In this document: one piece after another, positions 1 to 64,000 of the stretch
How positions within the stretch are numbered: position 1 is the stretch's first letter
Layout: every line of letters starts with the position of its first letter
DNA from: Escherichia coli
Lineage (GTDB): Bacteria > Pseudomonadota > Gammaproteobacteria > Enterobacterales > Enterobacteriaceae
Length of the DNA: 64,000 nucleotides
Strand: one strand, 5' to 3'
NCBI RefSeq assembly: GCF_041886205.1
Contig: NZ_CP169029.1
Position numbers and translations under genes: made by a program
Notes under the pieces: generated by a model
Told to the model about the DNA's origin: nothing
The model's database searches: none
What the model saw: only the letters and a program-made list of their open reading frames with translations

Positions 1-387
1 GTTGCCGTAGCCCAGGAAGTCGCAGAACACGCAGAACCGGTGGTTGAACCGCAGGAAGAGACGGCAGATATTGAAGAAGTTGCCGAAACTGCTGAGGTTG
101 TAGTTGCTGAACCTGAAGTTGTTGCTCAACCTGCCGCGCCAGTCGTCGCTGAAGTCGCAGCAGAAGTTGAAACGGTAGCCGCGGTTGAACCAGAGATCAC
201 CGTTGAGCATAACCACGCTACCGCGCCAATGACGCGCGCTCCGGCACCGGAATATGTTCCGGAGGCACCGCGTCACAGTGACTGGCAGCGCCCTACTTTT
301 GCCTTCGAAGGTAAAGGTGCCGCAGGTGGTCATACGGCAACGCATCATGCCTCTGCCGCTCCTGCGCGTCCGCAACCTGTTGAGTAA
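1..387 (+). CDS. rne: RNase E, C-terminal end (partial; gene starts upstream of window)
   Basis: In-frame ORF running off the 5' edge; acidic/Pro-Ala-Val-rich tail typical of RNase E C-terminus; convergent with flgL as in E. coli. Confidence 0.85.
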   Translation, partial: VAVAQEVAEHAEPVVEPQEETADIEEVAETAEVVVAEPEVVAQPAAPVVAEVAAEVETVAAVEPEITVEHNHATAPMTRAPAPEYVPEAPRHSDWQRPTFAFEGKGAAGGHTATHHASAAPARPQPVE

Positions 388-408
388 TAATTAGCTCAAA
401 GTAATCAA

Positions 409-438
409 GCCCTGGTAACTGCCAGGGCTTTTTTATTT
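409..438 (+). terminator. Intrinsic terminator between convergent rne and flgL
   Basis: GCCCTGG-loop-CCAGGGC hairpin followed by TTTTTTATTT. Confidence 0.6.
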
Positions 439-583
439 CATGTTTGAATCAACATATTAAAATTCATCAAATGGCATCCTTGCTAACCAACAATGCAAAA
501 TAGGCAAAAAAAATGCCCGCCCCGGCGATCCCAGAGCAGGCAGACAAAACATACCCAGTTTCATGATATGTTTTAAAGCGAAA

Positions 584-1537
584 TTATTTGTTGAGCTGGA
601 AGAGCGACAATCCCTGCATATCGGTAAATGCTTTATACGATGCCTGCAATGCCGTTTGCTGCATGATGTAAGATGAAATAGTTGCATTCCAGTCCACATC
701 AACCAGATCGCTCATCTGCTGCGTTTGTCCTAAAGCGCGATCGCTACCTAAGGAATCCAGCGACTCCAGTTCGTTCAGCTGCGTGCCTAATTCCGCGCGA
801 ACGGTCAGCACATTGTTCAGCAAGTTTTTCAGTCCGCGGTTGGTTTTATCTAACGCCGCAGCGGCGGTTTCTTTATCCGCTTCGCTATCCGCGACCGGCG
901 TTTTCAGGGCTGCGATGGCGCTATCCAGCATGGCAAAAAGATTGGTTTCAGAAGCGCTACCGTCTGGTTCCGCTACCGCGTTACTGGTAATACTGTCGAA
1001 AATTTTGTCGCCCGTATGTCCTATCACCATCGAACGCGAAGCATCGACCTGTTGCTTAATACTTTCTGTTCCGCCGACATAATCACCGTTAGCCTCACTA
1101 AACGGCGCAGTCTCTGTTTTATAACCAGCAAAAATGTAGCGCCCATTACCGTCAGTGGTGTTCGCCAGATTCAGCAACTGGTCACGAAGCCCCTGAATAT
1201 CCGTAGCCAGCGAGGCCCGGTCATCGTCACTCAAGGTGCCATTGCTGGCGTAGACAATTTTTTCCTGAGCATTCTGGATAGCAGTGGTGACCTGGCTAAG
1301 TACACTCTCTTCCAGTGACACTTTTTGAGTGGCGAAAGTACGTGCCAGCGTGTACTGGCTGTTTTGCGCCTGTGCCTGGGAGAGAACAACAGCTTGTGAT
1401 GCAGCAATGGGATCGTCAGAAGGGTTAACGACTCGCTTACCCGTCGACATCTGCTCGCCGTACTTCATCCATTCTGCCTGAGAATTGGTGATGCCGCGCA
1501 TGTTTTGCTGGTACATCATCTGGGTACTGAAACGCAT
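584..1537 (-). CDS. flgL: Flagellar hook-associated protein 3
   Basis: 317-aa ORF with flagellin-like termini; sits downstream of flgK. Confidence 0.93.
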   Translation of the reverse strand: MRFSTQMMYQQNMRGITNSQAEWMKYGEQMSTGKRVVNPSDDPIAASQAVVLSQAQAQNSQYTLARTFATQKVSLEESVLSQVTTAIQNAQEKIVYASNGTLSDDDRASLATDIQGLRDQLLNLANTTDGNGRYIFAGYKTETAPFSEANGDYVGGTESIKQQVDASRSMVIGHTGDKIFDSITSNAVAEPDGSASETNLFAMLDSAIAALKTPVADSEADKETAAAALDKTNRGLKNLLNNVLTVRAELGTQLNELESLDSLGSDRALGQTQQMSDLVDVDWNATISSYIMQQTALQASYKAFTDMQGLSLFQLNK

Positions 1538-1548
1538 TTTATCTCCCC

Positions 1549-3192
1549 TTAGCGAATGTTAATCAGCGCATCAAAAATCGCGTTTGCCGTCTGCAGAACC
1601 TGCGCATTCGCCAGGTAATACTGCTGAAAACGTTGCAGATTTCCATACTCCTCATCGAGGTTGACACCGGAAATCGACTGCTGCTGATTGGAAAGCTGCG
1701 TCACCACATTACCTTGCGTGGTGCTACTGGTTTTCAACGTCGCGGTTTTATTACCGATATCACTCACTAACGAGGCATAAGCGTCGTTAAAGGATTTCGC
1801 ACCGCCCACCGTTTTACTGTTGCTTTGCAGATCCAGCAGGGCCTGACCGTTGCGGTTGTCGCTATCACCCGCATCTTCTTCGCTCGCCATCGCTATTTTC
1901 GCTTCGTCGGTGATTAATACATCCATGTTGACGATGGCGTCACTTACTGGTTTCAGCGTGAAACTGTCGTTAACGGCAGGCGTTCCTGTAAACGTCAACT
2001 CCAGACCATCAAATGCCACTTTACCGTTGGCATCCGGCGTCACCGTAAAAGTGGTATTGCTGGCAAGGCGGGTGACCTGCCACTGATTATTATCGAACGA
2101 GATTTTGTAATCAGTCGCCAGTACCGCGGAGGCATCAGTTACCGTGGCACCGATCGCAACGTCACCTTTGTTTTTCGTGTTTTGCAGAACCGCGGGCTTA
2201 CCGATAGCAAAGAAATCTTCACCAGCATCGCCGTTGGCATCAAATCCGGCTTTGTGTTGGCTGTTGAAAGCCTCGGCAAATGCCAGCGCCAGTTGTCCAA
2301 GCGTATTACGCGTCTGGTCCAGATCCTGAGAATGGAATGTCAGAATGCCGCCCAGCGACCCGGTATTCAGTAATTTCTCCGGGATCTCAATATTGCCTGC
2401 CGTCCCATCAACGTAAGCGACAGTCGTACGAGAAGGGTCGGCGCTGGAAGGAACTGCCGCCAGTTGCCGCGCCGTACTTCCCTGAACCAGTGAGTAACCA
2501 TTGGCCATCGTGATGTTATAAGTGCCGCCATCCTGAACGCTGACTTCTACACCAACAATCTGGTTTAATTCGCTCACCAGTTGATCGCGTTGATCCAGCA
2601 GATTGTTAGGTGACGCCCCTGCCCCCACGCCTGTCAGGCGGGAGATTTGATCGTTCAGGCTGGCGATTTGTTTAGCGTAATTGTTGATCTGATCAACGCT
2701 GGCACCTATCGCGATATTGACCTGTTTGTCCTGGTCGCGAAGATACTGATCGGTGGTTTTAAACTGATTCACCAACCCTTCTGATTTCCCAATCAGCGCC
2801 TGGCGCGCTGCCGGGTCTTCCGCGTTACTCACCAGCGTTTGCAGGCTGGTGAAGAAATCCTGCATCTGTGTTGCCAGCGAAGAGGTACTGGTGGAGAGCA
2901 TATTGTCGATTTTCGACATCTGCTCATAGCGGGCAGTCAGGCCGCTACTTTGCGTCTGCGCCGCACGTAACTGGTTGGTAATAAACGCATCATACTCACG
3001 CTGCACACCAGAAACGTAGACACCATTGCCAACCCAGCCGCCAGCGCCCAACGTGCTATTGGCCTGCGCCATAATAGTGGTTTGGCGGGTATATCCGGCA
3101 ACGTTATAGCTGGAGATATTATTACTTGCCGTATTTAACGCCGCCTGGGCCGCGTTCAGTCCGCTCATGGCGTTATTAATCAAGCTGGACAT
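1549..3192 (-). CDS. flgK: Flagellar hook-associated protein 1
   Basis: 547-aa ORF starting MSSLINNAMSGLNAAQAALNTASNNISSYNVAGYTRQT; conserved gene order. Confidence 0.95.
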   Translation of the reverse strand: MSSLINNAMSGLNAAQAALNTASNNISSYNVAGYTRQTTIMAQANSTLGAGGWVGNGVYVSGVQREYDAFITNQLRAAQTQSSGLTARYEQMSKIDNMLSTSTSSLATQMQDFFTSLQTLVSNAEDPAARQALIGKSEGLVNQFKTTDQYLRDQDKQVNIAIGASVDQINNYAKQIASLNDQISRLTGVGAGASPNNLLDQRDQLVSELNQIVGVEVSVQDGGTYNITMANGYSLVQGSTARQLAAVPSSADPSRTTVAYVDGTAGNIEIPEKLLNTGSLGGILTFHSQDLDQTRNTLGQLALAFAEAFNSQHKAGFDANGDAGEDFFAIGKPAVLQNTKNKGDVAIGATVTDASAVLATDYKISFDNNQWQVTRLASNTTFTVTPDANGKVAFDGLELTFTGTPAVNDSFTLKPVSDAIVNMDVLITDEAKIAMASEEDAGDSDNRNGQALLDLQSNSKTVGGAKSFNDAYASLVSDIGNKTATLKTSSTTQGNVVTQLSNQQQSISGVNLDEEYGNLQRFQQYYLANAQVLQTANAIFDALINIR

Positions 3193-3225
3193 GGAGGTTC
3201 CTTATAAGCCGTCAATTACAGAGTA

Positions 3226-3252
3226 TTATCGGCAGCGACCCGCCGGACTTGA
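3226..3252 (-). promoter_or_regulatory. Putative sigma-28 (FliA) class III promoter for flgKL
   Basis: On minus strand TCAAGTCC-N11-GCCGATAA; perfect -10 GCCGATAA, partial -35 match; lies in flgJ-flgK intergenic. Confidence 0.45.
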
Positions 3253-3257
3253 GTTAT

Positions 3258-4199
3258 TCAGAACAGATTATCAATGTTCATACTGTAGGTTTTGCTCACC
3301 TTGTCGCTTATCGATTTCATCTGCTGAATCATGTTGGTGAGTTTGCGGGCATAGTGAGGATCGGTAGCATACCCCGCGTCCTGTAGGGCCTGCGCCCCCT
3401 GCTCCGCACTCGCGGCTGTCGTCACGGCTGCGTAGCGCGGGTTACGTGTTAACAGCCCAACGTAATCCGACAATGCTTCCAGATACGAGCTGTAGACCCG
3501 AAACTTCGCTTTTACTTTCTTCGCTTCGCCATTTTCATATTCAGTCGTGGTGATTTCAGTAACTGGCCCTTTCCAGTTGCCAGAGGCTTTGACACCAAAC
3601 AGGTTATAGCTCGGCTCGCCGTTTTCGCGGCGGATTTGCCGTTGCCCCCAACCAGATTCCAGCGCCGCCTGAGCGAGGATCAAATGATGTGGCACACCGC
3701 TTTGCTGGCTTGCCAGTTGGGCGGGCAGCGAGAGTTGCGCGAGGAATGCTTTACTGTCACCCGGCAGCGAATCATCGTAGTTACGTGGCACGGCCTTTTG
3801 CACCAGCTGCGAAAGCGCCTGATTTTGATAACGCACCACGGTTTCGAGCGGGAATTTCATCGGTGCTGCTGGCGTGGACTCCTCTGGCAATGGTTGTTCT
3901 GGCGTCATCTGCTTAACCATCATCTCTGCAAGCCCCAGACCTTTGCCCGCCGTCATCTGTTGGGCAATCTGCTGGTCATACATACTGGTATACAGGCGAG
4001 TGTGCTCGCTGCTGAACAAGCCATCTTTTGGTAAAGCGTCGCGCATGCTTTTCAACATCATCTGCACGAACATCCCTTCCACCTGACGGGCCACCGGACG
4101 GATATTTGCCGCCGGATCTTCGCTCGCTTTCGCCTTTAGTTCGTTGAGTGATTGCGCATCCCAGGCCGCACTTGCCAGTAGTTTGCTGTCGCTGATCAT
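3258..4199 (-). CDS. flgJ: Flagellar peptidoglycan hydrolase (rod assembly / muramidase)
   Basis: Track ORF 3258..4229 trimmed to Met of [14 protein letters not shown]; start overlaps flgI stop by 1 nt (TGATG). Confidence 0.9.
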   Translation of the reverse strand: MISDSKLLASAAWDAQSLNELKAKASEDPAANIRPVARQVEGMFVQMMLKSMRDALPKDGLFSSEHTRLYTSMYDQQIAQQMTAGKGLGLAEMMVKQMTPEQPLPEESTPAAPMKFPLETVVRYQNQALSQLVQKAVPRNYDDSLPGDSKAFLAQLSLPAQLASQQSGVPHHLILAQAALESGWGQRQIRRENGEPSYNLFGVKASGNWKGPVTEITTTEYENGEAKKVKAKFRVYSSYLEALSDYVGLLTRNPRYAAVTTAASAEQGAQALQDAGYATDPHYARKLTNMIQQMKSISDKVSKTYSMNIDNLF

Positions 4200-5299
4200 C
4201 AGATGATTTCCAGTTTTGCCCGCAGACATCCCGCACTTTGCATTGATTGCAAAATAGACATCAGATCCATCGGCGTAGCGCCCAGCGCATTGAGCGCACG
4301 CACCACGTTATTGAGGCTGGCGCTGGAACGTACGCTTTGCAGCGAACCGCCGCTCTGGCGTAAATCGATCTGCGTTTGTGGAGTAACCACAGTCTGTCCA
4401 CCACCAAACGGTGTATCTGGCTGGCTGACATTGGCCTGACGATTAACTGTTACTGAGAGATTTCCCTGCGCTACCGCGCAGCTGTCGAGGGTCACTTCGC
4501 GATTCATCACCACCGAACCGGTGCGCGAGTTAATAACTACTTTAGCGTCCTGCGGGGTGACATTAACCTGCATATTCTGGATATCTGCAAGGAAACGGAC
4601 CTGGGAACTGTTGCCACTCGGTACGCGCACCTGAATAGTCCGCGCATCTAACGCGGTGGCGCTGCCATATCCACGCACGCGGTTGATGGTGTCAGCGATT
4701 TGCTGCGCCATGCTGAAATCTTCGTCGTTAAGTTGCAAATTAAGGGTATTCCCGACGCCAAACTGGCTGGGTAATTCACGTTCAATAACTGCACCATTGG
4801 TGATCCGTCCACCGTTCAGTTGGTTCACCTGAACACTGCTACCGCCAGCGGAGGCTCCTGCGCCGCCAACCAGAATATTGCCCTGCGCCAGCGCATACAC
4901 CTGACTGTCAACGCCCTTAAGCGGTGTCATCAACAATGTGCCGCCACGCAAGCTTTTGGCATTTCCCATGGAAGAAACCACCACATCGATGGTTTGCCCC
5001 TGACGTCCAAACGGAGGAAGTGACGCTGTCACCATTACCGCAGCGACGTTTTTTAGCTGCATATTGGTGCCCGTCGGAACGGTAATTCCCAGCTGTGAGA
5101 GCATGTTATTAAGCGTTTGTGTGGTAAACGGCGTCTGGGTTGTCTGGTCACCGGTGCCATCCAGCCCCACCACCAGACCATAGCCAATCAGTGAGTTTTG
5201 CCTTACCCCCTGAACACTGGTGAGATCGCGAATACGCTCAGCCTGAGCCGCCGTCGTAACCAGTAGAAGAATTAATGCAGAGAGAAATTTAATCACCAC
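4199..5299 (-). CDS. flgI: Flagellar P-ring protein
   Basis: 366-aa ORF with signal peptide ([11 protein letters not shown]); conserved order. Confidence 0.92.
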
Positions 5300-5307
5300 A
5301 GCCTCAC

Positions 5308-6006
5308 TTACATTGGCGACAGGTTAAGGAAGAAACGTTGCAACCAGCCCATATTTTGCGCTTCGTTAATGTAGCCATTGCCTACGTATTCAATGCGCGC
5401 ATCCGCCACCTGAGTAGACGGTACGGTATTGCTGCCGCTGATGGTGCGTGGATTAACCACGCCAGAGAAGCGAATAAATTCGGTACCCTGATTAATGGCA
5501 ATCTGTTTTTCACCCACCACATGCAGGTTGCCGTTGACCAGTACCTGGTCAACCGTCACCGTCAACGTACCGCTAAAGGTATTGCTGGCATTGGCCCCGC
5601 CTTTTCCGTTGAACGTGTTACCACCAGAGGCTTCGACATCGGCACGAGCGTTACCAAACACCCCCTGCAAATAGCGCGGCACAGTATCAAAGCCAAAATT
5701 AGTTTTACCGTCACGGCTGGCATTCGCAGAGGAGCTTTTGCTGGCGCTGACGTTCTCCTGCAACACGATGGTCAGCGTATCGCCAATATTGCGTGGTCGA
5801 CGATCTTCAAACAGCGGTTGATAGCCATAGTTAATCGGCTGAGCAGACTGGAAAATAGAACCGTTGGCAACGGGAGTCGGACCGGGAACCGGTTGTGCAC
5901 TGGTTGCCCCCTGCACCAGCGGCGTGGAGGGTATCCAGGCGCAGCCGGTTAGTGAAAGCACCAACAAGCTGGAAATGGCATAAGTATGCGCAGCGTTTTT
6001 TTGCAT
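5308..6006 (-). CDS. flgH: Flagellar L-ring lipoprotein
   Basis: Track ORF trimmed to [22 protein letters not shown] (lipobox); start codon checked at 6004-6006. Confidence 0.9.
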
Positions 6007-6058
6007 GGCTATCATCTTCAAAAATCAGTAAACCGGTGAACCTGCCACCGGTTATGCC

Positions 6059-6859
<801 letters not shown>

Positions 6860-6886
6860 TTAGTGACAAAGTGCATATGTCTTCTT

Positions 6887-6920
<34 letters not shown>

Positions 6921-7012
6921 AAGTGCTCGCAAAATCGATAAATTGCGATTGCCCCCATAGACCCGATAAACTTGCGCATCGGGCAACTTATACTTGTCAT
7001 GTATCCTTTCAA

Positions 7013-7768
7013 TTAACTCATCGACAGCAGTTGGTTGGCACGGCCTGCGTTATCATCGACGCTGCTGATCACCTTCATCTGCATTTCAAAACGCCGCGCG
7101 CTGGCAATCATGTCGCTCATTGCCGCAACGGCATTGACGTTACTGCCTTCCAGAACCCCCGACATCACACGCAAGGTTGGATCTGCCTGCAGTACAGGCC
7201 CACGCGTGGCCTGGGTTTCTGCGCTTAAACGAAAAATGCCGTCGTCACCGCGCTGCACTTCGCTGCCCGTGGCTTTCACCAGCTTCAGACGCCCCACTGG
7301 CGCAACCGTATTTGCCGGATCGCCCGGATTCAGCGCCGAGATTGTGCCATCGGCAGCAATCGTGATTTCCGCCCCTTCCGGCACAGCAATTGGCCCCGCC
7401 TCGCCTATCACCGGATGCCCCTGAATTGTCAGTTGCCCGGTGGGATCAACCTGAATGCTGCCATTACGCGTATACCCTTCGCTGCCGTCAGCGGTCTGCA
7501 CGGCCAGCCAACCATCCTGCTGCAACGCAACGTCCAGCGGGCGCGAGGTGTAATCCATCTTGCCGGGCGTCATGTCTGCACCCGGCGTTGACGCCGTTAC
7601 CAGCGTGCGCGTGGGCAGTGAAAGCCCTTCCACCGGCACTGCGCGCAAGGCGTTTAACTGCGCGCGAAAACCGGGCGTAGAGGCATTGGCCAGATTACTG
7701 GCGGTTACCGCCTGTTGATTCAACGTCTGGCTGGCTGCTCCCATCGCGGTATAAATTGCGTGATCCAT
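7013..7768 (-). CDS. flgF: Flagellar proximal rod protein
   Basis: 251-aa ORF; rod-protein family; conserved order. Confidence 0.95.
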   Translation of the reverse strand: MDHAIYTAMGAASQTLNQQAVTASNLANASTPGFRAQLNALRAVPVEGLSLPTRTLVTASTPGADMTPGKMDYTSRPLDVALQQDGWLAVQTADGSEGYTRNGSIQVDPTGQLTIQGHPVIGEAGPIAVPEGAEITIAADGTISALNPGDPANTVAPVGRLKLVKATGSEVQRGDDGIFRLSAETQATRGPVLQADPTLRVMSGVLEGSNVNAVAAMSDMIASARRFEMQMKVISSVDDNAGRANQLLSMS

Positions 7769-7787
7769 TGAGCTATCCCGTCAGCGA

Positions 7788-8993
7788 TTAGCGTAAGTTA
7801 ACCAGCGTGTTGAGGATCTGGTCCTGGGTTTTGATGGTCTGGGCGTTAGACTGATAGTTACGCTGGGCAACGATCATATTGACCAGTTCTTTACTGAGAT
7901 CGACGTTGGACGCTTCCAGCGCACCGTTGGTCAGGGTGCCAAAGTTGCCCGTCCCGGCTGTCCCCAACAGCGCCACGCCAGAAGATTGCGTCGCAGACCA
8001 GACGTTGTCGCCTTCGGATGCCAGACCTTCGTTGTTGGCAAAGTTCGCCAGTACAATCTGCCCCAGCAGTTGGGTTTGTTCGTTGGAATAGTTGCCGACA
8101 ACCGTACCGTCATCATTGATTTGATAACTCACCAGATCGCCCGGTTTGTAGCCATTCTGGGTGGTTGCCACAATATTGTTAGCGCCGGTATTTTGCTGCA
8201 TGGAGTTGAGGAAGCTCAGGCTAAACGTGGCGGGTTCTGCACCGTTAATTGCGCCAGTGGTAATATTCTCTGTTGGATTTGACGTCAGAACGCCATTGGC
8301 ATTAAACACCAGCGTCATTGCATGGTCAGCTGTGCCTGTTGGATCACTGCTATCCTGGGTGTAGACCTGCCAGTTATTATCCCCGGTCTTCACAAAGTAC
8401 ACGCTCATGTCATGAGCATTACCCTGACTATCGAAAACAGTCACCGAACCTTTTTTGTTATAGCTATCCGCATTGCTGGCATCAAATGCGTTAACAGAGG
8501 GAAGCGGATCGCTGGAATTCAGGTTGATCTGCATCGACGCCGTGGTGGTAGTTTTCGCTGCCATCAGGGTATTCGGGATCGAAATGTTAGTCGGATTCGC
8601 CCCTTGCTGAATAGTCGGCGGCGTACCGGTTGCCGGGTAACCGGTCAGCTGTAAACCTTGCATATTCACCAGGTTACGGTTTTCATCCAGCTTAAATTGT
8701 CCGTTACGGCTGTAGAACACCGAACCGTTGCTGTCTACCAGACGGAAAAAACCGTTCTGGCTGATAGCAACGTCCAGACCACGCCCGGTGTTGGTGGTCG
8801 TGCCATCGGTAAAGTCCTGAGTGATACCGGCAACTTTTACCCCCAGTCCCACTTTCGAACCGGCAAACATATCGGCAAAAGAGGCCGTGCCTGATTTAAA
8901 GCCGTATGTGGCGGAGTTGGCGATATTGTTGCCAATAACATCGAGGTTGGTGGCGGCAGCGTTTAATCCGCTAACCGCTTGAGAAAAGGCCAT
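7788..8993 (-). CDS. flgE: Flagellar hook protein
   Basis: 401-aa ORF starting MAFSQAVSGLNAAATNLDVIGNNIANS. Confidence 0.95.
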   Translation of the reverse strand: MAFSQAVSGLNAAATNLDVIGNNIANSATYGFKSGTASFADMFAGSKVGLGVKVAGITQDFTDGTTTNTGRGLDVAISQNGFFRLVDSNGSVFYSRNGQFKLDENRNLVNMQGLQLTGYPATGTPPTIQQGANPTNISIPNTLMAAKTTTTASMQINLNSSDPLPSVNAFDASNADSYNKKGSVTVFDSQGNAHDMSVYFVKTGDNNWQVYTQDSSDPTGTADHAMTLVFNANGVLTSNPTENITTGAINGAEPATFSLSFLNSMQQNTGANNIVATTQNGYKPGDLVSYQINDDGTVVGNYSNEQTQLLGQIVLANFANNEGLASEGDNVWSATQSSGVALLGTAGTGNFGTLTNGALEASNVDLSKELVNMIVAQRNYQSNAQTIKTQDQILNTLVNLR

Positions 8994-9017
8994 GACTGAC
9001 TCCTGAAATGTGAAGGC

Positions 9018-9713
9018 TTAAATTATCTGCCGTACTTCGTCGAGGGTGGTGGTGCCGTAAGTGCCGAGATCCAGCGTATTACCGTTGTTGCCGCGGATCA
9101 CACCCTGCACCAGAGCAAACTGCAGCGGCTGGGCAACCAGTTGTGTACCACCGTTACTGGCGCTAATCGCTACGTTGTAAGAACCGTTCGGCGCAGTGCT
9201 GCCGTCAGTCAACGTACCGTCCCAGGTGAAACTGTGGACTCCGGCGGTCAGTTCACCAATATCAATGGTGCGCACAACCGCGCCATTTTTATCGGTGATG
9301 GTGGCCGTAACTTTGTCTGCCGCCTGTTGCAGCTCAACACCAAACGGCGTGGTCGTGGTCACAGCCCCTTCTTCACTGCCGGTTCCCGCAAGAACAGTGG
9401 TGCCGGGGATCATCACGCCGTGACCGATCAGGTTACTGGCCTGTAACGACTGGCTGTTATCAATCTGTCCGGAAATAGATCCGAGCGTGGTATTGAGTTT
9501 TTCAATCCCGCTGACCGTGCTGATTTGTGCCAATTGCGACGTCAGCTCGTTGTTTTCCATTGGATTGGTCGGGTCCTGGTTTTTCAGCTGCGCCACCAAC
9601 AAAGTCAGAAAACTGCTTTGTAAATCTGCGGCGTTGCTGCCCGTGAGCGAACTACTGCTGGTGGTACTGACGCCGGTATTTGTCGGATCGGTGGTGGTTA
9701 CCGCAATGGACAT
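9018..9713 (-). CDS. flgD: Flagellar hook capping / scaffold protein
   Basis: 231-aa ORF; conserved order. Confidence 0.95.
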   Translation of the reverse strand: MSIAVTTTDPTNTGVSTTSSSSLTGSNAADLQSSFLTLLVAQLKNQDPTNPMENNELTSQLAQISTVSGIEKLNTTLGSISGQIDNSQSLQASNLIGHGVMIPGTTVLAGTGSEEGAVTTTTPFGVELQQAADKVTATITDKNGAVVRTIDIGELTAGVHSFTWDGTLTDGSTAPNGSYNVAISASNGGTQLVAQPLQFALVQGVIRGNNGNTLDLGTYGTTTLDEVRQII

Positions 9714-9724
9714 AGCTTTCTCCT

Positions 9725-10129
9725 TTATTGACCGAGCGTAAGGGTTTTCAGCATCATGCTTTTCACCGTGTTGAGCACTTCAACATTGGCCTGATAGCTG
9801 CGTGACGCCGACATGGTGTTAACCATCTCCCCGACGACATCAACGTTCGGCATTTTTACGTAGCCCTTTGCATCCGCCAGCGGATTACCCGGTTCATAAA
9901 CCAGTTTGTCCGGGGCCTGACTTTCTATAACATCGGCAACCTTTACGCCGCCTGTCGTAGCACCTGGTGCAGCGTTAACCTGGAATACCACCTGTTTTGC
10001 CCGATATGGCTGTCCATCAGGACCGGTCACGCTATCAGCATTCGCCAGATTACTGGCCGCCACGTTCAGGCGCTGGGACTGGGCAGTTAACGCCGACCCG
10101 GCGATATCAAAAATATTCAGCAGTGCCAT
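9725..10129 (-). CDS. flgC: Flagellar proximal rod protein
   Basis: 134-aa ORF. Confidence 0.95.
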
Positions 10130-10132
10130 CCG

Positions 10133-10549
10133 TTAATTTCCGCTCTGTAAAACGTTCATCATGCCTTTGATTTGCCCGCTCAACGCACTAAGGCTCATCT
10201 GGTATTGCAGGCTGTTATCGGCAAACTGGGTGCGTTCGCGATCCATATCGACGGTATTACCGTCAAGCGAAGGCTGGTCCGGAATACGGTATTGCAGTTC
10301 TGCGGTAGGAGGCGTCAGCGCCTGCGCCGGAATGTGTTGCGTTGAGGTCATCGTCAGTGCAACCACGCTGGTTGCATCCCGTCCACGTTGCATGACTTTT
10401 TTAAGTTCACTGGCAAAATCGATATCGCGCGCCTGATAACCAGGGGTATCGGCGTTGGCGATGTTTGCTGCCAGCACTTCCTGACGCTGGGCGCGCAGAT
10501 TGAGCGCCTCTTGTTGAAAACGTAAGGCGGCGTCGAGCTTATCGAGCAT
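10133..10549 (-). CDS. flgB: Flagellar proximal rod protein
   Basis: 138-aa ORF; first gene of flgB operon. Confidence 0.95.
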
Positions 10550-10703
10550 ATCTCCTCCGCAGGTATCAAAATTCTGCCATCAGCTTAAATGCCTTTACGC
10601 GCGCGTTATCGGCGGAATAAACGCAAAATGGGTCGCTATTTATGCCGTTGATGACCATTGCGGACAGGTACAATTCACGTTGTAGAAATGGCTGGGGGCG
10701 AAA
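10550..10703. promoter_or_regulatory. Divergent flgB / flgA class II (FlhDC-dependent) promoter region
   Basis: Intergenic between divergent flgB and flgA; promoter elements not individually resolved. Confidence 0.6.
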
Positions 10704-11363
10704 ATGCTGGCAATAAAACGTAGCGTGGCGATCATCGCGATACTGTTCAGTCCGTTAAGTGCGGCGAGCAATCTCACATCGCAATTGCAAACCTTTTTTA
10801 GCGCCCAGCTCGCAGGGATAAGTGATGAGGTTCGTGTTTCTATTCGTACAGCGCCCAATCTACTACCGCCGTGCGAGCAGCCATTGCTTTCGATGAGCAA
10901 TAATTCCCGCTTGTGGGGCAATGTGAATGTGTTGGCACGCTGCGGTAACGACAAACGATATTTACAGGTTAATGTGCAAGCCACAGGAAATTATGTGGTT
11001 GCCGCGATGCCCATTGTGCGAGGAGGAAAGCTGGGAGCTGGCAATGTCAAACTGAAACGCGGACGGCTGGATACCTTGCCACCGCATACGGTGCTGGATA
11101 TCAATCAACTTGTTGATGCCGTTAGCCTGCGCGATCTATCACCCGATCAACCTATCCAGTTAACCCAGTTTCGCCAGGCATGGCGGGTAAAAGCGGGACA
11201 ACGCGTCAACGTGATCGCCAGCGGTGATGGGTTTAGCGCCAACGCAGAAGGTCAGGCGCTGAACAATGCAGCCGTCGCACAGAATGCGCGGGTGCGCATG
11301 GTATCTGGACAGGTAGTCAGCGGCGTTGTTGATGCAGATGGGAATATTCTTATAAACCTGTAA
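10704..11363 (+). CDS. flgA: Flagellar P-ring assembly chaperone
   Basis: 219-aa ORF with signal peptide; conserved order. Confidence 0.9.
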   Translation: MLAIKRSVAIIAILFSPLSAASNLTSQLQTFFSAQLAGISDEVRVSIRTAPNLLPPCEQPLLSMSNNSRLWGNVNVLARCGNDKRYLQVNVQATGNYVVAAMPIVRGGKLGAGNVKLKRGRLDTLPPHTVLDINQLVDAVSLRDLSPDQPIQLTQFRQAWRVKAGQRVNVIASGDGFSANAEGQALNNAAVAQNARVRMVSGQVVSGVVDADGNILINL

Positions 11364-11368
11364 GCTGT

Positions 11369-11395
11369 TAAAGATTACCCGTCCCTTGCCGATAA
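11369..11395 (+). promoter_or_regulatory. Sigma-28 (FliA) class III promoter for flgMN
   Basis: TAAAGATT-N11-GCCGATAA, near-consensus, just upstream of flgM. Confidence 0.65.
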
Positions 11396-11438
11396 ATAAG
11401 CAACACATGATAAAAGCGCCCTCAATGAGGAATAAACC

Positions 11439-11732
11439 ATGAGTATTGATCGCACTTCGCCTCTGAAGCCCGTAAGCACCGTTCAACCGCGCGAAACCAC
11501 TGACGCGCCGGTAACGAACACCCGGGCGGCAAAAACAACAGCATCCACCAGCACCAGTGTGACGTTAAGCGACGCGCAAGCAAAACTGATGCAACCCGGC
11601 AGCAGTGATATCAATCTTGAACGTGTCGAAGCGTTAAAACTGGCGATTCGTAACGGTGAACTAAAAATGGACACCGGCAAAATTGCCGATGCGCTGATCA
11701 ACGAAGCGCAGCAAGACTTGCAGAGTAATTAA
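11439..11732 (+). CDS. flgM: Anti-sigma-28 factor
   Basis: 97-aa ORF; conserved position. Confidence 0.95.
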
Positions 11733-11736
11733 TCGT

Positions 11737-12153
11737 ATGACGCGTCTTGCTGAGATCCTCGACCAGATGTCCGCTGTGCTTAACGATCTCAAAACGGTAA
11801 TGGATCAAGAGCAGCAACATCTCTCTATGGGGCAGATCAACGGCAGCCAGTTGCAATGGATTACAGAACAAAAAAGCTCACTGCTGGCGACGCTGGATTA
11901 CCTCGAACAGTTACGCAGGAAAGAACCCAATACAGCAAATAGCGCTGATATTAGTCAACGCTGGCAGGAAATTACTGTGAAAACGCAGCAACTACGCCAA
12001 ATGAATCAACATAACGGCTGGTTACTGGAAGGACAGATTGAGCGCAATCAACAGGCGCTGGAAATGTTGAAACCGCATCAGGAACCGACGCTATATGGGG
12101 CGAACGGTCAGACCTCAACAACCCATCGCGGCGGTAAAAAGATTTCGATCTGA
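11737..12153 (+). CDS. flgN: Flagellar export chaperone for FlgK/FlgL
   Basis: 138-aa ORF; conserved position. Confidence 0.93.
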   Translation: MTRLAEILDQMSAVLNDLKTVMDQEQQHLSMGQINGSQLQWITEQKSSLLATLDYLEQLRRKEPNTANSADISQRWQEITVKTQQLRQMNQHNGWLLEGQIERNQQALEMLKPHQEPTLYGANGQTSTTHRGGKKISI

Positions 12154-12162
12154 AGATTATCT

Positions 12163-12183
12163 CCGGCCTGCAATGCAGGCCGG
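12163..12183. terminator. Bidirectional hairpin between convergent flgN and murJ
   Basis: CCGGCCTGCAATGCAGGCCGG near-perfect palindrome. Confidence 0.5.
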
Positions 12184-12192
12184 AATACATTG

Positions 12193-13815
<1,623 letters not shown>

Positions 13816-13837
13816 CTACCGCCAGATGTTACAGGGT

Positions 13838-14761
13838 TTATTCACTCATCGCATCGCGCCAGATCTTGTCAACAATACGTTGCGCCAGCACTGCCTGTTC
13901 GCCGGCGGTTTGCGGAACTGTCTGATTTTGCACGCATTCGATGAAGTGCCGCGCACAGCCGACAAATCCACGTTGCTCAAGCGTGCTCTGCCAACCAGGA
14001 ATCGGTTTATTCACTACACCCTGCCCACGCTCCTCACGCCATTCGCGCATATCCGTAATGTCGATGAGCGCACCGTCAGTCACGGCCTGCACGGTTTCAC
14101 GCTGACTTCCGGCACGGCGATGCATACAAGTGGTGATCTGCAAAGGACCGGCCGAAAAATGGTGCTCGGCAAACAGCATTTCGCCAGCGTCGTTAGTCAG
14201 TAGCGTACCGCCATCCAGAGAGGCTTTGCCGCCCGACAACCACAGCGCGGTATCCACCACATGCAGATAATCATCCAGCAACGTGAAATAAAGATCGTGT
14301 GGCCCGACGCTATTGCTACGATGTTTATCCATTCTTAGCGAGGCTGCGGTGGCGAGTTGCGTTTTTAACTCACCGTAGAGTGGTGCGAAACGACGGTTAA
14401 AACCGACCATCAACGTCAGTTTTTTCCGCGCCGCCAGTTCCACCAGCCGTTCAGCATCGCGCAGATTTTCTGCCAGCGGTTTATCGACACAGACATGTAC
14501 CCCCGCATTGAGTAACGTACTGACCACGTCAAAGTGGCTGGCGGTGCTGGAATGCACAAAAACCGCATCGCAACTGACGGCAAGGCTGGATAACGAATCG
14601 GCATAAGGAATGCGCCAGCTGTCACAAATTGGCAAGGCTTTCGCGCGCGTAGGCGACCAGGCTCCCTGTAACGTCCAGTCAGACGCTGCTGCCAGCACCG
14701 GTAACCACGCTTTTTGCGCAATGCCGCCTAATCCCACTACGCCGATACGTAATTTTTTCAC
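13838..14761 (-). CDS. yceM: Predicted NAD(P)-dependent oxidoreductase (Gfo/Idh/MocA family)
   Basis: GTG start (checked) giving ~307 aa beginning KKLRIGVVGLGGIAQKAW (Rossmann motif). Confidence 0.85.
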   Translation of the reverse strand: MKKLRIGVVGLGGIAQKAWLPVLAAASDWTLQGAWSPTRAKALPICDSWRIPYADSLSSLAVSCDAVFVHSSTASHFDVVSTLLNAGVHVCVDKPLAENLRDAERLVELAARKKLTLMVGFNRRFAPLYGELKTQLATAASLRMDKHRSNSVGPHDLYFTLLDDYLHVVDTALWLSGGKASLDGGTLLTNDAGEMLFAEHHFSAGPLQITTCMHRRAGSQRETVQAVTDGALIDITDMREWREERGQGVVNKPIPGWQSTLEQRGFVGCARHFIECVQNQTVPQTAGEQAVLAQRIVDKIWRDAMSE

Positions 14762-14762
14762 T

Positions 14763-16005
<1,243 letters not shown>

Positions 16006-16240
16006 TCTATACCTACTCCTTCCCGTAACGTCTTTAATACGCTGTAAGTATTACTATACCTGCGCAACCAGACCCTGTGAAAAGTCCAAAATGCCATTTT
16101 CTGCATTATTCACATATTTGATAAAAACTCTCTATCAAAGCGACGTTTTGATAAAAAAATATTGTCCCCGAAGTGATGGGAAAAGTCTTAGCGGCAATGC
16201 AGAATAGAAAGTGCTCACCTTTTATTTCCCGGGAGGGGAA

Positions 16241-17449
16241 ATGTCCCGCGTGTCGCAGGCGAGGAACCTGGGTAAATATTTCCTGCTCATCGATAATATG
16301 CTGGTCGTGCTGGGGTTCTTTGTTGTCTTCCCGCTGATCTCTATCCGCTTCGTTGATCAAATGGGCTGGGCCGCCGTCATGGTCGGTATTGCCCTCGGCC
16401 TACGCCAGTTTATTCAGCAAGGTCTGGGTATTTTCGGCGGCGCAATTGCCGACCGCTTTGGTGCCAAACCGATGATTGTTACCGGTATGCTGATGCGTGC
16501 CGCCGGATTCGCCACAATGGGTATCGCTCACGAACCGTGGCTACTGTGGTTTTCATGCCTGCTTTCGGGACTCGGCGGCACGTTGTTTGATCCGCCGCGT
16601 TCGGCGCTGGTGGTGAAACTAATCCGTCCACAACAACGTGGTCGTTTTTTCTCGCTGTTGATGATGCAGGACAGTGCCGGTGCGGTCATTGGCGCATTGT
16701 TGGGGAGCTGGCTGTTGCAATACGACTTTCGCCTGGTCTGCGCCACAGGGGCAGTTTTGTTTGTGCTGTGTGCAGCGTTCAATGCGTGGTTGTTACCGGC
16801 ATGGAAACTCTCCACCGTACGCACGCCCGTTCGCGAAGGCATGACCCGCGTGATGCGCGACAAGCGTTTTGTCACCTATGTCCTGACGCTGGCGGGTTAC
16901 TACATGCTGGCTGTACAAGTGATGCTGATGCTGCCAATTATGGTCAACGACGTGGCGGGCGCGCCCTCTGCCGTTAAATGGATGTATGCCATTGAAGCGT
17001 GTCTGTCGTTAACGTTGCTCTATCCTATCGCCCGCTGGAGTGAAAAGCATTTTCGTCTGGAACACCGGTTGATGGCTGGGCTGTTGATAATGTCATTAAG
17101 CATGATGCCGGTGGGCATGGTCAGCGGCCTGCAACAACTTTTCACCCTGATTTGTCTGTTTTATATCGGGTCGATCATTGCCGAGCCTGCGCGTGAAACC
17201 TTAAGTGCTTCGCTGGCGGACGCAAGAGCTCGCGGCAGCTATATGGGGTTTAGCCGTCTGGGTCTGGCGATTGGTGGCGCTATTGGTTATATCGGTGGCG
17301 GCTGGCTGTTTGACCTGGGCAAATCGGCGCACCAGCCAGAGCTTCCGTGGATGATGCTGGGAATTATTGGCATCTTCACTTTCCTTGCGCTGGGTTGGCA
17401 GTTTAGTCAGAAACGCGCCGCGCGTCGTTTGCTGGAACGCGACGCCTGA
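16241..17449 (+). CDS. mdtH: MFS multidrug efflux transporter
   Basis: Track ORF trimmed to [19 protein letters not shown] (402 aa); ATG checked at 16241. Confidence 0.9.
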
Positions 17450-17512
17450 TTTGATACTCCCCCCTGACTCCTCCATACTGAAAGTGAACTGACAGCCAAA
17501 TGGAGGAGTCAC

Positions 17513-18160
17513 GTGAAGCTATACATTTACGATCACTGCCCTTACTGCCTCAAAGCCCGCATGATTTTCGGCCTGAAAAATATCCCCGTCGAATTACATG
17601 TTCTGCTCAACGACGACGCAGAAACACCCACCCGGATGGTCGGTCAAAAACAGGTTCCCATTCTGCAAAAAGATGACAGCCGCTATATGCCAGAAAGCAT
17701 GGACATCGTTCACTATGTCGATAAACTCGATGGCAAACCGTTACTGACCGGCAAACGTTCCCCTGCCATTGAAGAGTGGCTGCGCAAGGTCAATGGCTAC
17801 GCCAACAAACTGCTGTTGCCGCGTTTTGCCAAATCGGCATTTGATGAGTTTTCTACTCCCGCCGCGCGCAAATATTTCGTCGACAAGAAAGAGGCCAGCG
17901 CGGGTAATTTTGCCGACCTGCTGGCCCACTCTGACGGTCTAATTAAGAATATCAGCGATGATTTACGTGCGCTGGACAAACTGATCGTCAAACCGAACGC
18001 CGTGAATGGCGAACTTTCGGAAGATGATATTCAGCTATTTCCGCTGCTGCGTAATCTGACGCTGGTAGCCGGAATCAACTGGCCAAGCCGCGTTGCTGAT
18101 TACCGCGATAATATGGCGAAACAGACACAAATCAATTTGTTATCATCAATGGCGATTTAA
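17513..18160 (+). CDS. grxB: Glutaredoxin 2
   Basis: 215-aa ORF with CPYC active site; apparent GTG start preceded by GGAGG. Confidence 0.9.
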   Translation: MKLYIYDHCPYCLKARMIFGLKNIPVELHVLLNDDAETPTRMVGQKQVPILQKDDSRYMPESMDIVHYVDKLDGKPLLTGKRSPAIEEWLRKVNGYANKLLLPRFAKSAFDEFSTPAARKYFVDKKEASAGNFADLLAHSDGLIKNISDDLRALDKLIVKPNAVNGELSEDDIQLFPLLRNLTLVAGINWPSRVADYRDNMAKQTQINLLSSMAI

Positions 18161-18293
18161 TCCTGACCCGCCGCGGCAGCCTGTATTCGCGGGTTGCCGC
18201 CGTTTTCAGTTTTTTCTGCTGGCGAGTTTATCGCTGGTGACACATGCTGCGTTGTGTCAGGATATTGACGCAGATTTCATGTCGAGGACTACC

Positions 18294-18854
18294 ATGAACA
18301 AGTTTTTATTTGCCGCTGCATTGATCGTCAGTGGCCTGCTCGTTGGCTGTAATCAACTCACCCAATACACCATCACCGAACAAGAAATTAACCAGTCGCT
18401 TGCGAAACATAATAATTTCTCAAAAGATATCGGTTTACCCGGCGTGGCTGACGCCCATATTGTTCTGACAAACTTGACCAGCCAAATTGGTCGCGAAGAG
18501 CCGAATAAGGTTACCCTAACCGGAGACGCCAATCTGGACATGAACTCCCTGTTCGGTAGTCAGAAAGCGACCATGAAACTGAAGCTGAAAGCGCTGCCCG
18601 TGTTTGATAAAGAAAAAGGTGCGATCTTCCTGAAAGAGATGGAAGTGGTCGATGCGACGGTACAACCGGAAAAAATGCAAACGGTGATGCAAACGTTGCT
18701 TCCCTATTTGAACCAGGCATTACGCAATTACTTTAACCAGCAACCTGCTTACGTCCTGCGCGAAGATGGCAGCCAGGGCGAAGCAATGGCGAAAAAACTG
18801 GCGAAAGGCATTGAAGTGAAGCCAGGCGAAATTGTCATTCCATTTACTGATTAA
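18294..18854 (+). CDS. yceB: Lipoprotein YceB
   Basis: Track ORF 18093..18854 trimmed to MNKFLFAAALIVSGLLVGC (lipobox), 186 aa. Confidence 0.85.
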   Translation: MNKFLFAAALIVSGLLVGCNQLTQYTITEQEINQSLAKHNNFSKDIGLPGVADAHIVLTNLTSQIGREEPNKVTLTGDANLDMNSLFGSQKATMKLKLKALPVFDKEKGAIFLKEMEVVDATVQPEKMQTVMQTLLPYLNQALRNYFNQQPAYVLREDGSQGEAMAKKLAKGIEVKPGEIVIPFTD

Positions 18855-18860
18855 TCACGA

Positions 18861-18886
18861 GGGCGCATTTGCGCCCTTTATTTTTC
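18861..18886 (+). terminator. Intrinsic terminator after yceB
   Basis: GGGCGC-ATTT-GCGCCC hairpin followed by TTTATTTTT. Confidence 0.65.
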
Positions 18887-18892
18887 GTGCAA

Positions 18893-18908
18893 AGGAAAAC
18901 GTTTCCGC
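18893..18908 (+). promoter_or_regulatory. PurR operator upstream of pyrC
   Basis: AGGAAAACGTTTCCGC, palindromic AAAACGTTT core characteristic of PurR boxes. Confidence 0.55.
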
Positions 18909-18959
18909 TTATCCTTTGTGTCCGGCAAAAACATCCCTTCAGCCGGAGCATAGAGATTA

Positions 18960-20006
18960 ATGACTGCACCATCCCAGGTATTAAAGATCCGCCGCCCAGA
19001 CGACTGGCACCTTCACCTCCGCGATGGCGACATGTTAAAAACTGTCGTGCCGTATACCAGCGAAATTTATGGACGGGCTATCGTAATGCCCAATCTGGCT
19101 CCGCCCGTGACCACCGTTGAGGCTGCCGTGGCGTATCGCCAACGTATTCTTGACGCCGTACCTGCCGGGCACGACTTCACCCCATTGATGACCTGTTATT
19201 TAACAGATTCGCTGGATCCTAATGAGCTGGAGCGCGGATTTAACGAAGGCGTGTTCACCGCTGCAAAACTTTACCCGGCAAACGCAACCACTAACTCCAG
19301 CCACGGCGTGACGTCGATTGACGCAATCATGCCGGTACTTGAGCGCATGGAAAAAATCGGTATGCCGCTACTGGTGCATGGTGAAGTGACACATGCAGAT
19401 ATCGACATTTTTGATCGTGAAGCGCGCTTTATAGAAAGCGTGATGGAACCGCTGCGCCAGCGCCTGACTGCACTGAAAGTCGTTTTTGAACACATCACCA
19501 CCAAAGACGCAGCCGACTATGTCCGTGACGGAAATGAACGACTGGCTGCTACCATCACTCCGCAACATCTGATGTTTAACCGCAACCATATGCTGGTTGG
19601 TGGCGTGCGTCCGCACCTGTATTGTCTACCCATCCTCAAACGCAATATTCACCAACAGGCACTGCGTGAACTGGTCGCCAGCGGTTTTAATCGAGTATTC
19701 CTCGGTACGGATTCTGCGCCACATGCACGTCATCGCAAAGAGAGCACCTGCGGCTGCGCGGGCTGCTTCAACGCCCCAACCGCGCTGGGAAGTTACGCCA
19801 CCGTCTTTGAAGAGATGAATGCTCTGCAGCACTTTGAAGCATTCTGTTCTGTAAACGGCCCGCAGTTCTATGGGTTACCGGTCAACGACACATTCATCGA
19901 ACTGGTACGTGAAGAGCAACAGGTTGCTGAAAGCATCGCACTGACTGATGACACCCTGGTGCCATTCCTCGCCGGGGAAACGGTACGCTGGTCCGTTAAA
20001 CAATAA
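18960..20006 (+). CDS. pyrC: Dihydroorotase
   Basis: 348-aa ORF starting [26 protein letters not shown] (metal-binding HxH). Confidence 0.95.
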
Positions 20007-20042
20007 AAATCGTAGCTTCCTGTTGTCATTAGGTTATTTTAC

Positions 20043-20058
20043 CTGTATAAATAACCAG
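20043..20058 (+). promoter_or_regulatory. LexA (SOS) box upstream of dinI
   Basis: CTGTATAAATAACCAG, matches CTGT-N8-ACAG family. Confidence 0.75.
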
Positions 20059-20079
20059 TATATTCAACAGGGGGCTATT

Positions 20080-20325
20080 ATGCGAATTGAAGTCACCATA
20101 GCGAAAACTTCTCCATTGCCAGCTGGGGCTATTGACGCCCTGGCTGGCGAACTTTCCCGCCGTATTCAGTATGCGTTTCCTGATAATGAAGGCCACGTAT
20201 CAGTACGTTATGCCGCAGCGAATAATTTATCGGTTATTGGCGCGACAAAAGAAGATAAACAGCGCATTAGCGAAATTCTCCAGGAAACGTGGGAAAGCGC
20301 CGATGACTGGTTTGTCAGCGAATAA
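20080..20325 (+). CDS. dinI: DNA damage-inducible protein I
   Basis: 81-aa ORF starting MRIEVTIAKTSPLPAGAIDAL; ATG checked at 20080. Confidence 0.9.
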   Translation: MRIEVTIAKTSPLPAGAIDALAGELSRRIQYAFPDNEGHVSVRYAAANNLSVIGATKEDKQRISEILQETWESADDWFVSE

Positions 20326-20346
20326 TATGCAGTGATTTTTGTTTTT

Positions 20347-20372
20347 GCCGGGTCGCCCCGGCTTTTTTATTT
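20347..20372 (+). terminator. Intrinsic terminator after dinI
   Basis: GCCGGG-TCGC-CCCGGC hairpin followed by TTTTTTATTTT. Confidence 0.65.
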
Positions 20373-20614
20373 TACTTACAAATTTTGAGTACAAAATTTC
20401 TACACTTCCTCAAAATAATTGCACAATATGCTAAAAAAATATGAATGACATGCTGTTTTATTGTTCATATAAATCTTAAAAGCAGAAATTTATCTGTTCC
20501 CCCCTTTAAAAATTCGGTGAATACCCTTACTTATTGGTATACTGAAGTTGCTTCAGATAAAAACGCATTGAACCTCGAATAACGTTGTCTAGTAACACGA
20601 ATTAGGGGGCCATG

Positions 20615-20869
20615 ATGGAAAAAAATAATGAAGTCATTCAGACTCATCCGCTCGTAGGGTGGGACATCAGCACCGTTGATAGCTATGATGCGCTGATGTT
20701 GCGTTTGCACTACCAGACCCCAAATAAGTCCGAGCAGGAAGGGACTGAAGTTGGTCAGACGCTCTGGTTAACCACTGATGTTGCCAGACAATTTATTTCG
20801 ATATTAGAAGCAGGAATCGCCAAAATTGAATCCGGTGATTTCCCGGTAAACGAGTATCGGCGTCATTAA
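20615..20869 (+). CDS. bssS: Biofilm regulator BssS
   Basis: 84/85-aa ORF (MEKNNEVIQTHPLVGWDIS...). Confidence 0.85.
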   Translation: MEKNNEVIQTHPLVGWDISTVDSYDALMLRLHYQTPNKSEQEGTEVGQTLWLTTDVARQFISILEAGIAKIESGDFPVNEYRRH

Positions 20870-20983
20870 CATGACATGACCATCCACCCAAAAGGCACCT
20901 CACCGGTGCCTTTACCATTTCTGGGTTGTATATCTGCATTCAGTTAATTACTCTGCTTAAACCATGAGAGCAGAGAGAAAAAA

Positions 20984-22102
20984 ATGAAATACGATCTCAT
21001 CATTATTGGCAGCGGTTCCGTAGGCGCTGCCGCCGGGTATTATGCAACCCGCGCCGGTTTAAACGTGCTAATGACCGACGCCCATATGCCACCACATCAA
21101 CACGGCAGCCACCACGGCGATACGCGATTAATTCGCCATGCTTATGGTGAAGGCGAAAAGTATGTCCCGCTGGTCCTCCGCGCGCAAACGCTGTGGGATG
21201 AACTTTCCCGCCACAACGAAGATGATCCCATTTTTGTACGCTCTGGTGTCATTAACCTCGGCCCGGCTGACTCCGCATTTCTCGCCAACGTCGCCCACAG
21301 CGCCGAACAGTGGCAACTCAACGTTGAAAAGCTCGATGCGCAAGGGATTATGGCCCGCTGGCCAGAAATACGCGTCCCGGACAACTACATCGGCTTATTT
21401 GAAACTGATTCCGGTTTTTTGCGCAGCGAACTGGCGATTAAAACCTGGATCCAACTGGCGAAGGAAGCGGGCTGTGCGCAACTGTTCAACTGCCCGGTCA
21501 CCGCAATTCGTCATGACGATGATGGCGTAACTATTGAAACCGTTGACGGTGAGTATCAGGCGAAAAAAGCGATTGTCTGCGCGGGAACATGGGTAAAAGA
21601 CCTGCTCCCGGAGCTGCCTGTCCAGCCCGTACGTAAAGTATTTGCCTGGTATCAGGCCGATGGCCGCTATAGCGTGAAGAATAAATTCCCGGCGTTTACC
21701 GGTGAACTGCCCAATGGCGATCAATATTATGGTTTTCCGGCAGAAAACGACGCGTTGAAGATTGGCAAACATAACGGAGGCCAGGTTATCCATTCAGCGG
21801 ATGAACGTGTTCCGTTTGCGGAAGTGGTCAGCGATGGTTCGGAAGCCTTCCCGTTCTTGCGCAATGTATTGCCGGGTATCGGTTGCTGCCTGTACGGCGC
21901 TGCCTGCACCTATGATAATTCGCCTGACGAAGATTTTATTATCGATACCCTACCCGGCCACGATAATACACTGCTCATTACCGGCCTGAGTGGGCACGGT
22001 TTTAAATTTGCGTCAGTTTTAGGGGAAATAGCTGCCGATTTTGCGCAAGACAAAAAAAGCGATTTTGATTTGACGCCATTCAGGCTTTCCCGCTTCCAAT
22101 AA
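20984..22102 (+). CDS. solA: N-methyl-L-tryptophan oxidase
   Basis: 372-aa ORF with FAD-binding [14 protein letters not shown]-terminus. Confidence 0.9.
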
Positions 22103-22111
22103 TCATCATTA

Positions 22112-22136
22112 CGGCCTCCAGAATGAGGCCGTTTTT
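22112..22136 (+). terminator. Intrinsic terminator after solA
   Basis: CGGCCTC-loop-GAGGCCG hairpin followed by TTTTT. Confidence 0.65.
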
Positions 22137-22149
22137 ACAGGAGTATTTA

Positions 22150-22263
22150 ATGCGTCGGCTGTTGCACTATCTCATCAATAATATTCGCGAGCATCTGATG
22201 CTTTATCTTTTTCTCTGGGGATTGTTGGCAATTATGGATCTGATCTATGTGTTTTATTTTTAG
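22150..22263 (+). CDS. yceO: Small membrane protein YceO (short ORF, not in the ORF track)
   Basis: ATG at 22150 preceded by AGGAG; 37 codons [37 protein letters not shown], hydrophobic; position between solA and yceJ. Confidence 0.5.
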
Positions 22264-22523
22264 TTTTCCGCACTGACATAAACTGACAAATATTTAATCT
22301 CCCTTTCATTTAGCGTGAAAAATTGAATGAGATTATTCCTGCTTCTACAGCACTCACCAGACATCTCTGATGCTGAACCCACTAAACTTATGAAGATTCT
22401 TTCATTATTAATTCAAAATTATTGAAATAAAAATAAATATCATTCAATTTGTTATTTTTGTGTTGCAATTCATTCTCCGACACGCCATTTTCTTTCTCTC
22501 GCAAATTCGTATTGGATGCACTT

Positions 22524-23090
22524 ATGTCATTCACAAATACCCCTGAACGCTATGGTGTTATATCTGCGGCCTTCCATTGGCTAAGCGCAATTATTGTCTA
22601 CGGCATGTTTGCTTTAGGTCTGTGGATGGTCACGCTCAGTTATTACGATGGCTGGTATCACAAAGCACCCGAACTGCATAAAAGCATCGGTATTTTGTTA
22701 ATGATGGGGCTGGTTATTCGCGTTCTGTGGCGTGTCATATCTCCACCGCCGGGTCCGCTGCCGAGTTATTCGCCCATGACTCGTCTTGCCGCAAAAGCTG
22801 GACATCTCGCATTGTACCTATTGCTGTTCGCCATCGGCATCAGCGGCTATCTGATCTCAACTGCCGATGGTAAACCGATCAGCGTTTTTGGCTGGTTTGA
22901 CGTCCCCGCGACCCTTGCCGACGCTGGCGCACAGGCAGACTTTGCCGGTGCCCTGCATTTTTGGCTCGCGTGGAGCGTCGTAGTACTGTCCGTTATGCAC
23001 GGATTTATGGCCCTGAAGCATCATTTCATCGATAAAGACGACACTCTGAAGCGCATGCTGGGAAAGTCGTCATCTGACTATGGAGTATAA
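22524..23090 (+). CDS. yceJ: Cytochrome b561 family protein
   Basis: Track ORF trimmed to MSFTNTPERYGVISAAFHWL (188 aa); 4-TM b561-like. Confidence 0.85.
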   Translation: MSFTNTPERYGVISAAFHWLSAIIVYGMFALGLWMVTLSYYDGWYHKAPELHKSIGILLMMGLVIRVLWRVISPPPGPLPSYSPMTRLAAKAGHLALYLLLFAIGISGYLISTADGKPISVFGWFDVPATLADAGAQADFAGALHFWLAWSVVVLSVMHGFMALKHHFIDKDDTLKRMLGKSSSDYGV

Positions 23091-23093
23091 AAA

Positions 23094-23669
23094 ATGAAAA
23101 AAAGCCTGCTTGGTTTAACCTTCGCGTCCCTGATGTTCTCTGCCGGTTCAGCGGTTGCCGCCGATTACAAAATTGACAAAGAAGGTCAGCACGCCTTTGT
23201 TAATTTCCGCATCCAGCACCTTGGCTATAGCTGGTTATACGGCACCTTTAAAGATTTCGACGGTACTTTTACCTTTGACGAAAAAAATCCGGCTGCCGAT
23301 AAAGTGAATGTGACAATTAACACCACCAGCGTCGATACTAATCACGCCGAACGCGATAAACATCTTCGCAGTGCAGATTTCCTCAATACCGCAAAATATC
23401 CACAGGCAACATTCACCTCCACCAGCGTGAAGAAAGACGGTGACGAACTGGATATTACCGGCGATCTGACGCTGAATGGCGTAACCAAACCCGTCACGCT
23501 GGAAGCGAAATTAATTGGTCAGGGCGACGACCCATGGGGTGGTAAACGTGCAGGCTTCGAGGCCGAAGGCAAAATTAAGCTCAAGGACTTCAATATCAAG
23601 ACAGATTTAGGTCCAGCTTCTCAGGAAGTGGATCTGATTATTTCAGTGGAAGGCGTACAGCAGAAGTAA
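23094..23669 (+). CDS. yceI: Periplasmic polyisoprenoid-binding protein YceI
   Basis: 191-aa ORF with signal peptide. Confidence 0.9.
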
Positions 23670-23710
23670 GAGTGAAATGTTGCCGGATGGCACGCATCCG
23701 GCAATGATAT

Positions 23711-24763
23711 TTATTCCGTTGGATCAGGAATGCCCAGTGTTGTATTCAGACGTCCACGAGACTTATTAAAGATCTTATTGCCATTTTCACGTCCTGCCCG
23801 ACGGCGTCGCTGTTCTTCTGGCGGTAACGCGCTTTCTTCGCAGCAAATCTCACTACAACAACCTTTGTATTTTTCCGCACATACTGGACACTGAATAAAC
23901 AGCAGGTGGCAGCCATCATTTTTACAGTTGGTATGGCTGTCGCACGGCGCACCGCACTGGTGGCAATGCGCGATAATCTCATCAGATATACGTTCGCCCA
24001 TCCGCTCGTCAAAAACAAAATTTTTGCCAATAAAACGCACCGGCAAGCCCTGCTCGCGCGCCTTACGGGCGTATTCAATAATTCCGCCCTCGATATGCCA
24101 GACTTTGTTGAATCCGTTATGTTTCATCCAGGCACTGGCCTTTTCACAACGAATGCCGCCGGTGCAGTACATGACGATTTTTTTATCTTTATGTGCCTGC
24201 ATCATCTCGACTGCTTTTGGCAGCTGCTCACGGAAGGTATCTGCCGGAATTTCGAGCGCGTTTTCAAAGTGCCCCACTTCATACTCATAGTGGTTACGCA
24301 TGTCGATAAATAGTGCATCGGGATCGTCAAGCATGGCGTTCACTTCCGCCGCTTGCAGATACTCACCAACATTGCTGGCATCAAAGTGAGGATCGTCAAT
24401 ACCGTCGGCAACAATGCGATCGCGTACCTTCATGCGCAGTACCCAGAAGGATTTCCCGTCATCATCCAACGCGATATTCAGGCGTAAACCCTCTAAAGCC
24501 GGGTCGAAGGCATAGAGCTGCGCGCGAAATGTTTCAACATTGCTCGCAGGTACGCTGATTTGCGCGTTAATGCCCTCATGCGCCAGATACACTCGCCCAA
24601 AAACATTCAGCGCGGTAAACAGCTGATATAAAGCGTCACGGGTCGCCTTAGGATCGGCGATGTGGAAATACTTGTAAAACGAAATGGTGGTTCGCGGTTC
24701 GCTCTCAGCCAACATTTTGGCTTTTAGCGCGTCGTTGGAAATGCGGTTGTGTAACACTGGCAT
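23711..24763 (-). CDS. yceA: Rhodanese-domain tRNA uridine(34) hydroxylase
   Basis: Track ORF trimmed to [10 protein letters not shown] (350 aa); start codon checked; Cys-rich C-terminus. Confidence 0.85.
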
Positions 24764-24987
24764 GGTGTACGGTTCCTGCGAGATGGGAAAGTAAAAATCC
24801 GCGGCATGATATAGCAATTATCGATAATTAACATCCACACATTTTACGCTACATTTGCGCATTAAAAATTATTTGTTATTTACAAGCGCGGCAATTTCGC
24901 CCAGTCTTCAGCCACAAATTTTGGTTGCGGGCGAAAAAATGCGACAATACATACAATTGCCCGAATAGGTTGAAAAACAGGATTGAT

Positions 24988-25908
24988 ATGACGAATCTAC
25001 CCAAGTTCTCCACCGCACTGCTTCATCCGCGTTATTGGTTAACCTGGTTGGGTATTGGCGTACTTTGGTTAGTCGTGCAATTGCCCTACCCGGTTATCTA
25101 CCGCCTCGGTTGTGGATTAGGAAAACTGGCGTTACGTTTTATGAAACGACGCGCAAAAATTGTGCATCGCAACCTGGAACTGTGCTTCCCGGAAATGAGC
25201 GAACAAGAACGCCGTAAAATGGTGGTGAAGAATTTCGAATCCGTTGGCATGGGCCTGATGGAAACCGGCATGGCGTGGTTCTGGCCGGACCGCCGAATCG
25301 CCCGCTGGACGGAAGTGATCGGCATGGAACACATTCGTGACGTGCAGGCGCAAAAACGCGGCATCCTGTTAGTTGGCATCCATTTTCTGACACTGGAGCT
25401 GGGCGCGCGGCAGTTTGGTATGCAGGAACCGGGGATTGGCGTTTACCGCCCGAACGATAATCCACTGATTGACTGGCTACAAACCTGGGGCCGTTTGCGC
25501 TCAAATAAATCGATGCTCGACCGCAAAGATTTAAAAGGCATGATTAAAGCCCTGAAAAAAGGCGAAGTGGTCTGGTACGCACCGGATCATGATTACGGCC
25601 CGCGCTCAAGCGTTTTCGTCCCGTTATTTGCCGTTGAGCAGGCTGCGACCACGACCGGAACCTGGATGCTGGCACGGATGTCCGGCGCATGTCTGGTGCC
25701 CTTCGTTCCACGCCGTAAGCCAGATGGCAAAGGGTATCAATTGATTATGCTGCCGCCAGAGTGTTCTCCGCCACTGGATGATGCCGAAACTACCGCCGCG
25801 TGGATGAACAAAGTGGTCGAAAAATGCATCATGATGGCACCAGAGCAGTATATGTGGTTACACCGTCGCTTTAAAACACGCCCGGAAGGCGTTCCTTCAC
25901 GCTATTAA
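24988..25908 (+). CDS. lpxL: Lipid A biosynthesis lauroyltransferase
   Basis: Track ORF trimmed to [17 protein letters not shown] (306 aa); ATG checked at 24988. Confidence 0.9.
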
Positions 25909-26079
25909 ATCTTCCATGCCGGATGCTTCAGAATGGCATCCGGCATTACCACAGCAAATCCCCCTGATTTAGCGATAAAAGCTCTCTGGATTGCACCCCC
26001 TGGAAGTCGGGCGCATAATTAGTGTGCTTATCTTTTCTTCTTATGTTCACCGCGCCTGGCGCACCAACAGCGGATTGCT

Positions 26080-27306
26080 ATGTCACCCTGTGAAAATGAC
26101 ACCCCTATAAACTGGAAACGAAACCTGATCGTCGCCTGGCTAGGCTGTTTTCTTACCGGTGCCGCCTTCAGTCTGGTAATGCCCTTCTTACCCCTCTACG
26201 TTGAGCAGCTTGGCGTTACCGGCCACTCCGCCCTGAATATGTGGTCCGGTATTGTCTTCAGCATTACATTTTTATTTTCGGCCATCGCCTCACCGTTTTG
26301 GGGTGGACTCGCCGACCGTAAAGGCCGAAAACTCATGCTATTACGCTCTGCTCTCGGCATGGGCATCGTGATGGTGTTGATGGGACTGGCACAAAATATC
26401 TGGCAGTTTTTGATCCTACGGGCGCTTCTTGGGTTACTTGGCGGATTTGTCCCCAACACTAATGCTCTTATCGCCACACAAGTACCGCGTAATAAAAGCG
26501 GCTGGGCGCTGGGTACGCTCTCCACAGGCGGCGTTAGTGGTGCGTTGCTCGGCCCAATGGCTGGCGGCCTGCTCGCCGATAGCTACGGCTTACGTCCGGT
26601 ATTCTTTATTACCGCCAGTGTGCTCATACTCTGCTTTTTCGTCACCCTGTTTTGCATCAGAGAAAAATTCCAGCCGGTCAGCAAAAAAGAGATGCTGCAC
26701 ATGCGGGAAGTGGTGACATCACTTAAAAACCCGAAACTGGTACTCAGCCTGTTTGTCACTACGTTAATCATCCAGGTGGCGACGGGCTCAATTGCCCCCA
26801 TTCTGACGCTGTATGTCCGCGAACTGGCGGGTAACGTCAGTAACGTCGCCTTTATCAGTGGCATGATCGCCTCGGTGCCAGGCGTGGCGGCTCTGCTAAG
26901 TGCACCACGACTCGGCAAACTTGGCGATCGAATCGGACCCGAAAAGATCCTGATTACAGCGCTGATCTTTTCTGTACTGCTGTTGATCCCAATGTCTTAC
27001 GTTCAGACGCCATTGCAACTTGGGATTTTACGTTTTTTGCTCGGTGCCGCCGATGGTGCACTACTCCCCGCCGTACAGACACTGTTGGTTTACAACTCGA
27101 GCAACCAGATCGCCGGGCGTATCTTCAGCTATAACCAATCGTTTCGTGATATTGGCAACGTTACCGGACCATTGATGGGAGCAGCGATTTCAGCGAACTA
27201 CGGTTTCAGAGCGGTATTTCTCGTCACCGCTGGCGTAGTGTTATTCAACGCAGTCTATTCATGGAACAGTCTACGTCGTCGTCGAATACCCCAGGTATCG
27301 AACTGA
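26080..27306 (+). CDS. mdtG: MFS multidrug efflux transporter
   Basis: 408-aa polytopic membrane ORF; conserved order. Confidence 0.9.
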
Positions 27307-27388
27307 TTTTTCGCCTTTCATACTTGCAAAAGCGGAGAATCAGCTATCCTTTTCCCTGAAACCTCATCAACTCAAAGGGAGAATCGTG

Positions 27389-27763
27389 ATGACCATGTAC
27401 GCAACGCTTGAAGAAGCCATTGACGCTGCACGCGAAGAATTTCTTGCAGACAACCCCGGCATCGACGCCGAAGATGCGAATGTGCAACAGTTCAATGCCC
27501 AAAAATACGTTTTGCAGGACGGCGACATCATGTGGCAAGTTGAGTTTTTTGCCGACGAAGGGGAAGAAGGTGAATGTTTACCTATGCTTAGCGGTGAAGC
27601 CGCGCAAAGTGTTTTTGATGGCGACTATGATGAGATAGAGATACGCCAGGAGTGGCAGGAAGAGAATACATTACATGAATGGGACGAGGGGGAATTTCAG
27701 CTTGAGCCACCGCTGGATACCGAGGAAGGACGCGCAGCAGCTGATGAGTGGGATGAACGTTAA
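27389..27763 (+). CDS. msyB: Acidic protein MsyB
   Basis: 124-aa highly acidic ORF (MTMYATLEEAIDAAREEF...). Confidence 0.85.
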   Translation: MTMYATLEEAIDAAREEFLADNPGIDAEDANVQQFNAQKYVLQDGDIMWQVEFFADEGEEGECLPMLSGEAAQSVFDGDYDEIEIRQEWQEENTLHEWDEGEFQLEPPLDTEEGRAAADEWDER

Positions 27764-27991
27764 TCACTCATACGGGCCATGATGAATGTCGATCGGCAGC
27801 AGTAAAGTATCAAAAACCAGGGAGAATGGCAGATCAAGGATTGTGACATAACGCCAGGCGGAGTCACGCACATCCCATTGCACACCGGGATAATATTGGT
27901 TGCCATGCCCCTGCCCCGGTATAGTGCGACTAATAATGCTGCCACAGCCACTCAGCAAGGTCACCATGATGCTCACCACAATTAAACGCAT
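27764..27991 (-). CDS. yceK: Outer membrane lipoprotein YceK
   Basis: 75-aa ORF with lipobox LLSGC. Confidence 0.8.
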   Translation of the reverse strand: MRLIVVSIMVTLLSGCGSIISRTIPGQGHGNQYYPGVQWDVRDSAWRYVTILDLPFSLVFDTLLLPIDIHHGPYE

Positions 27992-28055
27992 TTGATACCT
28001 CTTCCGTAAAAAAATACCGGCATAACGCCGGTATTTTTATTGGCTCGTTGTTTTT

Positions 28056-28153
28056 GCCGGATGCGGCGTGAACGCCTTACCCAACCTACAAAATCTTGCA
28101 AAATCAATAAATTGCAGGAACGATGTAGGCCTGATAAGCGTAGCGCATCAGGC
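28056..28153. repeat. REP / BIME cluster (two inverted REP units)
   Basis: GCCGGATGCGGCGTGAACGCCTTACCCAACCTAC ... GTAGGCCTGATAAGCGTAGCGCATCAGGC in yceK-opgH intergenic. Confidence 0.75.
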
Positions 28154-28163
28154 AACTACGTTT

Positions 28164-32346
<4,183 letters not shown>

Positions 32347-32628
32347 TCAGCACGCTGGCTCATGGATTAAGCACCTGATTGCAACCGTTTTCACTTTCCG
32401 TGCTTCTCCTAAAGACAGAAGCATCGACTTCGTGTAGGGTTTGCCAGCAAATTTATTTATCAACCGTCTTACAGACGCTTCCATTCTGGTTAGTGGTAGC
32501 GATAATGCTATGCATAAAAACCGTAAAGTCTGCGCCTGGCGCGGTCAGGTCGGTGTCGCTATGGCAACAAGCCTAAAGGCATAACCCGACAGGGATAAGA
32601 CGAAAAATCCGAGATTAGTTAACCATAT

Positions 32629-33786
32629 ATGAACCCAGTACCCGCGCAACGTGAATATTTCCTCGACTCCATCCGCGCCTGGCTGATGTTGTTAGGGATC
32701 CCTTTTCATATTTCTTTAATCTATTCGAGCCATACATGGCATGTGAATAGCGCCGAACCGTCATTGTGGCTGACCCTTTTTAATGACTTCATCCACTCGT
32801 TCCGCATGCAGGTATTTTTCGTTATATCCGGCTACTTTTCCTACATGCTTTTTTTACGCTATCCCTTGAAAAAATGGTGGAAAGTACGTGTCGAACGTGT
32901 AGGTATCCCGATGTTAACAGCCATCCCCCTACTGACATTGCCGCAATTTATTATGCTGCAATACGTCAAAGGGAAAGCGGAAAGTTGGCCTGGGCTGTCA
33001 TTGTATGACAAATATAATACGTTGGCCTGGGAATTAATATCACACCTGTGGTTTTTACTGGTGTTAGTGGTCATGACGACGCTGTGCGTATGGATATTTA
33101 AATGCATCAGAAATAATTTAGAAAATTCTGATAAAACGAATAAAAAATTCTCGATGGTAAAACTATCGGTGATTTTTTTGTGCCTCGGCATCGGTTATGC
33201 GGTAATAAGAAGAACGATTTTTATTGTGTATCCGCCCATTCTGAGTAATGGCATGTTCAATTTTATTGTCATGCAAACGCTATTTTATTTGCCGTTCTTT
33301 ATCCTCGGCGCACTGGCTTTCATTTTCCCTCATCTTAAAGCCTTGTTTACCACGCCGTCTCGTGGCTGTACCCTCGCTGCAGCATTGGCGTTTGTCACTT
33401 ATTTACTCAACCAGCGCTATGGCAGTGGCGATGCCTGGATGTACGAAACCGAGTCGGTGATCACCATGGTCCTCGGTCTGTGGATGGTGAATGTGGTCTT
33501 CTCCTTTGGCCACCGTTTGCTTAACTTCCAGTCAGCGCGGGTGACTTACTTTGTTAACGCATCGCTGTTTATCTATCTGGTTCACCACCCGTTAACGCTG
33601 TTTTTCGGCGCGTACATTACACCGCACATCACCTCCAACTGGCTTGGTTTTCTCTGTGGCCTGATATTCGTAGTAGGGATTGCGATAATTCTGTATGAAA
33701 TTCATTTACGCATCCCGTTACTGAAGTTTTTGTTCTCTGGGAAACCGGTTGTTAAGCGTGAGAACGATAAAGCACCAGCCCGTTAA
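32629..33786 (+). CDS. opgC: Periplasmic glucan succinyltransferase (membrane acyltransferase)
   Basis: 385-aa polytopic membrane ORF, divergent from opgGH. Confidence 0.85.
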
Positions 33787-33793
33787 GCCACGC

Positions 33794-35224
33794 TTACAAT
33801 AACCATTCCACGGGCAATATCGACGCCAGTCTGACCATAACCCGCTTCCAGAAACTGGTGGCGGGTTCTTTTTTGAGAATAATCTCTTTCTTTGCATGAC
33901 GATCAACCCAGTTGATCCGTCCCCACCTGTCCAGACGGAGCTGCCAGGCCGCATCATACTGGCTCTGAATAAAGCGTTTATCAATTAACTGTGCCAGCGT
34001 TTCGCTCTCTATCACGAAGCCCATTTCAGTATTGAGCAATGTTGAACGCGGATCGAAATTGAAAGAGCCGATAAACACCGTTTTACCATCGATGCTAAAG
34101 GTTTTAGCATGCAGGCTGGCACCGGAATTACCGGTTATGCCGCGATCGTGTAACGTACTACTTTGTTCACGCGTCGGCTTGAGTTCATATAATTCCACGC
34201 CATAGCGGAGCAATTTTTTGCGCCAGCGCGCGTATCCGGCATGGACGACAGCAACATCGTTAGCGGCAAGAGAATTGGTTAGGATCGCAATCTTTACCCC
34301 TTTTCTCACCATCCGTAAGAGTTGTGCCACACCTGCTCGTGTCGGTACAAAATAGGAAGAGATAATATCGATGCGTTCACTGGGTGAGCCCATGATATCG
34401 AACAGGCGCTGCGGTAACAGTGAATGCCGTTTTGCCTTGCCCTCCCCTTTCGCCGGATCATCACTTAATAAACGTGTTTTCGCCCAGATAAGCGGCAACG
34501 TTCCATCAACCAGATGATTTATAAACGGACTGGATTCCATTTTGCGTAAGTAACGATGCGTCATGGCATCGTTATGCCAGGAGGCGGGTAACTCGATGCG
34601 ATCCGCCATTTCACCTTCCGGGACATCCAGCACCTGCTGTAAGGGTGAAACCGATTTGCAATACCAGTAGCGGGCGAAATCATCGGCAACGTCCTCTACC
34701 ACGGGTCCTATTGCCATGACATCTAAATCCGAAAAAAGTGGCTCCTCCCCTGCTCCAAAATAGGCATCACCAATATTTCGTCCTCCCACCAGGGTCACCA
34801 CGCCATCGACAGTGAAACTTTTATTGTGCATACGGCGATTAAGACGGGAAAAGTCGGTGATATAACCAAGCGGACGCAGCAAGCGAAACGAGAAAGGATT
34901 AAAAAGCCGGACTTCAATGCGTGGATGACTGTCAAGCAAGCGTAAAATGTCGTCAAGTCCGGGCGTATTGTTGTCGTCCAGCAACAAACGGACGCGAACG
35001 CCACGCTTTGCTGCGGCTAACAGGGCGGAAAACAGTAACCGACCCGACATATCGTCCTGCCAGATGTAATACTGAACATCGAGCGTATGCTCTGCCATTT
35101 CGGCCAGACGATACCGGGCGGCAAACGCATCCAGACTTTTCTCCAGAGGAAAAAGGCCACACTGACCGGGATGTTGCGAACACAGTGGCAGCACCGCGCT
35201 CGCCAGCCGGGGCAAATCATTCAT
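33794..35224 (-). CDS. clsC: Cardiolipin synthase C (phospholipase D family)
   Basis: Two HxK-type PLD motifs ([10 protein letters not shown]; [10 protein letters not shown]); start chosen at MNDLPRLA so that it overlaps ymdB stop by 8 nt; a start at 35284 is also possible. Confidence 0.8.
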
Positions 35225-35750
35225 CTCCTTGTTGGGTAAGGAGTCTTTCGTAGAGGTGGGCGTTTTCTTCATCATAACAGACAAAGTATACCTGTTCGGG
35301 TAAAGCGTGACGGGTAATAAATTCTGAAACGGTTTTTACTGCGATTTCAGCCGCTGCCGCACGAGGGTAACCATAAACCCCAGTACTGATTGCAGGAAAA
35401 GCCACTGACGTATAGCTGTTTGCCGCCACCAGTCGCAGGCTATTGAGATAGGCATCCTGCAAAAGCTGGTCTTCGTTTTGTTCACCACCACGCCAGACTG
35501 GCCCGACGGTGTGCACTACGGCTTTAGCGGGAAGATCGCCTGCAAGCGTAATAACGGCATGCCCCGTAGGGCAATCGCCCTGCTGTTGCCTGACTTTTAA
35601 ACAGGCATCCAGCAGGGCCGGACCCGCTGCGCGATGAATGGCCCCATCGACGCCGCCGCCTCCCATTAATGACGGATTAGCCGCATTCACAATCACATCA
35701 ACGGCCAGTTTGGTAATATCACCCTGCACAACATGAATACGCGTTTTCAT
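35217..35750 (-). CDS. ymdB: O-acetyl-ADP-ribose deacetylase (macrodomain)
   Basis: 177-aa ORF; macrodomain signature ([24 protein letters not shown]). Confidence 0.9.
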
Positions 35751-35844
35751 AACGCCTCCTTACACCTTCTTGTTTCTTAAGTGTACAGCAGGCTTTTTGG
35801 TTAAATCGCATTTTTCTGCTCAGCAACGTGAGTTGTTCAGAAAC

Positions 35845-36608
<764 letters not shown>

Positions 36609-36666
36609 ATTCTTCTCCCGAAAAAAAACAGGGCTTGCGCCCTGTTTCTGTAATACAAATGATGTA

Positions 36667-37122
36667 TTAGTACTGATGAGCGGTCGCGTTGTTACCAAAG
36701 CCAACCTGAGTCACGTTGACGGAGGAGTTAGATGCAGTCTGGTCAACTGCAGCACCGTTGCCACCACCGAACTGTTTAACAGTCATTTCAGAATTTTTGC
36801 CGTTCCACTGATCAAGAGTAGCGCTGTTACCGAAGCCACGTTGGGTCAGATCGATTGAGCTGTCATCCGAGCCCTGACCAACATCTGCACCATTACCGCC
36901 GCCATGCTGGGTAATAGTCAAGTCAGAGTTACGGGCATCAGTTTGCAGAGCAAGTGCAGAGTTACCGCCACCGTACTGGTAAATGTTCAGCTCTGAATTT
37001 GGGCCGCTATTATTACCGCCACCACCGTGGTTACCGCCGCCGCCGTACTGAGGAACAACACCTGCCAGAGCGCTACCGGAGAATACGATTGCTGCAATTG
37101 CTGCTACTTTTAAAAGTTTCAT
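36667..37122 (-). CDS. csgA: Major curlin subunit
   Basis: 151-aa ORF with signal peptide and repeated S-x5-Q-x-G-x-G-N-x-A units. Confidence 0.95.
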   Translation of the reverse strand: MKLLKVAAIAAIVFSGSALAGVVPQYGGGGNHGGGGNNSGPNSELNIYQYGGGNSALALQTDARNSDLTITQHGGGNGADVGQGSDDSSIDLTQRGFGNSATLDQWNGKNSEMTVKQFGGGNGAAVDQTASNSSVNVTQVGFGNNATAHQY

Positions 37123-37162
37123 GTAAAACCCCCATCGGATTGATTTAAAAGTCGAATGGAAA

Positions 37163-37618
37163 TTAACGTTGTGTCACGCGAATAGCCATTTGCGACTGTC
37201 TCTGCACTACAATTGCCGTTTTTTGAGTACCATACTGTGTAATATTTGCTTTATTACCAGAACCTTTCTGGATAATCATCGCAGTATTACCATAAGCACC
37301 TTGCGAAATACTGGCATCGTTTGCACTGCCCGCCTGATCAATATATGCAAGGTTATAATCTCCTGTCTGGTCAATCTTTGCCCGATTGCTACTACCTTCT
37401 TGCGCAACAACCGCCAAAAGTTTTGAGCCTCCCTGCCGTAACTGAGCACTATTATTCGTCCCAGCTTGACCAATTATGGCTGCCTGATTAAATGAAGACT
37501 TACTCAATTCATTTACCGCGAAGTTATATTCTGAATTAGCTAAATCATAACCTGCTGCGGCTGCAATCCCAGGCGCACCCAGTATTGTTAACATCATAAA
37601 TAACAATTTGTTTTTCAT
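37163..37618 (-). CDS. csgB: Minor curlin nucleator subunit
   Basis: Track ORF trimmed to MKNKLLFMMLTILG (151 aa); start codon checked. Confidence 0.9.
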   Translation of the reverse strand: MKNKLLFMMLTILGAPGIAAAAGYDLANSEYNFAVNELSKSSFNQAAIIGQAGTNNSAQLRQGGSKLLAVVAQEGSSNRAKIDQTGDYNLAYIDQAGSANDASISQGAYGNTAMIIQKGSGNKANITQYGTQKTAIVVQRQSQMAIRVTQR

Positions 37619-38371
37619 GTTGTCACCCTGGACCTGGTCGTACATTTAAGAAATTAAATCATTTCAACTTGGTTGTTAACGCAACCTGTATTTTGTTAAC
37701 GCTGCGTTACGATGGAAAGTATGTCTGCGGAAATATTTTTAATAACTCACCCGCGCGTTGTATTTTTCTTTTTTTGTTCATACCAAAGTATTAAAACCCA
37801 CGTAAATACGCTGTTATCTACGCAAAAAATATTTTGTTTTCTTTTAAATCTCCGTTTTCCGCTATCAAAAATCACCAGACAGTCATTTTTCTTGCCCGTC
37901 GCTGATTGCTGCGATATGTCTTGCGCACAAGCCGTGACAAACCTCGTCTTTTTGCAGTAAAAAATTGTCCACGGAGGTGCGGAGAAAAAACAAGAACGTT
38001 TTACGTGACGAAAGGACTACACCGAAATATTTTTTATATGTATTATTAGTAAGTTATCACCATTTGTATGATTTTTTAAAATTGTGCAATAAAAACCAAA
38101 TGTACAACTTTTCTATCATTTCTAAACTTAATAAAACCTTAAGATTAACATTTTAATATAACGAGTTACATTTAGTTACATGTTTAACACTTGATTTAAG
38201 ATTTGTAATGGCTAGATTGAAATCAGATGTAATCCATTAGTTTTATATTTTACCCATTTAGGGCTGATTTATTACTACACACAGCAGTGCAACATCTGTC
38301 AGTACTTCTGGTGCTTCTATTTTAGAGGCAGCTGTCAGGTGTGCGATCAATAAAAAAAGCGGGGTTTCATC
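37619..38371. promoter_or_regulatory. csgBAC / csgDEFG divergent intergenic regulatory region incl. csgD 5' UTR
   Basis: ~750-bp visibly AT-rich intergenic between divergent csgB and csgD; individual sites not resolved. Confidence 0.7.
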
Positions 38372-39022
<651 letters not shown>

Positions 39023-39026
39023 AGCC

Positions 39027-39416
39027 ATGAAACGTTATTTACGCTGGATTGTGGCGGCAGAATTTCTGTTCGCCGCAGGGAATCTTCACGCCGTTGAGGT
39101 AGAAGTCCCGGGATTGTTAACTGACCATACTGTTTCATCTATTGGCCATGATTTTTACCGAGCCTTTAGTGATAAATGGGAAAGTGACTATACGGGTAAC
39201 TTAACGATTAATGAAAGGCCCAGTGCACGATGGGGAAGCTGGATCACTATAACGGTCAATCAGGACGTTATTTTCCAGACTTTTTTATTTCCGTTGAAAA
39301 GAGACTTCGAGAAAACTGTCGTCTTTGCACTGATTCAAACTGAAGAAGCACTAAATCGTCGCCAGATAAATCAGGCGTTATTAAGTACGGGCGATTTGGC
39401 GCATGATGAATTCTAA
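39027..39416 (+). CDS. csgE: Curli secretion specificity factor
   Basis: 129-aa ORF with signal peptide. Confidence 0.9.
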
Positions 39417-39440
39417 ATAAAAAATTGTTCGGAGGCTGCA

Positions 39441-39857
39441 ATGCGTGTCAAACATGCAGTAGTTCTACTCATGCTTATTTCGCCATTAAGTTGGGCTGGA
39501 ACCATGACTTTCCAGTTCCGTAATCCAAACTTTGGTGGTAACCCAAATAATGGCGCTTTTTTATTAAATAGCGCCCAGGCACAAAACTCGTATAAAGATC
39601 CGAGCTATAACGATGACTATGGTATTGAAACACCCTCAGCGTTAGATAACTTTACTCAGGCCATCCAGTCACAAATTTTAGGTGGGCTACTGTCGAATAT
39701 TAATACCGGTAAACCGGGCCGCATGGTAACCAACGATTATATTGTCGATATAGCCAACCGCGATGGTCAATTACAGTTGAACGTGACAGATCGTAAAACC
39801 GGACAAACTTCGACAATCGAAGTGTCGGGTTTACAAAATAACTCAACCGATTTTTAA
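39441..39857 (+). CDS. csgF: Curli assembly component
   Basis: 138-aa ORF with signal peptide. Confidence 0.9.
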
Positions 39858-39883
39858 GCCCCAGCTTCATAAGGAAAATAATC

Positions 39884-40717
39884 ATGCAGCGCTTATTTCT
39901 TTTGGTTGCCGTCATGTTACTGAGCGGATGCTTAACCGCCCCGCCTAAAGAAGCCGCCAGACCGACATTAATGCCTCGTGCTCAGAGCTACAAAGATTTG
40001 ACCCATCTGCCAGCGCCGACGGGTAAGATCTTTGTTTCGGTATACAACATTCAGGACGAAACCGGGCAATTTAAACCCTACCCGGCAAGTAACTTCTCCA
40101 CTGCTGTTCCGCAAAGCGCCACGGCAATGCTGGTCACGGCATTGAAAGATTCTCGCTGGTTTATACCGCTGGAGCGCCAGGGCTTACAAAACCTGCTTAA
40201 CGAGCGCAAGATTATTCGTGCGGCACAAGAAAACGGTACGGTTGCCATTAATAACCGAATCCCGCTGCAGTCTTTAACGGCGGCAAATATCATGGTCGAA
40301 GGTTCAATTATCGGTTATGAAAGCAACGTCAAATCGGGCGGGGTTGGGGCAAGATATTTTGGGATCGGTGCCGACACGCAATACCAGCTCGATCAGATTG
40401 CCGTGAACCTGCGCGTCGTCAATGTGAGTACCGGTGAGATCCTCTCCTCGGTGAACACCAGTAAGACGATACTTTCCTATGAAGTTCAGGCCGGGGTTTT
40501 CCGCTTTATTGACTACCAGCGCTTGCTGGAAGGGGAAGTGGGTTACACCTCGAACGAACCCGTTATGCTGTGCCTGATGTCGGCTATCGAAACAGGGGTC
40601 ATTTTCCTGATTAATGATGGTATTGACCGTGGTCTGTGGGATTTGCAGAACAAAGCAGAACGGCAGAACGACATTCTGGTGAAATACCGCCATATGTCGG
40701 TTCCACCAGAATCCTGA
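39884..40717 (+). CDS. csgG: Curli secretion channel lipoprotein
   Basis: 277-aa ORF with lipobox LLSGC. Confidence 0.92.
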   Translation: MQRLFLLVAVMLLSGCLTAPPKEAARPTLMPRAQSYKDLTHLPAPTGKIFVSVYNIQDETGQFKPYPASNFSTAVPQSATAMLVTALKDSRWFIPLERQGLQNLLNERKIIRAAQENGTVAINNRIPLQSLTAANIMVEGSIIGYESNVKSGGVGARYFGIGADTQYQLDQIAVNLRVVNVSTGEILSSVNTSKTILSYEVQAGVFRFIDYQRLLEGEVGYTSNEPVMLCLMSAIETGVIFLINDGIDRGLWDLQNKAERQNDILVKYRHMSVPPES

Positions 40718-40728
40718 CAGATAAAAAT

Positions 40729-40796
40729 GCCGGAATTAATAATCCGGCATTTTACTGTTTAAGCGAAAGCGTGAGTGCCCCTCACGCTTTATTTTT
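40729..40796 (+). terminator. Two hairpins after csgG; the second overlaps the ycdZ stop
   Basis: GCCGGAATT-AAT-AATCCGGC then AAAGCGTGAG-TGCCC-CTCACGCTTT followed by TATTTTTG. Confidence 0.5.
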
Positions 40797-41273
40797 GATT
40801 TCCTGCTCACGGTGAGCCGTCTTTGCACTACGCGCCGCCAACCACAGGCCGCTGTTTTTCATTGCGTAACCAAATACCAGCCCAAGCGCCAGCGAAGGTA
40901 ACACCAGTTTCCAGTCACCCTGCCCGGCAAACGTCGCGCATGCGCCTATAAACGTCCCCGGAACAAATGAAAGCAGCAGCTGTTTGGCCTGAATACACAT
41001 CAGAAACGCCACAATACCGGTTATGACATAACCGAGAATTTCCAGATGTGGTGCCAGTGCACTACCGTAAATAATGACCATCGCCCACACCACGCCACTA
41101 AGCAGGGTTGCAGCGGAGATCGCCAGCCCTTTCAGCCCACCTTGCGGGCAGGCAAAGTAGGCCGTACAGCCCAGGAAGCCCGCCCAGCTTAGTAAGCCCA
41201 GGGAAACAGCCACCCATCCCCAGATACCGGAGAGAATGCCTGTTGTGATTGCAATAGAGAGAAGTATGTTCAT
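40782..41273 (-). CDS. ycdZ: Inner membrane protein YcdZ
   Basis: Track ORF trimmed to MNILLSIAITTGIL (163 aa); start codon checked. Confidence 0.8.
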   Translation of the reverse strand: MNILLSIAITTGILSGIWGWVAVSLGLLSWAGFLGCTAYFACPQGGLKGLAISAATLLSGVVWAMVIIYGSALAPHLEILGYVITGIVAFLMCIQAKQLLLSFVPGTFIGACATFAGQGDWKLVLPSLALGLVFGYAMKNSGLWLAARSAKTAHREQEIKNKA

Positions 41274-41374
41274 GCCGCGCATGATAGCAGAAAACGCGGC
41301 CATGAATGAGATCGAGCACACATTTTATGCAACAACAAATTATCTGTTGCAGTTATGAGTGACGATGATCACAT

Positions 41375-41929
41375 TTACTCTTCAGAATCTTCTTCCAGCT
41401 CGTCCCACATTGCACTAATGGCATCACGGGTTAGCGGTGCCATGGTGCGCCAGAAAGGCGTGGTTGCATGGGCCTCCACTTTGCCGAGGAACGCACCACA
41501 CCAGGGTAACAGATACTCACTGAACAGTGTTTCCAGTGCTTCGCTCTCATCTTCCGTTGACTGATCTTCCAGCCAGGAAGCCGCAAGCAGCAATGTGCCG
41601 ATGTGATCGGCTGGCGTATCCGCCAGTGGCATCCCTCGTTCGGAAAGAAAAGCGCGCACTTCCGCTTCCGTTGCGTCCTCAACCCATGCGCTACGATATG
41701 GCGGCACGGCACATTCATCGCCGATAAACAACGCATTGTAATCGGCAGAGACTTGCGCCATATCACAGCTTTTCTGTAAACGCGTCAATAGCTCATCCTG
41801 CTCCAGTGGCCAGTTCGCAGCCAGTTTCCCCTCACGAATCAGGGTAAACAGCGGCACCAGTAAAGGATCTTGCGGTTGGCGGTAATAGAGCGAACCCAGC
41901 ACACGACAGAGGATAGAAAACTCGTTCAT
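41375..41929 (-). CDS. ycdY: Redox enzyme maturation chaperone (TorD family)
   Basis: 184-aa ORF; conserved order. Confidence 0.85.
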   Translation of the reverse strand: MNEFSILCRVLGSLYYRQPQDPLLVPLFTLIREGKLAANWPLEQDELLTRLQKSCDMAQVSADYNALFIGDECAVPPYRSAWVEDATEAEVRAFLSERGMPLADTPADHIGTLLLAASWLEDQSTEDESEALETLFSEYLLPWCGAFLGKVEAHATTPFWRTMAPLTRDAISAMWDELEEDSEE

Positions 41930-41952
41930 TAATATATTTCCATTACTAGTAA

Positions 41953-42690
41953 TTAAAGGTCTGCAAATTCCGCAATCGGTGCCATACCGCGAGATTCAAG
42001 GAAGTTCAGTAAGCGGCGCGGAGAAACATTCAAAATGCGCTCTGGCGGAAAATCTACCGCGTCGAGGATTTTAAGACACTCTTCAAATTCCCCCATGGTA
42101 AACGCGGTGTGAGAATCCGAGCCTAATGCCACCCAACCTCCAGCATCACGTACCGCTGCGGCTACCGCATGACAGTTGTCTTCACTGCCCTTACGTGAGT
42201 GTAAAAATGAAGAATTATTGATTTCCAGCGCCACCTGATGTTTCGCGGCTGCTTCAGCAACGGCTTTCACATCTATTTCATATTTGGGATTTCCGGGATG
42301 GCTTATTATATGCACATTGCCGCTGGCGATAGTGGCGATCATCGCTTGTGTATTGGTCGCTTTGTCATGTGGTGCAAAAACCGGCTCATGAAAACCGGCA
42401 ATAATCAGATCCAGCGAGTCAAACATTTTACCGCTGCAATCAATTTCACCATCAACATTTTTAATGTTAGCTTCGATGCCGCGCAGGATCCCTACCCCAT
42501 CAACCACTCGCGGCCAGATACGCATGTTAATGAAGTGCCAGTGATGCGGAGCATCTTCCATATCCGGGCCATGATCGGTGATCGCAAAAAGTTTAATGCC
42601 CTTTTGTTTGGCCTGGGCAATGTAATCACTCAATGTGCTATATGCATGTGTGCTGGCAACGGTATGCATATGAAGGTCGACGGGATACAT
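41953..42690 (-). CDS. ycdX: PHP-family zinc phosphatase
   Basis: 245-aa ORF starting [18 protein letters not shown] (PHP motif). Confidence 0.88.
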
Positions 42691-42744
42691 AACTCTCTCC
42701 TGTATTCAATTCCCGCCAAGGATAGCAGGAATCCTGATGCTTTA

Positions 42745-43722
<978 letters not shown>

Positions 43723-43916
43723 TTATCGTTATGATCTACAAAGGCCACCAGCATAACAAATCCGTGGTCGGTGGCAAAAAAAGCAGATTTCGCTTATTAA
43801 AACCACACATTGATTGAAGTTTGAATAAACGCGCGATTTTTTCAAAAAGTTTGTTGACCTCAGGTCGTGATTTCCCTAAATTAGCGCCCGTTCCAGCAAG
43901 ACAGGAACGACAATTT

Positions 43917-44004
43917 GGTGAGGTGTCCGAGTGGCTGAAGGAGCACGCCTGGAAAGTGTGTATACGGCAACGTATCGGGGGTTCGAATCCCCCCCTCACC
44001 GCCA
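43917..44004 (+). tRNA. serX: tRNA-Ser (GGA anticodon)
   Basis: 88-nt GGTGAGGTGTCCGAGTGGCTGAAGG...GGTTCGAATCCCCCCCTCACCGCCA with class II long variable arm and T-loop GGTTCGAATCC. Confidence 0.95.
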
Positions 44005-44014
44005 GATTACAAGC

Positions 44015-44046
44015 GCATGTTATTGTTTAACATGCACTTTTTTATT
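44015..44046 (+). terminator. Intrinsic terminator after serX
   Basis: GCATGTTA-TTGTT-TAACATGC hairpin followed by TTTTTTATTT. Confidence 0.6.
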
Positions 44047-44153
44047 TATCCTTCCAGGCAGTATGCCACCGGGTATGCCATTTGAAATCGGTTTATATGC
44101 CCCACGATCATATCTTATCGGACAATTTCCGATCTTTGAGCATACTGGCAAAG

Positions 44154-52423: not shown

Positions 52424-55270
52424 TCAGAAGGTCACATTCAGTGTGGCCTGACCGTTATACCCTTCAGCGCTGCTGCCGCTGACGCTGTGGGCATAACCGG
52501 CCTGAACGCCCAGGGTGATATTTTCCCGGACACGGGCTTCCAGTCCGGCCTGCAGGTCCAGTGATGTGCCATTCTGTGAGGGAGAGAACGTCATCCCGCT
52601 GCCTGCAGTGGAAGTCCCCACACGCATATCTCCCCGGGAGCTGAAGGTGCGGATAACAGAAGGCTGTACCCACCAGTTCACCGGTAATTCACTCACACTG
52701 TGTTTTGCACTGTCACGCAGGGGGGCACGGGATGAGGTGCCTTCGCCAAAGGTCATATCGTTGTGGCTGCCCAGACGGAAACCGGCACGCACATGTTGTG
52801 CACTGCCATGCCCGAACTTCACATAACCGGCGTTGTCCTTACCGTCATCCAGGGAAAGTCCCTGCCAGGTATACTGTAGTTGTGGCTCCAGCATCAGGTT
52901 GTCAGTGATACTGAAGGGCAGACCGGTTTCCAGTGAACCCAGCCAGCCCCAACCCCGGGCGCGGAAGTCGTTATTGTCCGTTGACGCTTTCATGCTGTGG
53001 CGGGTTCCCAGGGCCACAATGTCAGCCCACAGTCCGGAGGCGTTGTGTATCAGATTCAGGTATCCGCCCAGGCTGCCGGCATCATCCCGGACCGTGCCGG
53101 CGCGGGAGCCGTCATCATCCTTAACATCAACGGAAGAATGGCCTGCAGCACCATACACCCCTGTCGTCAGAGACATACCGGCAACCTCTGTTCTGAGCAG
53201 GTCACCCTCCAGACGGACGAAGCCATAGCTGCCGCTGCTTTCCGGCGTGGCTCCACGGGCAATACCGCCGTTGTTATCGTGACCGAGATGACCGCCCTGA
53301 ATGCTGAGACGGACGCTGTTATTTTCACCGTTTACACCGGTCTGATGGCTGCGGGAGCCTGCCAGAATCCGGTCATAGTCCATTGCCTGTGTCAGCATGG
53401 ATGTATACAGGGGGACTTCAGCACGATAAGCATTTTCACTGCGCAGGTACCAGTCTTCATCGCTGTCACGGTTCAGGGTGTAGTTAAAGGCGCCGGCCTG
53501 AAGCGGGCGACTCAGGGCAAACGCACCTTCTTCTGTGGTGGCGCCATTCTGTGCATCCACAACCCGGATACCCTGTCCGGAGGTTGCCACCCCGAGGTTA
53601 CTGTTTCCGACATTTGTAAACGCAAGCCAGGTTTTGCCGGTTGCCTGACCACCATTAATCACCAGCTGGTCAGAGGTATTGCTGCCATCAAGGCGAACAC
53701 GCATATTGATGGTGCCACCCTGACCGGTGAGGTTACTGGTGGTCAGTTTATGGAACGTTACCGGGGAGTCGCCTTTTGCAACAGCACGGCTCAGCGCGGC
53801 ATCCGGTGTCGTCTGATTATCAAAGCGAATCTCCCCTGCGTTAACAATATCGCCGGTACTGACCACATCACCATTCAGTACCATGCTGGCACCTTTACTG
53901 AGCTGTGTTCTGCCACTCAGATTTCCCCCGGCAGCCAGCGTCAGTGTTCCACGATGTCCGACAGTGGTGTTGCCAGCCTGTCCTCCGGCATTAACCGTAA
54001 AGCTGCCGCCATTTTCCAGCAGCAGGCCGCTGGCCTGACCGGAGATACCATCAATACTGAACTTACCGCTGGCATTGGTCCCCTCAACAGTGGCACCACT
54101 GTCTGCTATCAGGGCACCACCGGATGTCATGGTGACATCTGTTGCCTTACCACCGGCAGACACTGCCAGGATACCGCCGTCATCCACCAGGGTATTCTGT
54201 GCTGAATGGCTCTCCAGTACATCCAGACGACCGCCGGATTCCAGAACAACACCGTCAGCCTTACCGTTTTCCACAGTGAAATTGCCCAGACGGTTGCTGC
54301 CGGTGACGGTTGCCGCCGTACTGGTGACCAGTGCGCCTCCCTGCTTCAGGGTGACATTCGTGGCTGTACCACCGGCGTTCACCTGCAGTTTGCCTTTCTG
54401 GTTAACGGTGGTGAAATCCGCCAGACCACCTTCCTTGACAATCTGCCAGCCGTCACTGTTTACAACCGTGTCAGAGGCTGTGCCTCCGTTGTGCACATAC
54501 TGGTAACCGCCATTCAGTGTGGTATCCAGCGCATGCCCGTGTACCGTCTGGTCGCCGCCGGCATAAACCACAGTGGTATTTGCTGTTCCTTCAACAGCCA
54601 CAATCTGACGACCATTTTTATTGATGGTGGTACGTACGGCATTTCCGCGAACAAACTGCCCGGTATCACCATTTTCTGCATCTGGTCCCCCTTCCGCGCC
54701 GGTATTCACAACCGTGTCGGTTGCCATTGCGCCGGATTTGACGGCCTGCCAGCCCTTCTCATTAATGACGGTACCCGTTGCAATCCCGCCTTCATGTACC
54801 CACTGCTCACCGCCGTTCAGAGTGGTATTCACTGCCTGCCCCTGAAGGCTCTGTCCGCCTCCGGCACTGATAACCGTGTCTGAAACGCTTCCTCCGGCAT
54901 TCACTCTCTGAAGACCACCACCGGTGACAGTAGTGTTGTTGGCGATACCGCCATTTTGTATCCATTGCCCGCCGGTATTGGCCTCGTTATCCGGCCCATA
55001 CTCCAGACCGGTACTGATGGTCATTCCGTTGGCCGTACCGAGAACAATCTGGTTGTCATGATTTGTCAGTGTTCCGCCGCTCACGGTTTCTCCCGCCTGT
55101 ACAACCGTGTCAGCAGCCAGTGCCGGGACTGATGTGACAGCAGCAAGAGACAGCGCAATCGCCACACCGGCGCGTTTTCCCCGTGAGCGGGCCAGTTCGG
55201 AGGCCACCACCAGGGTACCCGTAATGTGATTCCATACCAGCCTGTAGCTGGTGTTCAGATGTCGTTTCAT
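52424..55270 (-). CDS. flu: Antigen 43 self-associating autotransporter adhesin
   Basis: Track ORF trimmed to MKRHLNTSYRLVWNHITG (start codon checked); signal peptide, beta-helical passenger repeats, C-terminal beta-barrel ending GYNGQATLNVTF; ~948 aa, shorter than the 1039-aa K-12 form. Confidence 0.9.
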   Translation of the reverse strand: MKRHLNTSYRLVWNHITGTLVVASELARSRGKRAGVAIALSLAAVTSVPALAADTVVQAGETVSGGTLTNHDNQIVLGTANGMTISTGLEYGPDNEANTGGQWIQNGGIANNTTVTGGGLQRVNAGGSVSDTVISAGGGQSLQGQAVNTTLNGGEQWVHEGGIATGTVINEKGWQAVKSGAMATDTVVNTGAEGGPDAENGDTGQFVRGNAVRTTINKNGRQIVAVEGTANTTVVYAGGDQTVHGHALDTTLNGGYQYVHNGGTASDTVVNSDGWQIVKEGGLADFTTVNQKGKLQVNAGGTATNVTLKQGGALVTSTAATVTGSNRLGNFTVENGKADGVVLESGGRLDVLESHSAQNTLVDDGGILAVSAGGKATDVTMTSGGALIADSGATVEGTNASGKFSIDGISGQASGLLLENGGSFTVNAGGQAGNTTVGHRGTLTLAAGGNLSGRTQLSKGASMVLNGDVVSTGDIVNAGEIRFDNQTTPDAALSRAVAKGDSPVTFHKLTTSNLTGQGGTINMRVRLDGSNTSDQLVINGGQATGKTWLAFTNVGNSNLGVATSGQGIRVVDAQNGATTEEGAFALSRPLQAGAFNYTLNRDSDEDWYLRSENAYRAEVPLYTSMLTQAMDYDRILAGSRSHQTGVNGENNSVRLSIQGGHLGHDNNGGIARGATPESSGSYGFVRLEGDLLRTEVAGMSLTTGVYGAAGHSSVDVKDDDGSRAGTVRDDAGSLGGYLNLIHNASGLWADIVALGTRHSMKASTDNNDFRARGWGWLGSLETGLPFSITDNLMLEPQLQYTWQGLSLDDGKDNAGYVKFGHGSAQHVRAGFRLGSHNDMTFGEGTSSRAPLRDSAKHSVSELPVNWWVQPSVIRTFSSRGDMRVGTSTAGSGMTFSPSQNGTSLDLQAGLEARVRENITLGVQAGYAHSVSGSSAEGYNGQATLNVTF

Positions 55271-55487
55271 CAGCTTTTCCTTACAGAGGGTGAATAAAAA
55301 AGCCGGTACCCACAAATGTGGATACCGGCAGGTACAAAACAGCATGGTCAGATAAAGTGGTTTTTCCCGGGCATAAATGCTTCCCCTCTCTCATCCGCCA
55401 GAGAAGTATCAGTCCGTTGTGTGCAATTCCGTTCTGCATGATGAAGAGATTCAGCTGCCTTTTCGCAGACCATTAACCACTATAAAC

Positions 55488-55523
55488 GATCGATAGTAAC
55501 GATCAATACCTGTTTTATCGATC
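55488..55523. promoter_or_regulatory. Three-GATC Dam/OxyR phase-variation switch of agn43
   Basis: GATC at 55488, 55501 and 55520 within ...AACGATCGATAGTAACGATCAATACCTGTTTTATCGATCG..., ~220-250 bp upstream of the Ag43 start. Confidence 0.7.
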
Positions 55524-55642
55524 GTTTTATTCTATTAATAACAAGGCGGCCACGCAAGAGAAACAGGAGGGGTATGAGGTGTTTGTGTCATGTTTTCAGT
55601 TGGTTAACGCAATGTAATCAGGCATTTCCCCTGGCAGAGTGT

Positions 55643-56515
55643 TCAGAAGAAAATCCAGTTCCATACAGCGCGGGCAACAGAGACCACCGTGTCACGGACG
55701 GCACGCAGAACCGTACGGGCAACAGAGGCAACACAGACGCTCTCCGCCGTGTCAAATATCCGGTCCACCGCACCGGTAAACTGTTCACGGGCCTGAGCGC
55801 GGACAGATTCCGTGCGCAGCTCGTCCTGCAGGCGGGTCATCAGGGGACTGGCGGCATGGTCGGGAAGCGCTGTCATTAGCGCACTGACCAGCGTATCCAG
55901 CTCCCAGCCGGTGCGGGCCGATACGGCAACAACCGGATGTACGGGCCGGAACAGACGGAATACCGCATCTGTTTTTTCGCGAATGTTCTGTGCCTGTGCG
56001 GGAGAAGGCTGAATGCCGGCCATATCCCATTCATGGCAGGGCTCCGTTTTGTCGGCCTGCGTCACCACAAACAGCACCTGCTGATGTCCCCGGTGCAGGA
56101 TGTGTCGCCAGAAATACTCATCCACAGACAGGGCACGGTCATCGGCTTTAATCAGCCACAGTACCAGGTCAAGTTCAGGCAGAATGTCACGGTACAGGGC
56201 CTCATACTCTGCATCCCTGTCCCGGCTCTCGCCCACCCCGGGCAGGTCAGTGATAACCATGCTGTGACCGTGGCCACTCAGACGGAAGCGCCGTACTTCC
56301 CGGGTGCCGGCGTGAACATCACTGACCGGGGTGACCTCCCCCTGAAACAGTGCATTACAGAGTGAGGATTTACCGGCCCCGCTTTTACCCATAATGCCAA
56401 TCACGGGTTCGTGACGGGTGAGTTTGCGCAGATGTTCCAGGATGTGACGGGAAAGTGAGTAAGGCAGGGAGGAGAGCGGTTTTTCAATTGCCTCAATGGC
56501 ATCAGACGGATTCAT
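55643..56515 (-). CDS. yeeP: YeeP/YkfA/YfjP-family GTPase
   Basis: Walker A GKSGAGKSS and DLPG motif; trimmed to MNPSDAIEAIEKPL (start codon checked); upstream of Ag43 as in CP4-44. Confidence 0.8.
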   Translation of the reverse strand: MNPSDAIEAIEKPLSSLPYSLSRHILEHLRKLTRHEPVIGIMGKSGAGKSSLCNALFQGEVTPVSDVHAGTREVRRFRLSGHGHSMVITDLPGVGESRDRDAEYEALYRDILPELDLVLWLIKADDRALSVDEYFWRHILHRGHQQVLFVVTQADKTEPCHEWDMAGIQPSPAQAQNIREKTDAVFRLFRPVHPVVAVSARTGWELDTLVSALMTALPDHAASPLMTRLQDELRTESVRAQAREQFTGAVDRIFDTAESVCVASVARTVLRAVRDTVVSVARAVWNWIFF

Positions 56516-56870
56516 ACATGTATTCCCGGTGAAAAAAGACAAAACCCCGCGCACCGGAAAGGTGGCGGGGGATTCACAACGATAATATCTGTCTGAAATT
56601 ATTTGGAATGCAGGTATATGCAGCTAATTTGTATCGGCTCATTAGTACAGAACTAAACCTCATCTGACAGTCCGCTCTATGTCATAAGCGGTCCTTATAT
56701 ACACTAAGGTAGAATTGTCTTCTGGGGCGGGGTTGTCCAAATAAAATCCTAAAGTATCTAATTTATACGTAGTGATTCAGTATCATGTGCTACGTGTTGA
56801 ATTATAAATTTAGTTTAAATTGGTTGTTTAGATATCTGCATGATAACTATCAGACCATTGTGGAGTATTT

Positions 56871-57389
56871 ATGACGATTCTTGAAGAAATGGAAGCAGAA
56901 GCATGGCATATCCTAACAACCATCTATACGTATCAGCGGTTGATGGAAGGCCTTACTAATAGCAGTACAAGATATGAGCTTGCCAATCAGTTGGTAGCCC
57001 TCAATGCATTGTTGGAAATGTTGGTGATCCGTTTAGCGCGTCTTGCGGATAAAAGGAAAGATGTGAGATCTGTATCAATGTTTTTGAAACGCGGCTCGTA
57101 TTCTGCTTCACCAGAGGCTGTGAAATTGGCAGCTGAAAAGTTCCTTGCACTCACAGAACCAGTATTAAAGATTAGGCATGAGCAGATTGCACATATGAAG
57201 CCCGGCACACTCAGTAGCTTCGAGCCTCGAGAACTTCCAAATGAAGCTCTGAGAGCAACTGAGGCTCTAATCGATCTCATTGACATTGCCAGAGGTCACC
57301 CTCAGTCTTACACATACCGAGTTGGCTCACAGGAGCCTGCCATTAATTTGAGAGCTTCAGTAGAGACTAGCGAACTAGTTAAAATCTAA
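56871..57389 (+). CDS. Hypothetical protein, 172 aa; possible HEPN-like (R-x5-H motif)
   Basis: ATG at 56871 preceded by GGAG; visibly AT-rich; helix-like composition; RHEQIAH motif near residue 100. Confidence 0.55.
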   Translation: MTILEEMEAEAWHILTTIYTYQRLMEGLTNSSTRYELANQLVALNALLEMLVIRLARLADKRKDVRSVSMFLKRGSYSASPEAVKLAAEKFLALTEPVLKIRHEQIAHMKPGTLSSFEPRELPNEALRATEALIDLIDIARGHPQSYTYRVGSQEPAINLRASVETSELVKI

Positions 57390-57411
57390 TAATTCACTCA
57401 AGTCTATGCTA

Positions 57412-57439
57412 CTTTGCCGAGTTGCTTTACTCGGCAAAG
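57412..57439. terminator. Bidirectional hairpin between the convergent orphan genes
   Basis: CTTTGCCGAG-TTGCTTTA-CTCGGCAAAG, perfect 10-bp stem. Confidence 0.5.
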
Positions 57440-57525
57440 TAATTAGCTCCCCGTTAATAACAGATCCGGCAGCCCCTCAACCTTTTTGCTTAAGTGAATA
57501 TATTTTCACAATATTTCCTACTGCT

Positions 57526-58905
57526 TCAGTCATAAAATTTATTTTTGCCTTTTGACGTCATGAGAAGGAAATATGAAGGGTGACTCTTTATTTCTGAAGA
57601 GTGGCTTGTTATACTAAAAACCTCTTTTAGAATCGTAAAGGCTCCTGTAGCCAACGACACTGGATTTGGTGCCCCAATAAAACCTATCAATGATGGCGCA
57701 ATGTTAAGAAAAAGTTCTTTATTACTTTTCCGCTTATAGGTCTGTATTTTTTGCTCAATATCGGTCAATCCTTCATCCCATATGCGCTCGACAAAATGCT
57801 GATTTATCAGCTGCCTCTTATATGGGTCACTTTCTGCTTCTATGTCATACGCAGCTTCACGTAGCACAGAGCGGAAGGCATTAAAACTCGATTCGTAGTC
57901 AGTTCTAATTTTGTAGAGTTCACTTGGAGTAAGCCCCTCTAGAAATGGAACGTCAATAGAGAGTTTAACCCTCTGAACTTCATTCCTTTGATCCAGTTTA
58001 CGAAGAATTTCTCCATGAAATGGGCAATATGCGCCCAGGGACGCTCTGCATGAATGCGCTTGGTTAAGATCAGTAATAAGGTTTTTATAATGAAAGAGAA
58101 CTGTACGATTTTTTGCTCCCTGCACCCACCGTTCATAACTTTTTTTTCCGCTATGCTTTCCCATGACAATTTCCATAGACATGGTACCATCATCATTATC
58201 AATGGCATTATTTATATGTTGATACATATATCCATTTGTATACGAGCTTTCGCAGCCTTTAATTTTCAACATAATTTCATTCGTTAAAACATTTCTGTTT
58301 AACAACCGAATTTTATTTGTGTTGCCCAGACGTTCTATATTCTGTACGGATAGTCTACTTTCATACAGACGGGCAATATTAGGGGGGAGATATCGAAATA
58401 GGAAATTAGTATCAGAGTTATCTTCTAAAATTCCATTAGCTCTCTCCGAATCTTTAATAGAGGATTCTCTTCGTACAAAAACGATAAACTCTCCACGGAT
58501 AAGATCAAAGTTTTCTTTAGCAAACCTGATAAACCTAGCAATTTCCTTCCTGAGATGTTCAACCTTCTCTTTGCTATCGCTTTCAATAAATTTTTCAACT
58601 ACGTTTTCTGATAGATTTACCCTGTATCGTAGGCTCAATGAATATAGAACGTCATCAAGAATGACTCTGTCCATTGAAAACAAACCACTCTTATACCTTT
58701 CAATATTACGATTCCCCGCCATGTAAACATTCAGCCGGGACTCCTGTACAGAATTTGTTTGTTCGATAATGAATGAATCTATCCTTTTATTATATTCAGC
58801 TAATTCAACTAGCAATTCGTTCAATCCGATATTTTCATATTCCTGTTCTAAAAGTCGATCAACCCAAAAAAGGCTTTCTGTGAGCGCATAGAGGTTGTTG
58901 TACAT
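57526..58905 (-). CDS. Hypothetical protein, 459 aa, unknown function
   Basis: Long ORF in the most AT-rich stretch of the window; K/E/N/I-rich; no Walker A or nuclease motif recognised. Confidence 0.7.
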   Translation of the reverse strand: MYNNLYALTESLFWVDRLLEQEYENIGLNELLVELAEYNKRIDSFIIEQTNSVQESRLNVYMAGNRNIERYKSGLFSMDRVILDDVLYSLSLRYRVNLSENVVEKFIESDSKEKVEHLRKEIARFIRFAKENFDLIRGEFIVFVRRESSIKDSERANGILEDNSDTNFLFRYLPPNIARLYESRLSVQNIERLGNTNKIRLLNRNVLTNEIMLKIKGCESSYTNGYMYQHINNAIDNDDGTMSMEIVMGKHSGKKSYERWVQGAKNRTVLFHYKNLITDLNQAHSCRASLGAYCPFHGEILRKLDQRNEVQRVKLSIDVPFLEGLTPSELYKIRTDYESSFNAFRSVLREAAYDIEAESDPYKRQLINQHFVERIWDEGLTDIEQKIQTYKRKSNKELFLNIAPSLIGFIGAPNPVSLATGAFTILKEVFSITSHSSEIKSHPSYFLLMTSKGKNKFYD

Positions 58906-59917
58906 ACTAGCTCCTTTTTACCAAGCTTCAGTACTGTGTTCTCAAGATTACTCAGTGGTTTTCACACAGAGTGCACTCTCATTTTACATTTAAATGTACT
59001 TCCTAGCATCCTGCTGTTAGTGCCGGATTACAGCACTTATCAACTGTATATTTAGAAAACAAACTGCGCATAATCCTAGTGAGTTGTTATGTCCGCTCCT
59101 CGCTCAAAGCAGACCATTCGCTCAGTTAACGCATCAGTGTCGTGCTAAAAGTAGACGTGGTTAACAACAATGTGAGTTAATCAACGGAGAGCAGGTCAAC
59201 TCTAACCTGTATCAAAAAAACAAATGTGTCACAAAGATGCCGCATGCCTTAATTTGAGTATAATTGAGACGGAAGTAGACGGTTTATGGCTAAATATTGT
59301 TGATATATAGCTATTTGAAGAGTTGTAGCGCAAGTGTATAGCCCAAACTAATAACGCTACCCCTTACCTTTGACGCCTCTTATCAAAGAGCTGCGATGAT
59401 GCACAGCCCGCACGAGGCAATATTCGCACAAGAATCAGGTTCAGAAATAACCTGCTCTGGCATGGTGGGGAGAGTATCACTGATCAGGCTTTCGTTAAGA
59501 TGCGGCGGGATGAGGCCGTGTTGCGTGAGTTGCAGCAGTACAAGATCGCCCGCAGAGGGTAAGCTACAGCGCGAGATCCTAGGTTTCTATCAGGGATTCG
59601 GCAAAGCGGGCGCAGTTGTCGACCAAGGCGGTGAAATCTATAGTGGCATTATAAGGGAACGAACAATAGATCGAGTAAATCGCAGTCAGGGACAAGGATT
59701 GTAGTCTATAGAGAAGTCTCCTGTAACGGTTTTCAGGAGGCTAATTCCGACGCCTGATTTTGCAGGCGCGGAGGGAGAGGATACTGCGACCATTAATCCG
59801 CCACAAAGCATTTACGTGCATAAATCACGCAGTCAGATCCGACTCTCACTGTAGTTCTTGAACCTGATACCACATTTAGCTAATTTAGCTAACTTATCCA
59901 GTATACCAGTGGTTGCC

Positions 59918-60094
59918 ATGAATATGAATGAAGACGAGATTTATCGTCATATCCGGCAGGCACTTTCCAGTGCGCCGCGTAACCAGTACACCGTCGAGCT
60001 GCACCTGCAAATGATTAAATATGCCGACGAACTGGAACACATTACGGCAAAAGCCTTTTGCGAAGGCACCGGTCTGAATACCGATCTGCTGTAA
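59918..60094 (+). CDS. Small hypothetical ORF, 58 aa, directly upstream of hsdM
   Basis: ATG at 59918 (track used upstream TTG at 59858); MNMNEDEIYRHIRQALSSAPRNQYTVELHLQMIKYADELEHITAKAFCEGTGLNTDLL. Confidence 0.35.
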   Translation: MNMNEDEIYRHIRQALSSAPRNQYTVELHLQMIKYADELEHITAKAFCEGTGLNTDLL

Positions 60095-60133
60095 CCGACT
60101 TACGGCACATTATCGCGCAAAACGAGATATTTA

Positions 60134-64000: not shown

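Follow-up and report, generated by a model that had tools for sequence, protein, structure and literature searches.

We found that positions 18,893 to 18,962 of the window, which is the whole 64,000-nucleotide stretch of Escherichia coli DNA analysed here, are the native E. coli pyrC promoter, operator, and leader with two independent, well-characterised controls, a reading to which we assign a probability of about 0.93. It is carried by the anatomy of the sequence, its identity with K-12, a match to an Rfam family, the energetics of start-dependent folding, and conservation across species, all of which were shown in this analysis. The first-pass annotation had taken the locus to be the pyrC control region with both regulatory elements, and the K-12 identity together with the Rfam PyrC leader match bears this out. 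The control of pyrC seen here is real, had been rightly interpreted, and is textbook knowledge that adds nothing new on E. coli biology. The main value of the case is as a positive control: the classic case of "repression without a repressor", where the CTP/GTP ratio is sensed through the start site that RNA polymerase chooses and the outcome is translational, was recovered at the right coordinates from sequence alone. Comparative by-products for specialists in pyrimidine regulation and curators of RF02372 are the wider range of the module, the lineage-restricted sub-consensus operator, and the Photorhabdus stem.

The DNA around pyrC is E. coli chromosome with the gene order mdtH-grxB-yceB-pyrC-dinI-bssS-solA, which is also the order in K-12 MG1655, where the orientation is reversed and pyrC is likewise flanked by yceB and dinI. 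The regulated gene is the pyrC coding sequence (18960..20006, plus strand), taken from the ORF list, annotated by RefSeq in 5,425 E. coli genomes and corresponding to K-12 b1062; the ATG proposed at 18960 is present and opens this ORF of 348 amino acids, annotated as dihydroorotase in RefSeq. A 1-kb query spanning the control region finds a match in 5,425 of 5,426 complete E. coli genomes, and the genes annotated beneath it are yceB and pyrC. The 83 bases from 18880 to 18962 are identical in 5,359 of 5,424 complete genomes; the surrounding, mostly coding 1 kb reaches at least 99% identity in only 1,664. Alignment with K-12 MG1655 shows zero differences over 18873-18962, and the identity runs past the ATG; the sole mismatch in 200 aligned bases is a T/C difference at 18872, which falls in the terminator loop of the upstream gene yceB. 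Compared with the K-12 promoter and leader, the control region is base-identical, the -10 hexamer, the C/G start cluster, the stem, the Shine-Dalgarno (SD) sequence, and the PUR box all being the same. The K-12 promoter-leader is said to have been worked out by Wilson, Turnbough and co-workers and by Choi & Zalkin in 1990, the latter reportedly providing the original DNase footprint of the operator.

All features of the control region lie on the plus strand, except the operator, to which no strand was assigned. The upstream border is the Rho-independent terminator of yceB (18859..18886, stem-loop 18859-18878), found by a terminator scan, with the stem GAGGGCGC/GCGCCCTT followed by a T-run. This T-run is the A/T-rich stretch 5' of the pyrC promoter, and it directly abuts the -35-like hexamer GTGCAA (18887..18892). 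The hexamer was assigned from its spacing, 17 bp upstream of the -10, and matches TTGACA at three of six positions; a (G/A)TGCA(A/T) motif is kept at this position, at the same 17-bp distance, in 29 of 33 Enterobacterales leaders. The -10 hexamer TATCCT (18910..18915) corresponds to positions 1-6 of the Rfam PyrC_leader model and has four of six consensus matches, and its TAT..T is invariant across the 33 species. A sigma-70 consensus promoter scan with a threshold of 9 of 12 hexamer matches called no promoter at pyrC, which has 7 of 12; the missing call is explained by hexamers that match at just three and four of six positions and is not evidence against the promoter.

Six bases separate the -10 hexamer from the alternative start cluster C-C-G-G (18922..18925), which puts C18922 at 7 nt and G18924 at 9 nt past the hexamer; we take these to be the start sites named C7 and G9. 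C7-C8 is conserved in 32 of the 33 Enterobacterales and C7-C8-G9 in 31. The placement of the cluster at positions 7-10 after the -10 fits the published description (PMC6524683). At a high CTP/GTP ratio, pyrC transcription begins with CTP, 6-7 nt past the Pribnow box, and the two extra C's of these transcripts give a 5' hairpin that sequesters the ribosome-binding site; at a low ratio, the start is at G and the mRNA is translated (PMC6524683; PMC4491880). The long untranslated transcript also decays faster (PMC6524683). The earlier proposal that nucleotide-sensitive start selection decides whether the hairpin forms agrees with these reviews, which state the mechanism, and with the C/G cluster found 7-9 nt past the -10. 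The starts actually used here and their sensitivity to nucleotides are taken from this literature or deduced.

The hairpin consists of the 5' arm CCGGC (18922..18926), a 15-nt A/C/U-rich loop AAAAACAUCCCUUCA (18927..18941) whose length and sequence vary between genera, and the 3' arm GCCGG (18942..18946). Both arms are supported by folding, the Rfam model, and cross-species pairing, and the 5' arm also by a pentamer test. The 3' arm shares the first two bases of the SD sequence GGAG (18945..18948), which stands 11 nt before the ATG and whose GGA is invariant in 33 species. CCGGC, GCCGG, and GGAG are all located where the first-pass annotation had placed them. Its claim that the hairpin occludes the ribosome-binding site is supported, with one refinement: the stem does overlap GGAG and the fold does depend on the start, and the stem covers the GG only and not the whole SD. 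The leader up to the ATG folds at -8.1 kcal/mol with 5 bp when begun at C18922 versus -3.0 kcal/mol with 3 bp when begun at G18924, and folding of the 5' UTR gives the complete hairpin only on transcripts begun at the two C's, as had been expected. In ensemble free energy, the cost of opening GGAG is 2.5-5.1 kcal/mol greater on C-start than on G-start transcripts. This comparison was made with seven 3' boundaries, from 18962 to 19080, and the excess held for every one of them.

Compared with shuffled sequences, the hairpin is unremarkable (z = -1.7 to -0.5), and 9 of 200 shuffles fold equally well. Since the stem has only 5 bp, these z-scores are uninformative, and we therefore relied on the start-site comparison and on an enumeration of pentamers, in which each of the 1,024 possibilities was put in place of the five bases at the 5' end of the C-start transcript. 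The native CCGGC ranks first of the 1,024 for SD occlusion, at 6.27 kcal/mol (mean 2.78, standard deviation 0.34). In silico, either G18924C or G18925A abolishes the occlusion, and the double mutant G18924C+C18944G restores it. It is thus specificity and conservation that carry the case for the hairpin, rather than its stability. A reading of the hairpin as a terminator or attenuator was rejected, there being no U-tract after the stem.

Liu & Turnbough in 1994 reportedly identified the functional SD of pyrC as the distal GGAG and not the proximal GAGA. The comparative data agree with this, because GGA is invariant in the 33 species and GAGA is peculiar to Escherichia. These four inserted bases (18953-18956) are absent from Citrobacter and from the Rfam consensus, and they account for the long spacing between SD and ATG in Escherichia. 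The 11 nt found in E. coli and E. albertii is the longest spacing among the 33 Enterobacterales; it is 6-10 nt in every other one whose ATG was confirmed.

The pyrC loci used in these comparisons were fetched by protein similarity, with one genome per species, so that the sampling was independent of the leader; from 34 upstream regions, 33 Enterobacterales leaders were analysed, the window included and Arsenophonus excluded. Between the stem arms lie 15 to 82 nt of unalignable sequence, and yet GCCGGAG recurs before the ATG. The C's of the GCC that lies 5' of GGAG are more than 90% conserved. Over the 33 species, 93.1% of the cells for the five stem pairs hold a standard pair, versus 9.7-44.8% for slid controls, in which the partner was shifted by 1-3 columns on the alignment of the joined arms. 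The hairpin, on whose conservation the earlier reading had been made to depend, is therefore kept across genera, with 93% of its stem cells paired. A start at C7 adds more than 1 kcal/mol to the cost of opening the SD, relative to a start at G9, in 27 of the 33 leaders (mean 2.0); this start-dependent effect is absent in six, namely those of Rahnella, two Yersinia, Acerihabitans, Hafnia, and an insect symbiont of the genus Pantoea. At stem pair 4, 21 distinct sequences have G-C, the two Yersinia have C-G through a compensatory swap, and five leaders with the same 5' change are mismatched (C·C). Support from covariation is thin, amounting to one compensatory event, because the arms are near-invariant and each has a second job, as the initiation site and as the SD, respectively.

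In the case of Photorhabdus (L025, L026), GCCGG directly follows GGAG (UGGAGCCGG), and its pairing with the CCGGC at the 5' terminus is retained. This rearranged stem is located about 60 nt upstream of pyrC, and on the pairing model the Photorhabdus leader is predicted to be a rearranged version of the same start-site switch. One of the two Photorhabdus loci (L025) also carries three tRNA genes upstream of pyrC.

The Rfam family RF02372 ("PyrC leader", release 15) is a curated cis-regulatory family, and its consensus structure does not differ from the 5-bp CCGGC/GCCGG stem found here. It matches 18910..18959 on the plus strand over model positions 1-50 of 50, scoring 68.7 bits where the gathering score is 50; the match is immediately 5' of pyrC on the same strand, ending one base before the ATG. 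Compared with the window, the RF02372 consensus has the shorter Citrobacter/Salmonella-type spacer between SD and AUG, to which Escherichia adds the four bases GAGA. Among 20 loci tested, only Escherichia and Citrobacter reached the gathering score. Eight other Enterobacteriaceae that were scanned gave 34-45 bits, under the gathering score, and no match was returned in Pseudescherichia (L007) or in the Enterobacterales outside Enterobacteriaceae that were scanned (L016, L017, L018, L020, L022, L025, L027, L028, L031). The -10/C7-C8-G9/GCCGGAG layout is present in the loci that the model misses, and RF02372 as curated under-detects long-loop variants of the pyrC leader.

The PurR operator (PUR box) AGGAAAACGTTTCCGC occupies 18893..18908, at -29 to -14 relative to C18922, and fills the 17-bp spacer between GTGCAA and TATCCT; the palindrome is present exactly where it had been reported. 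It is self-complementary at 10 of 16 positions and agrees with the PurR consensus at 14 of 16 (two mismatches among the 15 specified bases), and it is the only site in the 64 kb with two mismatches or fewer. We scored the window with a PurR weight matrix built from 28 ChIP-supported sites. These are the 28 motif instances within the ChIP-chip PurR regions of Cho et al. (2011), among which pyrC is not listed (PMC3159470), so the matrix is independent of the pyrC box. With 17.03 bits, the PUR box is the best match on either strand of the window, and it outscores 11 of the 28 training sites under leave-one-out scoring. Judged by sequence, it is the only credible PurR site at the pyrC promoter, so that the other condition set against the earlier reading, a palindrome outside the documented PurR site, likewise gives no refutation. 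Its location is one also seen elsewhere, the motif lying between the -10 and the -35 in 14 of 32 PurR-regulated promoters (44%; PMC3159470).

That pyrC is repressed by PurR, as the first-pass annotation held, is stated in the literature as direct repression (PMC3159470; PMC6245113), and pyrC is among the PurR sites characterised in vitro and by mutation (PMC3159470; PMC6245113); PurR binding and the size of its effect are adopted here from such work. The repression is described as weak, comparable to that of pyrD and carAB P1 and far below that of the pur genes (PMC6245113). Position 13 of the PUR box is C, where 27 of the 28 ChIP-supported sites have G. This deviation fits the weak repression reported, and from it the pyrC operator is probably a weak site. 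A literature search with the operator string returned only a purB site of H. influenzae and unrelated papers, and a search for Fur input at pyrC found nothing relevant. The window contains a weaker match to the PurR matrix at 25604-25619 (minus strand, 15.1 bits) and two adjoining 16-mers at 38981-39012 (minus strand, 14.8 and 14.2 bits), the latter antisense at the 3' end of csgD and just before the csgE ATG at 39027. These lower-scoring sites are probably chance matches, and the ChIP-chip list contains no csg region.

Across the family Enterobacteriaceae, the PUR box is found at -29..-14 relative to C7 in all 17 loci sampled (the window, L002-L015, L030, and L036), with 11.3-19.2 bits, and the sequence flanking it upstream diverges while its position stays fixed. 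Position 13 is never G in these 17 boxes but is C or A. At the same -29..-14 position, scores are negative in all sampled Yersiniaceae, Erwiniaceae, Pectobacteriaceae, Hafniaceae, and Morganellaceae. Outside the order, the pyrC upstream region of Vibrio hannami (L079) has a PurR-type box GCGTAAACGTTTGCGT of 21.2 bits directly before TATACT, at -91 from the pyrC match, and that of Photobacterium piscicola (L060) has one further upstream, CAGCAAACGATTGCTT, of 15.2 bits at -119 from the pyrC match. The CCGG start cluster is not in either of these two upstream regions. Since their phyletic ranges differ, the operator and the start-site switch are separable modules. The fuller picture, in which the switch with its hairpin is an old, order-wide feature with lineage-specific rebuilds, the PurR operator is a separable add-on, and the operator is deliberately sub-consensus, is put forward tentatively, as its parts taken jointly have a somewhat less than even chance of all being right. 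If position 13 is indeed held sub-consensus, the effect would be that purines repress this pyrimidine gene only weakly.

Two other explanations of these elements need to be weighed against the native-control reading. The PUR-box-like palindrome might be no working operator in vivo, being a chance or relic match or the site of another LacI-family protein, with purine effects that are indirect. Genome-wide ChIP-chip, which recovered 13 of 15 PurR regions known beforehand, missed PurR at pyrC, and its authors left the miss unexplained (PMC3159470); position 13 is C where G is near-invariant; and about 0.18 sites that score like the PUR box are expected per random 64 kb. However, for any given promoter the expectation is only about 1e-4, and no site in the window scores higher than the palindrome, which is above 11 of 28 real sites and placed exactly in the promoter spacer. 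In Vibrio, a stronger box takes up this position ahead of the -10, and in-vitro binding and mutational evidence for direct repression has been cited (PMC3159470; PMC6245113). A weak operator with an effect of about 2-fold would be expected to escape a ChIP-chip threshold, and the deviation at position 13 may account for the miss. A non-functional box is unlikely because its position is conserved in 17 of 17 relatives with diverging flanks, and we consider it highly improbable.

The other explanation concerns the hairpin. Its arms might be conserved for separate roles, CCGG for initiation and GCCGGAG as an extended ribosome-binding site, so that the pairing is incidental and control is exerted through transcription or mRNA stability. 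Almost invariant arms with very little covariation are what this would predict, the stem is weak (5 bp, -8.1 kcal/mol) and unexceptional against shuffles, six leaders are without the start-dependent fold effect, and the long transcript is also degraded faster (PMC6524683). However, the GCC before GGAG is unneeded for pairing with 16S rRNA, yet its C's are conserved at more than 90%, and translational control through the hairpin has been reported (PMC6524683; PMC4491880). Together with this conserved GCC, the first rank of CCGGC among 1,024 pentamers in SD occlusion, the Yersinia swap of pair 4 from G-C to C-G, and the Photorhabdus rearrangement, in which the 3' arm now lies beyond GGAG without losing its pairing to the 5' end, make an incidental hairpin unlikely, and we give it a slighter chance still than a non-working box. 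Compensatory double mutants of the stem are reported to restore the pyrimidine regulation of a pyrC-lacZ translational fusion.

With a working operator and a regulatory hairpin as the preferred reading, the two controls would act as follows. PurR carrying hypoxanthine or guanine would compete with RNA polymerase at 18893-18908 and would thereby lower pyrC transcription modestly; the effect of PurR on pyrC is put at about 2-fold in the literature. Pyrimidine control would need no repressor, as RNA polymerase itself would start at C18922 or G18924. At a high CTP/GTP ratio, the start would be made with CTP, and the 5' CCGGC of the transcript would pair with GCCGG at 18942-18946, burying the first half of GGAG and blocking translation of pyrC. 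At low CTP, the start would shift to G; with the two C's missing, just a 3-bp remnant could form, the SD would stay open, and dihydroorotase would be made.

This arrangement has several known relatives. The leaders of Salmonella pyrC and of E. coli and Salmonella pyrD, which are separate loci outside the window, are described as following the same logic, with extra 5' C's on CTP-initiated transcripts completing an SD-sequestering hairpin (PMC6524683). In pyrD there is also a PUR box, CGGAAAACGTTTGCGT (PMC3159470 Table 1), but it has the consensus G at position 13 instead of the C of pyrC. The operators of the pur regulon, such as those of purT, purHD, and cvpA-purF, resemble the pyrC box in being 16-bp imperfect palindromes with a central CG within the promoter. 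Compared with them, the pyrC box is sub-consensus at position 13, its repression is much weaker (PMC6245113), and it was unrecovered by ChIP-chip (PMC3159470). In the UTP-sensitive reiterative transcription and attenuation of pyrBI, pyrE, and others, RNA polymerase likewise senses NTP pools at or near initiation without a repressor protein (PMC6524683; PMC4491880), but there the means are slippage of the transcript on T/A tracts, or else a terminator hairpin with coupling to a leader peptide, whereas pyrC has no U-tract after its hairpin, no leader peptide, and a translational output.

Elsewhere in the window, the annotation of the best-matching strain, VE-T9, had suggested an IS1 truncating csgD. 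This was rejected for the window, which is non-collinear with that strain past 35992 and is without IS1. Where VE-T9 has IS1 and the truncated csgD, the window has about 2.5 kb of other sequence (35993-38503); from its position between ymdB and csgD, this segment presumably holds the intact 5' end of csgD and the csgBAC region.

Follow-up and report, generated by a model that had tools for sequence, protein, structure and literature searches.

The LexA operator of chromosomal dinI in Escherichia coli: position, overlap with the predicted promoter and conservation across Enterobacterales

Introduction

The closest described counterpart of the site considered here is the LexA operator (SOS box) of dinI in Escherichia coli K-12, for which a 25-mer, TTACCTGTATAAATAACCAGTATAT, is listed as the LexA motif (PMC3009722 Table 4), with the 16-mer CTGTATAAATAACCAG also being given for dinI in PMC2585105. 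Binding of LexA to the dinI operator has been demonstrated in vitro by gel shift (PMC5999292), and a heterology index of 4.8 has been published for the site (PMC11228462). In keeping with an earlier note on the present DNA, which had called dinI a strongly LexA-repressed SOS gene, AZT is reported to raise dinI expression 49-fold, and lexA3 to lower it 39-fold, which denotes a dependence upon LexA cleavage (PMC11228462 Table 1). The product, DinI, binds RecA filaments, which it stabilises when present at stoichiometric levels (literature; structures under PDB 7YWA), and at high levels it is described in the literature as inhibiting the UmuD-cleavage and recombinase activities of RecA.

Beyond E. 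coli, the chromosomal dinI box of Salmonella Typhimurium serves the same gene from the same position, lying 19 bp from the ATG, with an HI of 4.00 and a 22.8-fold induction (PMC8072944). The chromosomal dinI box of Klebsiella pneumoniae likewise shares gene and position with that of E. coli; ChIP places LexA at this promoter, from which it departs upon treatment with mitomycin C, and dRNA-seq maps a dinI start site that overlaps the LexA box (PMC10907235). A difference between the two organisms concerns the distal end of the gene, as the 3′ region of Klebsiella dinI also gives rise to an sRNA, DinR, which the authors regard as Klebsiella-specific (PMC10907235), whereas the 3′ UTR in the window (the whole 64-kb stretch of E. 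coli DNA analysed herein) is only about 40 nt long. Whether a stable dinI 3′ fragment is also released in other enterobacteria is a question that those authors do not settle (PMC10907235).

More distant relatives are carried by prophages. The PdinI promoters of the dinI-gfoA antirepressor operons in Gifsy-1, -2 and -3 possess a LexA box at the same 19-bp offset from the dinI-like start, and transcription of these operons is described as LexA-controlled in the passage of PMC5322425 that cites Lemire et al. 2011. Phage dinI shares its transcript with an antirepressor by which prophage induction is triggered, whereas dinI in the window is monocistronic, with its own terminator directly after the gene.

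Results

Position and sequence of the dinI operator

The operator of the window is the 20-mer ACCTGTATAAATAACCAGTA at 20041..20060, which is assigned to neither strand and is identified by its matrix score, its identity to K-12 and its conservation. At its core is the 16-mer CTGTATAAATAACCAG, found on the + strand at 20043-20058, where the earlier note had placed it, and occurring only once within the 64-kb window. Between the 20-mer and the dinI ATG (20080-20082) there are 19 bases; for the 16-mer, the 22 bp previously claimed holds when counted as an offset (20080 minus 20058), there being 21 bases in between. The entire operator sits within the 73-bp spacer between pyrC and dinI (20007-20079) and is thus outside coding sequence.

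LexA operators of the Gammaproteobacteria follow the consensus TACTG(TA)5CAGTA. The half-sites of the dinI operator are CTG at 20043-45 and CAG at 20056-58, so that the dyad core CTG-N10-CAG is matched exactly, and 8 of the 10 bases between them are A or T, with a C at 20055. The earlier note had instead assigned the site to the CTGT-N8-ACAG family. This stands with regard to the CTG-N10-CAG core, but not for the right half-site, which reads CCAG rather than ACAG on account of a single mismatch (C for A at 20055).

Comparison with K-12 MG1655 (NC_000913.3), a check that the earlier note had proposed for the dinI promoter, reveals that the window matches base for base from 19992 to the middle of dinI, including the whole pyrC-dinI spacer, and that the published K-12 site has the same sequence, the listed 25-mer corresponding to window 20039-20063. 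The K-12 dinI box (b1061; ACCTGTATAAATAACCAGTA) thereby shares its sequence, spacer, distance to the ATG and flanking genes (pyrC upstream and bssS downstream) with that of the window, and neither operator nor promoter displays any difference. Over 411 nt, dinI departs from MG1655 at two synonymous positions, its 3′ UTR contains a 3-nt indel, and a single substitution lies further downstream; no other differences were seen. The indel (about 20339-41) falls just before the terminator stem, where positions 20336-20346 read TTTTTGTTTTT in the window and TTTTTTTT in MG1655.

The dinI gene, its neighbours and its predicted promoter

The dinI coding sequence occupies 20080..20325 on the + strand and encodes 81 aa plus a stop codon, as supported by the open reading frame listing, Pfam and PDB. 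Its product matches the Pfam DinI family (PF06183) with an E-value of 2.1e-29 and 102 bits (cut-off 24.2), and PDB entries 1GHH and 7YWA with an E-value of 1.3e-49 across residues 1-81 of 81. The start at 20080 is backed by this full-length match, and by the conservation among orthologues of both the MRIEV N-terminus and the GGGGG ribosome-binding site. A position of the operator inside the coding region, which the earlier note had named as grounds for rejection, is thus not what was found, as the site is intergenic and the start well supported. A longer open reading frame of 125 aa, beginning at 19948, was rejected as the gene; it overlaps pyrC, and orthologues, Pfam and PDB all favour the 81-aa product.

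Directly upstream on the same strand lies pyrC (dihydroorotase, 348 aa; 18960-20006), and downstream is bssS (20612-20869; Pfam BssS, E = 1e-23). For 5425 of 5426 complete E. coli genomes, the RefSeq annotation has pyrC, dinI and bssS in the corresponding place. A strong intrinsic terminator of dinI was identified by terminator scan at 20347..20373 on the + strand, comprising the stem-loop GCCGGGTCGCCCCGGC followed by a T-run, with six G-C pairs, a 4-nt loop and the tail TTTTTTATTT. The same scan found no intrinsic terminator on the + strand in 19800-20346, the only one being that which follows dinI. The roughly 240 bp between this terminator and bssS (20369-20611) are very A/T-rich and non-coding, and have no Rfam match; a search of 19900-21000 matched no Rfam family, and hence no known sRNA or leader.

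A plain count of matches along the spacer gives TTGTCA-17-TATAAA as clearly the best sigma-70 pairing for dinI. The predicted -35 hexamer, TTGTCA (20023..20028, + strand), agrees with TTGACA at 5 of 6 positions and includes a conserved TTG, and the predicted -10 hexamer, TATAAA (20046..20051, + strand), also a 5/6 match, follows 17 bp after the -35 and is located wholly within the LexA box. Transcription is predicted to start at 20057..20059 (+ strand), 6-8 nt after the -10 and within the right half-site, and a Shine-Dalgarno sequence, GGGGG (20070..20074, + strand), ends 5 nt before the ATG. Both this -10 and the predicted start thus fall within the operator, and the pyrC-dinI spacer has no other good sigma-70 promoter. 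An automated promoter scanner did not pick up any promoter on the + strand ahead of dinI, its rules demanding a T at position 6 of the -10. Two promoter-like matches on the minus strand (20086-20057 and 20029-20000), neither of which has a gene to serve, were taken as chance.

The operator scored against chance

Searches with a bare consensus are uninformative for this site. When up to one mismatch is allowed, CTGT-N8-ACAG is found 26 times in the window, against an expectation of 19.4 ± 4.2, and CTG-N10-CAG occurs 28 times. As the former pattern is present at chance frequency, the match to it that the earlier note had put forward is insufficient as evidence when taken alone, and both searches were dropped for being at or near the level of chance. 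What distinguishes the dinI site from other matches to these patterns is its A/T-rich spacer and flanks.

These features are captured by a symmetrised log-odds matrix, which was built in leave-one-out fashion from 17 of 18 E. coli LexA sites (PMC3009722 Table 4), with dinI excluded. With this matrix the dinI operator scores 21.2 bits and the runner-up position in the 64-kb window 10.9 bits, whilst 200 random Markov-1 sequences of 64 kb have a mean maximum of 11.3 bits and an overall maximum of 19.2. The weight-matrix scan recommended in the earlier note, for which a low score was to count against the site, hence places dinI within the range of validated E. coli operators, which span 13.4-28.6 bits and amongst which it ranks 11 of 18. 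The heterology index computed here for the site is 3.7, the sixth lowest of the 18 published sites. Two further positions, the runner-up at 59042-59061 (AACTGTATATTTAGAAAACA; 10.9 bits), which possesses a lone half-site, and 54200-54219 (10.8 bits), were rejected as LexA sites, both falling under the mean random maximum of 11.3 bits.

Amongst the known SOS operators of E. coli, those of lexA, yebG, cho and ruvA resemble that of dinI most closely in form, with CTG-N10-CAG, an A/T-rich spacer and scores of 20.6-21.7 bits, comparable to the 21.2 bits of dinI, but they serve different genes. Despite this mid-range box, dinI is among the most strongly induced SOS genes (49-fold).

Conservation across Enterobacterales

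Orthologues were sought using a degenerate back-translation of the C-terminal DinI motif WESADDWF, which produced at least 120 matching stretches, 80 loci being analysed. As the motif lies approximately 250 nt from the box, the scan is unbiased with respect to the latter. Among the matches listed, pyrC is directly upstream on the same strand in 57 of the 80 analysed loci, and these span Escherichia, Citrobacter, Enterobacter, Klebsiella, Yersinia, Serratia, Pantoea, Erwinia, Pectobacterium, Dickeya and Rahnella. The pyrC-dinI adjacency, with a same-strand arrangement and a spacer of about 65-150 bp, is kept in all 57 of these Enterobacterales loci, again among the matches listed.

Every one of the 57 pyrC-syntenic dinI orthologues analysed harbours a LexA box, with scores of 18.6-30.0 bits. 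The gap between box and ATG is 14-21 bp, the modal value of 19 bp being found in 31 of the 57. DinI-like genes without pyrC also possess a LexA box (17/17 among the loci analysed), as opposed to four control loci with unrelated WESADDWF matches, which do not exceed 0.1 bits. No other site of at least 18 bits was detected by matrix scan in the 680 kb of the dinI loci, and a null set of 1917 random 150-nt windows peaks at 15.2 bits. Compared with its orthologues the E. coli dinI box is rather poor: 53 of the 57 outscore it and 3 score lower, with the boxes of E. coli and E. albertii being among the weakest of those analysed.

The motif search also yielded a 4-kb contig of Epulopiscium sp., in which the WESADDWF DNA pattern occurs three times (1976-3389) within repeated open reading frames starting MPLNEF. 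These were rejected as DinI; they are unrelated, have no LexA box, and look like a repeated gene family matched by chance.

For a footprint, 58 distinct orthologous sequences were aligned on the box, as defined by the best matrix match. Three conserved islands are apparent, namely the TTG of the -35, the operator and the GGGGG, with the remainder of the spacer retaining only about 0.1-0.4 bits per column. In the 58 sequences, the TTG at 20023-25 has a frequency of 0.88-0.95 and keeps a constant spacing to the box; this spacing is independent of the box anchoring, and thus supports the promoter assignment. Within the operator, 100 % of the 58 sequences have CTGTA and CAG, although anchoring the alignment on the box inflates the CTG and CAG columns. 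A second test free of this anchoring is the lack of similar matches in the rest of the loci. Box positions 6-11 display frequencies of T 1.00, A 1.00, T 0.91, A 0.98, A 0.76 and A 0.98 in the same sequences, and the GGGGG ribosome-binding site is found at 0.69-0.90 in orthologues.

Phage-borne homologues

A second set of loci comprised 80 phage homologues of DinI with approximately 50-56 % amino-acid identity, 77 of which have at least 120 nt of upstream DNA. A LexA box is present in 72 of these 77, with scores of 21.6-30 bits and 19 distinct sequences; from its end to the start codon there are 14-22 bp (mode 19). Of the five homologues without a box at this place, four come second in a gene pair and have one (21.6-26.8 bits) some 300 bp upstream, where it precedes the first member; for the fifth, the available upstream DNA amounts to only 137 nt. 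Phage boxes are near consensus, commonly TACTGTTTATTTATACAGTA at 28.4 bits, compared with the 21.2 bits of the chromosomal box in the window.

Two features of individual phage contigs are also recorded. In some (L028 and L029, about 906-1200) a dinI-like gene directly follows a gene whose product has a DinI-like ending (...DQWLVSDN), in what may be a dinI tandem; here the LexA box precedes the upstream member. In three others (L038, L041 and L058) a second, equally strong box (28.4 bits) is found at 678-697, approximately 480 bp upstream of the dinI box, where it presumably serves another SOS-controlled phage gene.

Variation of the operator within E. coli

Variation within the species was assessed by megablast with 34-nt queries and 28-nt seeds, each seed spanning the central 22 nt. 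Of 5426 complete E. coli genomes, 4749 carry the reference operator (ACCTG..., exact over the central 22 nt), and an unaltered 16-mer core is present in no fewer than 5214. Three single-base alleles account for most of the remainder, such that together with the reference they cover all but about 135 of the 5426 genomes. The first is A>G at 20041 (position 1; GCCTG...), in 260 genomes. The second, C>A at 20042 (position 2; AACTG...), is present in 205, and at 25.4 bits is nearer to consensus and identical to the Citrobacter box. The third, A>G at 20049 (position 9), occurs in 76 and scores 19.4 bits; it also alters the -10 to TATGAA, which is thereby weakened. Five dinI-region matches in the E. 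coli collection are on records labelled as plasmids; these could be F-prime-like chromosomal fragments or a matter of assembly labelling.

A more drastic change is seen in strain MLI108K1 (NZ_CP116994.1; 1137-2533 of the extracted locus, L203), where an ISL3-family element of approximately 1.3 kb with an ISKox3 transposase lies within the dinI LexA box, flanked by an 8-bp target duplication, ATAAATAA (window 20047-20054). The -35 and left half-site thereby come to lie on one side of the element, with the right half-site and dinI on the other, and neither junction holds a LexA site (-8 and -4 bits). In effect, this is a natural knock-out of operator and promoter.

Discussion

Taken together, window 20041-20060 is almost certainly the LexA operator of chromosomal E. 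coli dinI, through which LexA would occlude the promoter of the gene until DNA is damaged. The earlier proposal of a LexA box controlling dinI is borne out by the matrix score, by identity to K-12, by conservation and by published LexA data. In an undamaged cell, a LexA dimer would occupy the imperfect palindrome formed by CTG (20043-45) and CAG (20056-58). Since the operator contains the -10 and the predicted start, bound LexA would be expected to exclude RNA polymerase sterically from both; for E. coli, this overlap of box and start rests on prediction together with the Klebsiella orthologue. Upon DNA damage, RecA filaments on single-stranded DNA would provoke self-cleavage of LexA, the operator would be vacated, and the freed promoter would yield a transcript of approximately 310 nt, running from about 20058 (the probable start) to the terminator at 20347-73. 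Its 81-aa product, DinI, would then bind and modulate RecA filaments.

LexA at 20041-60 might have an extra role, compatible with this one, as a roadblock to read-through from pyrC that keeps basal dinI expression low. As no intrinsic terminator separates the pyrC stop (20006) from the dinI promoter, nor is there one anywhere on the + strand in 19800-20346, pyrC transcripts may read into the LexA-occupied promoter; the maintenance of the pyrC-dinI adjacency with a short spacer in 57 Enterobacterales loci would also fit such a function. However, pyrC transcripts could come to an end through Rho-dependent termination or mRNA processing, the synteny may be no more than a matter of gene order, and promoter occlusion accounts in full for the strong 49-fold induction. 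We therefore regard this additional role as rather improbable.

Far less probable again is that the block is conserved solely as the core promoter of dinI (-10 and start), with its likeness to a LexA box being incidental and SOS induction indirect. The presence of TATAAA within the block, and of an A at position 10 in 76 % of orthologues, would fit selection on a -10 element. Such selection does not, however, account for invariant CTG and CAG triplets that are 10 bp apart and outside of the -10, nor for conservation that is dyad-symmetric; moreover, phage paralogues hold to CTG-N10-CAG whilst their central bases vary, e.g. TACTGTTTATTTATACAGTA. Published dependence on LexA cleavage, gel-shift binding and ChIP occupancy speak against it as well. 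Finally, the notion of a chance loose palindrome in A/T-rich intergenic DNA, with no regulatory role, merits almost no credence, for although the pattern itself is common (26 matches versus approximately 19 expected, and 28 of CTG-N10-CAG), the 20-mer exceeds the rest of the window by 10 bits and outscores each of the 200 random 64-kb sequences, its position is kept in 57/57 orthologues and 72/77 phage paralogues with unrelated surrounding DNA, and the dinI box is a published and experimentally studied K-12 site.

The site is thus best read as a LexA operator that would occlude the dinI promoter. It is already known in exactly this sequence, being a textbook site that introduces no new principle, and a canonical SOS operator was here recognised correctly from raw sequence. 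It can be used as a positive control for scanning this window for LexA sites, where no other site in the 64 kb reaches even chance-level significance. With regard to its natural variants, it is possible, if somewhat doubtful, that the operator alleles could measurably shift the threshold or timing of DinI induction, and hence the stability of RecA filaments and SOS mutagenesis, between E. coli lineages. More broadly, the arrangement is a rigid one, in that a box ending approximately 19 bp before the start accompanies dinI-like genes both on Enterobacterales chromosomes and in prophages.

Follow-up and report, generated by a model that had tools for sequence, protein, structure and literature searches.

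The short open reading frame at positions 22150 to 22263 of the window, the 64,000-nucleotide stretch of Escherichia coli DNA that was analysed, is the known gene yceO, already catalogued in E. coli and in the Enterobacteriaceae. Taken as a whole, the data are very probably best explained by a genuine yceO that is translated from a start codon giving 37 residues, is transcribed by read-through from the upstream gene solA, and encodes a single-span helix for which binding to a partner protein is the working hypothesis. To the existing annotation the analysis adds a case that the start given for K-12 is probably nine codons too far upstream, as well as a conserved layout in which solA, a hairpin and yceO follow each other, and a set of invariant residues. 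The features of the locus on which the argument relies are listed below.

22100..22102, plus strand: solA stop codon TAA, 47 nt upstream of the yceO ATG
22111..22136, plus strand: GC-rich hairpin ACGGCCTC-CAGAAT-GAGGCCGT followed by a T5 run (from folding; 8-bp stem)
22123..22125, plus strand: upstream in-frame ATG, the start of the 46-codon form in K-12 MG1655, probably not native
22139..22143, plus strand: Shine-Dalgarno AGGAG, 6 nt 5' of ATG 22150 (anti-Shine-Dalgarno duplex; equivalents in many genera)
22150..22263, plus strand: yceO coding sequence, 37 codons and TAG, the form used by PGAP and Pfam
22177..22194, plus strand: codons 10-15, juxtamembrane motif NNIREH
22195..22257, plus strand: codons 16-36, predicted transmembrane helix including W23 and D30
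22237-22239, plus strand: D30 codon GAT

The preliminary description, made from the letters alone, had proposed a hydrophobic ORF of 37 codons at this place, preceded by a properly spaced AGGAG and lying between solA and yceJ, and had named it yceO. All of this holds, and at a length of 37 codons it is plausible that the supplied ORF track passed it over. The window sequence reads ATG at 22150-22152, then 36 sense codons and TAG at 22261-22263, which gives a product of 37 residues with a GRAVY of 0.96 from a coding sequence with a GC content of 0.38. The AGGAG motif at 22139-22143 is separated from the ATG by the 6-nt spacer TATTTA. It is flanked by a 372-codon solA ORF with its end at 22102 and by yceJ, which begins at 22524. 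A mechanical ORF search that takes the first start after a stop returns 22123..22263, 46 codons, because of an in-frame ATG located 27 nt upstream of 22150; the preliminary description had therefore picked the second in-frame ATG, without stating it. The computed mass is about 4719 Da for the 37-residue form and about 5897 Da for the 46-residue form, and window positions 22150 and 22123 correspond to 1119420 and 1119447 in MG1655.

That this is a known, annotated gene follows from RefSeq/PGAP, MG1655 and Pfam, all of which carry yceO. The RefSeq/PGAP coding sequence named YceO family protein (WP_001253418.1) occupies exactly 22150..22263, while the K-12 MG1655 record (NC_000913.3, yceO, b1058) has 141 bp and 46 codons, equivalent to window 22123..22263. 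The two main annotation sources thus differ on the start, that of MG1655 lying 27 nt further upstream. The protein matches Pfam DUF2770 (PF10968) with 79.9 bits against a cut-off of 25 (E 1.3e-22), residues 1-36 covering positions 1-36 of the 36-position model. Both forms of the protein score 79-80 bits, and the model begins at Met10 of the long one. The whole-model score, the single hydrophobic helix of about 37 residues, the signature residues and the position 3' of solA all place YceO in this family. Neither a model for YceO in NCBIfam nor a relative of it in a profile search of the PDB was found. In E. coli itself, a 701-nt stretch around the ORF was present in 5424 of 5426 complete genomes, at a median of one place per genome, and is annotated there as solA, YceO family protein and yceJ.

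An ORF of this size alone is within what chance would give, as 73 ORFs of at least 20 residues were listed in 4.5 kb. It is more than a chance ORF because of the Pfam match, the conservation of the frame in 80 other genomes and the synonymous bias of the substitutions. Homologues were collected in several ways. A word-indexed search returned mainly Escherichia and Shigella sequences. An exhaustive HMMER search gave 38 cluster representatives reaching down to about 50% identity, which share the core MRRxxxxLxNN[IV]REH...LW...D..Y; the N-terminal extensions carried by database homologues bear no relation to each other. Finally, 100,044 species genomes were scanned with a profile-derived pattern, NN[IV]REH[FL][MI][LVI], that fixes codons 10-18. 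This yielded 109 confirmed loci, 80 of which were kept, from about 20 genera of Enterobacteriaceae including Escherichia, Citrobacter, Salmonella, Enterobacter, Klebsiella, Raoultella, Kosakonia, Leclercia, Lelliottia, Cedecea, Buttiauxella, Siccibacter and Phytobacter, among others.

Over all loci the 37 codons align without a gap, and the ORF counted from the aligned start has 37-38 codons in nearly all of 81 loci. Among 75 unique coding sequences, the pooled pN/pS was 0.285 in the yceO frame against 0.855 and 2.49 in frames +1 and +2, and the median dN/dS was 0.16 against 0.82 and 3.07, respectively. Since the scan pattern had fixed codons 10-18, pN/pS was recomputed after their removal, which gave 0.37 compared with 0.80 and 2.33 in the shifted frames. 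Column entropy at codon positions 1, 2 and 3 was 0.78, 0.28 and 1.31, and stop codons interrupt every other frame in 56-75 of the 75 sequences, while none occurs in the frame of yceO. The sequence comparison indicates that the frame, the length and the amino-acid sequence of YceO are under purifying selection. Conservation of the frame across Enterobacteriaceae, which the preliminary description had named as a check, is thus borne out across the 80 orthologous loci, with 37-38 codons kept and a synonymous bias present, and the case illustrates that a first reading of raw sequence can detect a genuine gene of only 37 codons.

A few copies are damaged. In Salmonella enterica subsp. arizonae (L057) a stop replaces the W23 codon, and L075 carries a frameshift at the 3' end. 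Several E. coli database entries (P0085, P0089, P0091, P0097, P0098, P0054 and P0067) lose the frame beyond residue 20 or 30, approximately, close to the T5 and G4 runs of yceO, which may reflect either sequencing errors or real lesions. In addition, two database proteins labelled YceO (P0116 and P0121) have long N-terminal extensions with the sequence of the SolA C-terminus. These extensions are gene-calling or frameshift artefacts that come from ORF calls extending out of the 3' part of solA into yceO, not fusions.

Comparison of the loci also bears on the start codon. At the place of 22150, 74 of 81 loci have ATG, five have GTG and two have another codon, and both exceptions have a start one codon upstream (ATG in L082, TTG in L022). 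By contrast, the codon aligned with 22123, nine codons further upstream, is ATG in four Escherichia loci only. Three further species of the genus have TTG in its place, and outside Escherichia the position holds a non-start codon everywhere except for a TTG in L078. In 24 of the 81 loci an in-frame stop lies inside the nine upstream codons. Within Escherichia these nine codons contain three amino-acid-changing and three silent sites, compared with about four changing sites and many silent ones in the 37-codon core, the numbers being small in both cases. The signals for initiation point in the same direction. The best duplex with the anti-Shine-Dalgarno sequence reaches -6.9 kcal/mol for ATG 22150 and only -1.7 kcal/mol for ATG 22123, and a purine-rich GGAG, AGGA or GAGAG is found at the equivalent place in many of the genera. 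Upstream of ATG 22123 there is no Shine-Dalgarno motif; the sequence found there, CCUCC, is identical and not complementary to the anti-Shine-Dalgarno. Moreover, this ATG falls within the loop of a GC-rich hairpin (22111-22132, 8 bp), where its G is paired while its A and U are predicted to be unpaired. The sequence evidence gives good support to the view that translation starts at ATG 22150 by means of AGGAG 22139-22143, and probably not at 22123.

A native product of 46 residues made from ATG 22123, either alone or as an Escherichia-specific isoform next to the 37-residue one, is accordingly judged unlikely. In its favour, the frame in E. coli is open from 22123 and has an ATG there, of which two bases would be unpaired in the loop, b1058 is annotated as 141 bp in MG1655, and the 46-residue sequence is the one given in studies by ribosome profiling and mass spectrometry (PMC10746267, PMC12529367). 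Against it stand the weak duplex behind a CCUCC, the hairpin in which the ATG is embedded, the confinement of this ATG to four Escherichia loci and the in-frame stops that cut the extension elsewhere. To these may be added the lack of any sign of protein-level constraint on the nine extra codons and the fact that both the Pfam model and PGAP begin at Met10. On the comparative evidence, the 46-residue K-12 start is not borne out. One of the two peptides targeted for native YceO, of 11 residues, exists only in the 46-residue form; in PMC12529367 it was seen only with a plasmid-borne 46-codon ORF placed behind a vector ribosome-binding site. Its detection is not informative about where native translation begins. 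Should Met10 be the true first residue, the assay for this 11-residue peptide could never detect chromosomal YceO. The shorter form should be taken into account in the design of tags, deletion boundaries, synthetic peptides and targeted mass spectrometry for YceO.

On its upstream side, yceO has the same neighbours throughout: in each of the 80 loci the gene immediately before it, in the same orientation, is solA, which bssS precedes in turn. Downstream, yceJ-yceI follow in 66 loci. The other 14 lack them, although in two of these the contig ends just after yceO. yceO is kept without yceJ-yceI in Klebsiella, Raoultella, Buttiauxella and Pluralibacter. In Klebsiella trhO comes directly after yceO, and in Klebsiella spallanzanii trhO and lpxL do. 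The loci L063, L066, L067, L070, L078, L080, L028, L065, L076 and L081 have no yceJ-yceI after yceO. The presence of solA in all loci, together with the absence of yceJ-yceI from 14, therefore ties yceO to solA and not, as a leader, to yceJI.

Between the solA stop and the ribosome-binding site of yceO, a GC-rich hairpin is found in nearly all loci, with a stem sequence that varies by genus. An RNAalifold consensus over 20 genera contains a hairpin of seven pairs, and at three of the seven both sides have changed with pairing kept, for example from CG to UA in seven sequences. In E. coli the hairpin is followed by a run of no more than five T residues, and many genera have no U run at all. A consensus terminator scan of 21800-22700 called no terminator, this hairpin included, which it missed because the T run is borderline. 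The element at 22111..22136 is a putative weak or leaky solA terminator or attenuating hairpin; outside Escherichia and Citrobacter, terminator may be the wrong word, since many genera are without a U run. In Buttiauxella sp. A111 (L076, 2440-2515) the arrangement is different: solA ends there in a TGA that is part of an AGGTGA, 7 nt upstream of the yceO ATG, and no hairpin is present. By its sequence, this layout points to translational coupling between the two genes.

With respect to transcription, a consensus promoter scan of 21800-22700 found no promoter-like site on the plus strand. A possible yceO promoter within the 3' end of solA, made of TTGACG at 22070-22075 and AATAAT at 22098-22103, was considered and rejected, the two elements being 22 nt apart. 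The yceO mRNA would come mainly from solA transcripts that read through the conserved hairpin or weak terminator, and such a leaky terminator or attenuating hairpin may be what keeps YceO scarce, which fits its very low abundance.

Protein-level data are found in the literature. Immunoblots in PMC12529367 show YceO tagged with SPA at its chromosomal locus, the amount being lower than after plasmid induction by a factor of at least 10,000. The same source scores YceO as '+' in top-down mass spectrometry. The immunoblot documents that yceO is translated in vivo. Two other papers (PMC8765455, PMC12997748) list yceO as an acid-stress small protein, and ribosome profiling under acid stress revealed no significant change in yceO (PMC10746267, supplement file 7). 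The reported phenotypes point, as a hypothesis, to a role in acid-stress tolerance. Elsewhere in the literature, yceO expression was reduced in UPEC during acute urinary tract infection in mice, the gene appears in a table of genes affecting gallium sensitivity, a yceO mutation was recorded in a motility-evolution experiment, and yceO lies inside a 26.5-kb deletion.

Downstream of yceO, about 40 of the 66 loci with a yceJ have the ATGs of the two genes at a distance of 372-378 nt. As this distance recurs across many genera, the length of the spacer, about 260 nt, appears to be constrained. The fold of the 276-nt spacer between yceO and yceJ gave z = -1.2 and no evidence for a structured RNA. 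Several short elements were observed in it. A direct repeat, CTGACAtaaaCTGACA, with a period of 10 occupies 22273-22288 and begins 10 nt after the yceO stop; TGAC(A/G)-N5-TGAC(A/G) is kept in 16 of 17 aligned genera, the second copy in L056 being TTTACA. In most genera the second copy reads TTGACA, with a hexamer resembling TAAAAT or TAATTT about 16 nt later. On its sequence, this repeat could be a candidate distal promoter or a binding site of the response-regulator type. Further downstream, the palindrome TTCAAAATTATTGAA (22412-22426) lies within a conserved block and retains a TCAA...TGAA core in most aligned genera. At 22463-22491, a conserved TTGCAA, 17 nt and a conserved CATTTT follow each other about 30 nt before the yceJ ATG. 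Palindrome and TTGCAA/CATTTT pair probably represent the core promoter of yceJ-yceI with its operator. The consensus promoter scan of 21800-22700 did not call this putative core promoter. The sole sigma-70-like match in that interval is on the minus strand (22447-22418, TTGAAT-18-AATAAT) and points towards yceO; it is below chance expectation, one site being found where 2.3 are expected, and it overlaps the conserved palindrome.

The protein is simple in its predicted architecture. AlphaFold2, run with an alignment of 19 sequences, gave one continuous helix over residues 2-36 with a mean pLDDT of 94.9. Residues 16-36 have a mean Kyte-Doolittle value of 2.0, and the amphipathic residues 1-15 include three Arg and one Glu (+3/-1). 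The membrane peptide anticipated in the preliminary description agrees with this hydrophobic segment and single predicted helix. The positive-inside rule, applied to the basic N-terminal residues 1-15, leads to a predicted topology with the N-terminus inside, the C-terminus outside and almost no periplasmic tail. YceO would hence be one continuous helix with residues 1-15 in the cytoplasm and residues 16-36 spanning the inner membrane. Among 61 unique proteins, D30 is present in all 61 and W23 in 57, and Y19, L22, A27 and Y33 are strongly conserved. N10, N11, R13, E14 and H15 are invariant in the scanned loci, a result partly forced by the scan pattern; in the HMMER homologues, collected free of that pattern, NN[IV]R[ET][HN] is kept, with E14T and H15N as single exceptions.

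Other readings of the locus were weighed against a protein-coding yceO with a function of its own. Known type I toxins have a patchy, repeated distribution. As a hydrophobic membrane toxin of this kind, controlled by an RNA that is antisense to it or overlaps it, YceO would recall the Hok, Ldr, TisB, Ibs and ShoB classes, since it is likewise a short hydrophobic helix, a single one, with a very low native level, and the weak minus-strand site at 22447..22418 is directed towards it. The likeness ends there, which leaves this reading very unlikely. yceO is present in one copy and strictly keeps its place behind solA throughout about 20 genera, so that instead of a patchy or multi-copy distribution a family-wide synteny was found, and no cognate antisense RNA was detected in what was a limited test. 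Matches like the minus-strand site were, as seen above, fewer than chance would give. A search of 21500-23200 against Rfam returned no family, the one lncRNA match having an E value of 0.45 and lying far under the gathering score, and novel RNAs would escape such a search. Moreover, arabinose-induced overexpression of YceO is routine in PMC12529367, and no toxicity is reported.

It is even less probable that the ORF serves as a leader or upstream ORF, regulating the yceJ-yceI operon by being translated and not through its product. yceO does lie upstream of yceJ on the same strand, and the recurrent distance between the two ATGs would suit such a role. Nevertheless, selection acts on the amino-acid sequence itself, yceO is retained where yceJ-yceI are absent, and about 260 nt with their own conserved promoter-like blocks separate the two genes. 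Least probable of all is that the conservation belongs to a non-coding RNA or DNA element in which the ORF is incidental, an idea to which the short, AT-rich region (GC 0.38) and the adjoining conserved non-coding blocks could lend themselves. It is effectively refuted by the three-base periodicity, with an entropy of 1.31 at third against 0.28 at second codon positions, and by the low pN/pS that is specific to the frame, which alone is free of stops; the region has no Rfam match either, and the tagged YceO was detected in PMC12529367.

For a genuine YceO protein of 37 residues, the closest analogies are found in architecture. AcrZ, MgrB, MgtS and CydX are small single-pass modulators of the E. 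coli inner membrane that dock onto a larger membrane protein. YceO resembles them in having no more than 50 residues, in lacking any domain besides a single predicted transmembrane helix, and in being kept in enterics, but it has no sequence similarity to any of them, so that the likeness is one of architecture only. AcrZ binds AcrB (cited in PMC12529367 as ref. 3), and YceO belongs to the same laboratory's catalogue of small proteins as the modulators of the AcrZ type. By analogy, YceO is hypothesized to be a partner-binding membrane modulator, which would act by binding a larger membrane protein as other single-span bacterial proteins of at most 50 residues do. A polar juxtamembrane motif together with a buried acidic residue in a helix of 37 residues would be expected of a peptide that docks on such a protein, and the likely contact surfaces would be the NNxREH motif and the intramembrane Asp30.

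A more specific and rather improbable proposal makes YceO the second cistron of a solA-yceO unit in which the hairpin sets a low ratio of YceO to SolA. The helix, through NNxREH and an Asp30 located in the outer leaflet, would connect the inner membrane with the flavoprotein oxidase SolA or with a different partner, or would serve as a proton-sensitive switch. If this were true, the reported acid-stress phenotype would be accounted for, and the experiments based on the 46-residue form, namely the plasmid constructs and the 11-residue peptide, would have studied a non-native N-terminus. For a small protein kept across about 20 genera of Enterobacteriaceae, the arrangement of solA, hairpin and yceO, together with the invariant intramembrane Asp, may offer handles for finding its function.

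Follow-up and report, generated by a model that had tools for sequence, protein, structure and literature searches.

An intact csgB-csgD intergenic regulatory region of Escherichia coli in a common allelic form

The DNA between csgB and csgD in this genome is almost certainly the ordinary, intact divergent promoter region of csgBAC and csgDEFG, carrying the intergenic allele commonly found in genomes of the phylogroup-B1 type. It is a textbook locus in a common allelic form, that is, already known biology and no discovery. Our analysis of the window, by which we mean the whole 64-kb stretch of DNA, confirms a complete, undisrupted curli locus in which the master-regulator promoter and the sRNA-targeted leader are unchanged, a result of little import beyond annotation. 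Because the locus is complete and its promoter and leader are unchanged, the strain should be able to form curli and biofilm under normal regulation.

The gap in this genome, in K-12 and across genera

By the ORF coordinates the csgB-csgD gap measures 753 bp and is flanked exactly by two start codons, in a position between the divergent csgBAC and csgDEFG operons that is supported by both the ORFs and annotated homologues (Table 1). Its GC content is 34.3% (65.7% AT) versus 50.3% for the entire window, with the lowest 200-bp GC (23%) found at 38000-38199. No stretch of this length in the 64 kb has a lower GC content; just 0.68% of the possible 753-bp segments are as AT-rich as the gap, and each of these overlaps it. 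In length and composition the region agrees with its published K-12 counterpart, which has 754 b and 65.5% AT and ranks fifth in size among the gaps between divergent operons of that strain (PMC5745457). All seven csg genes around the gap are full length. The start codon of csgB lies at 37618 on the minus strand, and its product (MKNKLLFMMLTILG..., beginning MKNKLLF..., 151 aa) is identical to K-12 CsgB. The csgD DNA equals that of strain E2865, whose RefSeq protein is WP_000481500.1, and the encoded CsgD differs from K-12 CsgD by S19P and S110A.

End-to-end alignment of the gap to MG1655 (NC_000913.3 1103197-1103950, 754 bp) returned 7 substitutions and a 1-bp indel (98.9% identity), and in this alignment no insertion sequence or rearrangement was found in the gap, so that the two sequences are collinear. 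The flanking genes and their orientation are the same in K-12 as here, whereas the K-12 region differs in its length (754 versus 753 bp), in the 7 substitutions and in having a perfect MqsA palindrome. Six of the eight differences fall within the centre of the gap, 37796-38059. On the csgB side, 37589-37774 is base-identical to K-12 and includes the csgB-proximal 156 bp of the gap; on the csgD side, 38145-38401 is base-identical and includes the OmpR site, the core promoter, the RcsB footprint and the entire leader. An earlier note on this DNA had described about 750 bp of AT-rich, non-coding sequence, intact between the divergent curli operons and flanked by csgB and csgD. The exact length, the composition, the collinearity with K-12 and the annotated homologues on either side bear this description out.

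Within E. coli the gap is widespread, being carried at 80% coverage or more by 5329 of 5426 complete genomes, and the closest alleles differ from the one studied here by 1 base. In B1-type strains such as E2865, O26 RM10386 and O111 RM9322 the intergenic allele is identical except at 38005 (G here, A there), and in E2865 the csgD and csgE coding DNA is identical as well.

For the comparison between genera, a degenerate pattern of the csgD N-terminus recovered 37 loci from one-genome-per-species contigs, 29 of them with enough upstream DNA. These come from eight genera (Escherichia, Salmonella, Citrobacter, Enterobacter, Trabulsiella, Leclercia, Lelliottia and a metagenome-assembled genome labelled Raoultella), and in these 29 other Enterobacteriaceae species the gap spans 733-770 bp with 33-39% GC. 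Conservation was scored as the share of sequences in the 30-member alignment, this one included, that have the base found here (Table 1). The leader and the promoter-proximal part on either side have been conserved and the centre has drifted, with only 8 invariant columns among its 264. That the gap length and two promoter-proximal blocks are kept across at least 8 genera, with the centre free to vary, is a minor by-product of this work. The Salmonella csgD (agfD)-csgB region illustrates the pattern: its architecture is alike, with 738-760 bp in the two subspecies sampled, and the -10 region, a D1-type OmpR site and blocks of the leader are conserved (PMC13304067), whereas overall identity is only about 58-61%, and neither the centre nor the MqsA-palindrome region aligns as conserved sequence.

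One small island stands out in the drifted centre, about 290 bp upstream of the csgD start (Table 1), and the G/C swap within it keeps a palindromic GTSAC core. Compared by eye with CRP, Cra, RcdA (TTGTnnACA) and CsgD boxes, the CGTSACA island fits none of them well. In a CRP SELEX paper, csgD is among the targets that were not recovered.

Table 1. Features in and around the csgB-csgD gap, by position in the window. Positions relative to the csgD start are counted from the P1 start at about 38224.
Feature	Position	Strand	Remarks
csgB, curli minor subunit, first gene of csgBAC	37163..37618	-	ORF
csgB-csgD intergenic regulatory region	37619..38371	.	98.9% identity to K-12 MG1655 1103197-1103950
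csgB-proximal block	37619-37795		mean conservation 0.77
CsgD-box-like sequence upstream of csgB	37743..37753	-	identical to K-12; mostly invariant between genera
Difference from K-12	37775		T here, A in K-12; -449
Centre, spacer	37796-38059		mean conservation 0.47
Difference from K-12	37824-37829		A6 here, A7 in K-12; about -400
Difference from K-12	37872		T here, G in K-12; -352
Difference from K-12	37888		T here, C in K-12; -336
Conserved island CGT(G/C)ACA, T-run 9 bp later	37933..37953	.	in nearly all 30 species; surrounding ~260 bp drifted
Difference from K-12	37980		C here, T in K-12; -244
Substitution A to G, difference from K-12	38005..38005	.	G here, A in K-12; -219; in no other complete genome reached
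H-NS footprint	38023..38251	.	-201 to +28; PMC12388358, PMC3535384
Difference from K-12	38041		T here, C in K-12; -183
csgD upstream block	38060-38223		-164 to -1; mean conservation 0.80
MlrA palindromic box	38078..38112	+	-146 to -112; identical to K-12
MqsA-type palindrome, variant	38135..38146	+	AACCTTAAGATT here, AACCTTAAGGTT in K-12; site defined in PMC4894380
Difference from K-12	38144		A here, G in K-12; -80
OmpR activating site	38165..38190	+	-59 to -34; identical to K-12; strongly conserved, 30 species
csgD P1 core promoter	38190..38218	+	-35-like CTTGATT 38190-38196, -10 TAGATT 38213-38218; identical to K-12
RcsB footprint	38193..38277	+	-31 to +54; mapped by K-12 homology (PMC12388358); sequence identical to K-12
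csgD 5' leader, 148 nt	38224..38371	+	mean conservation 0.81; length and sRNA targets from PMC4152358
Rfam RF02752 (ES056 sRNA), first 92 nt of csgD leader	38225..38316	+	Rfam scan
Leader stem-loop SL1	38288..38345	+	about -84 to -27 from AUG; minimum-free-energy fold reproduces hairpin of PMC4152358
Leader stem-loop SL2, enclosing Shine-Dalgarno and AUG	38362..38387	+	-10 to +16; fold matches coordinates of PMC4152358
csgD, biofilm master regulator, first gene of csgDEFG	38372..39022	+	ORF; ATG at 38372

Promoter, protein sites and leader of csgD

The hexamers of the csgD P1 core promoter were assigned from their position relative to the transcription start, and within this promoter CTAGATTGAAA is invariant across all 30 aligned species. 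A generic scan for sigma-70 consensus and terminators gave no more matches than in shuffled sequence and missed the known csgD promoter, and is thus uninformative here. Upstream of csgB, CGGGTGAGTTA is presumably CsgD-box-like, as judged against the consensus CGGGKGAKNKA from Salmonella work. Upstream of csgD, we take GTTACATTTAGTTACATGTTTAACAC to be the OmpR site and AAAATTGTGCA-N12-TGTACAACTTTT to be the MlrA box (Ogasawara 2010). The P1 core promoter, the OmpR site and the MlrA palindrome are base-identical to K-12 and conserved in the 30 species, with the TGTACAACTTTT arm of the MlrA box invariant across genera. In Salmonella, the OmpR D1 site lies at about -51 (PMC13304067).

The literature upholds the statement of the earlier note that this region is heavily regulated, several sRNAs included. 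In K-12, the gap is bound by no fewer than 12 proteins and 5 small RNAs (PMC5745457; also PMC12713406 and PMC4152358), and of 32 mapped protein sites, 26 are found no further than 200 bp from the csgD start (PMC5745457). The RcdA footprint (-192 to -20) is contained within that of H-NS (PMC12388358, PMC3535384), and two of the K-12 differences, 38041 and 38144, fall inside the H-NS footprint. Binding by OmpR, MlrA, IHF, H-NS, CpxR, RcsB and CsgD, together with RpoS-dependent transcription, would be expected here from identity with the footprinted K-12 DNA (PMC12388358, PMC3535384). Through this sequence identity we infer K-12-like function of the elements in the strain, with normal function assumed.

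The csgD leader is 100% identical to that of K-12, and leader variation is confined to 3 sites among 16 E. coli alleles. Since the leader is the K-12 leader, the pairing sites for OmrA/B, McaS, RprA, GcvB and RydC, the small RNAs that target it (PMC4152358), are preserved. Because the leader is 148 nt (PMC4152358), the transcription start is placed at 38224. The full 148-nt leader is present with SL1, SL2 and the small-RNA pairing sites.

Taken with published work (PMC5745457, PMC12713406, PMC12388358, PMC3535384, PMC4152358), these elements suggest how the region would operate. Transcription from csgD P1 is expected to depend on RpoS and would be activated by OmpR, MlrA and IHF and repressed by H-NS, CpxR, RcsB and others, through overlapping sites no more than about 200 bp from the start. 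The leader would fold into SL1 and SL2, and the Hfq-dependent OmrA/B, McaS, RprA, GcvB and RydC would pair with it, lowering CsgD synthesis. CsgD would then activate csgB from its promoter on the far side of the gap, and the AT-rich centre of about 260 bp may be chiefly a curved spacer to which nucleoid proteins bind.

Alternative readings and the substitutions at -80 and -219

Two features of the gap could be read as an independent gene concealed within it, coding in one case for a small RNA (ES056) and in the other for a small protein. The match to RF02752 is strong, at 119.7 bits versus a gathering score of 43 (E = 5e-23, model positions 1-92 of 92), and ES056 was the only family returned when 37000-39100 was scanned against Rfam with a permissive threshold. 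However, ES056 was defined from RNA-seq at the csgD start, as a 92-nt transcript within 1 nt of the mapped start, and it is conserved in Escherichia, Shigella and Citrobacter and comes without a predicted terminator (PMC4676190, Table 3). In the gap its match begins at 38225, in independent agreement to within 1 nt with the transcription start, and its 3′ end falls within SL1. The RF02752 "family" thus amounts to the 5′ part of the csgD mRNA leader, with no separate locus, and ES056 is probably a truncated, processed or premature-termination product of that leader and not a separate gene. The longest ORF inside the gap (37712-37960, 82 aa) is rejected as a protein gene, as its frame is not kept among E. 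coli alleles: the ORF is 44, 64, 82 or 112 aa long depending on the allele, because the variable A-run at 37824-37829 shifts the frame. It also lies mostly in the part that lacks conservation between genera. Among the matches listed, no RefSeq feature underlies the gap match, save where IS1 has inserted. The gap is non-coding, and the chance that it conceals a gene of either kind is very slight. A still more remote reading takes the AT-rich stretch as horizontally acquired DNA or the remnant of a mobile element, and not as an ancestral regulatory region. Its GC content is indeed very low for E. coli, and IS1 copies are inserted in the gap in some strains, but the gap occupies the same position in other genera, within the length and GC ranges given above and with alignable conserved blocks, and the copy studied here holds no insertion sequence or repeat. 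We give such an origin next to no credence and retain the reading of an ordinary divergent promoter region.

The check proposed in the earlier note, an alignment to K-12 in search of the known sites, finds the csgD core promoter, the OmpR and MlrA sites and the leader preserved, but not the MqsA palindrome. The G to A change at 38144 (-80) turns AACCT-TA-AGGTT of K-12 into AACCT-TA-AGATT here, and it is the sole K-12 difference inside the densely mapped zone. The palindrome spans -89 to -78, ending at -78, and -80 also lies within a CpxR box (-68 to -80) and an IHF footprint (-37 to -96) cited in the same work (PMC4894380). Among the 5426 complete genomes, the A allele is found in about 2534 and the G allele in about 2166, as counted with a 38-nt probe that seeds solely on the matching allele, and a third allele, T, exists among the sampled E. 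coli alleles. In the 30-species alignment the palindrome is not conserved outside Escherichia. A perfect MqsA palindrome is no defining feature of the region, as only about 2166 of 5426 genomes carry it, so that the K-12 "site" is a minority allele and its absence here is ordinary. This minority status of the K-12 "MqsA palindrome" in E. coli is a second minor by-product of the analysis.

The G at 38005 (-219) is of another kind. It is carried by 0 of the 4275 complete genomes matched with a 51-nt probe, none of which matched perfectly; the best matches among the 5426 complete genomes are 99.9% identical, with this base as the single mismatch; and all 15 other alleles, sampled down the entire identity range, carry A. 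The adjoining 38002 and 38003 vary among alleles, and between genera the DNA around 38005 is not alignable as conserved sequence. Since -219 belongs to a spacer that varies among E. coli strains and lacks conservation between genera, it is probably neutral, and since 37386-39574 (csgB, the gap, csgD and csgE) differs from E2865 by 38005 alone, it appears recent. A neutral mutation of recent origin is the likeliest explanation. In a motif search, 38005 adjoins a lone minus-strand GTAAA pentamer (a CpxR-like half-site) that has no second half-site at the right spacing, and it matches a CRP site poorly; no recognisable site is created or destroyed.

Either substitution might nevertheless alter the function of the allele and give a different curli output, -80 through loss of MqsA repression or changed CpxR or IHF binding, and -219 through a site made or lost. 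Mutating the palindrome arm that -80 breaks sharply cut MqsA binding in vitro (PMC4894380), single bases of the csgD promoter can alter the biofilm phenotype (PMC11278976, PMC13304067), and the base at -219 is found in no other genome reached. Against this, A is the commoner form at -80 and T occurs there too, the palindrome is absent outside Escherichia, and a recent survey found csgBA expression unchanged by deletion of mqsR or cpxR (PMC12713406). The base at -219, for its part, adjoins polymorphic positions, is unconserved between genera and falls beyond the 200 bp where most mapped sites (26 of 32) are found (PMC5745457). A functionally altered allele is therefore unlikely. It is very unlikely, taking the two together, that either the island at 37933-37953 is an unrecognised binding site common to both curli promoters or -219 tunes curli expression in this lineage. 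The remark of the earlier note that nothing here is unusual is thus essentially right, qualified by an MqsA palindrome changed at -80 in a common allele and by a base at -219 that is found in no other complete genome reached.

Variants of the locus and the rest of the window

Several observations concern the locus beyond its promoter region. The WP_000481500.1 allele of CsgD is named by RefSeq in 12 of the 15 other genomes with fetched annotation, and K-12 CsgD is the less common variant within that sample. The locus is mosaic, as seen over 39441-40717, where 14 of 417 bases in csgF (about 3%) and 13 of 834 in csgG (about 1.6%) differ from E2865; over 18 kb around the locus, the best complete genome is 99.1% identical. 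Disrupted copies occur elsewhere and not here, with IS1 inside the gap in RM10740 and E3, and one genome retains 8% of the gap in its match. In the urinary isolate 43905, a 10-bp deletion from -60 to -51 (equivalent to 38164-38173) lies inside the OmpR site, and curli loss would be expected.

Past ghrA, a tRNA-Ser(GGA) gene (43917-44004) is followed by a genomic island that continues to the end of the window (43917-64000). K-12 is not known to have an island at tRNA-Ser(GGA). By homology to strain C11, the island carries a DUF4942 gene, a CbtA/CbeA toxin-antitoxin pair and an antirestriction gene. Its ORFs include an Ag43/AIDA-type autotransporter (52424-55345, minus strand), a GTPase (55643-56554, minus strand) and the methylase (60134-62572) and specificity subunit (62566-63921) of a type I restriction-modification system. 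Between the GTPase and the restriction-modification genes, a 459-aa ORF without a Pfam match (57526-58905, minus strand) lies in the only other part of the window that is as AT-rich as the curli gap, with GC at or below 36% over 57943-59023.

Follow-up and report, generated by a model that had tools for sequence, protein, structure and literature searches.

The agn43 phase switch and the Ag43 family

The agn43 gene of Escherichia coli, named flu in K-12, encodes Antigen 43 (Ag43), an adhesin for self-aggregation. It is controlled by a Dam/OxyR mechanism (PMC3764049, PMC4872104, PMC13337833). The switch is recognized by alternative methylation of its GATC sites in ON and OFF cells and by the behavior of mutants, in that dam mutants are locked OFF while oxyR mutants are locked ON (PMC2909390, PMC3764049, PMC13337833). 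In strain EC958, loss of oxyR derepresses agn43 121-fold, and IrmA is derepressed in oxyR mutants of CFT073 and 83972 (PMC4807369). The same study (Moriel et al. 2016) described agn43, yeeR and irmA as an operon and, by 5'RACE in EC958, placed the transcription start 228 bp from the ATG.

Ag43 proteins are grouped by the modules of which they are composed. Subfamily SF-II is defined by the EJ2-BL2-AC module and covers classes C2, C4, C5 and C6 (PMC6668479, PMC10058404), and the combination of an SL1 stem with this module has already been published (PMC6668479, PMC10058404, PMC8993888). Class C6, with an SL1a stem and EJ2-BL2-AC, is reported to be the most prevalent Ag43 class at 36.5% (Ageorges et al. 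2023, PMC10058404). The label C4 has been given to the UTI89 protein (Vo et al. 2022, PMC8993888), which is 96% identical to the one described here and for which aggregation data are available (PMC8993888).

The locus described below lies in a 64-kb stretch of E. coli DNA (the window). It is very probably a standard, intact agn43 of the short 948-aa subfamily, for which a Dam/OxyR switch like that of K-12 is expected. Both the gene and its switch type are already known, and there is nothing new in the gene or its sequence.

Promoter and GATC triad

The coding sequence occupies 52424..55270 on the minus strand, with the ATG at 55270, the stop at 52424 and a ribosome-binding site, AAGGA, 7 nt 5' of the ATG (55278..55282, minus strand; read from the sequence and conserved in a six-sequence leader alignment). 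Upstream, the stop codon of a YeeP-like gene delimits a regulatory region of 372 bp. Within this region, the -10 hexamer TAGAAT (55529..55534, minus strand) is shared without change by 12 of the 13 alleles compared; ET791 has TAGAAC. A -35 hexamer, TTGCGT (55552..55557, minus strand), is predicted 17 bp away, where K-12 has TTGTCC, and this position is held in both the six-sequence alignment and the 13-allele comparison.

The operator (55488..55523, minus strand) contains three GATCs, the predicted Dam targets, which overlap the predicted site of the OxyR repressor. In gene orientation these are GATC-I (55523-55520), GATC-II (55504-55501) and GATC-III (55491-55488); on the plus strand the tetramers start at 55488, 55501 and 55520, with the 13 and 19 bp spacing that the first-pass annotation had reported. 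They lie 5, 24 and 37 bp past the -10 hexamer, spaced 19 and then 13 bp in the order of K-12 flu. The -10 hexamer, the start context AAAACGATC and the 19/13 triad are all identical to those of K-12. The triads of K-12, in which the switch was worked out experimentally, and of 11 other alleles, including CFT073 a and b, UTI89 and O157, are in register with that of the window. Spacing and position are kept in 12 of 13 alleles and in both leader types, and in clone D i14 GATT replaces GATC-I. The concern that the GATCs might fall outside the OxyR-binding region was accordingly not borne out, the triad being in register with the K-12 sites.

A MAFFT pairwise alignment of the leaders had paired GATC-III of the window with GATC-II of K-12, which would imply a 13-bp deletion. 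The six-sequence alignment and anchoring on the -10 hexamer place the triads in register with no indel, and this deletion was ruled out.

The predicted transcription start is the G of GATC-I or a base adjoining it. In K-12, the annotated 5' end of IsrC coincides with the corresponding G, and in the Ag43a-type leader of CFT073, GATC-I and the ATG are 228 bp apart, which is the published 5'RACE distance. A consensus scan returned one promoter-like hit only, TTGATC-16-TATAGT (55506-55479). It overlaps GATC-II and GATC-III and is taken to be a by-product of the AT-rich operator, while TTGCGT-17-TAGAAT is conserved and agrees with both the K-12 IsrC 5' end and the 5'RACE distance.

In the proposed mechanism, agn43 would be transcribed from GATC-I, directly past the -10 hexamer, with all three GATCs in the first 36 transcribed bases. 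In the OFF state, OxyR bound to unmethylated GATCs would block transcription and shield the sites from Dam. In the ON state, Dam-methylated GATCs would exclude OxyR. This competition would be reopened at each round of replication, producing phase variation that is heritable and reversible. Neither dam nor oxyR lies within the window; both are core genes of E. coli.

A variant of the predicted OxyR operator

The operator of the window departs from that of K-12 between GATC-I and GATC-II, where the CTAT of K-12 is replaced by AACA. When the OxyR consensus ATAGnTnnnAnCTAT-N7-ATAGnTnnnAnCTAT is laid over the K-12 register, K-12 scores 14/20 and the window 10/20 (hand count), because AACA stands in for CTAT. 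A scan with this consensus on both strands gave several equal registers of 13/20 in the window and did not locate the site. OxyR binding is inferred here, since the operator belongs to the class without the K-12 CTAT between GATC-I and GATC-II. Among the strains in which OxyR control has been shown directly, the two that were checked, K-12 and CFT073, have the other leader type. Our literature search returned no experiments on the operator variant of the window, and the EC958 methylome paper (PMC4659465) makes no locus-specific statement on the agn43 GATCs.

The second departure is a T in place of the usual C directly 5' of GATC-II, giving TTGATC where UTI89, EC67, O157 and most others have TCGATC. 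An exact match to the 91-bp promoter-operator is found in only 153 complete-genome records. In comparison to UTI89 there is one further operator substitution, ACT for ACC before GATC-III.

These differences bear on the description of the switch as intact in the first-pass annotation, which holds at the level of sequence but with an OxyR site that is only predicted and with 9 bp between GATC-I and GATC-II that differ from K-12. They also provide the basis for an alternative to a K-12-like switch, namely a switch that keeps the K-12 form but works differently, with weaker OxyR binding that would bias the gene toward ON or change the switching rate. The first OxyR half-site differs from that of K-12 and accounts for the lower consensus count, the C to T change beside GATC-II breaks the ATCGATCG...CGATCGAT symmetry, and the GATT of clone D i14 at GATC-I provides a natural example of operator erosion. 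However, the second half-site, in the region of GATC-II and GATC-III, is nearly as in K-12, and consensus counts predict OxyR affinity poorly, K-12 itself reaching just 14/20. Moreover, the AAAACAGGT spacer variant is the E. coli majority form and the triad is conserved over diverged copies, which points to purifying selection that maintains a working switch. We therefore regard altered behavior of this copy as improbable, and a K-12-like switch remains the preferred reading.

Almost all mechanistic studies have used the K-12 and CFT073 operators. A broader form of the idea is unlikely, if conceivable: the majority operator class, which lacks CTAT and whose leader is longer by about 30 nt, may switch at a rate or with a bias other than that of the K-12 paradigm, the C to T copy of the window differing again. 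If this were true, most natural agn43 genes could deviate from K-12 switching through OxyR affinity or Dam access.

A second alternative is that the triad arose by chance and that agn43 is constitutive or silent. The window contains 242 GATCs, and under uniform placement about 2 clusters of three in 36 bp are expected; 2 are observed, the other at 31245-31263 inside a coding ORF. Because three GATCs within 36 bp are at chance level in 64 kb, the significance of the triad comes from homology. The triad is meaningful because it sits right after the -10 hexamer and lines up with the K-12 operator. Exact 19/13 spacing is seen a single time in the window, where about 0.007 cases are expected [242 x (242/64000)^2 x 2], and spacing and -10 position are the same in 12 of 13 alleles while the flanking leader is nearly unalignable. 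A chance origin is thus exceedingly improbable.

Leader RNA and terminator

The 5' leader RNA (55289..55525, minus strand) is a homologue of IsrC/IS102, the small RNA in the leader of K-12 flu. Rfam family RF00124 matches it on the agn43 strand over the full model (1-206/206) with 71.2 bits, the gathering score being 46. From GATC-I to the ATG the leader measures 253 nt in the window compared to 222 nt in K-12, and the middle parts of the two are unalignable. Of 5426 complete E. coli genomes, approximately 3446 have the window leader type; the type found in K-12 is in the minority.

Just 5' of the ribosome-binding site is an intrinsic-terminator-like hairpin (55292..55329, minus strand) with a stem of 12 bp, of which 8 are G-C pairs, and a loop of 4, followed by TTTTTTATTC. 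This hairpin is the best-conserved part of the leader in all alleles, and K-12 has the same hairpin and ribosome-binding site. In K-12, the hairpin attenuates read-through. The window transcript would likewise begin with an IsrC/IS102-type leader of about 250 nt that closes with the terminator hairpin ahead of the ribosome-binding site.

Length and domains of the protein

Identification of the gene as an Ag43 allele, as first proposed from the sequence, is well supported. NF033177, the NCBIfam equivalog for Ag43/Cah, aligns residues 1-948 with profile positions 1-948/948 and scores 1973.8 bits where the cutoff is 1200 bits; the profile itself is 948 positions long. Pfam matches comprise ESPR (aa 6-49), seven to eight AIDA repeats (aa 100-455), AC_1 (aa 488-599) and the Autotransporter beta-domain (aa 673-924). 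By these matches the type Va modular layout is present, from an ESPR signal peptide through an AIDA-repeat beta-helix passenger and a type 1 autochaperone to a C-terminal beta-barrel. The product would thus be a type Va self-associating autotransporter in which ESPR signal peptide, beta-helical passenger, autochaperone and beta-barrel follow one another.

The passenger (aa 52-613) is nearly identical to the solved structure 7KO9. Self-association, cell aggregation and alpha/beta processing would be expected of the window protein from this near-identity and from the published data on Ag43-UTI89. Reading PDB 7KO9 as the structure of EDL933 Cah was considered and dropped; the stem of the window protein is 97% identical to that of UTI89 but 73% identical to that of O157 Cah.

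The lengths given by the first-pass annotation, about 948 aa for this protein and 1039 aa for K-12 Flu, are both right; K-12 flu has 3120 bp, and the window protein is 91 aa shorter. The ORF listing gives 973 aa for agn43 because an in-frame ATG at 55345, inside the leader, precedes the true start. The N-terminus of the window protein is MKRHLNT, and the RefSeq homologues and the NCBIfam profile share that start. Therefore, with K-12 flu at 1039 aa, the 91-aa gap is real and a start-codon misassignment, which had been raised as a possible source of the shorter length, is excluded. A reading of the 948-aa product as the outcome of deletion or decay in a 1039-aa gene, or of a mis-called start, would fit the 91-aa shortfall and the adjoining yeeR pseudogene but is almost certainly wrong, given the end-to-end match to a curated profile of 948 positions, the hundreds of RefSeq "Ag43/Cah family" genes of 2847 bp, the crystal structure of a near-identical passenger, the presence at the called start of both an ESPR signal peptide and a ribosome-binding site, and a divergent region that is 36-69% identical to K-12 rather than missing and thus a replaced module.

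Modular architecture and named relatives

The site of divergence becomes evident when identity is calculated by segment, with the signal peptide taken as 1-52, the stem (SL) as 53-340, the elbow, bottom and autochaperone (EJ-BL-AC) as 341-613, and the linker and barrel as 614-948. Over the whole protein, the window Ag43 is identical to EC67 at 941/948 positions, to UTI89 at 907/948 and to K-12 at 780/948. By module, identity to K-12 is 88% in SL, 65% in EJ, 36% in BL, 69% in AC and 97% in the barrel, while identity to UTI89 is 95-99% across SL-EJ-BL-AC. In the EJ-BL-AC segment, identity is 95-99% to UTI89 and O157 Cah compared to 65/36/69% to K-12 and CFT073 Ag43b. In the stem, identity decreases from UTI89 (97%) through strain 7/2 (92%), K-12 (88%) and O157 Cah (73%) to CFT073 Ag43b (64%).

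An alignment with K-12 flu and other alleles had been proposed as a means of locating a deletion. The alignment contains no deletion; the protein is shorter and its passenger is indeed altered, as the first-pass annotation suggested, but by a module swap in which SF-II EJ2-BL2-AC stands in place of the corresponding part of a K-12-like protein. The D551/P552 cleavage site of K-12 Flu (b2000) lies within the replaced segment.

By this comparison, the window Ag43 is a member of the short subfamily SF-II, with the EJ2-BL2-AC module and a stem of the K-12/UTI89 type. The SL1-type stem places it outside class C2 and fits C4 or C6, in a comparison with UTI89, strain 7/2, K-12, O157 Cah and CFT073 Ag43b. 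Both defining features of class C6, a K-12-like stem and the short module, are present (PMC10058404). The UTI89 and EC67 accessions are absent from the supplements of that paper.

UTI89 Ag43 (UTI89_C1139 / WP_000820443.1; passenger PDB 7KO9) also has 948 aa. The two loci share the leader type, three GATCs at the same positions and the same upstream GTPase gene, and agn43 lies on a genomic island in both genomes. The barrel segment, however, is only 93% identical, and the last 70 residues of the barrel are 100% K-12-like in the window compared to 85% in UTI89. The Cah protein of O157:H7 EHEC (949 aa, class C2) has the same leader type and GATC triad, and its short EJ2-BL2-AC is 95-96% identical to that of the window. 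Its stem differs, with 73% identity and a 1-aa indel, and because the stem is the self-association surface, the two proteins are in different classes.

Prevalence

NCBI already lists the exact protein, under the name "autotransporter adhesin Ag43", for 17 contigs; the cluster to which it belongs at 90% identity has 26,437 members. Leader and coding sequence are nucleotide-identical in several draft assemblies. The 948-aa Ag43 is no rarer than the 1039-aa form. Among sequenced E. coli, the textbook K-12 protein of 1039 aa and its leader are the less frequent forms, and therefore K-12 switch parameters need not hold for the operator class of the window. Beyond correct annotation, the locus has little significance. 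It is best annotated as an intact, probably phase-variable, short SF-II (UTI89-like) agn43 on an island by tRNA-Ser(GGA), with a yeeR pseudogene and then an intact irmA downstream of it.

Neighboring genes and genomic island

The genes agn43, yeeR-like and irmA are co-linear on the minus strand, with the frames of agn43 and irmA intact and that of yeeR interrupted. The yeeR-like gene (49787..52303, minus strand), second in the operon, carries a TGG to TAG change at codon 261 (51521-51523). Its orthologues in EC67 and CFT073 are intact at 838 aa with TGG at this codon, and the TAG is also present in one draft assembly. The third gene, irmA (49256..49711, minus strand), encodes a protein identical to CFT073 IrmA at 150/151 aa.

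Upstream of agn43, the YeeP-like GTPase gene (55643..56515, minus strand) is an ORF corresponding to the 873-bp "GTPase family protein" of RefSeq neighbors, with weak matches to NCBIfam GTPase domains. The agn43 gene is on a genomic island that is inserted at tRNA-Ser(GGA) and is similar to the UPEC serX islands. The core flank of the window matches E. coli chromosomes at 100% identity.

The predicted Dam/OxyR switch

Upstream of agn43, on the minus strand, every sequence element of the Dam/OxyR switch is present and in register. The first-pass annotation had described a short Antigen 43 (Ag43) allele with an intact three-GATC switch at 52424-55642; this observation is confirmed and its interpretation supported. 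At agn43, OxyR bound to one site overlapping three GATCs represses the gene and protects these GATCs from Dam, their methylation abolishes OxyR binding, and replication produces hemimethylated DNA on which OxyR and Dam compete anew (PMC3764049, PMC4872104, PMC13337833). OxyR also represses agn43 in UPEC strains, with 121-fold derepression of the gene in EC958 oxyR, and IrmA is derepressed in oxyR mutants of CFT073 and 83972 (PMC4807369). We infer OxyR binding and the methylation states at the agn43 gene of the window.

The three GATC tetramers have their first bases at 55488, 55501 and 55520, which reproduces the positions and the 13- and 19-bp spacing first reported. In gene orientation (GATC-I 55523-55520, GATC-II 55504-55501, GATC-III 55491-55488) they lie 5, 24 and 37 bp past a TAGAAT hexamer, spaced 19 and then 13 bp, and in the allele comparison they are in register with the K-12 flu operator. 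As a mere cluster, the triad is not beyond chance: the window holds 242 GATCs, and about 2 triplets within 36 bp are expected per 64 kb under random placement, compared to 2 observed, the second at 31245-31263 inside a 517-aa ORF. As a homologous feature, the triad is beyond chance. The window has a single instance of the 19/13 pattern (chance expectation about 0.007, by our own estimate), and 11 of the 12 other alleles compared share the identical geometry (K-12 flu, CFT073 Ag43a and Ag43b, UTI89, O157 cah, 7/2, EC67, 23CRST050, 2021CK-01784, 13P484A and ET791), which cover two leader types whose mid-leader is almost unalignable between types.

The lone exception is the operator of clone D i14 (NC_017652.1, 4910580-4911270), where GATT stands for GATC-I and two Dam sites are left. 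An intact triad is thus not universal, and this strain could serve as a natural test of the number of sites that the switch needs. Elsewhere in the window, the three GATC sites of the second triplet, 9 bp apart (31245-31266), lie inside an ORF at 30700-32253 on the minus strand, and four sites about 20 bp apart (26926-26988) lie inside an ORF at 26080-27306 on the plus strand; both clusters are at chance level at the GATC density of the window.

Between GATC-I and GATC-II, the leader class of the window has ATAAAACAGGTAT where K-12 has ATATCTATTTTAT, and the CTAT consensus element is therefore lost in this class. In the K-12 register, 14/20 positions match the OxyR consensus in K-12 compared to 10/20 in the window (the latter a hand count). 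A T also replaces C just 5′ of GATC-II in the window and in strain 7/2. The 91-bp promoter-operator has exact matches in 153 complete-genome records, while the majority of copies show 90-95% identity. Among the alleles backed by direct genetic evidence, those whose leaders were compared (K-12 and CFT073 a and b) are of the other leader type. The triad is strictly conserved among diverged copies of the majority leader class, which argues that the switch works, and switching rates in the operator class of the window could differ from those of K-12.

Predicted promoter and leader RNA

Upstream of GATC-I, TTGCGT (55557-55552, minus strand) is separated by a 17-bp spacer from TAGAAT (55534-55529, minus strand), and the aligned positions of K-12 flu carry TTGTCC and TAGAAT, also 17 bp apart. 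The annotated IsrC small RNA of K-12 has its 5′ end on the G of GATC-I and its 3′ end past the leader terminator. Mapping in EC958 put the agn43 transcription start 228 bp from the ATG (PMC4807369); the same distance separates GATC-I from the ATG in the leader used for comparison, that of the CFT073 Ag43a type. Homology predicts a transcription start at about 55523-55525 in the window, which would place the three GATCs within the first 36 bases of the transcript. The Rfam model RF00124 (IS102, which is IsrC) matches 55525-55289 at full length with 71.2 bits (gathering score 46). A G+C-rich 12-bp hairpin with a T run behind it (55329-55292, minus strand) lies just 5′ of the ribosome-binding site and is the best conserved leader stretch in all alleles compared.

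Of 5426 complete E. coli genomes, 3446 carry the leader type of the window at a query coverage of at least 80%. K-12 strains match only its last ~64 nt, which makes the K-12 leader the minority form. Strain 7/2 carries a 1039-aa agn43 behind a leader called identical or 99.5% identical to that of the window, so leader and passenger types assort or recombine independently, and the recombination joint in 7/2 must lie inside the coding sequence. At this long-type locus (NZ_CP023820.1, 4001-7492), the leader shares the T next to GATC-II. The GATC-II/GATC-III region (55487-55505, minus strand) forms a short hairpin, paired in the Rfam IS102 model and flagged by a terminator scan, and the C-to-T change in the window weakens its stem relative to other alleles.

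The reading frame and its product

The agn43 ORF runs from an ATG at 55270 to a stop at 52424 (minus strand) and encodes 948 aa beginning MKRHLNTSYRLVWNH, with a ribosome-binding site (AAGGA, 55282-55278, minus strand) read from the sequence 5′ of the ATG. The length first given, shorter than the 1039 aa of K-12 Flu, holds, and the start codon was correctly called. A mechanical ORF list gives 973 aa, with an in-frame ATG at 55345 and no stop between. This ATG is within the leader, 5′ of the terminator hairpin, and every RefSeq homologue and the curated NCBIfam profile start with MKRHLNT. The upstream GTPase gene ends in a stop codon that begins at 55643, leaving a 372-bp intergenic region, and the interval originally annotated is exactly this region plus the coding sequence.

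The product matches NCBIfam NF033177 (“Ag43/Cah family autotransporter adhesin”) with 1973.8 bits (cutoff 1200) over residues 1-948, and the profile is itself 948 positions long. Pfam places ESPR at aa 6-49, seven to eight AIDA repeats at aa 100-455, AC_1 at aa 488-599 and the autotransporter beta-domain at aa 673-924. The exact protein is present in NCBI on 17 contigs (for example EEZ9634423.1, “autotransporter adhesin Ag43”), and it belongs to a 90%-identity cluster of 26,437 proteins, with 948 aa in most members listed. Six draft assemblies carry the coding sequence and the 372-bp leader either unchanged or with 1-2 nt differences. Among complete genomes, strain EC67 matches best (99.1% DNA identity, 941/948 aa), and all seven amino acid differences are in the barrel. 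The locus is already known in every respect examined.

Origin of the short passenger

Identity to K-12 varies along the protein, from 83% in the signal peptide (aa 1-52) and 88% in the stem (aa 53-340) to 65% in the elbow (aa 341-425), 36% in the bottom (aa 426-500), 69% in the autochaperone region (aa 501-613) and 97% in the linker and barrel (aa 614-948). All gaps fall between aa 404-528 of the window protein and aa 404-619 of K-12. The largest passes over K-12 aa 544-602, where the alignment places the D551/P552 alpha/beta cleavage site of K-12. The elbow-bottom-autochaperone segments are 95-99% identical to those of UTI89 Ag43 (948 aa; stem 97%) and 95-96% identical to those of O157 Cah (949 aa; stem only 73%). 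The allele is therefore a mosaic of a K-12/UTI89-type stem, a short elbow-bottom-autochaperone module (EJ2-BL2-AC) and a largely K-12-like barrel.

Such a mosaic fits exactly the domain shuffling of Ag43 described by Ageorges et al., in which BL2 has 90 aa compared to 143 aa for BL1, the short subfamily SF-II comprises classes C2, C4, C5 and C6, and C6 (SL1a plus EJ2-BL2) is the commonest Ag43 class at 36.5% (PMC6668479, PMC10058404). UTI89 Ag43 belongs to C4 according to Vo et al., who solved the passenger structure (PMC8993888). Passenger aa 52-613 aligns to PDB 7KO9 with almost no mismatch. The 948-aa length therefore reflects a known alternative module and is neither a deletion nor a decay product. 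The passenger does differ from K-12, as first proposed (36-69% identity in the elbow-bottom-autochaperone segments), but the deletion expected there gives way to the published module.

Island, operon and neighbors

The core section of the window, where the match annotation names flg, murJ and mdtH, shows 100% identity to E. coli chromosomes. A complete tRNA-Ser(GGA) gene (43917-44004, plus strand), taken to be serX from the neighboring core genes, is the island start. It is directly abutted (44005-45000) by a toxin-antitoxin/DUF4942 island end, not an integrase, and the 20 kb of island within the window shows no integrase. RadC/YeeS, irmA, yeeR, agn43 and the GTPase gene follow on the minus strand, then a type I restriction-modification M and S pair on the plus strand, an arrangement similar to that of the CFT073 and UTI89 serX islands. 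Only Ag43, RadC, HsdM and HsdS have NCBIfam matches among the island genes; the names of most others are the RefSeq annotation of homologous loci.

The M subunit ORF (60134-62572, plus strand) is unusually long at 812 aa, of which the HsdM model covers only aa 71-444. The S subunit (62566-63921, plus strand) lies 3′ of it, and no R subunit is seen up to the window end. Between the M subunit ORF and the GTPase gene is a 459-aa ORF (57526-58905, minus strand) without an NCBIfam match.

The published agn43-yeeR-irmA operon is present. Directly downstream of agn43, the yeeR-like gene (49787-52303, minus strand) is split by a nonsense codon, TGG to TAG at codon 261 (51521-51523), while the EC67 and CFT073 orthologues are intact at 838 aa. 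The irmA gene (interleukin-receptor mimic protein A; 49256-49711, minus strand) is intact, and its product, which has no matching model in NCBIfam, is identical to CFT073 IrmA at 150/151 aa. Because these genes form a published operon, the TAG might be polar on irmA. The same TAG occurs in draft assembly GCA_026227965.1, which has an identical agn43.

Follow-up and report, generated by a model that had tools for sequence, protein, structure and literature searches.

Two separate single-gene modules, each a candidate anti-phage gene, in a variable cargo slot of an Escherichia coli genomic island

Introduction

AbiU2 of Lactococcus lactis is described as a modulator of AbiU1, not as an effector. 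PifA of plasmid F, a KAP-family P-loop NTPase, is associated with exclusion of phage T7 and with membrane permeability lesions. One cited paper notes the argument that phage exclusion is not the primary role of PifA. HEPN proteins are recognised by a conserved Rx4-6H motif, placed where helix 3 ends and the loop to helix 4 starts, in which the arginine is followed by a polar residue, N, D or H (Anantharaman et al. 2013, PMC3710099). The V. mimicus integron cassette protein HNPBCG_15845, which carries a HEPN AbiU2 domain, has been reported to give resistance to T4/T7; cloning it by itself did not succeed, and the test was made with a combination of cassettes (bioRxiv 10.64898/2026.03.17.712381). 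Among the places where anti-phage genes are found, the gpA/portal position of P2 is an experimentally established hotspot (PMC9122126).

The two genes compared with these systems, ORF A and ORF B, lie in a window of 64,000 nucleotides from Escherichia coli (GCF_041886205.1, NZ_CP169029.1), the whole stretch of DNA that was analysed. They share with single-gene defence proteins of prophages and hotspots such as PD-T4-3 and PD-T4-6 (Vassallo et al. 2022, PMC9519451) the same genomic niches and a single-gene, own-promoter architecture, but the sequences of these systems are unrelated to both ORFs (no match in PADLOC). The original prediction, made from the sequence, was of an orphan gene pair as a candidate for an undescribed defence locus. 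"Undescribed" proved right for ORF B, the family of which, unlike that of ORF A, has no description. It did not hold for ORF A, which is of an already described kind, the AbiU2-type HEPN proteins.

The cargo slot and its borders

The region at ~56.4-59.4 kb has a GC content of 0.34-0.45, compared with 0.55-0.59 in the GTPase and Ag43 genes and 0.47-0.57 in hsdM, in agreement with the AT-rich block and richer flanks originally described. This composition suggests possible silencing by H-NS. The two convergent ORFs of the block, ORF A (56871..57389, plus strand) and ORF B (57526..58905, minus strand), are both intact, exactly where they had been placed. The flanking genes were also correctly named, with a YeeP-like GTPase gene on one side and hsdM on the other, according to both the ORFs and the annotation of an identical locus in E. 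coli O157:H7.

On the left, the GTPase gene (55643..56554, minus strand), annotated as "GTPase family protein" at the identical O157:H7 locus, forms the backbone flank and lies outside the cargo. It is followed by a conserved region upstream of the gene (56555..56691) that is common to CP4-44-type islands. When 56555-59100 was used as a query, about 1,500 E. coli genomes matched only at query positions 1-63 up to 1-143, and from such alignments the left edge of the variable slot is placed at ~56692. The right end of the slot is a junction segment (58933..59084) particular to this version of the island. In about 246 genomes, homology to the leader of the restriction-modification (R-M) operon starts at query positions 151-168 of 58933-60133. 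This leader of the type I R-M/DarTG operon (59085..60133, plus strand), the right backbone flank, contains an annotated HTH-like pseudogene at ~59924-60088. It occurs in 246 of the 5,426 genomes, and the majority of these lack ORF A and ORF B. The type I R-M genes hsdM (60134-62572) and hsdS (62566-63921), both on the plus strand, are recognised as ORFs and from the annotated identical O157:H7 locus, which places darT-darG-hsdR after hsdS, just past the end of the window.

Sister islands carry other genes in the same slot, either ParA with two further genes or a pair of small genes together with IS elements. The AT-rich block is a variable cargo slot of 2.4 kb (~56692-59085) in a serW-integrated CP4-44-type genomic island of E. 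coli, extending from the GTPase gene to the R-M/DarTG operon. The surroundings are indeed a conflict and defence island, as had been claimed. The slot between the GTPase and R-M genes of CP4-44-type islands holds different cargo in sister strains and is one more site in which to look for new defence systems.

ORF A, a divergent AbiU2-type HEPN protein

ORF A encodes 172 aa from an ATG preceded at 8 nt by a GGAG Shine-Dalgarno sequence, and its product is a stand-alone protein of the HEPN AbiU2 family and a predicted metal-independent RNase. The label "orphan" does not apply to it, as its homologues fill 88 clusters at 90% identity. It matches the Pfam family HEPN_AbiU2 (PF18734) with an i-E of 7.7e-5 and 22.7 bits, residues 8-110 aligning to positions 9-135 of the 193 in the model. 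Among 41 relatives, 25 match the same family at E<=1e-3 and 40 at E<=0.1, the best at 8e-7. The match to ORF A is partial, which points to a divergent subfamily, and by this modest Pfam score ORF A is classed as a divergent HEPN_AbiU2 member.

The RHEQIAH stretch singled out in the original prediction is present at residues 102-108 (codons 57174..57194, plus strand) and represents an Rx4-6H motif, the predicted active site. Across the 41 relatives, R102 and H103 are at least 90% conserved and H108 is invariant, as are R54, R57, D60, R66, K110, D138, Y147 and S153. An AF2 model of ORF A (pLDDT 89.8) is a four-helix bundle in which an insert separates helix 2 from helix 3. In this model, RHEQIAH occupies the C-terminal end of helix 3 (residues 81-106) and the start of the next loop, so that the predicted structure has the motif at the HEPN position, with R102 followed by the polar H103. 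A fold search with the model returned mostly generic helical bundles, so the structure of ORF A alone cannot discriminate a HEPN fold. The HEPN-like character that had been proposed is borne out by the Pfam match together with the conserved R-x5-H, rightly placed in the four-helix model. A search of PDB sequences with an ORF A profile found nothing useful, and no match was obtained at E<=1 among the 5,027 models of PADLOC-DB v2.0.0.

Like AbiU2, ORF A matches PF18734 and combines a four-helix bundle with an Rx4-6H motif whose arginine is followed by a polar residue. It is located by R-M genes, as has been noted for the HEPN_AbiU2 family (PMC3710099). In contrast to the lactococcal AbiU system, it is solo, without an AbiU1-like or Sel1 partner. 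It resembles HNPBCG_15845 in being a small single-ORF AbiU2-type HEPN protein, and relatives of ORF A also occur as integron cassettes; the likeness drawn between the two is that of the shared Pfam domain. The HEPN-MNT toxins and the integron-cassette HEPN protein (PDB 7ae2, 3jrt) have 6-8% identity to ORF A. Unlike HEPN-MNT systems, ORF A is not adjoined by an MNT nucleotidyltransferase or other antitoxin gene. It has no co-oriented neighbour of at least 50 aa, with 316 nt of non-coding DNA upstream and a convergent gene downstream. A 29-aa ORF (56785-56874) that overlaps the start of ORF A was considered as an antitoxin and rejected, its ATG being lost in Citrobacter, and no conserved small ORF adjoining ORF A was found as an antitoxin candidate. 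Being compact and solo, ORF A would make a tractable HEPN model for the antitoxin-free restraint and triggering of a stand-alone RNase.

The gene moves as a unit with ~180 nt upstream and a 3' hairpin (module A, 56692..57478, plus strand). DNA alignment shows a Citrobacter braakii locus collinear with ~56690-57478, a stretch that takes in the hairpin as well as the gene and the DNA upstream of it. Relatives of ORF A are attC-flanked integron cassettes in Marinobacter and members of cassette arrays in Vibrio. Others occur in Serratia at the P2-like gpA/portal hotspot and in a lambdoid prophage, after CII-O-P. The search of plasmids gave no match for ORF A, and neither did tblastn against 50,697 deposited phage genomes.

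The hairpin at the 3' end of module A had been described as having a perfect 10-bp stem. It is present and perfect, and its stem is longer and stronger, with 13 bp (57410-57422 / 57429-57441) and a 6-nt loop. It was rejected as an attC site, since no GTTRRRY core was seen by eye. It has no U-tract and is therefore not a canonical intrinsic terminator, and the terminator search made no call. It is probably a transcript-end or stabilising structure. The RNA of the 146-nt intergenic region folds with z = -4.7, and none of 200 shuffles folds as well. In the Citrobacter DNA alignment, the hairpin is kept together with ORF A.

ORF B, a member of an undescribed family

ORF B (459 aa, minus strand) starts with an ATG that has an AAGGAG Shine-Dalgarno sequence 6 nt ahead of it. 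It belongs to an uncharacterised family of proteins of ~450 aa and is a candidate single-gene defence protein. It is no more an orphan than ORF A, having 26 close clusters and 335 representatives at 50% identity, nearly all of full length. Homologues in such numbers mark both ORFs as genuine genes, not chance reading frames. All members are without annotation, and they are spread over several phyla (Enterobacterales, Pseudomonas, Vibrio, Bacteroidota, Myxococcota, Firmicutes and Actinobacteria).

The absence of a recognisable domain, as originally reported, stood up in Pfam, NCBIfam, PADLOC, PHROGs and PDB, two ORF B profiles having been used against the PDB sequences. Against the 5,027 models of PADLOC-DB v2.0.0, the only hit was Csm5, regarded as noise at its E of 0.012. 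Ten distant relatives gave nothing below E 0.01 in PADLOC, and profile searches with ORF B and these ten returned noise only, e.g., CdiI_2 at 0.1. Neither a P-loop nor KAP_NTPase was detected in ORF B with Pfam, NCBIfam or PADLOC. The only curated family with any signal in ORF B relatives is DUF6236 (PF19749), itself uncharacterised, which is matched by 7 of 71 relatives at E<=0.1 (best 2.1e-3), by none of the 71 at E<=1e-3, and not by the protein in the window. In the literature searched, nothing was found on DUF6236, on pifB, on the accessions of the proteins or on a variable slot linked to pifC.

The AF2 model of ORF B, built from 21 close sequences, is poor (pLDDT 59.5, and below 50 in the C-terminal region). 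A Foldseek search of AFDB50 with this model recovered unannotated family members alone. Conserved positions are Y38, D85, R119, K130, W260, R334 and R345. The sole invariant acidic residue of the family is D85 (codon 58651..58653, minus strand), which is D in 100% of 71 relatives at 15-79% identity, with the consensus ...IxxDPLF, and which the model puts at the end of a predicted beta-strand (81-84). A PIN-like reading of the "VILDD" strand was rejected because the family has just one invariant acidic residue.

A Gly/Ala-rich, charge-free segment at residues 397-428 (57622..57717, minus strand), conserved throughout the family, is its most hydrophobic part; in the columns of this segment, charged residues amount to 0% across the 71 relatives. 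It spans ~30 residues and has two hydrophobicity peaks and basic flanks. A KD19 of at least 1.6 is reached in the tail of 32 of 71 relatives and in other parts of the protein in 5 of the 71; the KD of the segment in the window's own ORF B is 1.3. One relative matches SLATT_1 at E 0.098, and the segment is short for two full transmembrane helices. From its composition, it is predicted to be a membrane anchor or insertion hairpin.

Prophage, hotspot and plasmid settings of ORF B

ORF B moves as a unit with short flanks (module B, 57479..58932, minus strand). E. coli L26 and E24377A have exactly this span in a lambdoid prophage, at 91% nucleotide identity and without ORF A, the homology in L26 beginning at 57479. 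Module B is also on three IMG/VR contigs, again without ORF A. The prophage copies came to light via genomes and IMG/VR; ORF B had no tblastn match among the 50,697 deposited phage genomes.

Defence genes lie beside many of these copies and relatives. The copy in the E. coli lambdoid prophage adjoins PD-T4-3 (E 5.7e-138), a Morganella relative lies in the P2 hotspot beside a PD-T4-6-type kinase, and another relative is near Ppl. Distant members adjoin McrBC/Eco57I, KAP-NTPase/Schlafen/HNH and AbiJ/RT/Ogr. These positions, in known defence hotspots and beside defence genes, are what makes ORF B a candidate single-gene defence protein.

Relatives of ORF B also occur on 78 plasmids. At four loci on IncF-type plasmids, homologues with 38-39% identity lie directly 3' of pifC in the same orientation, starting 10 nt past the pifC stop. 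The pifC homologues ahead of them have 85% and 36-37% identity to PifC of F. K. pneumoniae W14 is one carrier of a pifC-linked plasmid homologue. The plasmid homologues thus take the exact position of PifA (ccdAB-pifC-X, 10 nt after pifC), and in Rahnella the homologue comes after pifC-pifA. The DNA similarity of pifC on about 1,300 plasmids ends at the pifC stop codon, so the position downstream of pifC is variable. A further point of likeness to PifA is membrane association, which is predicted for ORF B and known for PifA. Unlike PifA, however, ORF B has no P-loop and has 459 aa as against 741 aa, and there is no sequence relationship between the two (probability 0.2% in hhalign of a 71-sequence ORF B profile). 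No pifC lies alongside ORF B in the window, and the prophage copies are likewise not in the pif position. The idea that plasmid F retains a remnant of ORF B downstream of pifA was dropped, as tblastn gave no match.

Possible functions of the two modules

On a slight balance of probability, the slot is filled by two separate single-gene modules, each most likely an abortive-infection-type anti-phage gene, with A acting as an RNase and B probably acting at the membrane. We infer a defence function of either gene from association. By analogy with the HEPN superfamily, ORF A would form a homodimer that acts as a metal-independent RNase via R102 and H108. It may be held inactive until phage infection, upon which the activated protein would cut host or phage RNA and translation would stop. 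In module B, a cytoplasmic N-terminal and central region would be combined with the C-terminal charge-free hydrophobic hairpin and its basic flanks. ORF B may thus be a sensor-plus-membrane-effector that compromises the inner membrane upon infection, with an outcome analogous to that of PifA. The defence phenotype, the RNase activity, the membrane action and the triggers are all putative.

A wider proposal concerns the ORF B family and is tentative, with rather less than an even chance of being correct. The family would be a new and phylogenetically broad family of single-gene abortive-infection proteins with an unrecognised fold, acting at the membrane by way of a C-terminal hydrophobic hairpin. 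On IncF-type plasmids it would be controlled by PifC and, though not homologous to PifA, would replace or join it, the pif locus being a general, swappable defence slot and not a single fixed system. Should ORF B prove to be a defence protein, current defence annotators are missing a widespread family, one carried by E. coli O157:H7 lineages and by IncF plasmids of Klebsiella that are of clinical importance. It would then matter for phage therapy and for gene flow mediated by phages, e.g., by Stx phages. The pifC-linked copies would suggest that the 50-year-old "phage inhibition" locus of F is one case of a variable, repressor-controlled defence slot.

It is fairly unlikely, but deserves the most weight among the alternatives, that one or both ORFs are accessory genes of mobile elements with a function other than phage defence. 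ORF A could then be an addiction toxin or an RNA-processing regulator, and ORF B a PifC-controlled membrane protein of plasmid or prophage biology, with a role such as entry exclusion, anti-defence or competitor killing. All the evidence for defence is associative, neither ORF was matched in PADLOC, and the hotspots also hold anti-defence, toxin-antitoxin and virulence cargo. PifC regulates plasmid functions too, and the argument that exclusion is not the primary role of PifA points the same way. However, the genes nearby are overwhelmingly genuine defence genes (PD-T4-3, PD-T4-6-type kinase, McrBC, R-M, Ppl, KAP NTPase, Schlafen, AbiJ and DarTG), and this is so across unrelated taxa and element types. 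Occupation of the gpA/portal hotspot of P2, experimentally established as such (PMC9122126), and the reported anti-phage phenotype of a cassette with an AbiU2-HEPN protein (bioRxiv 10.64898/2026.03.17.712381) also argue against a purely accessory role.

Decay of the block is improbable. It would mean that the DNA was acquired horizontally and is being lost, the ORFs being silent remnants with no current function. The low GC content is typical of H-NS-silenced DNA, the genes are in just 50-56 of 5,426 E. coli genomes, and consensus promoter matches do not exceed shuffle expectation. ORF B is truncated or interrupted in several of its copies, with 84-87% coverage for those truncated in the island. 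Against this, both ORFs are of full length with good Shine-Dalgarno sites, and they are 99-100% identical across O157:H7 and non-O157 lineages. Length and motifs are kept in relatives down to 15-40% identity, and such conservation in distant relatives indicates purifying selection on both families.

One system or two

Co-occurrence of the two genes was counted in 5,426 E. coli genomes, and ~20 contexts outside the island were sampled in addition. ORF A and ORF B were found together in 50 of these genomes, only within this island, and in none of the contexts sampled outside it. The 50 co-occurrences, at an identity of at least 99%, represent one inherited island and not independent associations. 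The gene pair of the original prediction, and with it a two-gene system, has to be given up in view of this lack of joint occurrence outside the island and of the separate module edges.

That ORF B serves as a sensor or regulator for ORF A as the HEPN effector, or that they form a toxin-antitoxin-like pair, is the least probable explanation: the genes are adjacent and always together in the 50 genomes with this island, many HEPN proteins act with a partner, and the Serratia relative of ORF A overlaps an upstream DUF6602/PD-DExK gene, but the joint occurrences trace to one inherited island, neither gene accompanies the other in any of the remaining contexts sampled, the two are convergent and the hairpin between them forms part of module A alone, ORF A is absent from the plasmids searched while relatives of ORF B are on 78, and the partners of ORF A relatives vary from locus to locus.

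The suggestion that the convergent genes may be two independent single-gene systems is, on the other hand, strongly borne out, each being found alone elsewhere. ORF A and ORF B are unrelated, separately mobile single-gene modules, and in six E. coli genomes ORF B is present without ORF A.

The AT-rich block and its island

The block holds two convergent genes, ORF A (56871-57389, + strand, 172 aa) and ORF B (57526-58905, - strand, 459 aa); the coordinates, strands and lengths of the original prediction matched exactly when the sequence was re-read. Each gene is preceded by a good ribosome-binding site. Its AT-richness was also found as claimed, with a GC content of 0.34-0.45 over ~56.4-59.4 kb versus 0.55-0.59 in the GTPase and Ag43/Cah genes on the left. 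The perfect hairpin between the genes, first described with a 10-bp stem, actually has a 13-bp stem (57410-57422 and 57429-57441) and a 6-nt loop, and the fold of the intergenic RNA has a z-score of -4.7 against shuffled sequence. No intrinsic terminator was called at this hairpin, where a U-tract is absent. A 29-aa ORF (56785-56874, +), which overlaps the start of ORF A by ATGA, is probably spurious; its ATG is not kept in the Citrobacter copy of the module. E. coli O157:H7 and further strains, most of them bovine-associated, carry a locus with 100% identity to the block, and both genes are annotated there as "hypothetical protein".

As seen in the O157:H7 locus (L001), the island is located at tRNA-Ser, beside infA. 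The genes to the left of ORF A are, in order, CbtA/YeeU, antirestriction, patatin, RdcB, dynamin-family, Cah and the YeeP-like GTPase, while hsdM-hsdS-darT-darG-hsdR and an M48 peptidase gene follow to the right of ORF B. The slot (window 56692-59085) that separates the GTPase gene from the R-M leader is variable. In ~1,500 genomes, the match to this stretch goes no further than the first 60-140 nt past the GTPase gene, and the R-M leader, from ~59085 onward, is found in 246 genomes. The slot is occupied by a ParA-family gene and two others in strain E2, and by two small genes and IS elements in E2348/69. Upstream of Cah, the dynamin-family, RdcB-family and patatin-like phospholipase genes form one co-oriented block (window 46000-52300; L001:6403-10756). 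On the right, hsdS and hsdR are separated by darT-darG (window 63934-64000 and beyond; L001:22380-27214), a placement that nests a toxin-antitoxin defence system within a type I R-M operon and recurs in E2348/69 and strain E2.

ORF A, a HEPN_AbiU2 protein

Judged by its sequence and predicted structure, ORF A is a divergent member of HEPN_AbiU2. This Pfam family (PF18734) matches residues 8-110 with an i-E of 7.7e-5; of 41 relatives scanned singly, 25 match at E<=1e-3 and 40 at E<=0.1. PADLOC, NCBIfam and PHROGs returned no match for ORF A. In an alignment of 41 relatives with 37-81% identity, R54, R57, L58, D60, R66, H108, M109, K110, D138, Y147 and S153 are invariant, and R102, H103 and A107 nearly so. 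RHEQIAH, originally noted for its R-x5-H spacing, therefore corresponds to an R-[H]-x4-H motif that is conserved. In the AlphaFold model, which is confident (pLDDT 89.8), a short helix is inserted between the second and third of four long ones, and RHEQIAH occupies the C-terminal end of helix 3 (81-106) and reaches into the loop. HEPN domains have the same arrangement, including a polar residue after the R and an insert between helices 2 and 3 (Anantharaman et al., PMC3710099), and ORF A agrees with this published definition in all three features: motif placement, polar residue and insert. The Pfam match, the conserved motif and the four-helix model together bear out the HEPN-like call on the 172-aa protein. 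RNase activity is predicted by analogy with the HEPN superfamily.

Relatives of ORF A occur in cassette arrays and prophages. In Marinobacter, they are single cassettes between attC-like TAAC...GCGTTA repeats; HEPN_AbiV and Imm32 cassettes belong to the same array. The array of Marinobacter nauticus (L009:5400-14519) is chromosomal and integron-like, with attC-like repeats between single-gene cassettes and many genes without a domain. In Vibrio vulnificus, two copies are found in cassette arrays. According to a 2026 preprint (bioRxiv 10.64898/2026.03.17.712381), T4/T7 resistance is conferred by a cassette protein of V. mimicus that has an AbiU2 HEPN domain and could be cloned only together with another cassette; it is likened to ORF A by this domain description. 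The Serratia relative occupies the gpA/portal hotspot in a P2-like prophage and overlaps a DUF6602 gene upstream of it, which matches a PD-(D/E)xK model at its N-terminus. In S. liquefaciens (L012:5700-7549), it is the stop of this 433-aa gene that is overlapped. The two may constitute a two-gene HEPN and nuclease system, unlike the solo arrangement in E. coli. One further relative is found in a lambdoid prophage, directly after CII-O-P. In Citrobacter braakii, the ORF A module is closely preceded by two overlapping genes of 398 and 117 aa (L010:5172-6708), both without a Pfam or PADLOC match, on the border of a prophage/UmuDC region.

ORF B, an undescribed family

The family represented by ORF B is undescribed; its niche is of a kind already known. 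There was no match for the window protein in PADLOC, NCBIfam, PHROGs, Pfam or PDB, for ten distant relatives in the curated libraries, or for a 71-sequence profile in PDB, in keeping with the earlier observation that the 459-aa protein has no recognisable signature. The lone curated-library signal for the family was DUF6236, sub-threshold, in 7 of 71 members. The label "undescribed", originally given to both genes, thus holds for ORF B as a family without a curated match, but not for ORF A as a HEPN_AbiU2 member. A word-indexed search recovered 26 clusters, from Enterobacterales only, and an exhaustive profile search 335 representatives at E<=1e-3 (97 at <=1e-10), mostly of 440-480 aa and aligning end to end. 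Foldseek against AFDB50 found family relatives only, every one an "Uncharacterized protein", from Flavobacterium, Arcobacter, Sorangium, Pseudomonas, Vibrio, Sphingobacterium, Thermoanaerobacter, Micromonospora and others; the named cluster members are all "hypothetical protein".

Across the 71 sequences, Y38 and D85 never vary (100%), and position 334 holds basic residues only (R in 69). W260, R345, R119, S11, P320, F341 and F344 are at least 94% conserved, with a basic residue at R119 in all or nearly all sequences. The conserved residues do not form a P-loop, a His/Cys dyad or any other catalytic signature that could be recognised. Charged residues are wholly absent from the columns of residues 397-428 in these sequences. 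This Gly/Ala/Ser-rich stretch has two hydrophobic peaks (399-407 and 418-423) and basic positions on both sides, followed by a conserved NPxYFLWK tail. The C-terminal segment, which stands out most clearly in the family, is also where hydrophobicity is highest (KD19 >= 1.6 in the tail in 32/71, elsewhere in 5/71); it is predicted, with moderate confidence, to be a membrane anchor or insertion hairpin.

In Morganella, the ORF B relative lies in the gpA/portal hotspot of a P2-like prophage, beside a PD-T4-6-type Ser/Thr kinase gene (L004:9429-11033; E 2.6e-30), and the homolog in the E. coli L26 prophage directly adjoins a full-length PD-T4-3 gene (L019:10753-11559; E 5.7e-138). The HNH gene at L019:11640-12875 and other neighbours had no PADLOC match. 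A Pectobacterium relative stands solo beside an IS. Relatives are carried by 78 plasmids, mostly conjugative Klebsiella IncF. On a K. pneumoniae plasmid, the relative lies two genes from Ppl and P-loop NTPases. Distant members are found next to Eco57I/ResIII, McrBC and PemK; HNH, KAP-NTPase and Schlafen; or RT, Ogr/Delta and AbiJ.

The pif connection

On some IncF-type plasmids, an ORF B homolog follows pifC in place of pifA. In Cronobacter and Klebsiella IncF plasmids, it starts 10 nt past the pifC stop codon and has its own GAGG ribosome-binding site. Their PifC is 85% identical to F PifC, and they share with plasmid F (L018:2446-5761) the synteny resD/ccdAB-pifC-X, where X in F is pifA, encoding a 741-aa P-loop protein. 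Plasmid loci combining pifC and an ORF B homolog are L016:5902-8374, L017:5902-8374, L022:3905-6374 and L024:3905-6374. On two further plasmids, the 361-aa gene 10 nt upstream of the ORF B homolog is a PifC homolog with 36-37% identity; since both kinds of PifC are linked to ORF B, the linkage recurs across divergent pifC lineages. The order in Rahnella is pifC-pifA-B (L023:1519-6374). PifA and ORF B are unrelated (hhalign probability 0.2%). Similarity of pifC DNA ends at the pifC stop on ~1,300 plasmids, and the ORF B junction is common to 25 only; the position after pifC is therefore variable. No literature was found on this variable position or on ORF B downstream of pifC, and the window contains no pifC. 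PifA is known for the membrane permeability lesions that accompany T7 infection.

Two independent modules

ORF A and ORF B are independent modules. Among 5,426 complete E. coli genomes, ORF A is present in 50 and ORF B in 56. The 50 genomes with both contain the same island at an identity of at least 99%, and therefore represent one inheritance event. Six genomes, including E24377A and L26, have ORF B without ORF A, at 91% nucleotide identity. In these genomes, the homologous segment corresponds precisely to 57479-58932; it is part of a lambdoid prophage, with the replication genes on one side and Q on the other, and the same prophage is found on three IMG/VR contigs. The ORF A module (~56690-57478), including 180 nt upstream and the hairpin, is collinear with the C. 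braakii locus, which is without ORF B. Co-occurrence was seen in no other sampled context outside the island, and this, with the separate DNA modules, upholds the suggestion of two independent single-gene systems. In some island genomes (e.g. NZ_CP025856.1, NZ_LR882997.1 and NZ_CP128970.1), ORF B has a coverage of 84-96% or is split in two places, and the partial copies lack the 5' end or have it interrupted. ORF B appears to have been lost or disrupted in some island lineages in which ORF A is intact.

Possible functions

The data are read most economically as two single-gene defence candidates that move independently and have both settled in one hotspot of the island. Alternatively, ORF A and ORF B may be accessory genes with non-defence functions, or silent remnants. 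A cooperative pair is the least likely explanation, given their separate occurrence outside the island. As for the two independent defence candidates, ORF A is a further member of the already known HEPN_AbiU2 family and, by extension from that family, would be a dimeric, metal-independent RNase using R102/H108, possibly switched on by infection. For ORF B, we infer a cytoplasmic sensing region that may be coupled to a membrane-acting C-terminus; membrane action is proposed because of the hydrophobic hairpin and the placement in the slot of PifA. The breadth of its family, its carriage on clinical plasmids and the pif link make ORF B of interest. The unannotated cargo of two sister islands provides more candidates from the same hotspot: a ParA-family gene with 168-aa and 231-aa hypothetical genes (L033:3461-5492), and two small hypothetical genes of 128 and 122 aa (L032:4869-5693).

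Follow-up and report, generated by a model that had tools for sequence, protein, structure and literature searches.

An unannotated kilobase in a CP4-like island of Escherichia coli is probably a mosaic of a cassette boundary and a decayed P4-type immunity module

The kilobase that separates a gene for a 459-aa hypothetical protein from the hsdM operon in the E. coli DNA analyzed here (a 64,000-nt stretch, hereafter the window) is probably a mosaic of unrelated modules, lying at a junction inside a CP4-like island at tRNA-Ser(GGA) and including a probable operator, an exchange-point repeat and a decayed P4-type immunity module. All parts of this gap are of known kinds, and it contains neither a hidden gene nor a new RNA. 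The features that we assigned to the gap, together with a partner element to its left, are as follows.

56670-56692, plus strand: partner unit B (GTCCGCTCTATGTCATAAGCGGT) at the left edge of the cargo, by the GTPase gene and outside the gap
58906-59088, minus strand: 5′ regulatory region of the 459-aa gene, which travels with the gene into a lambdoid prophage
58985-58998, strand not applicable: perfect 14-bp palindrome TACATTTAAATGTA, a candidate operator 80 nt upstream of the 459-aa start codon
59089-59114, plus strand: unit A (ATGTCCGCTCCTCGCTCAAAGCAGAC) at the right edge of cargo 56694-59088; island homology starts at 59086-59092
59137-59230, plus strand: degenerate unit B (59137-59156) and conserved tail (GTTAACAAC..GTTAATCAACGGAGAGCAGGTCA..), from alignments to Klebsiella pneumoniae plasmid OW969918 and the E24377A prophage (locus L011)
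59231-59394, strand not applicable: spacer found only in the same island type (~248 genomes), the least conserved and fastest-evolving part
59395-59714, minus strand: pseudogene corresponding to the first ~113 codons of a 153-156-aa family (tblastn E-values down to 3e-17; nucleotide alignment to positions 8310-7840 of an intact ST131-type locus, L002)
59715-59777, minus strand: two-hairpin leader, probably homologous to the P4 PLE leader (seqA/a1b1 type), fused directly to the second target and a Shine-Dalgarno sequence
59778-59806, minus strand: putative PLE-type promoter with -35 TTGTGG (59806-59801), a 17-nt spacer and -10 TATCCT (59783-59778)
59807-59917, plus strand: remaining divergent intergenic DNA ahead of the HTH-like gene and hsdM operon, with 93.7-94.6% identity to three other islands

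The gap and its island setting

Several chromosomes, of O157 and other strains, match 58800-60200 with 100% identity. An identical O157 genome is annotated in RefSeq with, in order, the cah autotransporter, a GTPase, the 172-aa and 459-aa hypothetical proteins, a gap, an HTH-like pseudogene, hsdM, hsdS, darT, darG and hsdR, and nothing is called between 58905, where the 459-aa gene ends, and ~59924. This agrees with the preliminary description of the sequence, in which no credible ORF was seen in 58906-59917. The longest ORF of the gap (59396-59704, plus strand, 102 aa), which the same description judged not to resemble a protein, runs antisense to the minus-strand pseudogene, and that judgment holds. 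The only tRNA gene in the 64-kb window, tRNA-Ser(GGA), lies at 43917-44004, and the island begins directly after it. An IS102 RNA (Rfam, 71 bits, above gathering) was also found on the minus strand at 55289-55525, where it lies between cah and the GTPase gene; it is present in strain NCTC86 as well.

Between islands, the gap is 85-95% identical, versus 98.6-99.6% for hsdM of the same islands, a difference that fits relaxed constraint on the gap. The block 59086-59917 is retained beside the restriction-modification (RM) operon in about 246-248 genomes, and this retention could reflect a residual function, e.g., as a promoter or insulator, instead of pure decay. The spacer at 59231-59394 showed 84.8% identity with 14 gapped bases when compared to the island of strain KBN10P04869 (L014), where hsdM is 98.6% identical. 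No homolog of the spacer was found outside the same island type in the E. coli genomes, phages and plasmids searched, a six-frame protein search gave no match, and it had no similarity to the downstream genes of intact P4-type elements. These ~160 nt would seem to be decaying DNA without an assignable origin.

A promoter and terminator scan of the gap returned only weak consensus matches near chance level. On the hsdM side, a candidate promoter (TTGAAC-17-TAATTT, 59858-59886, plus strand) was spotted by eye and had been missed by the scan. The adjoining HTH-like gene (59918-60094, plus strand) has lost 69 nt in frame, between two short direct repeats (C[T/C]GGTCTGAA), when scored against the intact, 79-aa copies of NCTC86 and KBN10P04869; the deletion leaves a 58-aa ORF that RefSeq calls a pseudogene.

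The cargo gene and its upstream palindrome

A 1632-nt alignment with 88.8% identity joins window positions 57479-59110 to 5001-6598 of the lambdoid prophage of E. coli E24377A, spanning from 47 nt beyond the stop codon of the 459-aa gene to unit A. Since the homology reaches unit A, the upstream region of the gene is part of the cassette. The palindrome, described previously as perfect, 14 bp long and ~80 bp upstream of the 459-aa gene, was recovered at that distance; it occurs once in the window even when one mismatch is allowed, with zero occurrences expected from shuffled sequences. It is also identical in the prophage (L011 6473-6486) despite a ~34-nt indel and substitutions around it. On the minus strand, we read by eye a candidate -10 hexamer (TAAAAT, 58986-58981) and found a Shine-Dalgarno sequence (AGGAG) at 58915-58911. 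The palindrome abuts the hexamer on the coding strand and would thus sit in the promoter spacer. With the promoter itself a putative assignment, the palindrome probably acts as an operator, and the earlier proposal of this role is plausible given its perfect preservation upstream of the 89%-identical prophage copy.

The 172-aa and 459-aa genes (56871-58905) sit where related islands have other cargo, and next to them is a type I RM system into which DarTG is embedded. Their products had no match in PHROGs, NCBIfam or PADLOC; the two could be an uncharacterized defense-type pair. Between these convergent genes lies a hairpin with a perfect 11-bp stem (CTTTGCCGAGT/ACTCGGCAAAG, 57412-57439) that is likely a bidirectional terminator within the cassette.

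A repeat at the edge of the cargo cassette

Pattern searches yielded the consensus TCCGCT-yyTCGCTCAm-AGCGGAC for unit A and GTCCGCT-yTGTGCCArr-AGCGGA for unit B. Both can be written as (G)TCCGCT-N10-AGCGGAC with either an A-type (TCGCTCA) or a B-type (TGTGCCA) center, and units of this form are present in the window, where unit A at 59092 has one mismatch to its consensus and unit B at 56670 has four. Together they bracket the 172-aa and 459-aa gene cargo. The islands that share the block to the right of unit A differ in the genes on its left: NCTC86 has a 314-aa gene, E2348/69 has two small genes, and KBN10P04869 has a ParA-family gene with two hypothetical genes after it. A unit B also occupies the left-edge position in NCTC86 (L003 6832) and KBN10P04869 (L014 4241). 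In islands with four different cargos, homology always breaks at 59086-59092. The FI-proximal edge of the Z/fun cargo in a P2 variant carries the 26 nt of 59089-59114 with 100% identity, related repeat sequence occurs in many plasmids, and the repeat tail is common to the Klebsiella plasmid OW969918 and the E24377A prophage. The outer flank of unit B at 56670-56692 (acagaactaaacctcatctgaca), between the GTPase and 172-aa genes, resembles the flank that follows gene G in P2-like phages.

The repeat brackets cargo cassettes in P2 (fun(Z)), in P2-like and lambdoid prophages, in CP4-like islands and in plasmids. In reference P2, a B unit (15335-15357) lies 60 nt past gene G and an A unit (17433-17455) lies ~100 nt upstream of the pF activator site, with fun(Z) between them. 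A scan of viral contigs for the units matched at least 120 stretches, and among the matches listed, at least 300 units were catalogued in at least 131 loci. When neighboring units were paired, again among the matches listed, 97 of 169 pairs had the order B, cargo, A (at a median distance of 1.4 kb) and another 47 were A-B composites within 50 nt; 164 pairs were concordant and five discordant. By these orientations, the arrays read B-cargo-A·B-cargo-A. One such array of single-gene cassettes, including a homolog of the 459-aa gene, was seen at 2800-8900 of the E24377A prophage locus, where the first three cassettes have A-B composites between them and the last composite stands before a GIY-YIG gene that is followed by an HNH endonuclease gene.

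Two further observations concern the reading frames that run into the repeat. In plasmid OW969918 (L008), a transposase-like ORF (4112-4615) ends exactly at the start of the repeat tail and takes its last eight codons from the repeat. Many A units, not all, are preceded by an ATG that opens a short frame (in the window, 59089-59148, MSAPRSKQTIRSVNASVSC followed by a stop); this ATG is probably coincidental.

Taken as a whole, the boundary repeat (unit A, degenerate unit B and tail) would mark where an exchangeable cargo cassette ends on the right, with the B unit at 56670 as its left edge, and the A/B units are most likely crossover points for cargo exchange, as judged from the sequence comparisons above. 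On either side of fun lie inverted repeats that were proposed to mediate site-specific exchange (Nilsson et al., 2004, as cited in PMC8987985). Going by their position as conveyed in that citation, the inverted repeats of Nilsson, Karlsson and Haggard-Ljungquist (2004) would be the A/B units. The unit sequences are the same in P2-like coliphages and in the window, and the cargo is bracketed alike (56670 and 59092). The two settings differ in that the host element here is a CP4-like chromosomal island, the cargo is the pair of 172-aa and 459-aa genes, and the copy on the right is complete, a composite that includes a degenerate B unit and tail.

A broader proposal, which we put forward tentatively as one of several possible explanations, is that an unrecognized, integron-like but integrase-free cassette system uses the A/B repeat as its recombination site, and that in this system single cargo or defense genes in B...A units are shuffled among P2-like phages, lambdoid prophages, CP4/P4-like islands and plasmids. 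Integron attC sites and the pdif sites of Acinetobacter are similar in that arrays of single- or few-gene cassettes are split by ~65-nt imperfect palindromes with fixed mismatches and constant polarity. The A/B repeat, by contrast, has no RYYYAAC/GTTRRRY core sites, no XerC/D-like 11-6-11 layout and no linked integrase, and the genes of A/B cassettes occur in either orientation. An outright assignment as an attC site was rejected because the core sites are absent from a 36-sequence alignment and no IntI integrase lies beside the arrays in annotated loci.

We regard it as rather unlikely that the repeat is instead a decayed miniature transposable element (MITE), or a terminator or insulator shared by 'moron' cassettes, with its position at junctions a by-product. 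Such an origin would suit the symmetry of the repeat, as both unit types are dyad-symmetric and the A-B composite is an imperfect palindrome of ~65 nt, and the truncation of the transposase ORF in the Klebsiella plasmid is insertion-like. It would likewise suit several null results: no recombinase or integrase gene was linked to the repeat arrays in annotated loci, the A and B hairpins did not covary beyond shuffled controls, and the long A:B hairpin covaried worse than shuffles. An Rfam search of the boundary repeat returned no family at E ≤ 1. In the long A:B helix, two positions are mismatched in 36 of 36 sequences, and many copies have a fixed C·A mismatch. A MITE is harder to reconcile with the strict B-cargo-A polarity of the concordant pairs counted above, and with composites that stand between every cassette, unlike scattered insertions. 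The stems have no T-run behind them and would make poor intrinsic terminators. Finally, against either explanation, the homology of islands breaks no more than 6 nt from the start of unit A. We keep cargo exchange as the preferred explanation of the repeat.

A probable truncated P4-type immunity leader

On the minus strand, an Rfam scan of 58000-60500 matched 59708-59782 to both c4-a1b1 (RF03163; 34.1 bits, E = 3e-6) and isrK (RF01394; 34.7 bits, E = 3e-5). Both scores are under the respective gathering scores of 46.7 and 50; P4 itself, at 44.1 bits, is also under gathering for c4-a1b1. The predicted fold of the leader was better than all 200 shuffles (z-score, -3.3). C4 RNA (RF01695) had no match in the gap at E ≤ 1 and none in the whole window at its gathering threshold. 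The preliminary description had allowed for a structured ncRNA or regulatory leader and had proposed a covariance search; RNA-type structure is indeed present, at sub-threshold scores, and the gap is not one leader but a junction of unrelated modules.

The P4 immunity region comprises the PLE promoter, seqA, the timm terminator, the CI RNA with seqB, seqC and kil. Where the system is intact, processing of the same leader yields the antisense RNA, which silences the operon by pairing with both targets. The region belongs to the same Rfam families as the c4 antisense RNA of phages P1 and P7 with its a1b1/a2b2 targets. We found that 59410-59789 is ~81% identical to ST131-type genomes, where it lies beneath 'ash family protein' and 'hypothetical protein' annotations. 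The ST131-type locus L002 carries, all on the same strand, c4-a1b1, isrK with its terminator (68 bits), C4 RNA (71.8 bits, above gathering) and a 156-aa ORF, with the second target between the C4 RNA and this first gene. In P4, the same three Rfam matches occur in the same order (C4, 74.9 bits), which makes the window element a probable homolog of the P4 PLE leader. The promoter that precedes the first hairpin is TTGCCT-18-TATAGT in P4, TTGCCG-17-TATCTT in L002 and TTGCTG-17-TATTGT in a further locus, L004, and the candidate at 59778-59806 has the geometry and hexamers common to these three.

Intact elements contain the two-part target twice, and target and C4 loop co-vary: TTAGCC/GTTACAGG with CCTGTAACG/GGCTAA in L002, TTGGAAC/GTTACAGG with GTTCCAA in L004, and GTGAGAAC/TTCACAGG with CCTGTGAA/TTCTCAC in P4. 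These co-varying sets (P4, L016 8350-8760; L002 8250-8600; L004 7700-8060) amount to three 'immunity specificities', and the orphan target of the window is of the L002 type. The window and all ~246 genomes sharing the block have a single hybrid target (UUAGCC ... AAACCGUUACAGGAGAC), which C4/CI RNA loops with CCUGUAACG and AGGCUAA would be expected to match. Directly behind the first hairpins come AAACCGTTACAGGAGAC and the former start codon. Rather than a second target over the ribosome-binding site of an intact first gene, there is one hybrid target followed by a gene without a start codon and with frameshifts and stops. The 13-mer AAACCGTTACAGG occurs once in the window, versus two copies that flank the missing 180 nt in L002.

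These comparisons suggest that a deletion between two AAACCGTTACAGG repeats took away the terminator, half of the second target and the gene for the C4/CI antisense RNA; we infer from parsimony only that the C4 indel reflects loss in the window and not insertion elsewhere. The PLE-like promoter and upstream target hairpins would now be joined to the downstream target and ribosome-binding site, with what was presumably the first regulated gene following as a pseudogene. The switch would have no function in cis, and the promoter would at most make a non-coding transcript toward the 459-aa gene, one that could still be recognized by a matching C4 RNA supplied in trans.

Beyond the promoter hexamers and their spacing, the likeness to P4 extends to a first (GCGCCUGCAAAAUCAGGCG) and a second hairpin that bear target sequence, to a second target that overlaps the ribosome-binding site of the first gene, and to order and strand. 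The differences are that the window lacks the antisense RNA gene and terminator, that its two targets are merged into one, that the first gene, a pseudogene in the window, belongs to the 153-156-aa family and is unrelated to the 65-aa ORF of P4, and that no P4 replication or helper-exploitation genes lie near the element. The 65-aa ORF at the first-gene position of P4 we take to be kil, after Forti et al. (1999). As for IsrK, an Hfq-binding RNA of Salmonella, the two 5′ hairpins align to model positions 1-49, and the difference, besides the score, lies at the 3′ end, where 8 nt stand in place of the terminator hairpin; hence, no discrete sRNA end is expected.

Could the P4-type promoter have been co-opted, so that the gap encodes a working IsrK/C4-type RNA or a cis leader controlling the 459-aa gene? 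The promoter and both hairpins are the best-conserved non-coding parts of the gap (~93-97%), their fold is better than that of any shuffle, the 459-aa gene is on the same strand ~800 nt downstream, the isrK-type Rho-independent terminator of intact loci is gone, and the scan found one weak terminator-like site (59454-59436, minus strand) in between. However, the isrK match falls well short of gathering and has lost the terminator hairpin of the model, the C4 gene is absent, and the 459-aa gene retains a conserved 5′ region of its own in a prophage without such a leader. Islands that share the leader also have different cargo to the left of the repeat, and the leader is thus not tied to the 459-aa gene. 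Co-option is, on balance, quite improbable, and we favor a leader truncated by deletion.

A pseudogene on the minus strand

The preliminary description had noted a gene remnant in the gap, read as the C-terminal tail of a real protein in the plus frame of 59374-59562, and had proposed a six-frame search for such remnants. A remnant was found by this means, on the other strand: tblastn with the 153-156-aa family matched the window on the minus strand only, from 59714 to 59395 in two frames. Nucleotide alignment with the L002 gene showed that the start codon has changed from ATG to ATA, with a 1-nt insertion; further lesions are a second 1-nt insertion, a pair of in-frame TAG codons and a deletion of 11 nt, and homology is lost after ~codon 113, over the 3′ third. 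Homologs of the 156-aa L002 protein number 608 across the Enterobacterales, almost all of 153-157 aa. The family is always located downstream of C4 RNA, and ORF calls that are extended upstream pick up Pfam PF10554. No match to the 156-aa protein was found in Pfam, PHROGs, NCBIfam or PADLOC, and kinship with a P4 protein was rejected, as it has no similarity to ORF151, the old cI ORF or the 65-aa ORF. In intact loci, the order is an Ash-annotated ORF, the 153-aa gene, a Ner-like HTH_35 gene and an XRE gene, with integrases further on.

The plus-frame translation (...ITDQAFVKMRRDEAVLRELQQYKIARRG, then a stop) was reproduced, and a database search with this peptide had one match, to a single partial hypothetical E. 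coli protein. Because the family matches and the lesions map to the minus frame, the supposed tail is the antisense frame of the pseudogene. The original version, i.e., a plus-strand remnant (tail ...QQYKIARRG and a stop) and a palindromic operator, with the rest an uncharacterized structured RNA or leader for hsdM, can claim a frame open over 62 codons and a palindrome that is real and conserved, but is very hard to credit given one spurious match versus a 608-member family on the opposite strand, lesions that fit the minus-strand frame cleanly, and Rfam matches on the minus strand, directed away from hsdM.

Implications

Annotation of intact loci bears on how such leaders are recognized. ORFs called 'ash family protein' (PF10554) overlap the C4/CI RNA gene, e.g., 8288-8446 versus C4 RNA at 8362-8450 in L002. 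In P4 (L016), the old 'cI gene product' ORF (8168-8584) encloses the C4 match (8420-8507), and PF10554 matches it with E = 8e-16 over the RNA-containing stretch. The protein family may be largely a translation of an RNA gene. With Ash annotations sitting on the C4/CI RNA gene, a truncated leader is easily misread as a pseudogene or overlooked.

The immunity relic marks the end, now decayed, of a second P4-like element that fused into the island, and would aid reconstruction of how composite islands form. The cassette-boundary repeat is, in our opinion, the most interesting piece of the gap. The terms hairpin, palindrome and inverted repeat have no occurrences in recent hotspot papers (PMC9122126 and a 2026 preprint), and their silence makes the repeat deserving of follow-up. 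The A/B repeats would provide a concrete sequence address for the swapping of cargo between phages, satellite-like islands and plasmids, and, if the proposed cassette system is real, cassette shuffling would explain why 'defense hotspots' in unrelated mobile elements share cargo.

Follow-up and report, generated by a model that had tools for sequence, protein, structure and literature searches.

What controls a type I restriction-modification operon that opens with a tandem palindromic repeat and a very short reading frame? Such an arrangement lies directly upstream of hsdM in a 64,000-nt stretch of Escherichia coli DNA (GCF_041886205.1, NZ_CP169029.1; hereafter the window). A preliminary description made from the sequence had likened it to an operator followed by a small controller or a leader peptide. 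The operator-controller half of that proposal was well founded, as the same locus has been characterized in EPEC E2348/69, where the small protein RptR binds the repeats and represses the genes behind them (Zhang et al., Nucleic Acids Res 2025; PMC12255303). The feature is therefore already known, and we add nothing new on its mechanism; the copy in the window, which is very probably a natural rptR null allele, is a minor new observation. Our main reading, to which we assign a probability of about 0.9, is that the region comprises the promoter-operator and first gene of an RptR-controlled type I RM/DarTG2 island downstream of a tRNA-Ser gene, that the rptR gene carried here lacks the helix α4, and that the island is most likely constitutive unless it is repressed in trans.

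The EPEC system provides the reference for everything that follows. The island of this strain consists of the seven genes rptR-hsdM-hsdS-darT-darG-hsdR-M48 and was named 'RRDM' (PMC12255303). Its first gene encodes RptR, a 79-aa dimeric repressor for which a crystal structure is available (PDB 9R2Z; PMC12255303). The promoter has the -35 element TTGAAC and, 14 bp downstream, the functional -10 element AGCTAATTT; scrambling of either the -35 or the -10 abolished reporter activity, and of the -10 boxes only the 5′ one, 14 bp from the -35, was needed (PMC12255303). RptR supplied in trans repressed this promoter ~10-fold in GFP reporters, and EMSA revealed its cooperative binding to three 9-bp TTTAGCTAA direct repeats with the recognition core TAGCTA, for which TAGATA, TATCTA and TATATA were tolerated as well (PMC12255303). 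Two repeats gave wild-type-like binding and repression, one was insufficient, and since the repeats overlap the functional -10 box, binding of RptR results in repression (PMC12255303). Upon phage infection, hsdM was induced more than 15-fold (PMC12255303). The preliminary description had considered a controller unusual for a type I system, and RptR in EPEC is such a controller (PMC12255303).

Reading of the sequence from 59500 to 60400 located the 18-mer TTTAGCTAATTTAGCTAA, which is TTTAGCTAA twice in tandem, at 59875-59892, with the palindrome TTAGCTAA present inside each unit, just as initially described. The 18-mer occurs once in the 64-kb window compared with 0.04 copies expected from 100 dinucleotide-preserving shuffles, and the degenerate operator TAKMTA-N3-TAKMTA, with 0.00 copies expected, has its sole window copy here, in the form TAGCTA-N3-TAGCTA at 59877-59891. 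The 8-bp TTAGCTAA taken alone was found three times versus 0.7 expected, and three or more copies appeared in 6 of the 100 shuffles, which is not significant; hence, the evidence is the tandem arrangement of the repeats and not the palindrome. At the third repeat position the core reads TATCTA, a permitted variant, in the majority E. coli allele (SCU-104; locus L002, 8335-8343) and TATCCA in the window as well as in EPEC, which leaves a minimal two-site operator in the window. This is also the common repeat number, as two repeats were present in 244 of 248 E. coli records and three, the EPEC state, in the other 4. A search of the rest of the island, including the DNA in front of hsdR, revealed no further operators, and an Rfam scan of 58900-60300 returned nothing touching the repeat, the only matches being sub-threshold ones to isrK and c4-a1b1 on the opposite strand at 59708-59782.

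The promoter elements of EPEC are likewise preserved (Table 1). Compared with EPEC, the control region in the window has one repeat fewer and a few substitutions outside the boxes, and its distances match the EPEC figures, in which the repeats extend from 58 to 31 bp before the start and the boxes have their centres at 72 and 51. A simple sigma-70 consensus scan missed this promoter because both hexamers are weak; matches of that scan on the minus strand at ~59900-59928 were disregarded. No terminator was predicted between rptR and hsdM. The preliminary description had treated the possibility that the repeat is simply the promoter of hsdM as an objection to its own proposal. The repeats do contain the functional -10 box, but they are also the operator, so that the objection loses its force.

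Table 1. Features of the control region and the genes behind it, in positions of the 64,000-nt window.
Feature	Position	Strand	Basis and remarks
-35 hexamer TTGAAC of the island (RRDM) promoter	59858..59863	+	Same sequence as the EPEC element, same 14-bp spacing
14-bp spacer between -35 and -10	59864-59877	+	EPEC alignment
Direct repeat 1 (TTTAGCTAA), RptR site	59875..59883	+	Core TAGCTA 59877-59882; EMSA and reporter data are for the identical 9-bp EPEC unit
-10 box AGCTAATTT, functional 5′ box	59878..59886	+	Spans the junction of repeats 1 and 2; EPEC spacing kept
Direct repeat 2 (TTTAGCTAA), RptR site	59884..59892	+	Core TAGCTA 59886-59891; two adjacent repeats sufficed in EPEC
Third repeat position (CTTATCCAG), degenerate, non-consensus	59893..59901	+	Core TATCCA 59895-59900
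rptR, internally deleted, 56 codons (58 from the in-frame ATG at 59918)	59924..60094	+	α1-α3 and the C-terminal GLNTDLL left
Junction of the in-frame 69-bp deletion (between GGCAC and CGGTCTGAAT)	60068..60079	+	SCU-104 and EPEC alignments, codon table
hsdM, type I methyltransferase subunit, 812 aa, intact	60134..62572	+	TIGR00497, PF02384
hsdS, specificity subunit, 449 aa, 1-base overlap with hsdM	62572..63921	+	PF01420, PADLOC Specificity_I, strain 319 annotation
darT start, runs off the window end	63934..64000	+	First 22 codons identical to strain 319 darT

The reading frame behind the operator begins with an ATG at 59918, 26 nt after the last repeat base, and reaches its stop codon at 60092-60094 after 58 codons, 39 nt before the hsdM ATG at 60134. 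The start of the feature had been set at 59858, and this has to be corrected: at this position, automatic calling places the TTG start of a 78-codon ORF (59858-60094), which we rejected because its 'start' is in reality the -35 hexamer TTGAAC and the frame would read through the operator. PGAP, the PDB entry and the homologues all use the second ATG, at 59924 (MNEDEIY...), which leaves 56 codons. The product matched the Pfam family PF24718 HTH_73 ('HTH-like domain') with E=4e-19 and 68.7 bits against a cut-off of 27, though along profile positions 1-52 of 71 only, and phmmer against the PDB returned one entry, 9r2z_A (RptR; E=5e-31), aligned over residues 1-54 only. The small protein is not represented by any model in NCBIfam or PADLOC.

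A deletion is the reason why both matches break off at about residues 52-54. The gene has 79 codons in most locus-carrying E. coli strains (WP_001431807.1), and alignments against SCU-104 and EPEC E2348/69 showed that the missing 69 bp are flanked in the full-length gene by direct repeats of GGTCTGAA. The deletion is in frame, and the residues lost are 50-72 or, since GLN is repeated, with equal justification 53-75. In RptR, the residues predicted to contact DNA, T57-K61, belong to α4, and the dimer interface of L65, R68, L69, A72 and L74 is built from α4 and the C-terminal tail; the exchange S60G weakened both binding and repression, and the L74R protein was undetectable after purification (PMC12255303). 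In the window allele, α4 (predicted at residues 53-71) is wholly removed, and with it all predicted DNA contacts and the dimer residues L65, R68, L69 and A72. L74 is kept; hence, four of the five dimer-interface residues of α4 and the tail are lost.

Structure prediction pointed in the same direction. The AF2 model of the full-length E. coli allele reached a pLDDT of 94.4 with helices at 3-16, 19-32, 42-49 and 53-71, and 9r2z was its only significant match in the PDB (Foldseek, E<=0.001; TM 0.92). The model of the deleted allele has three helices (pLDDT 65.6, pTM 0.33), and the four-helix architecture of the 79-aa RptR is accordingly absent from the window allele. A tblastn search of the window with full-length RptR found no second copy and no displaced α4 segment. 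PGAP marks the identical allele as a pseudogene, and in strain 319 it is annotated as an 'HTH-like domain-containing protein' with the C-terminus missing. The rptR of the window is thus a member of HTH_73 by descent and not an intact one. The controller that had been suspected here has gained an identity, while the 58-codon frame as it stands is not an intact controller but an internally deleted one. Judging from the structure and from the mutants of the EPEC protein, the deleted product is probably unable to bind the operator by the known mode, a predicted loss of function. As the DNA-binding and dimerization helix is deleted, the cis-encoded controller is very probably dead in this genome.

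The deletion is not confined to this genome. Among 5,426 complete E. coli genomes, 249 RefSeq records contained the locus, of which 214 kept the 69-bp segment and 35 showed the deletion junction as an uninterrupted match. The class of haplotypes with at least 99% identity also comprised 35 records, indicating that there is no full-length version of this haplotype in the collection. A set of O157:H7 strains (644-PT8, 180-PT54, FRIK804, TW14588 and others) belongs to the carriers, as do unrelated pig ETEC, bovine and chicken isolates. An assembly artefact as the source of the deletion was rejected, since the same junction appears in 35 independent complete genomes. Furthermore, the exact 58-aa product has been called on at least 1000 public contigs. 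In the two carriers strain 319 and OkiPb01695, all six downstream genes are annotated as intact. A separate observation concerns the carrier ETEC1706 (locus L013, 11575-14012), in which hsdM is annotated as frameshifted and the rest of the island is intact; this could be a sequencing error, or restriction could have been inactivated in a strain without a working RptR. The words 'deletion', 'pseudogene' and 'O157' are absent from the main text of the RptR study and its one match to 'truncat' is unrelated, so that neither the deleted allele nor cross-regulation by an orphan paralogue appears to be discussed there (PMC12255303, main text).

As far as the window reaches, the genes following rptR are those of the EPEC island. 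The window itself holds rptR-hsdM-hsdS and the start of darT, with rptR as the first gene of the defence operon, and the remaining genes were read in near-identical strains. Strain 319, which differs from the window in 5 of 7,401 bases, has the same order rptR-hsdM-hsdS-darT-darG-hsdR-M48 as EPEC, and the full island is present in OkiPb01695, too. HsdM matched TIGR00497 with 280.8 bits (cut-off 242.75) in addition to PF02384 and PF12161, and it has the NPPF motif at 264-267. This motif includes F267, the residue mutated in the RptR study (PMC12255303). For the part of the island that lies in the window, the genes follow each other as in EPEC, and the two copies have the same -35 hexamer, functional -10 box and 9-bp TTTAGCTAA unit. 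Residues 1-49 of RptR differ at 2 positions (N2 for D2, E36 for K36), there are 6 exchanges among the 812 residues of HsdM, and the alignment from the promoter to the hsdM start contains about ten substitutions and two indels, namely the extra 9-bp repeat of EPEC and the 69-bp deletion here. What sets the window apart is the presence of two repeats instead of three, an rptR without α4, and other cargo upstream.

Beyond E. coli, a database search yielded 688 homologues, and the best 120 of these, with identities of 72-99%, come from many genera and have 79 aa in most cases. When 24 of them were aligned, the α4 segment GTEFSKMRNLT.RLK.AGL was nearly invariant. The rptR loci of Vibrio cholerae, Methylomonas, Aeromonas caviae and Nitrosomonas have 2-3 TAKMTA sites with a 9-bp period, 32-50 nt upstream of the start. 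A check for conservation of the repeat and the ORF at related loci had been proposed along with the first description, and it turned out in favour of both, as the repeat layout and the ORF are kept in EPEC, SCU-104 and these four distant genera. At the four distant loci the rptR homologue is the first gene before restriction or other defence-type genes, the downstream types being hsdR-hsdM-hsdS, an HsdM-S fusion accompanied by an SMC-like ATPase, and an SNF2 helicase together with an AAA and a DUF1156 protein. In Aeromonas caviae (locus L008, 6001-12240), the operon of the RptR homologue contains the SNF2 helicase, the AAA ATPase and the DUF1156 protein. The loci of Methylomonas (L007) and Nitrosomonas (L010) encode the HsdM-S fusion, which is fragmented in Nitrosomonas, the SMC-like ATPase and an AlbA_2/SLFN protein. 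These three operons (L007, L008, L010) with an RptR-type operator layout are not classical type I systems.

Several other explanations of the repeat and the small ORF were weighed. The geometry of a small ORF next to tandem palindromes heading an RM operon resembles that of type II C proteins, and the authors of the RptR study themselves called its role 'akin to' that of C proteins (PMC12255303). If the ORF encoded such a protein, it would be an Xre/lambda-cI-type HTH protein that binds a C-box and times restriction relative to modification. RptR has in common with C.PvuII, C.AhdI and C.Esp1396I that it is a small dimeric autoregulator heading an RM operon, with tandem palindromic sites overlapping its own promoter. 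However, we obtained no Xre or HTH_3 match in Pfam or NCBIfam, the sole family match being HTH_73, and the sole significant PDB match was 9R2Z (Foldseek E<=0.001). Moreover, the site is a 6-bp palindrome in one major groove and not a ~35-bp bipartite C-box, the gene is located upstream of the type I methyltransferase gene hsdM instead of an endonuclease gene, and for RptR repression alone was shown, not a switch from activation to repression. Family, fold, nature of the operator and gene position thus rule out a type II C protein, and we assign it next to no probability. The other half of the preliminary proposal, a leader peptide whose translation controls hsdM via attenuation or translational coupling, could appeal to the shortness of the ORF and its position 39 nt upstream of hsdM. 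Yet the protein is conserved across many genera (72-99% identity among the best 120 of 688 homologues), it has a solved fold, its homologues precede unrelated downstream genes, and no terminator or attenuator hairpin was predicted between the ORF and hsdM. A conserved family with a crystal structure makes the leader peptide exceedingly improbable. Among other defence systems, CapH/CapP of CBASS and BrxR/WYL of BREX resemble the arrangement in that a repressor starts a phage-defence operon and is relieved upon infection or damage; in contrast to these, RptR lacks both a sensor domain and a partner protease and belongs to another protein family.

Two further alternatives concern the present state of the locus in the carriers of the deletion. 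The repeat could serve here as promoter only, its TTTAGCTAA units providing the -10 box and binding no protein, with the ORF as a decaying pseudogene. The position of the -10 box inside the repeats, the pseudogene flag of PGAP and the loss of the DNA-binding helix all speak for this, and we consider it slightly better than an even bet. It describes the present state and not another origin, however, and equals the derepressed branch of our main reading. In the EPEC copy, moreover, the repeats are documented protein-binding sites. The ORF is still open and its 58-aa product is found on at least 1000 contigs, though this is no proof of selection because there is so little divergence. Alternatively, an intact paralogous RptR from elsewhere in the genome might occupy the two TAGCTA sites, so that the loss in cis would be without effect. 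A candidate is an orphan gene between thiM and rcnR that is present in O157:H7, O55:H7 and E. coli B. Its product, WP_000141034.1, has 79 aa, is 68% identical to RptR, has T57-K61, L65, R68, L69, A72 and L74 unchanged, and is preceded by a TAGCTA-N12-TATCTA of its own; in addition, both α4 and the operator hardly vary among the members of the family. By blastn, 22 of the 35 deletion carriers have a second rptR-like place, and many carriers, the O157:H7 strains, have the intact paralogue. On the other hand, no second copy was detected at blastn sensitivity in 13 of the 35, and OkiPb01695, one of these 13, has every island gene intact. The backbone of the window, furthermore, is not that of O157, as bases 1-25000 are 100% identical to wlxctx60 and 6EVA, neither of which is among the 35 carriers, and cross-binding of the paralogue to the island operator is putative. 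We therefore regard repression in trans as a tentative and rather unlikely explanation for this genome. With a more sensitive blastn search, rptR-like genes were found in ~800 E. coli genomes. As a side observation, the orphan paralogue of E. coli O157:H7 ECP19-2498 (thiM-rcnR; locus L012, 8925-9164) has an intact α4, and WP_000141034.1, seen on at least 1000 public contigs, is followed by ~1 kb of AT-rich non-coding DNA instead of defence genes.

The reading that we prefer, an RptR-controlled island that has lost its cis-encoded repressor, would work as follows. A sigma-70 promoter with its -35 at 59858-63 and its -10 within AGCTAATTT at 59878-86 would drive rptR, hsdM, hsdS, darT and the genes beyond, the whole island probably being co-transcribed. 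In strains with an intact rptR, RptR homodimers would place two α4 helices into one major groove per TAGCTA core, and cooperative binding to at least two repeats would cover the -10 box, so that the island would remain autorepressed until phage infection lifts the repression. The window retains an intact promoter and two intact operator repeats, and rptR has lost residues 50-72 to a 69-bp in-frame deletion that we attribute to slippage. Because a product without α4 would be unable to recognize the operator in the known manner, the island is most likely expressed constitutively here from an unoccupied operator, unless a paralogous RptR represses it in trans. One counterpoint has to be considered. 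The authors of the RptR study were unable to clone hsdMSR or darTG2 on pBR322 immediately downstream of the promoter in its unrepressed state (PMC12255303), which argues that unregulated expression is harmful, and yet the two carriers that we checked keep an intact island. Either the cells tolerate constitutive expression from a single copy, or the promoter is repressed by another factor; cells may cope with expression from one chromosomal copy and yet not with that from many copies.

The deletion haplotype amounts to a natural experiment. A common haplotype is devoid of exactly the DNA-binding and dimerization helix of RptR, with the promoter and the operator intact and all six downstream defence genes intact in close relatives. 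It bears on the questions whether the island can be tolerated only under repression by RptR and whether orphan paralogues cross-regulate it. We give even odds to the broader proposition that a widespread natural rptR-null haplotype keeps the RM/DarTG2 island intact without a working cis repressor, such that either always-on expression is tolerated and perhaps selected, or an orphan RptR cross-regulates. Tolerated always-on expression would run contrary to the toxicity deduced from the cloning failures (PMC12255303), and an orphan network would mean that one repressor controls the operators of several islands in trans.

Some minor observations were made in the surroundings of the locus. A tRNA-Ser(GGA) gene is located at 43917-44004, and the island downstream of it contains Cah, a GTPase gene and the RptR-controlled RM/DarTG genes, which is consistent with a tRNA-integrated genomic island. 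The interval from the GTPase gene to rptR contains two hypothetical genes, at 56871-57389 (+) and 57526-58905 (-). For the 172-aa product we obtained a weak match to HEPN_AbiU2 (E=4e-5) that stayed under the Pfam cut-off, and for the 459-aa product no family match. SCU-104 and EPEC carry other genes in this slot upstream of rptR, which is therefore variable cargo and in the window possibly another defence gene pair. Closer to the promoter, the sub-threshold Rfam matches, at 59708-59782 (- strand) and 59596-59732, are to isrK (34.7 bits, gathering score 50) and c4-a1b1 (34.1 bits, gathering score 46.7). The c4-a1b1 elements are targets of the C4 antisense RNA. The DNA adjoining these matches is 85% identical to a stretch of another E. 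coli annotated with an 'ash family protein', and the segment directly upstream of the rptR promoter looks like the remnant of a P4/CP4-type satellite prophage.
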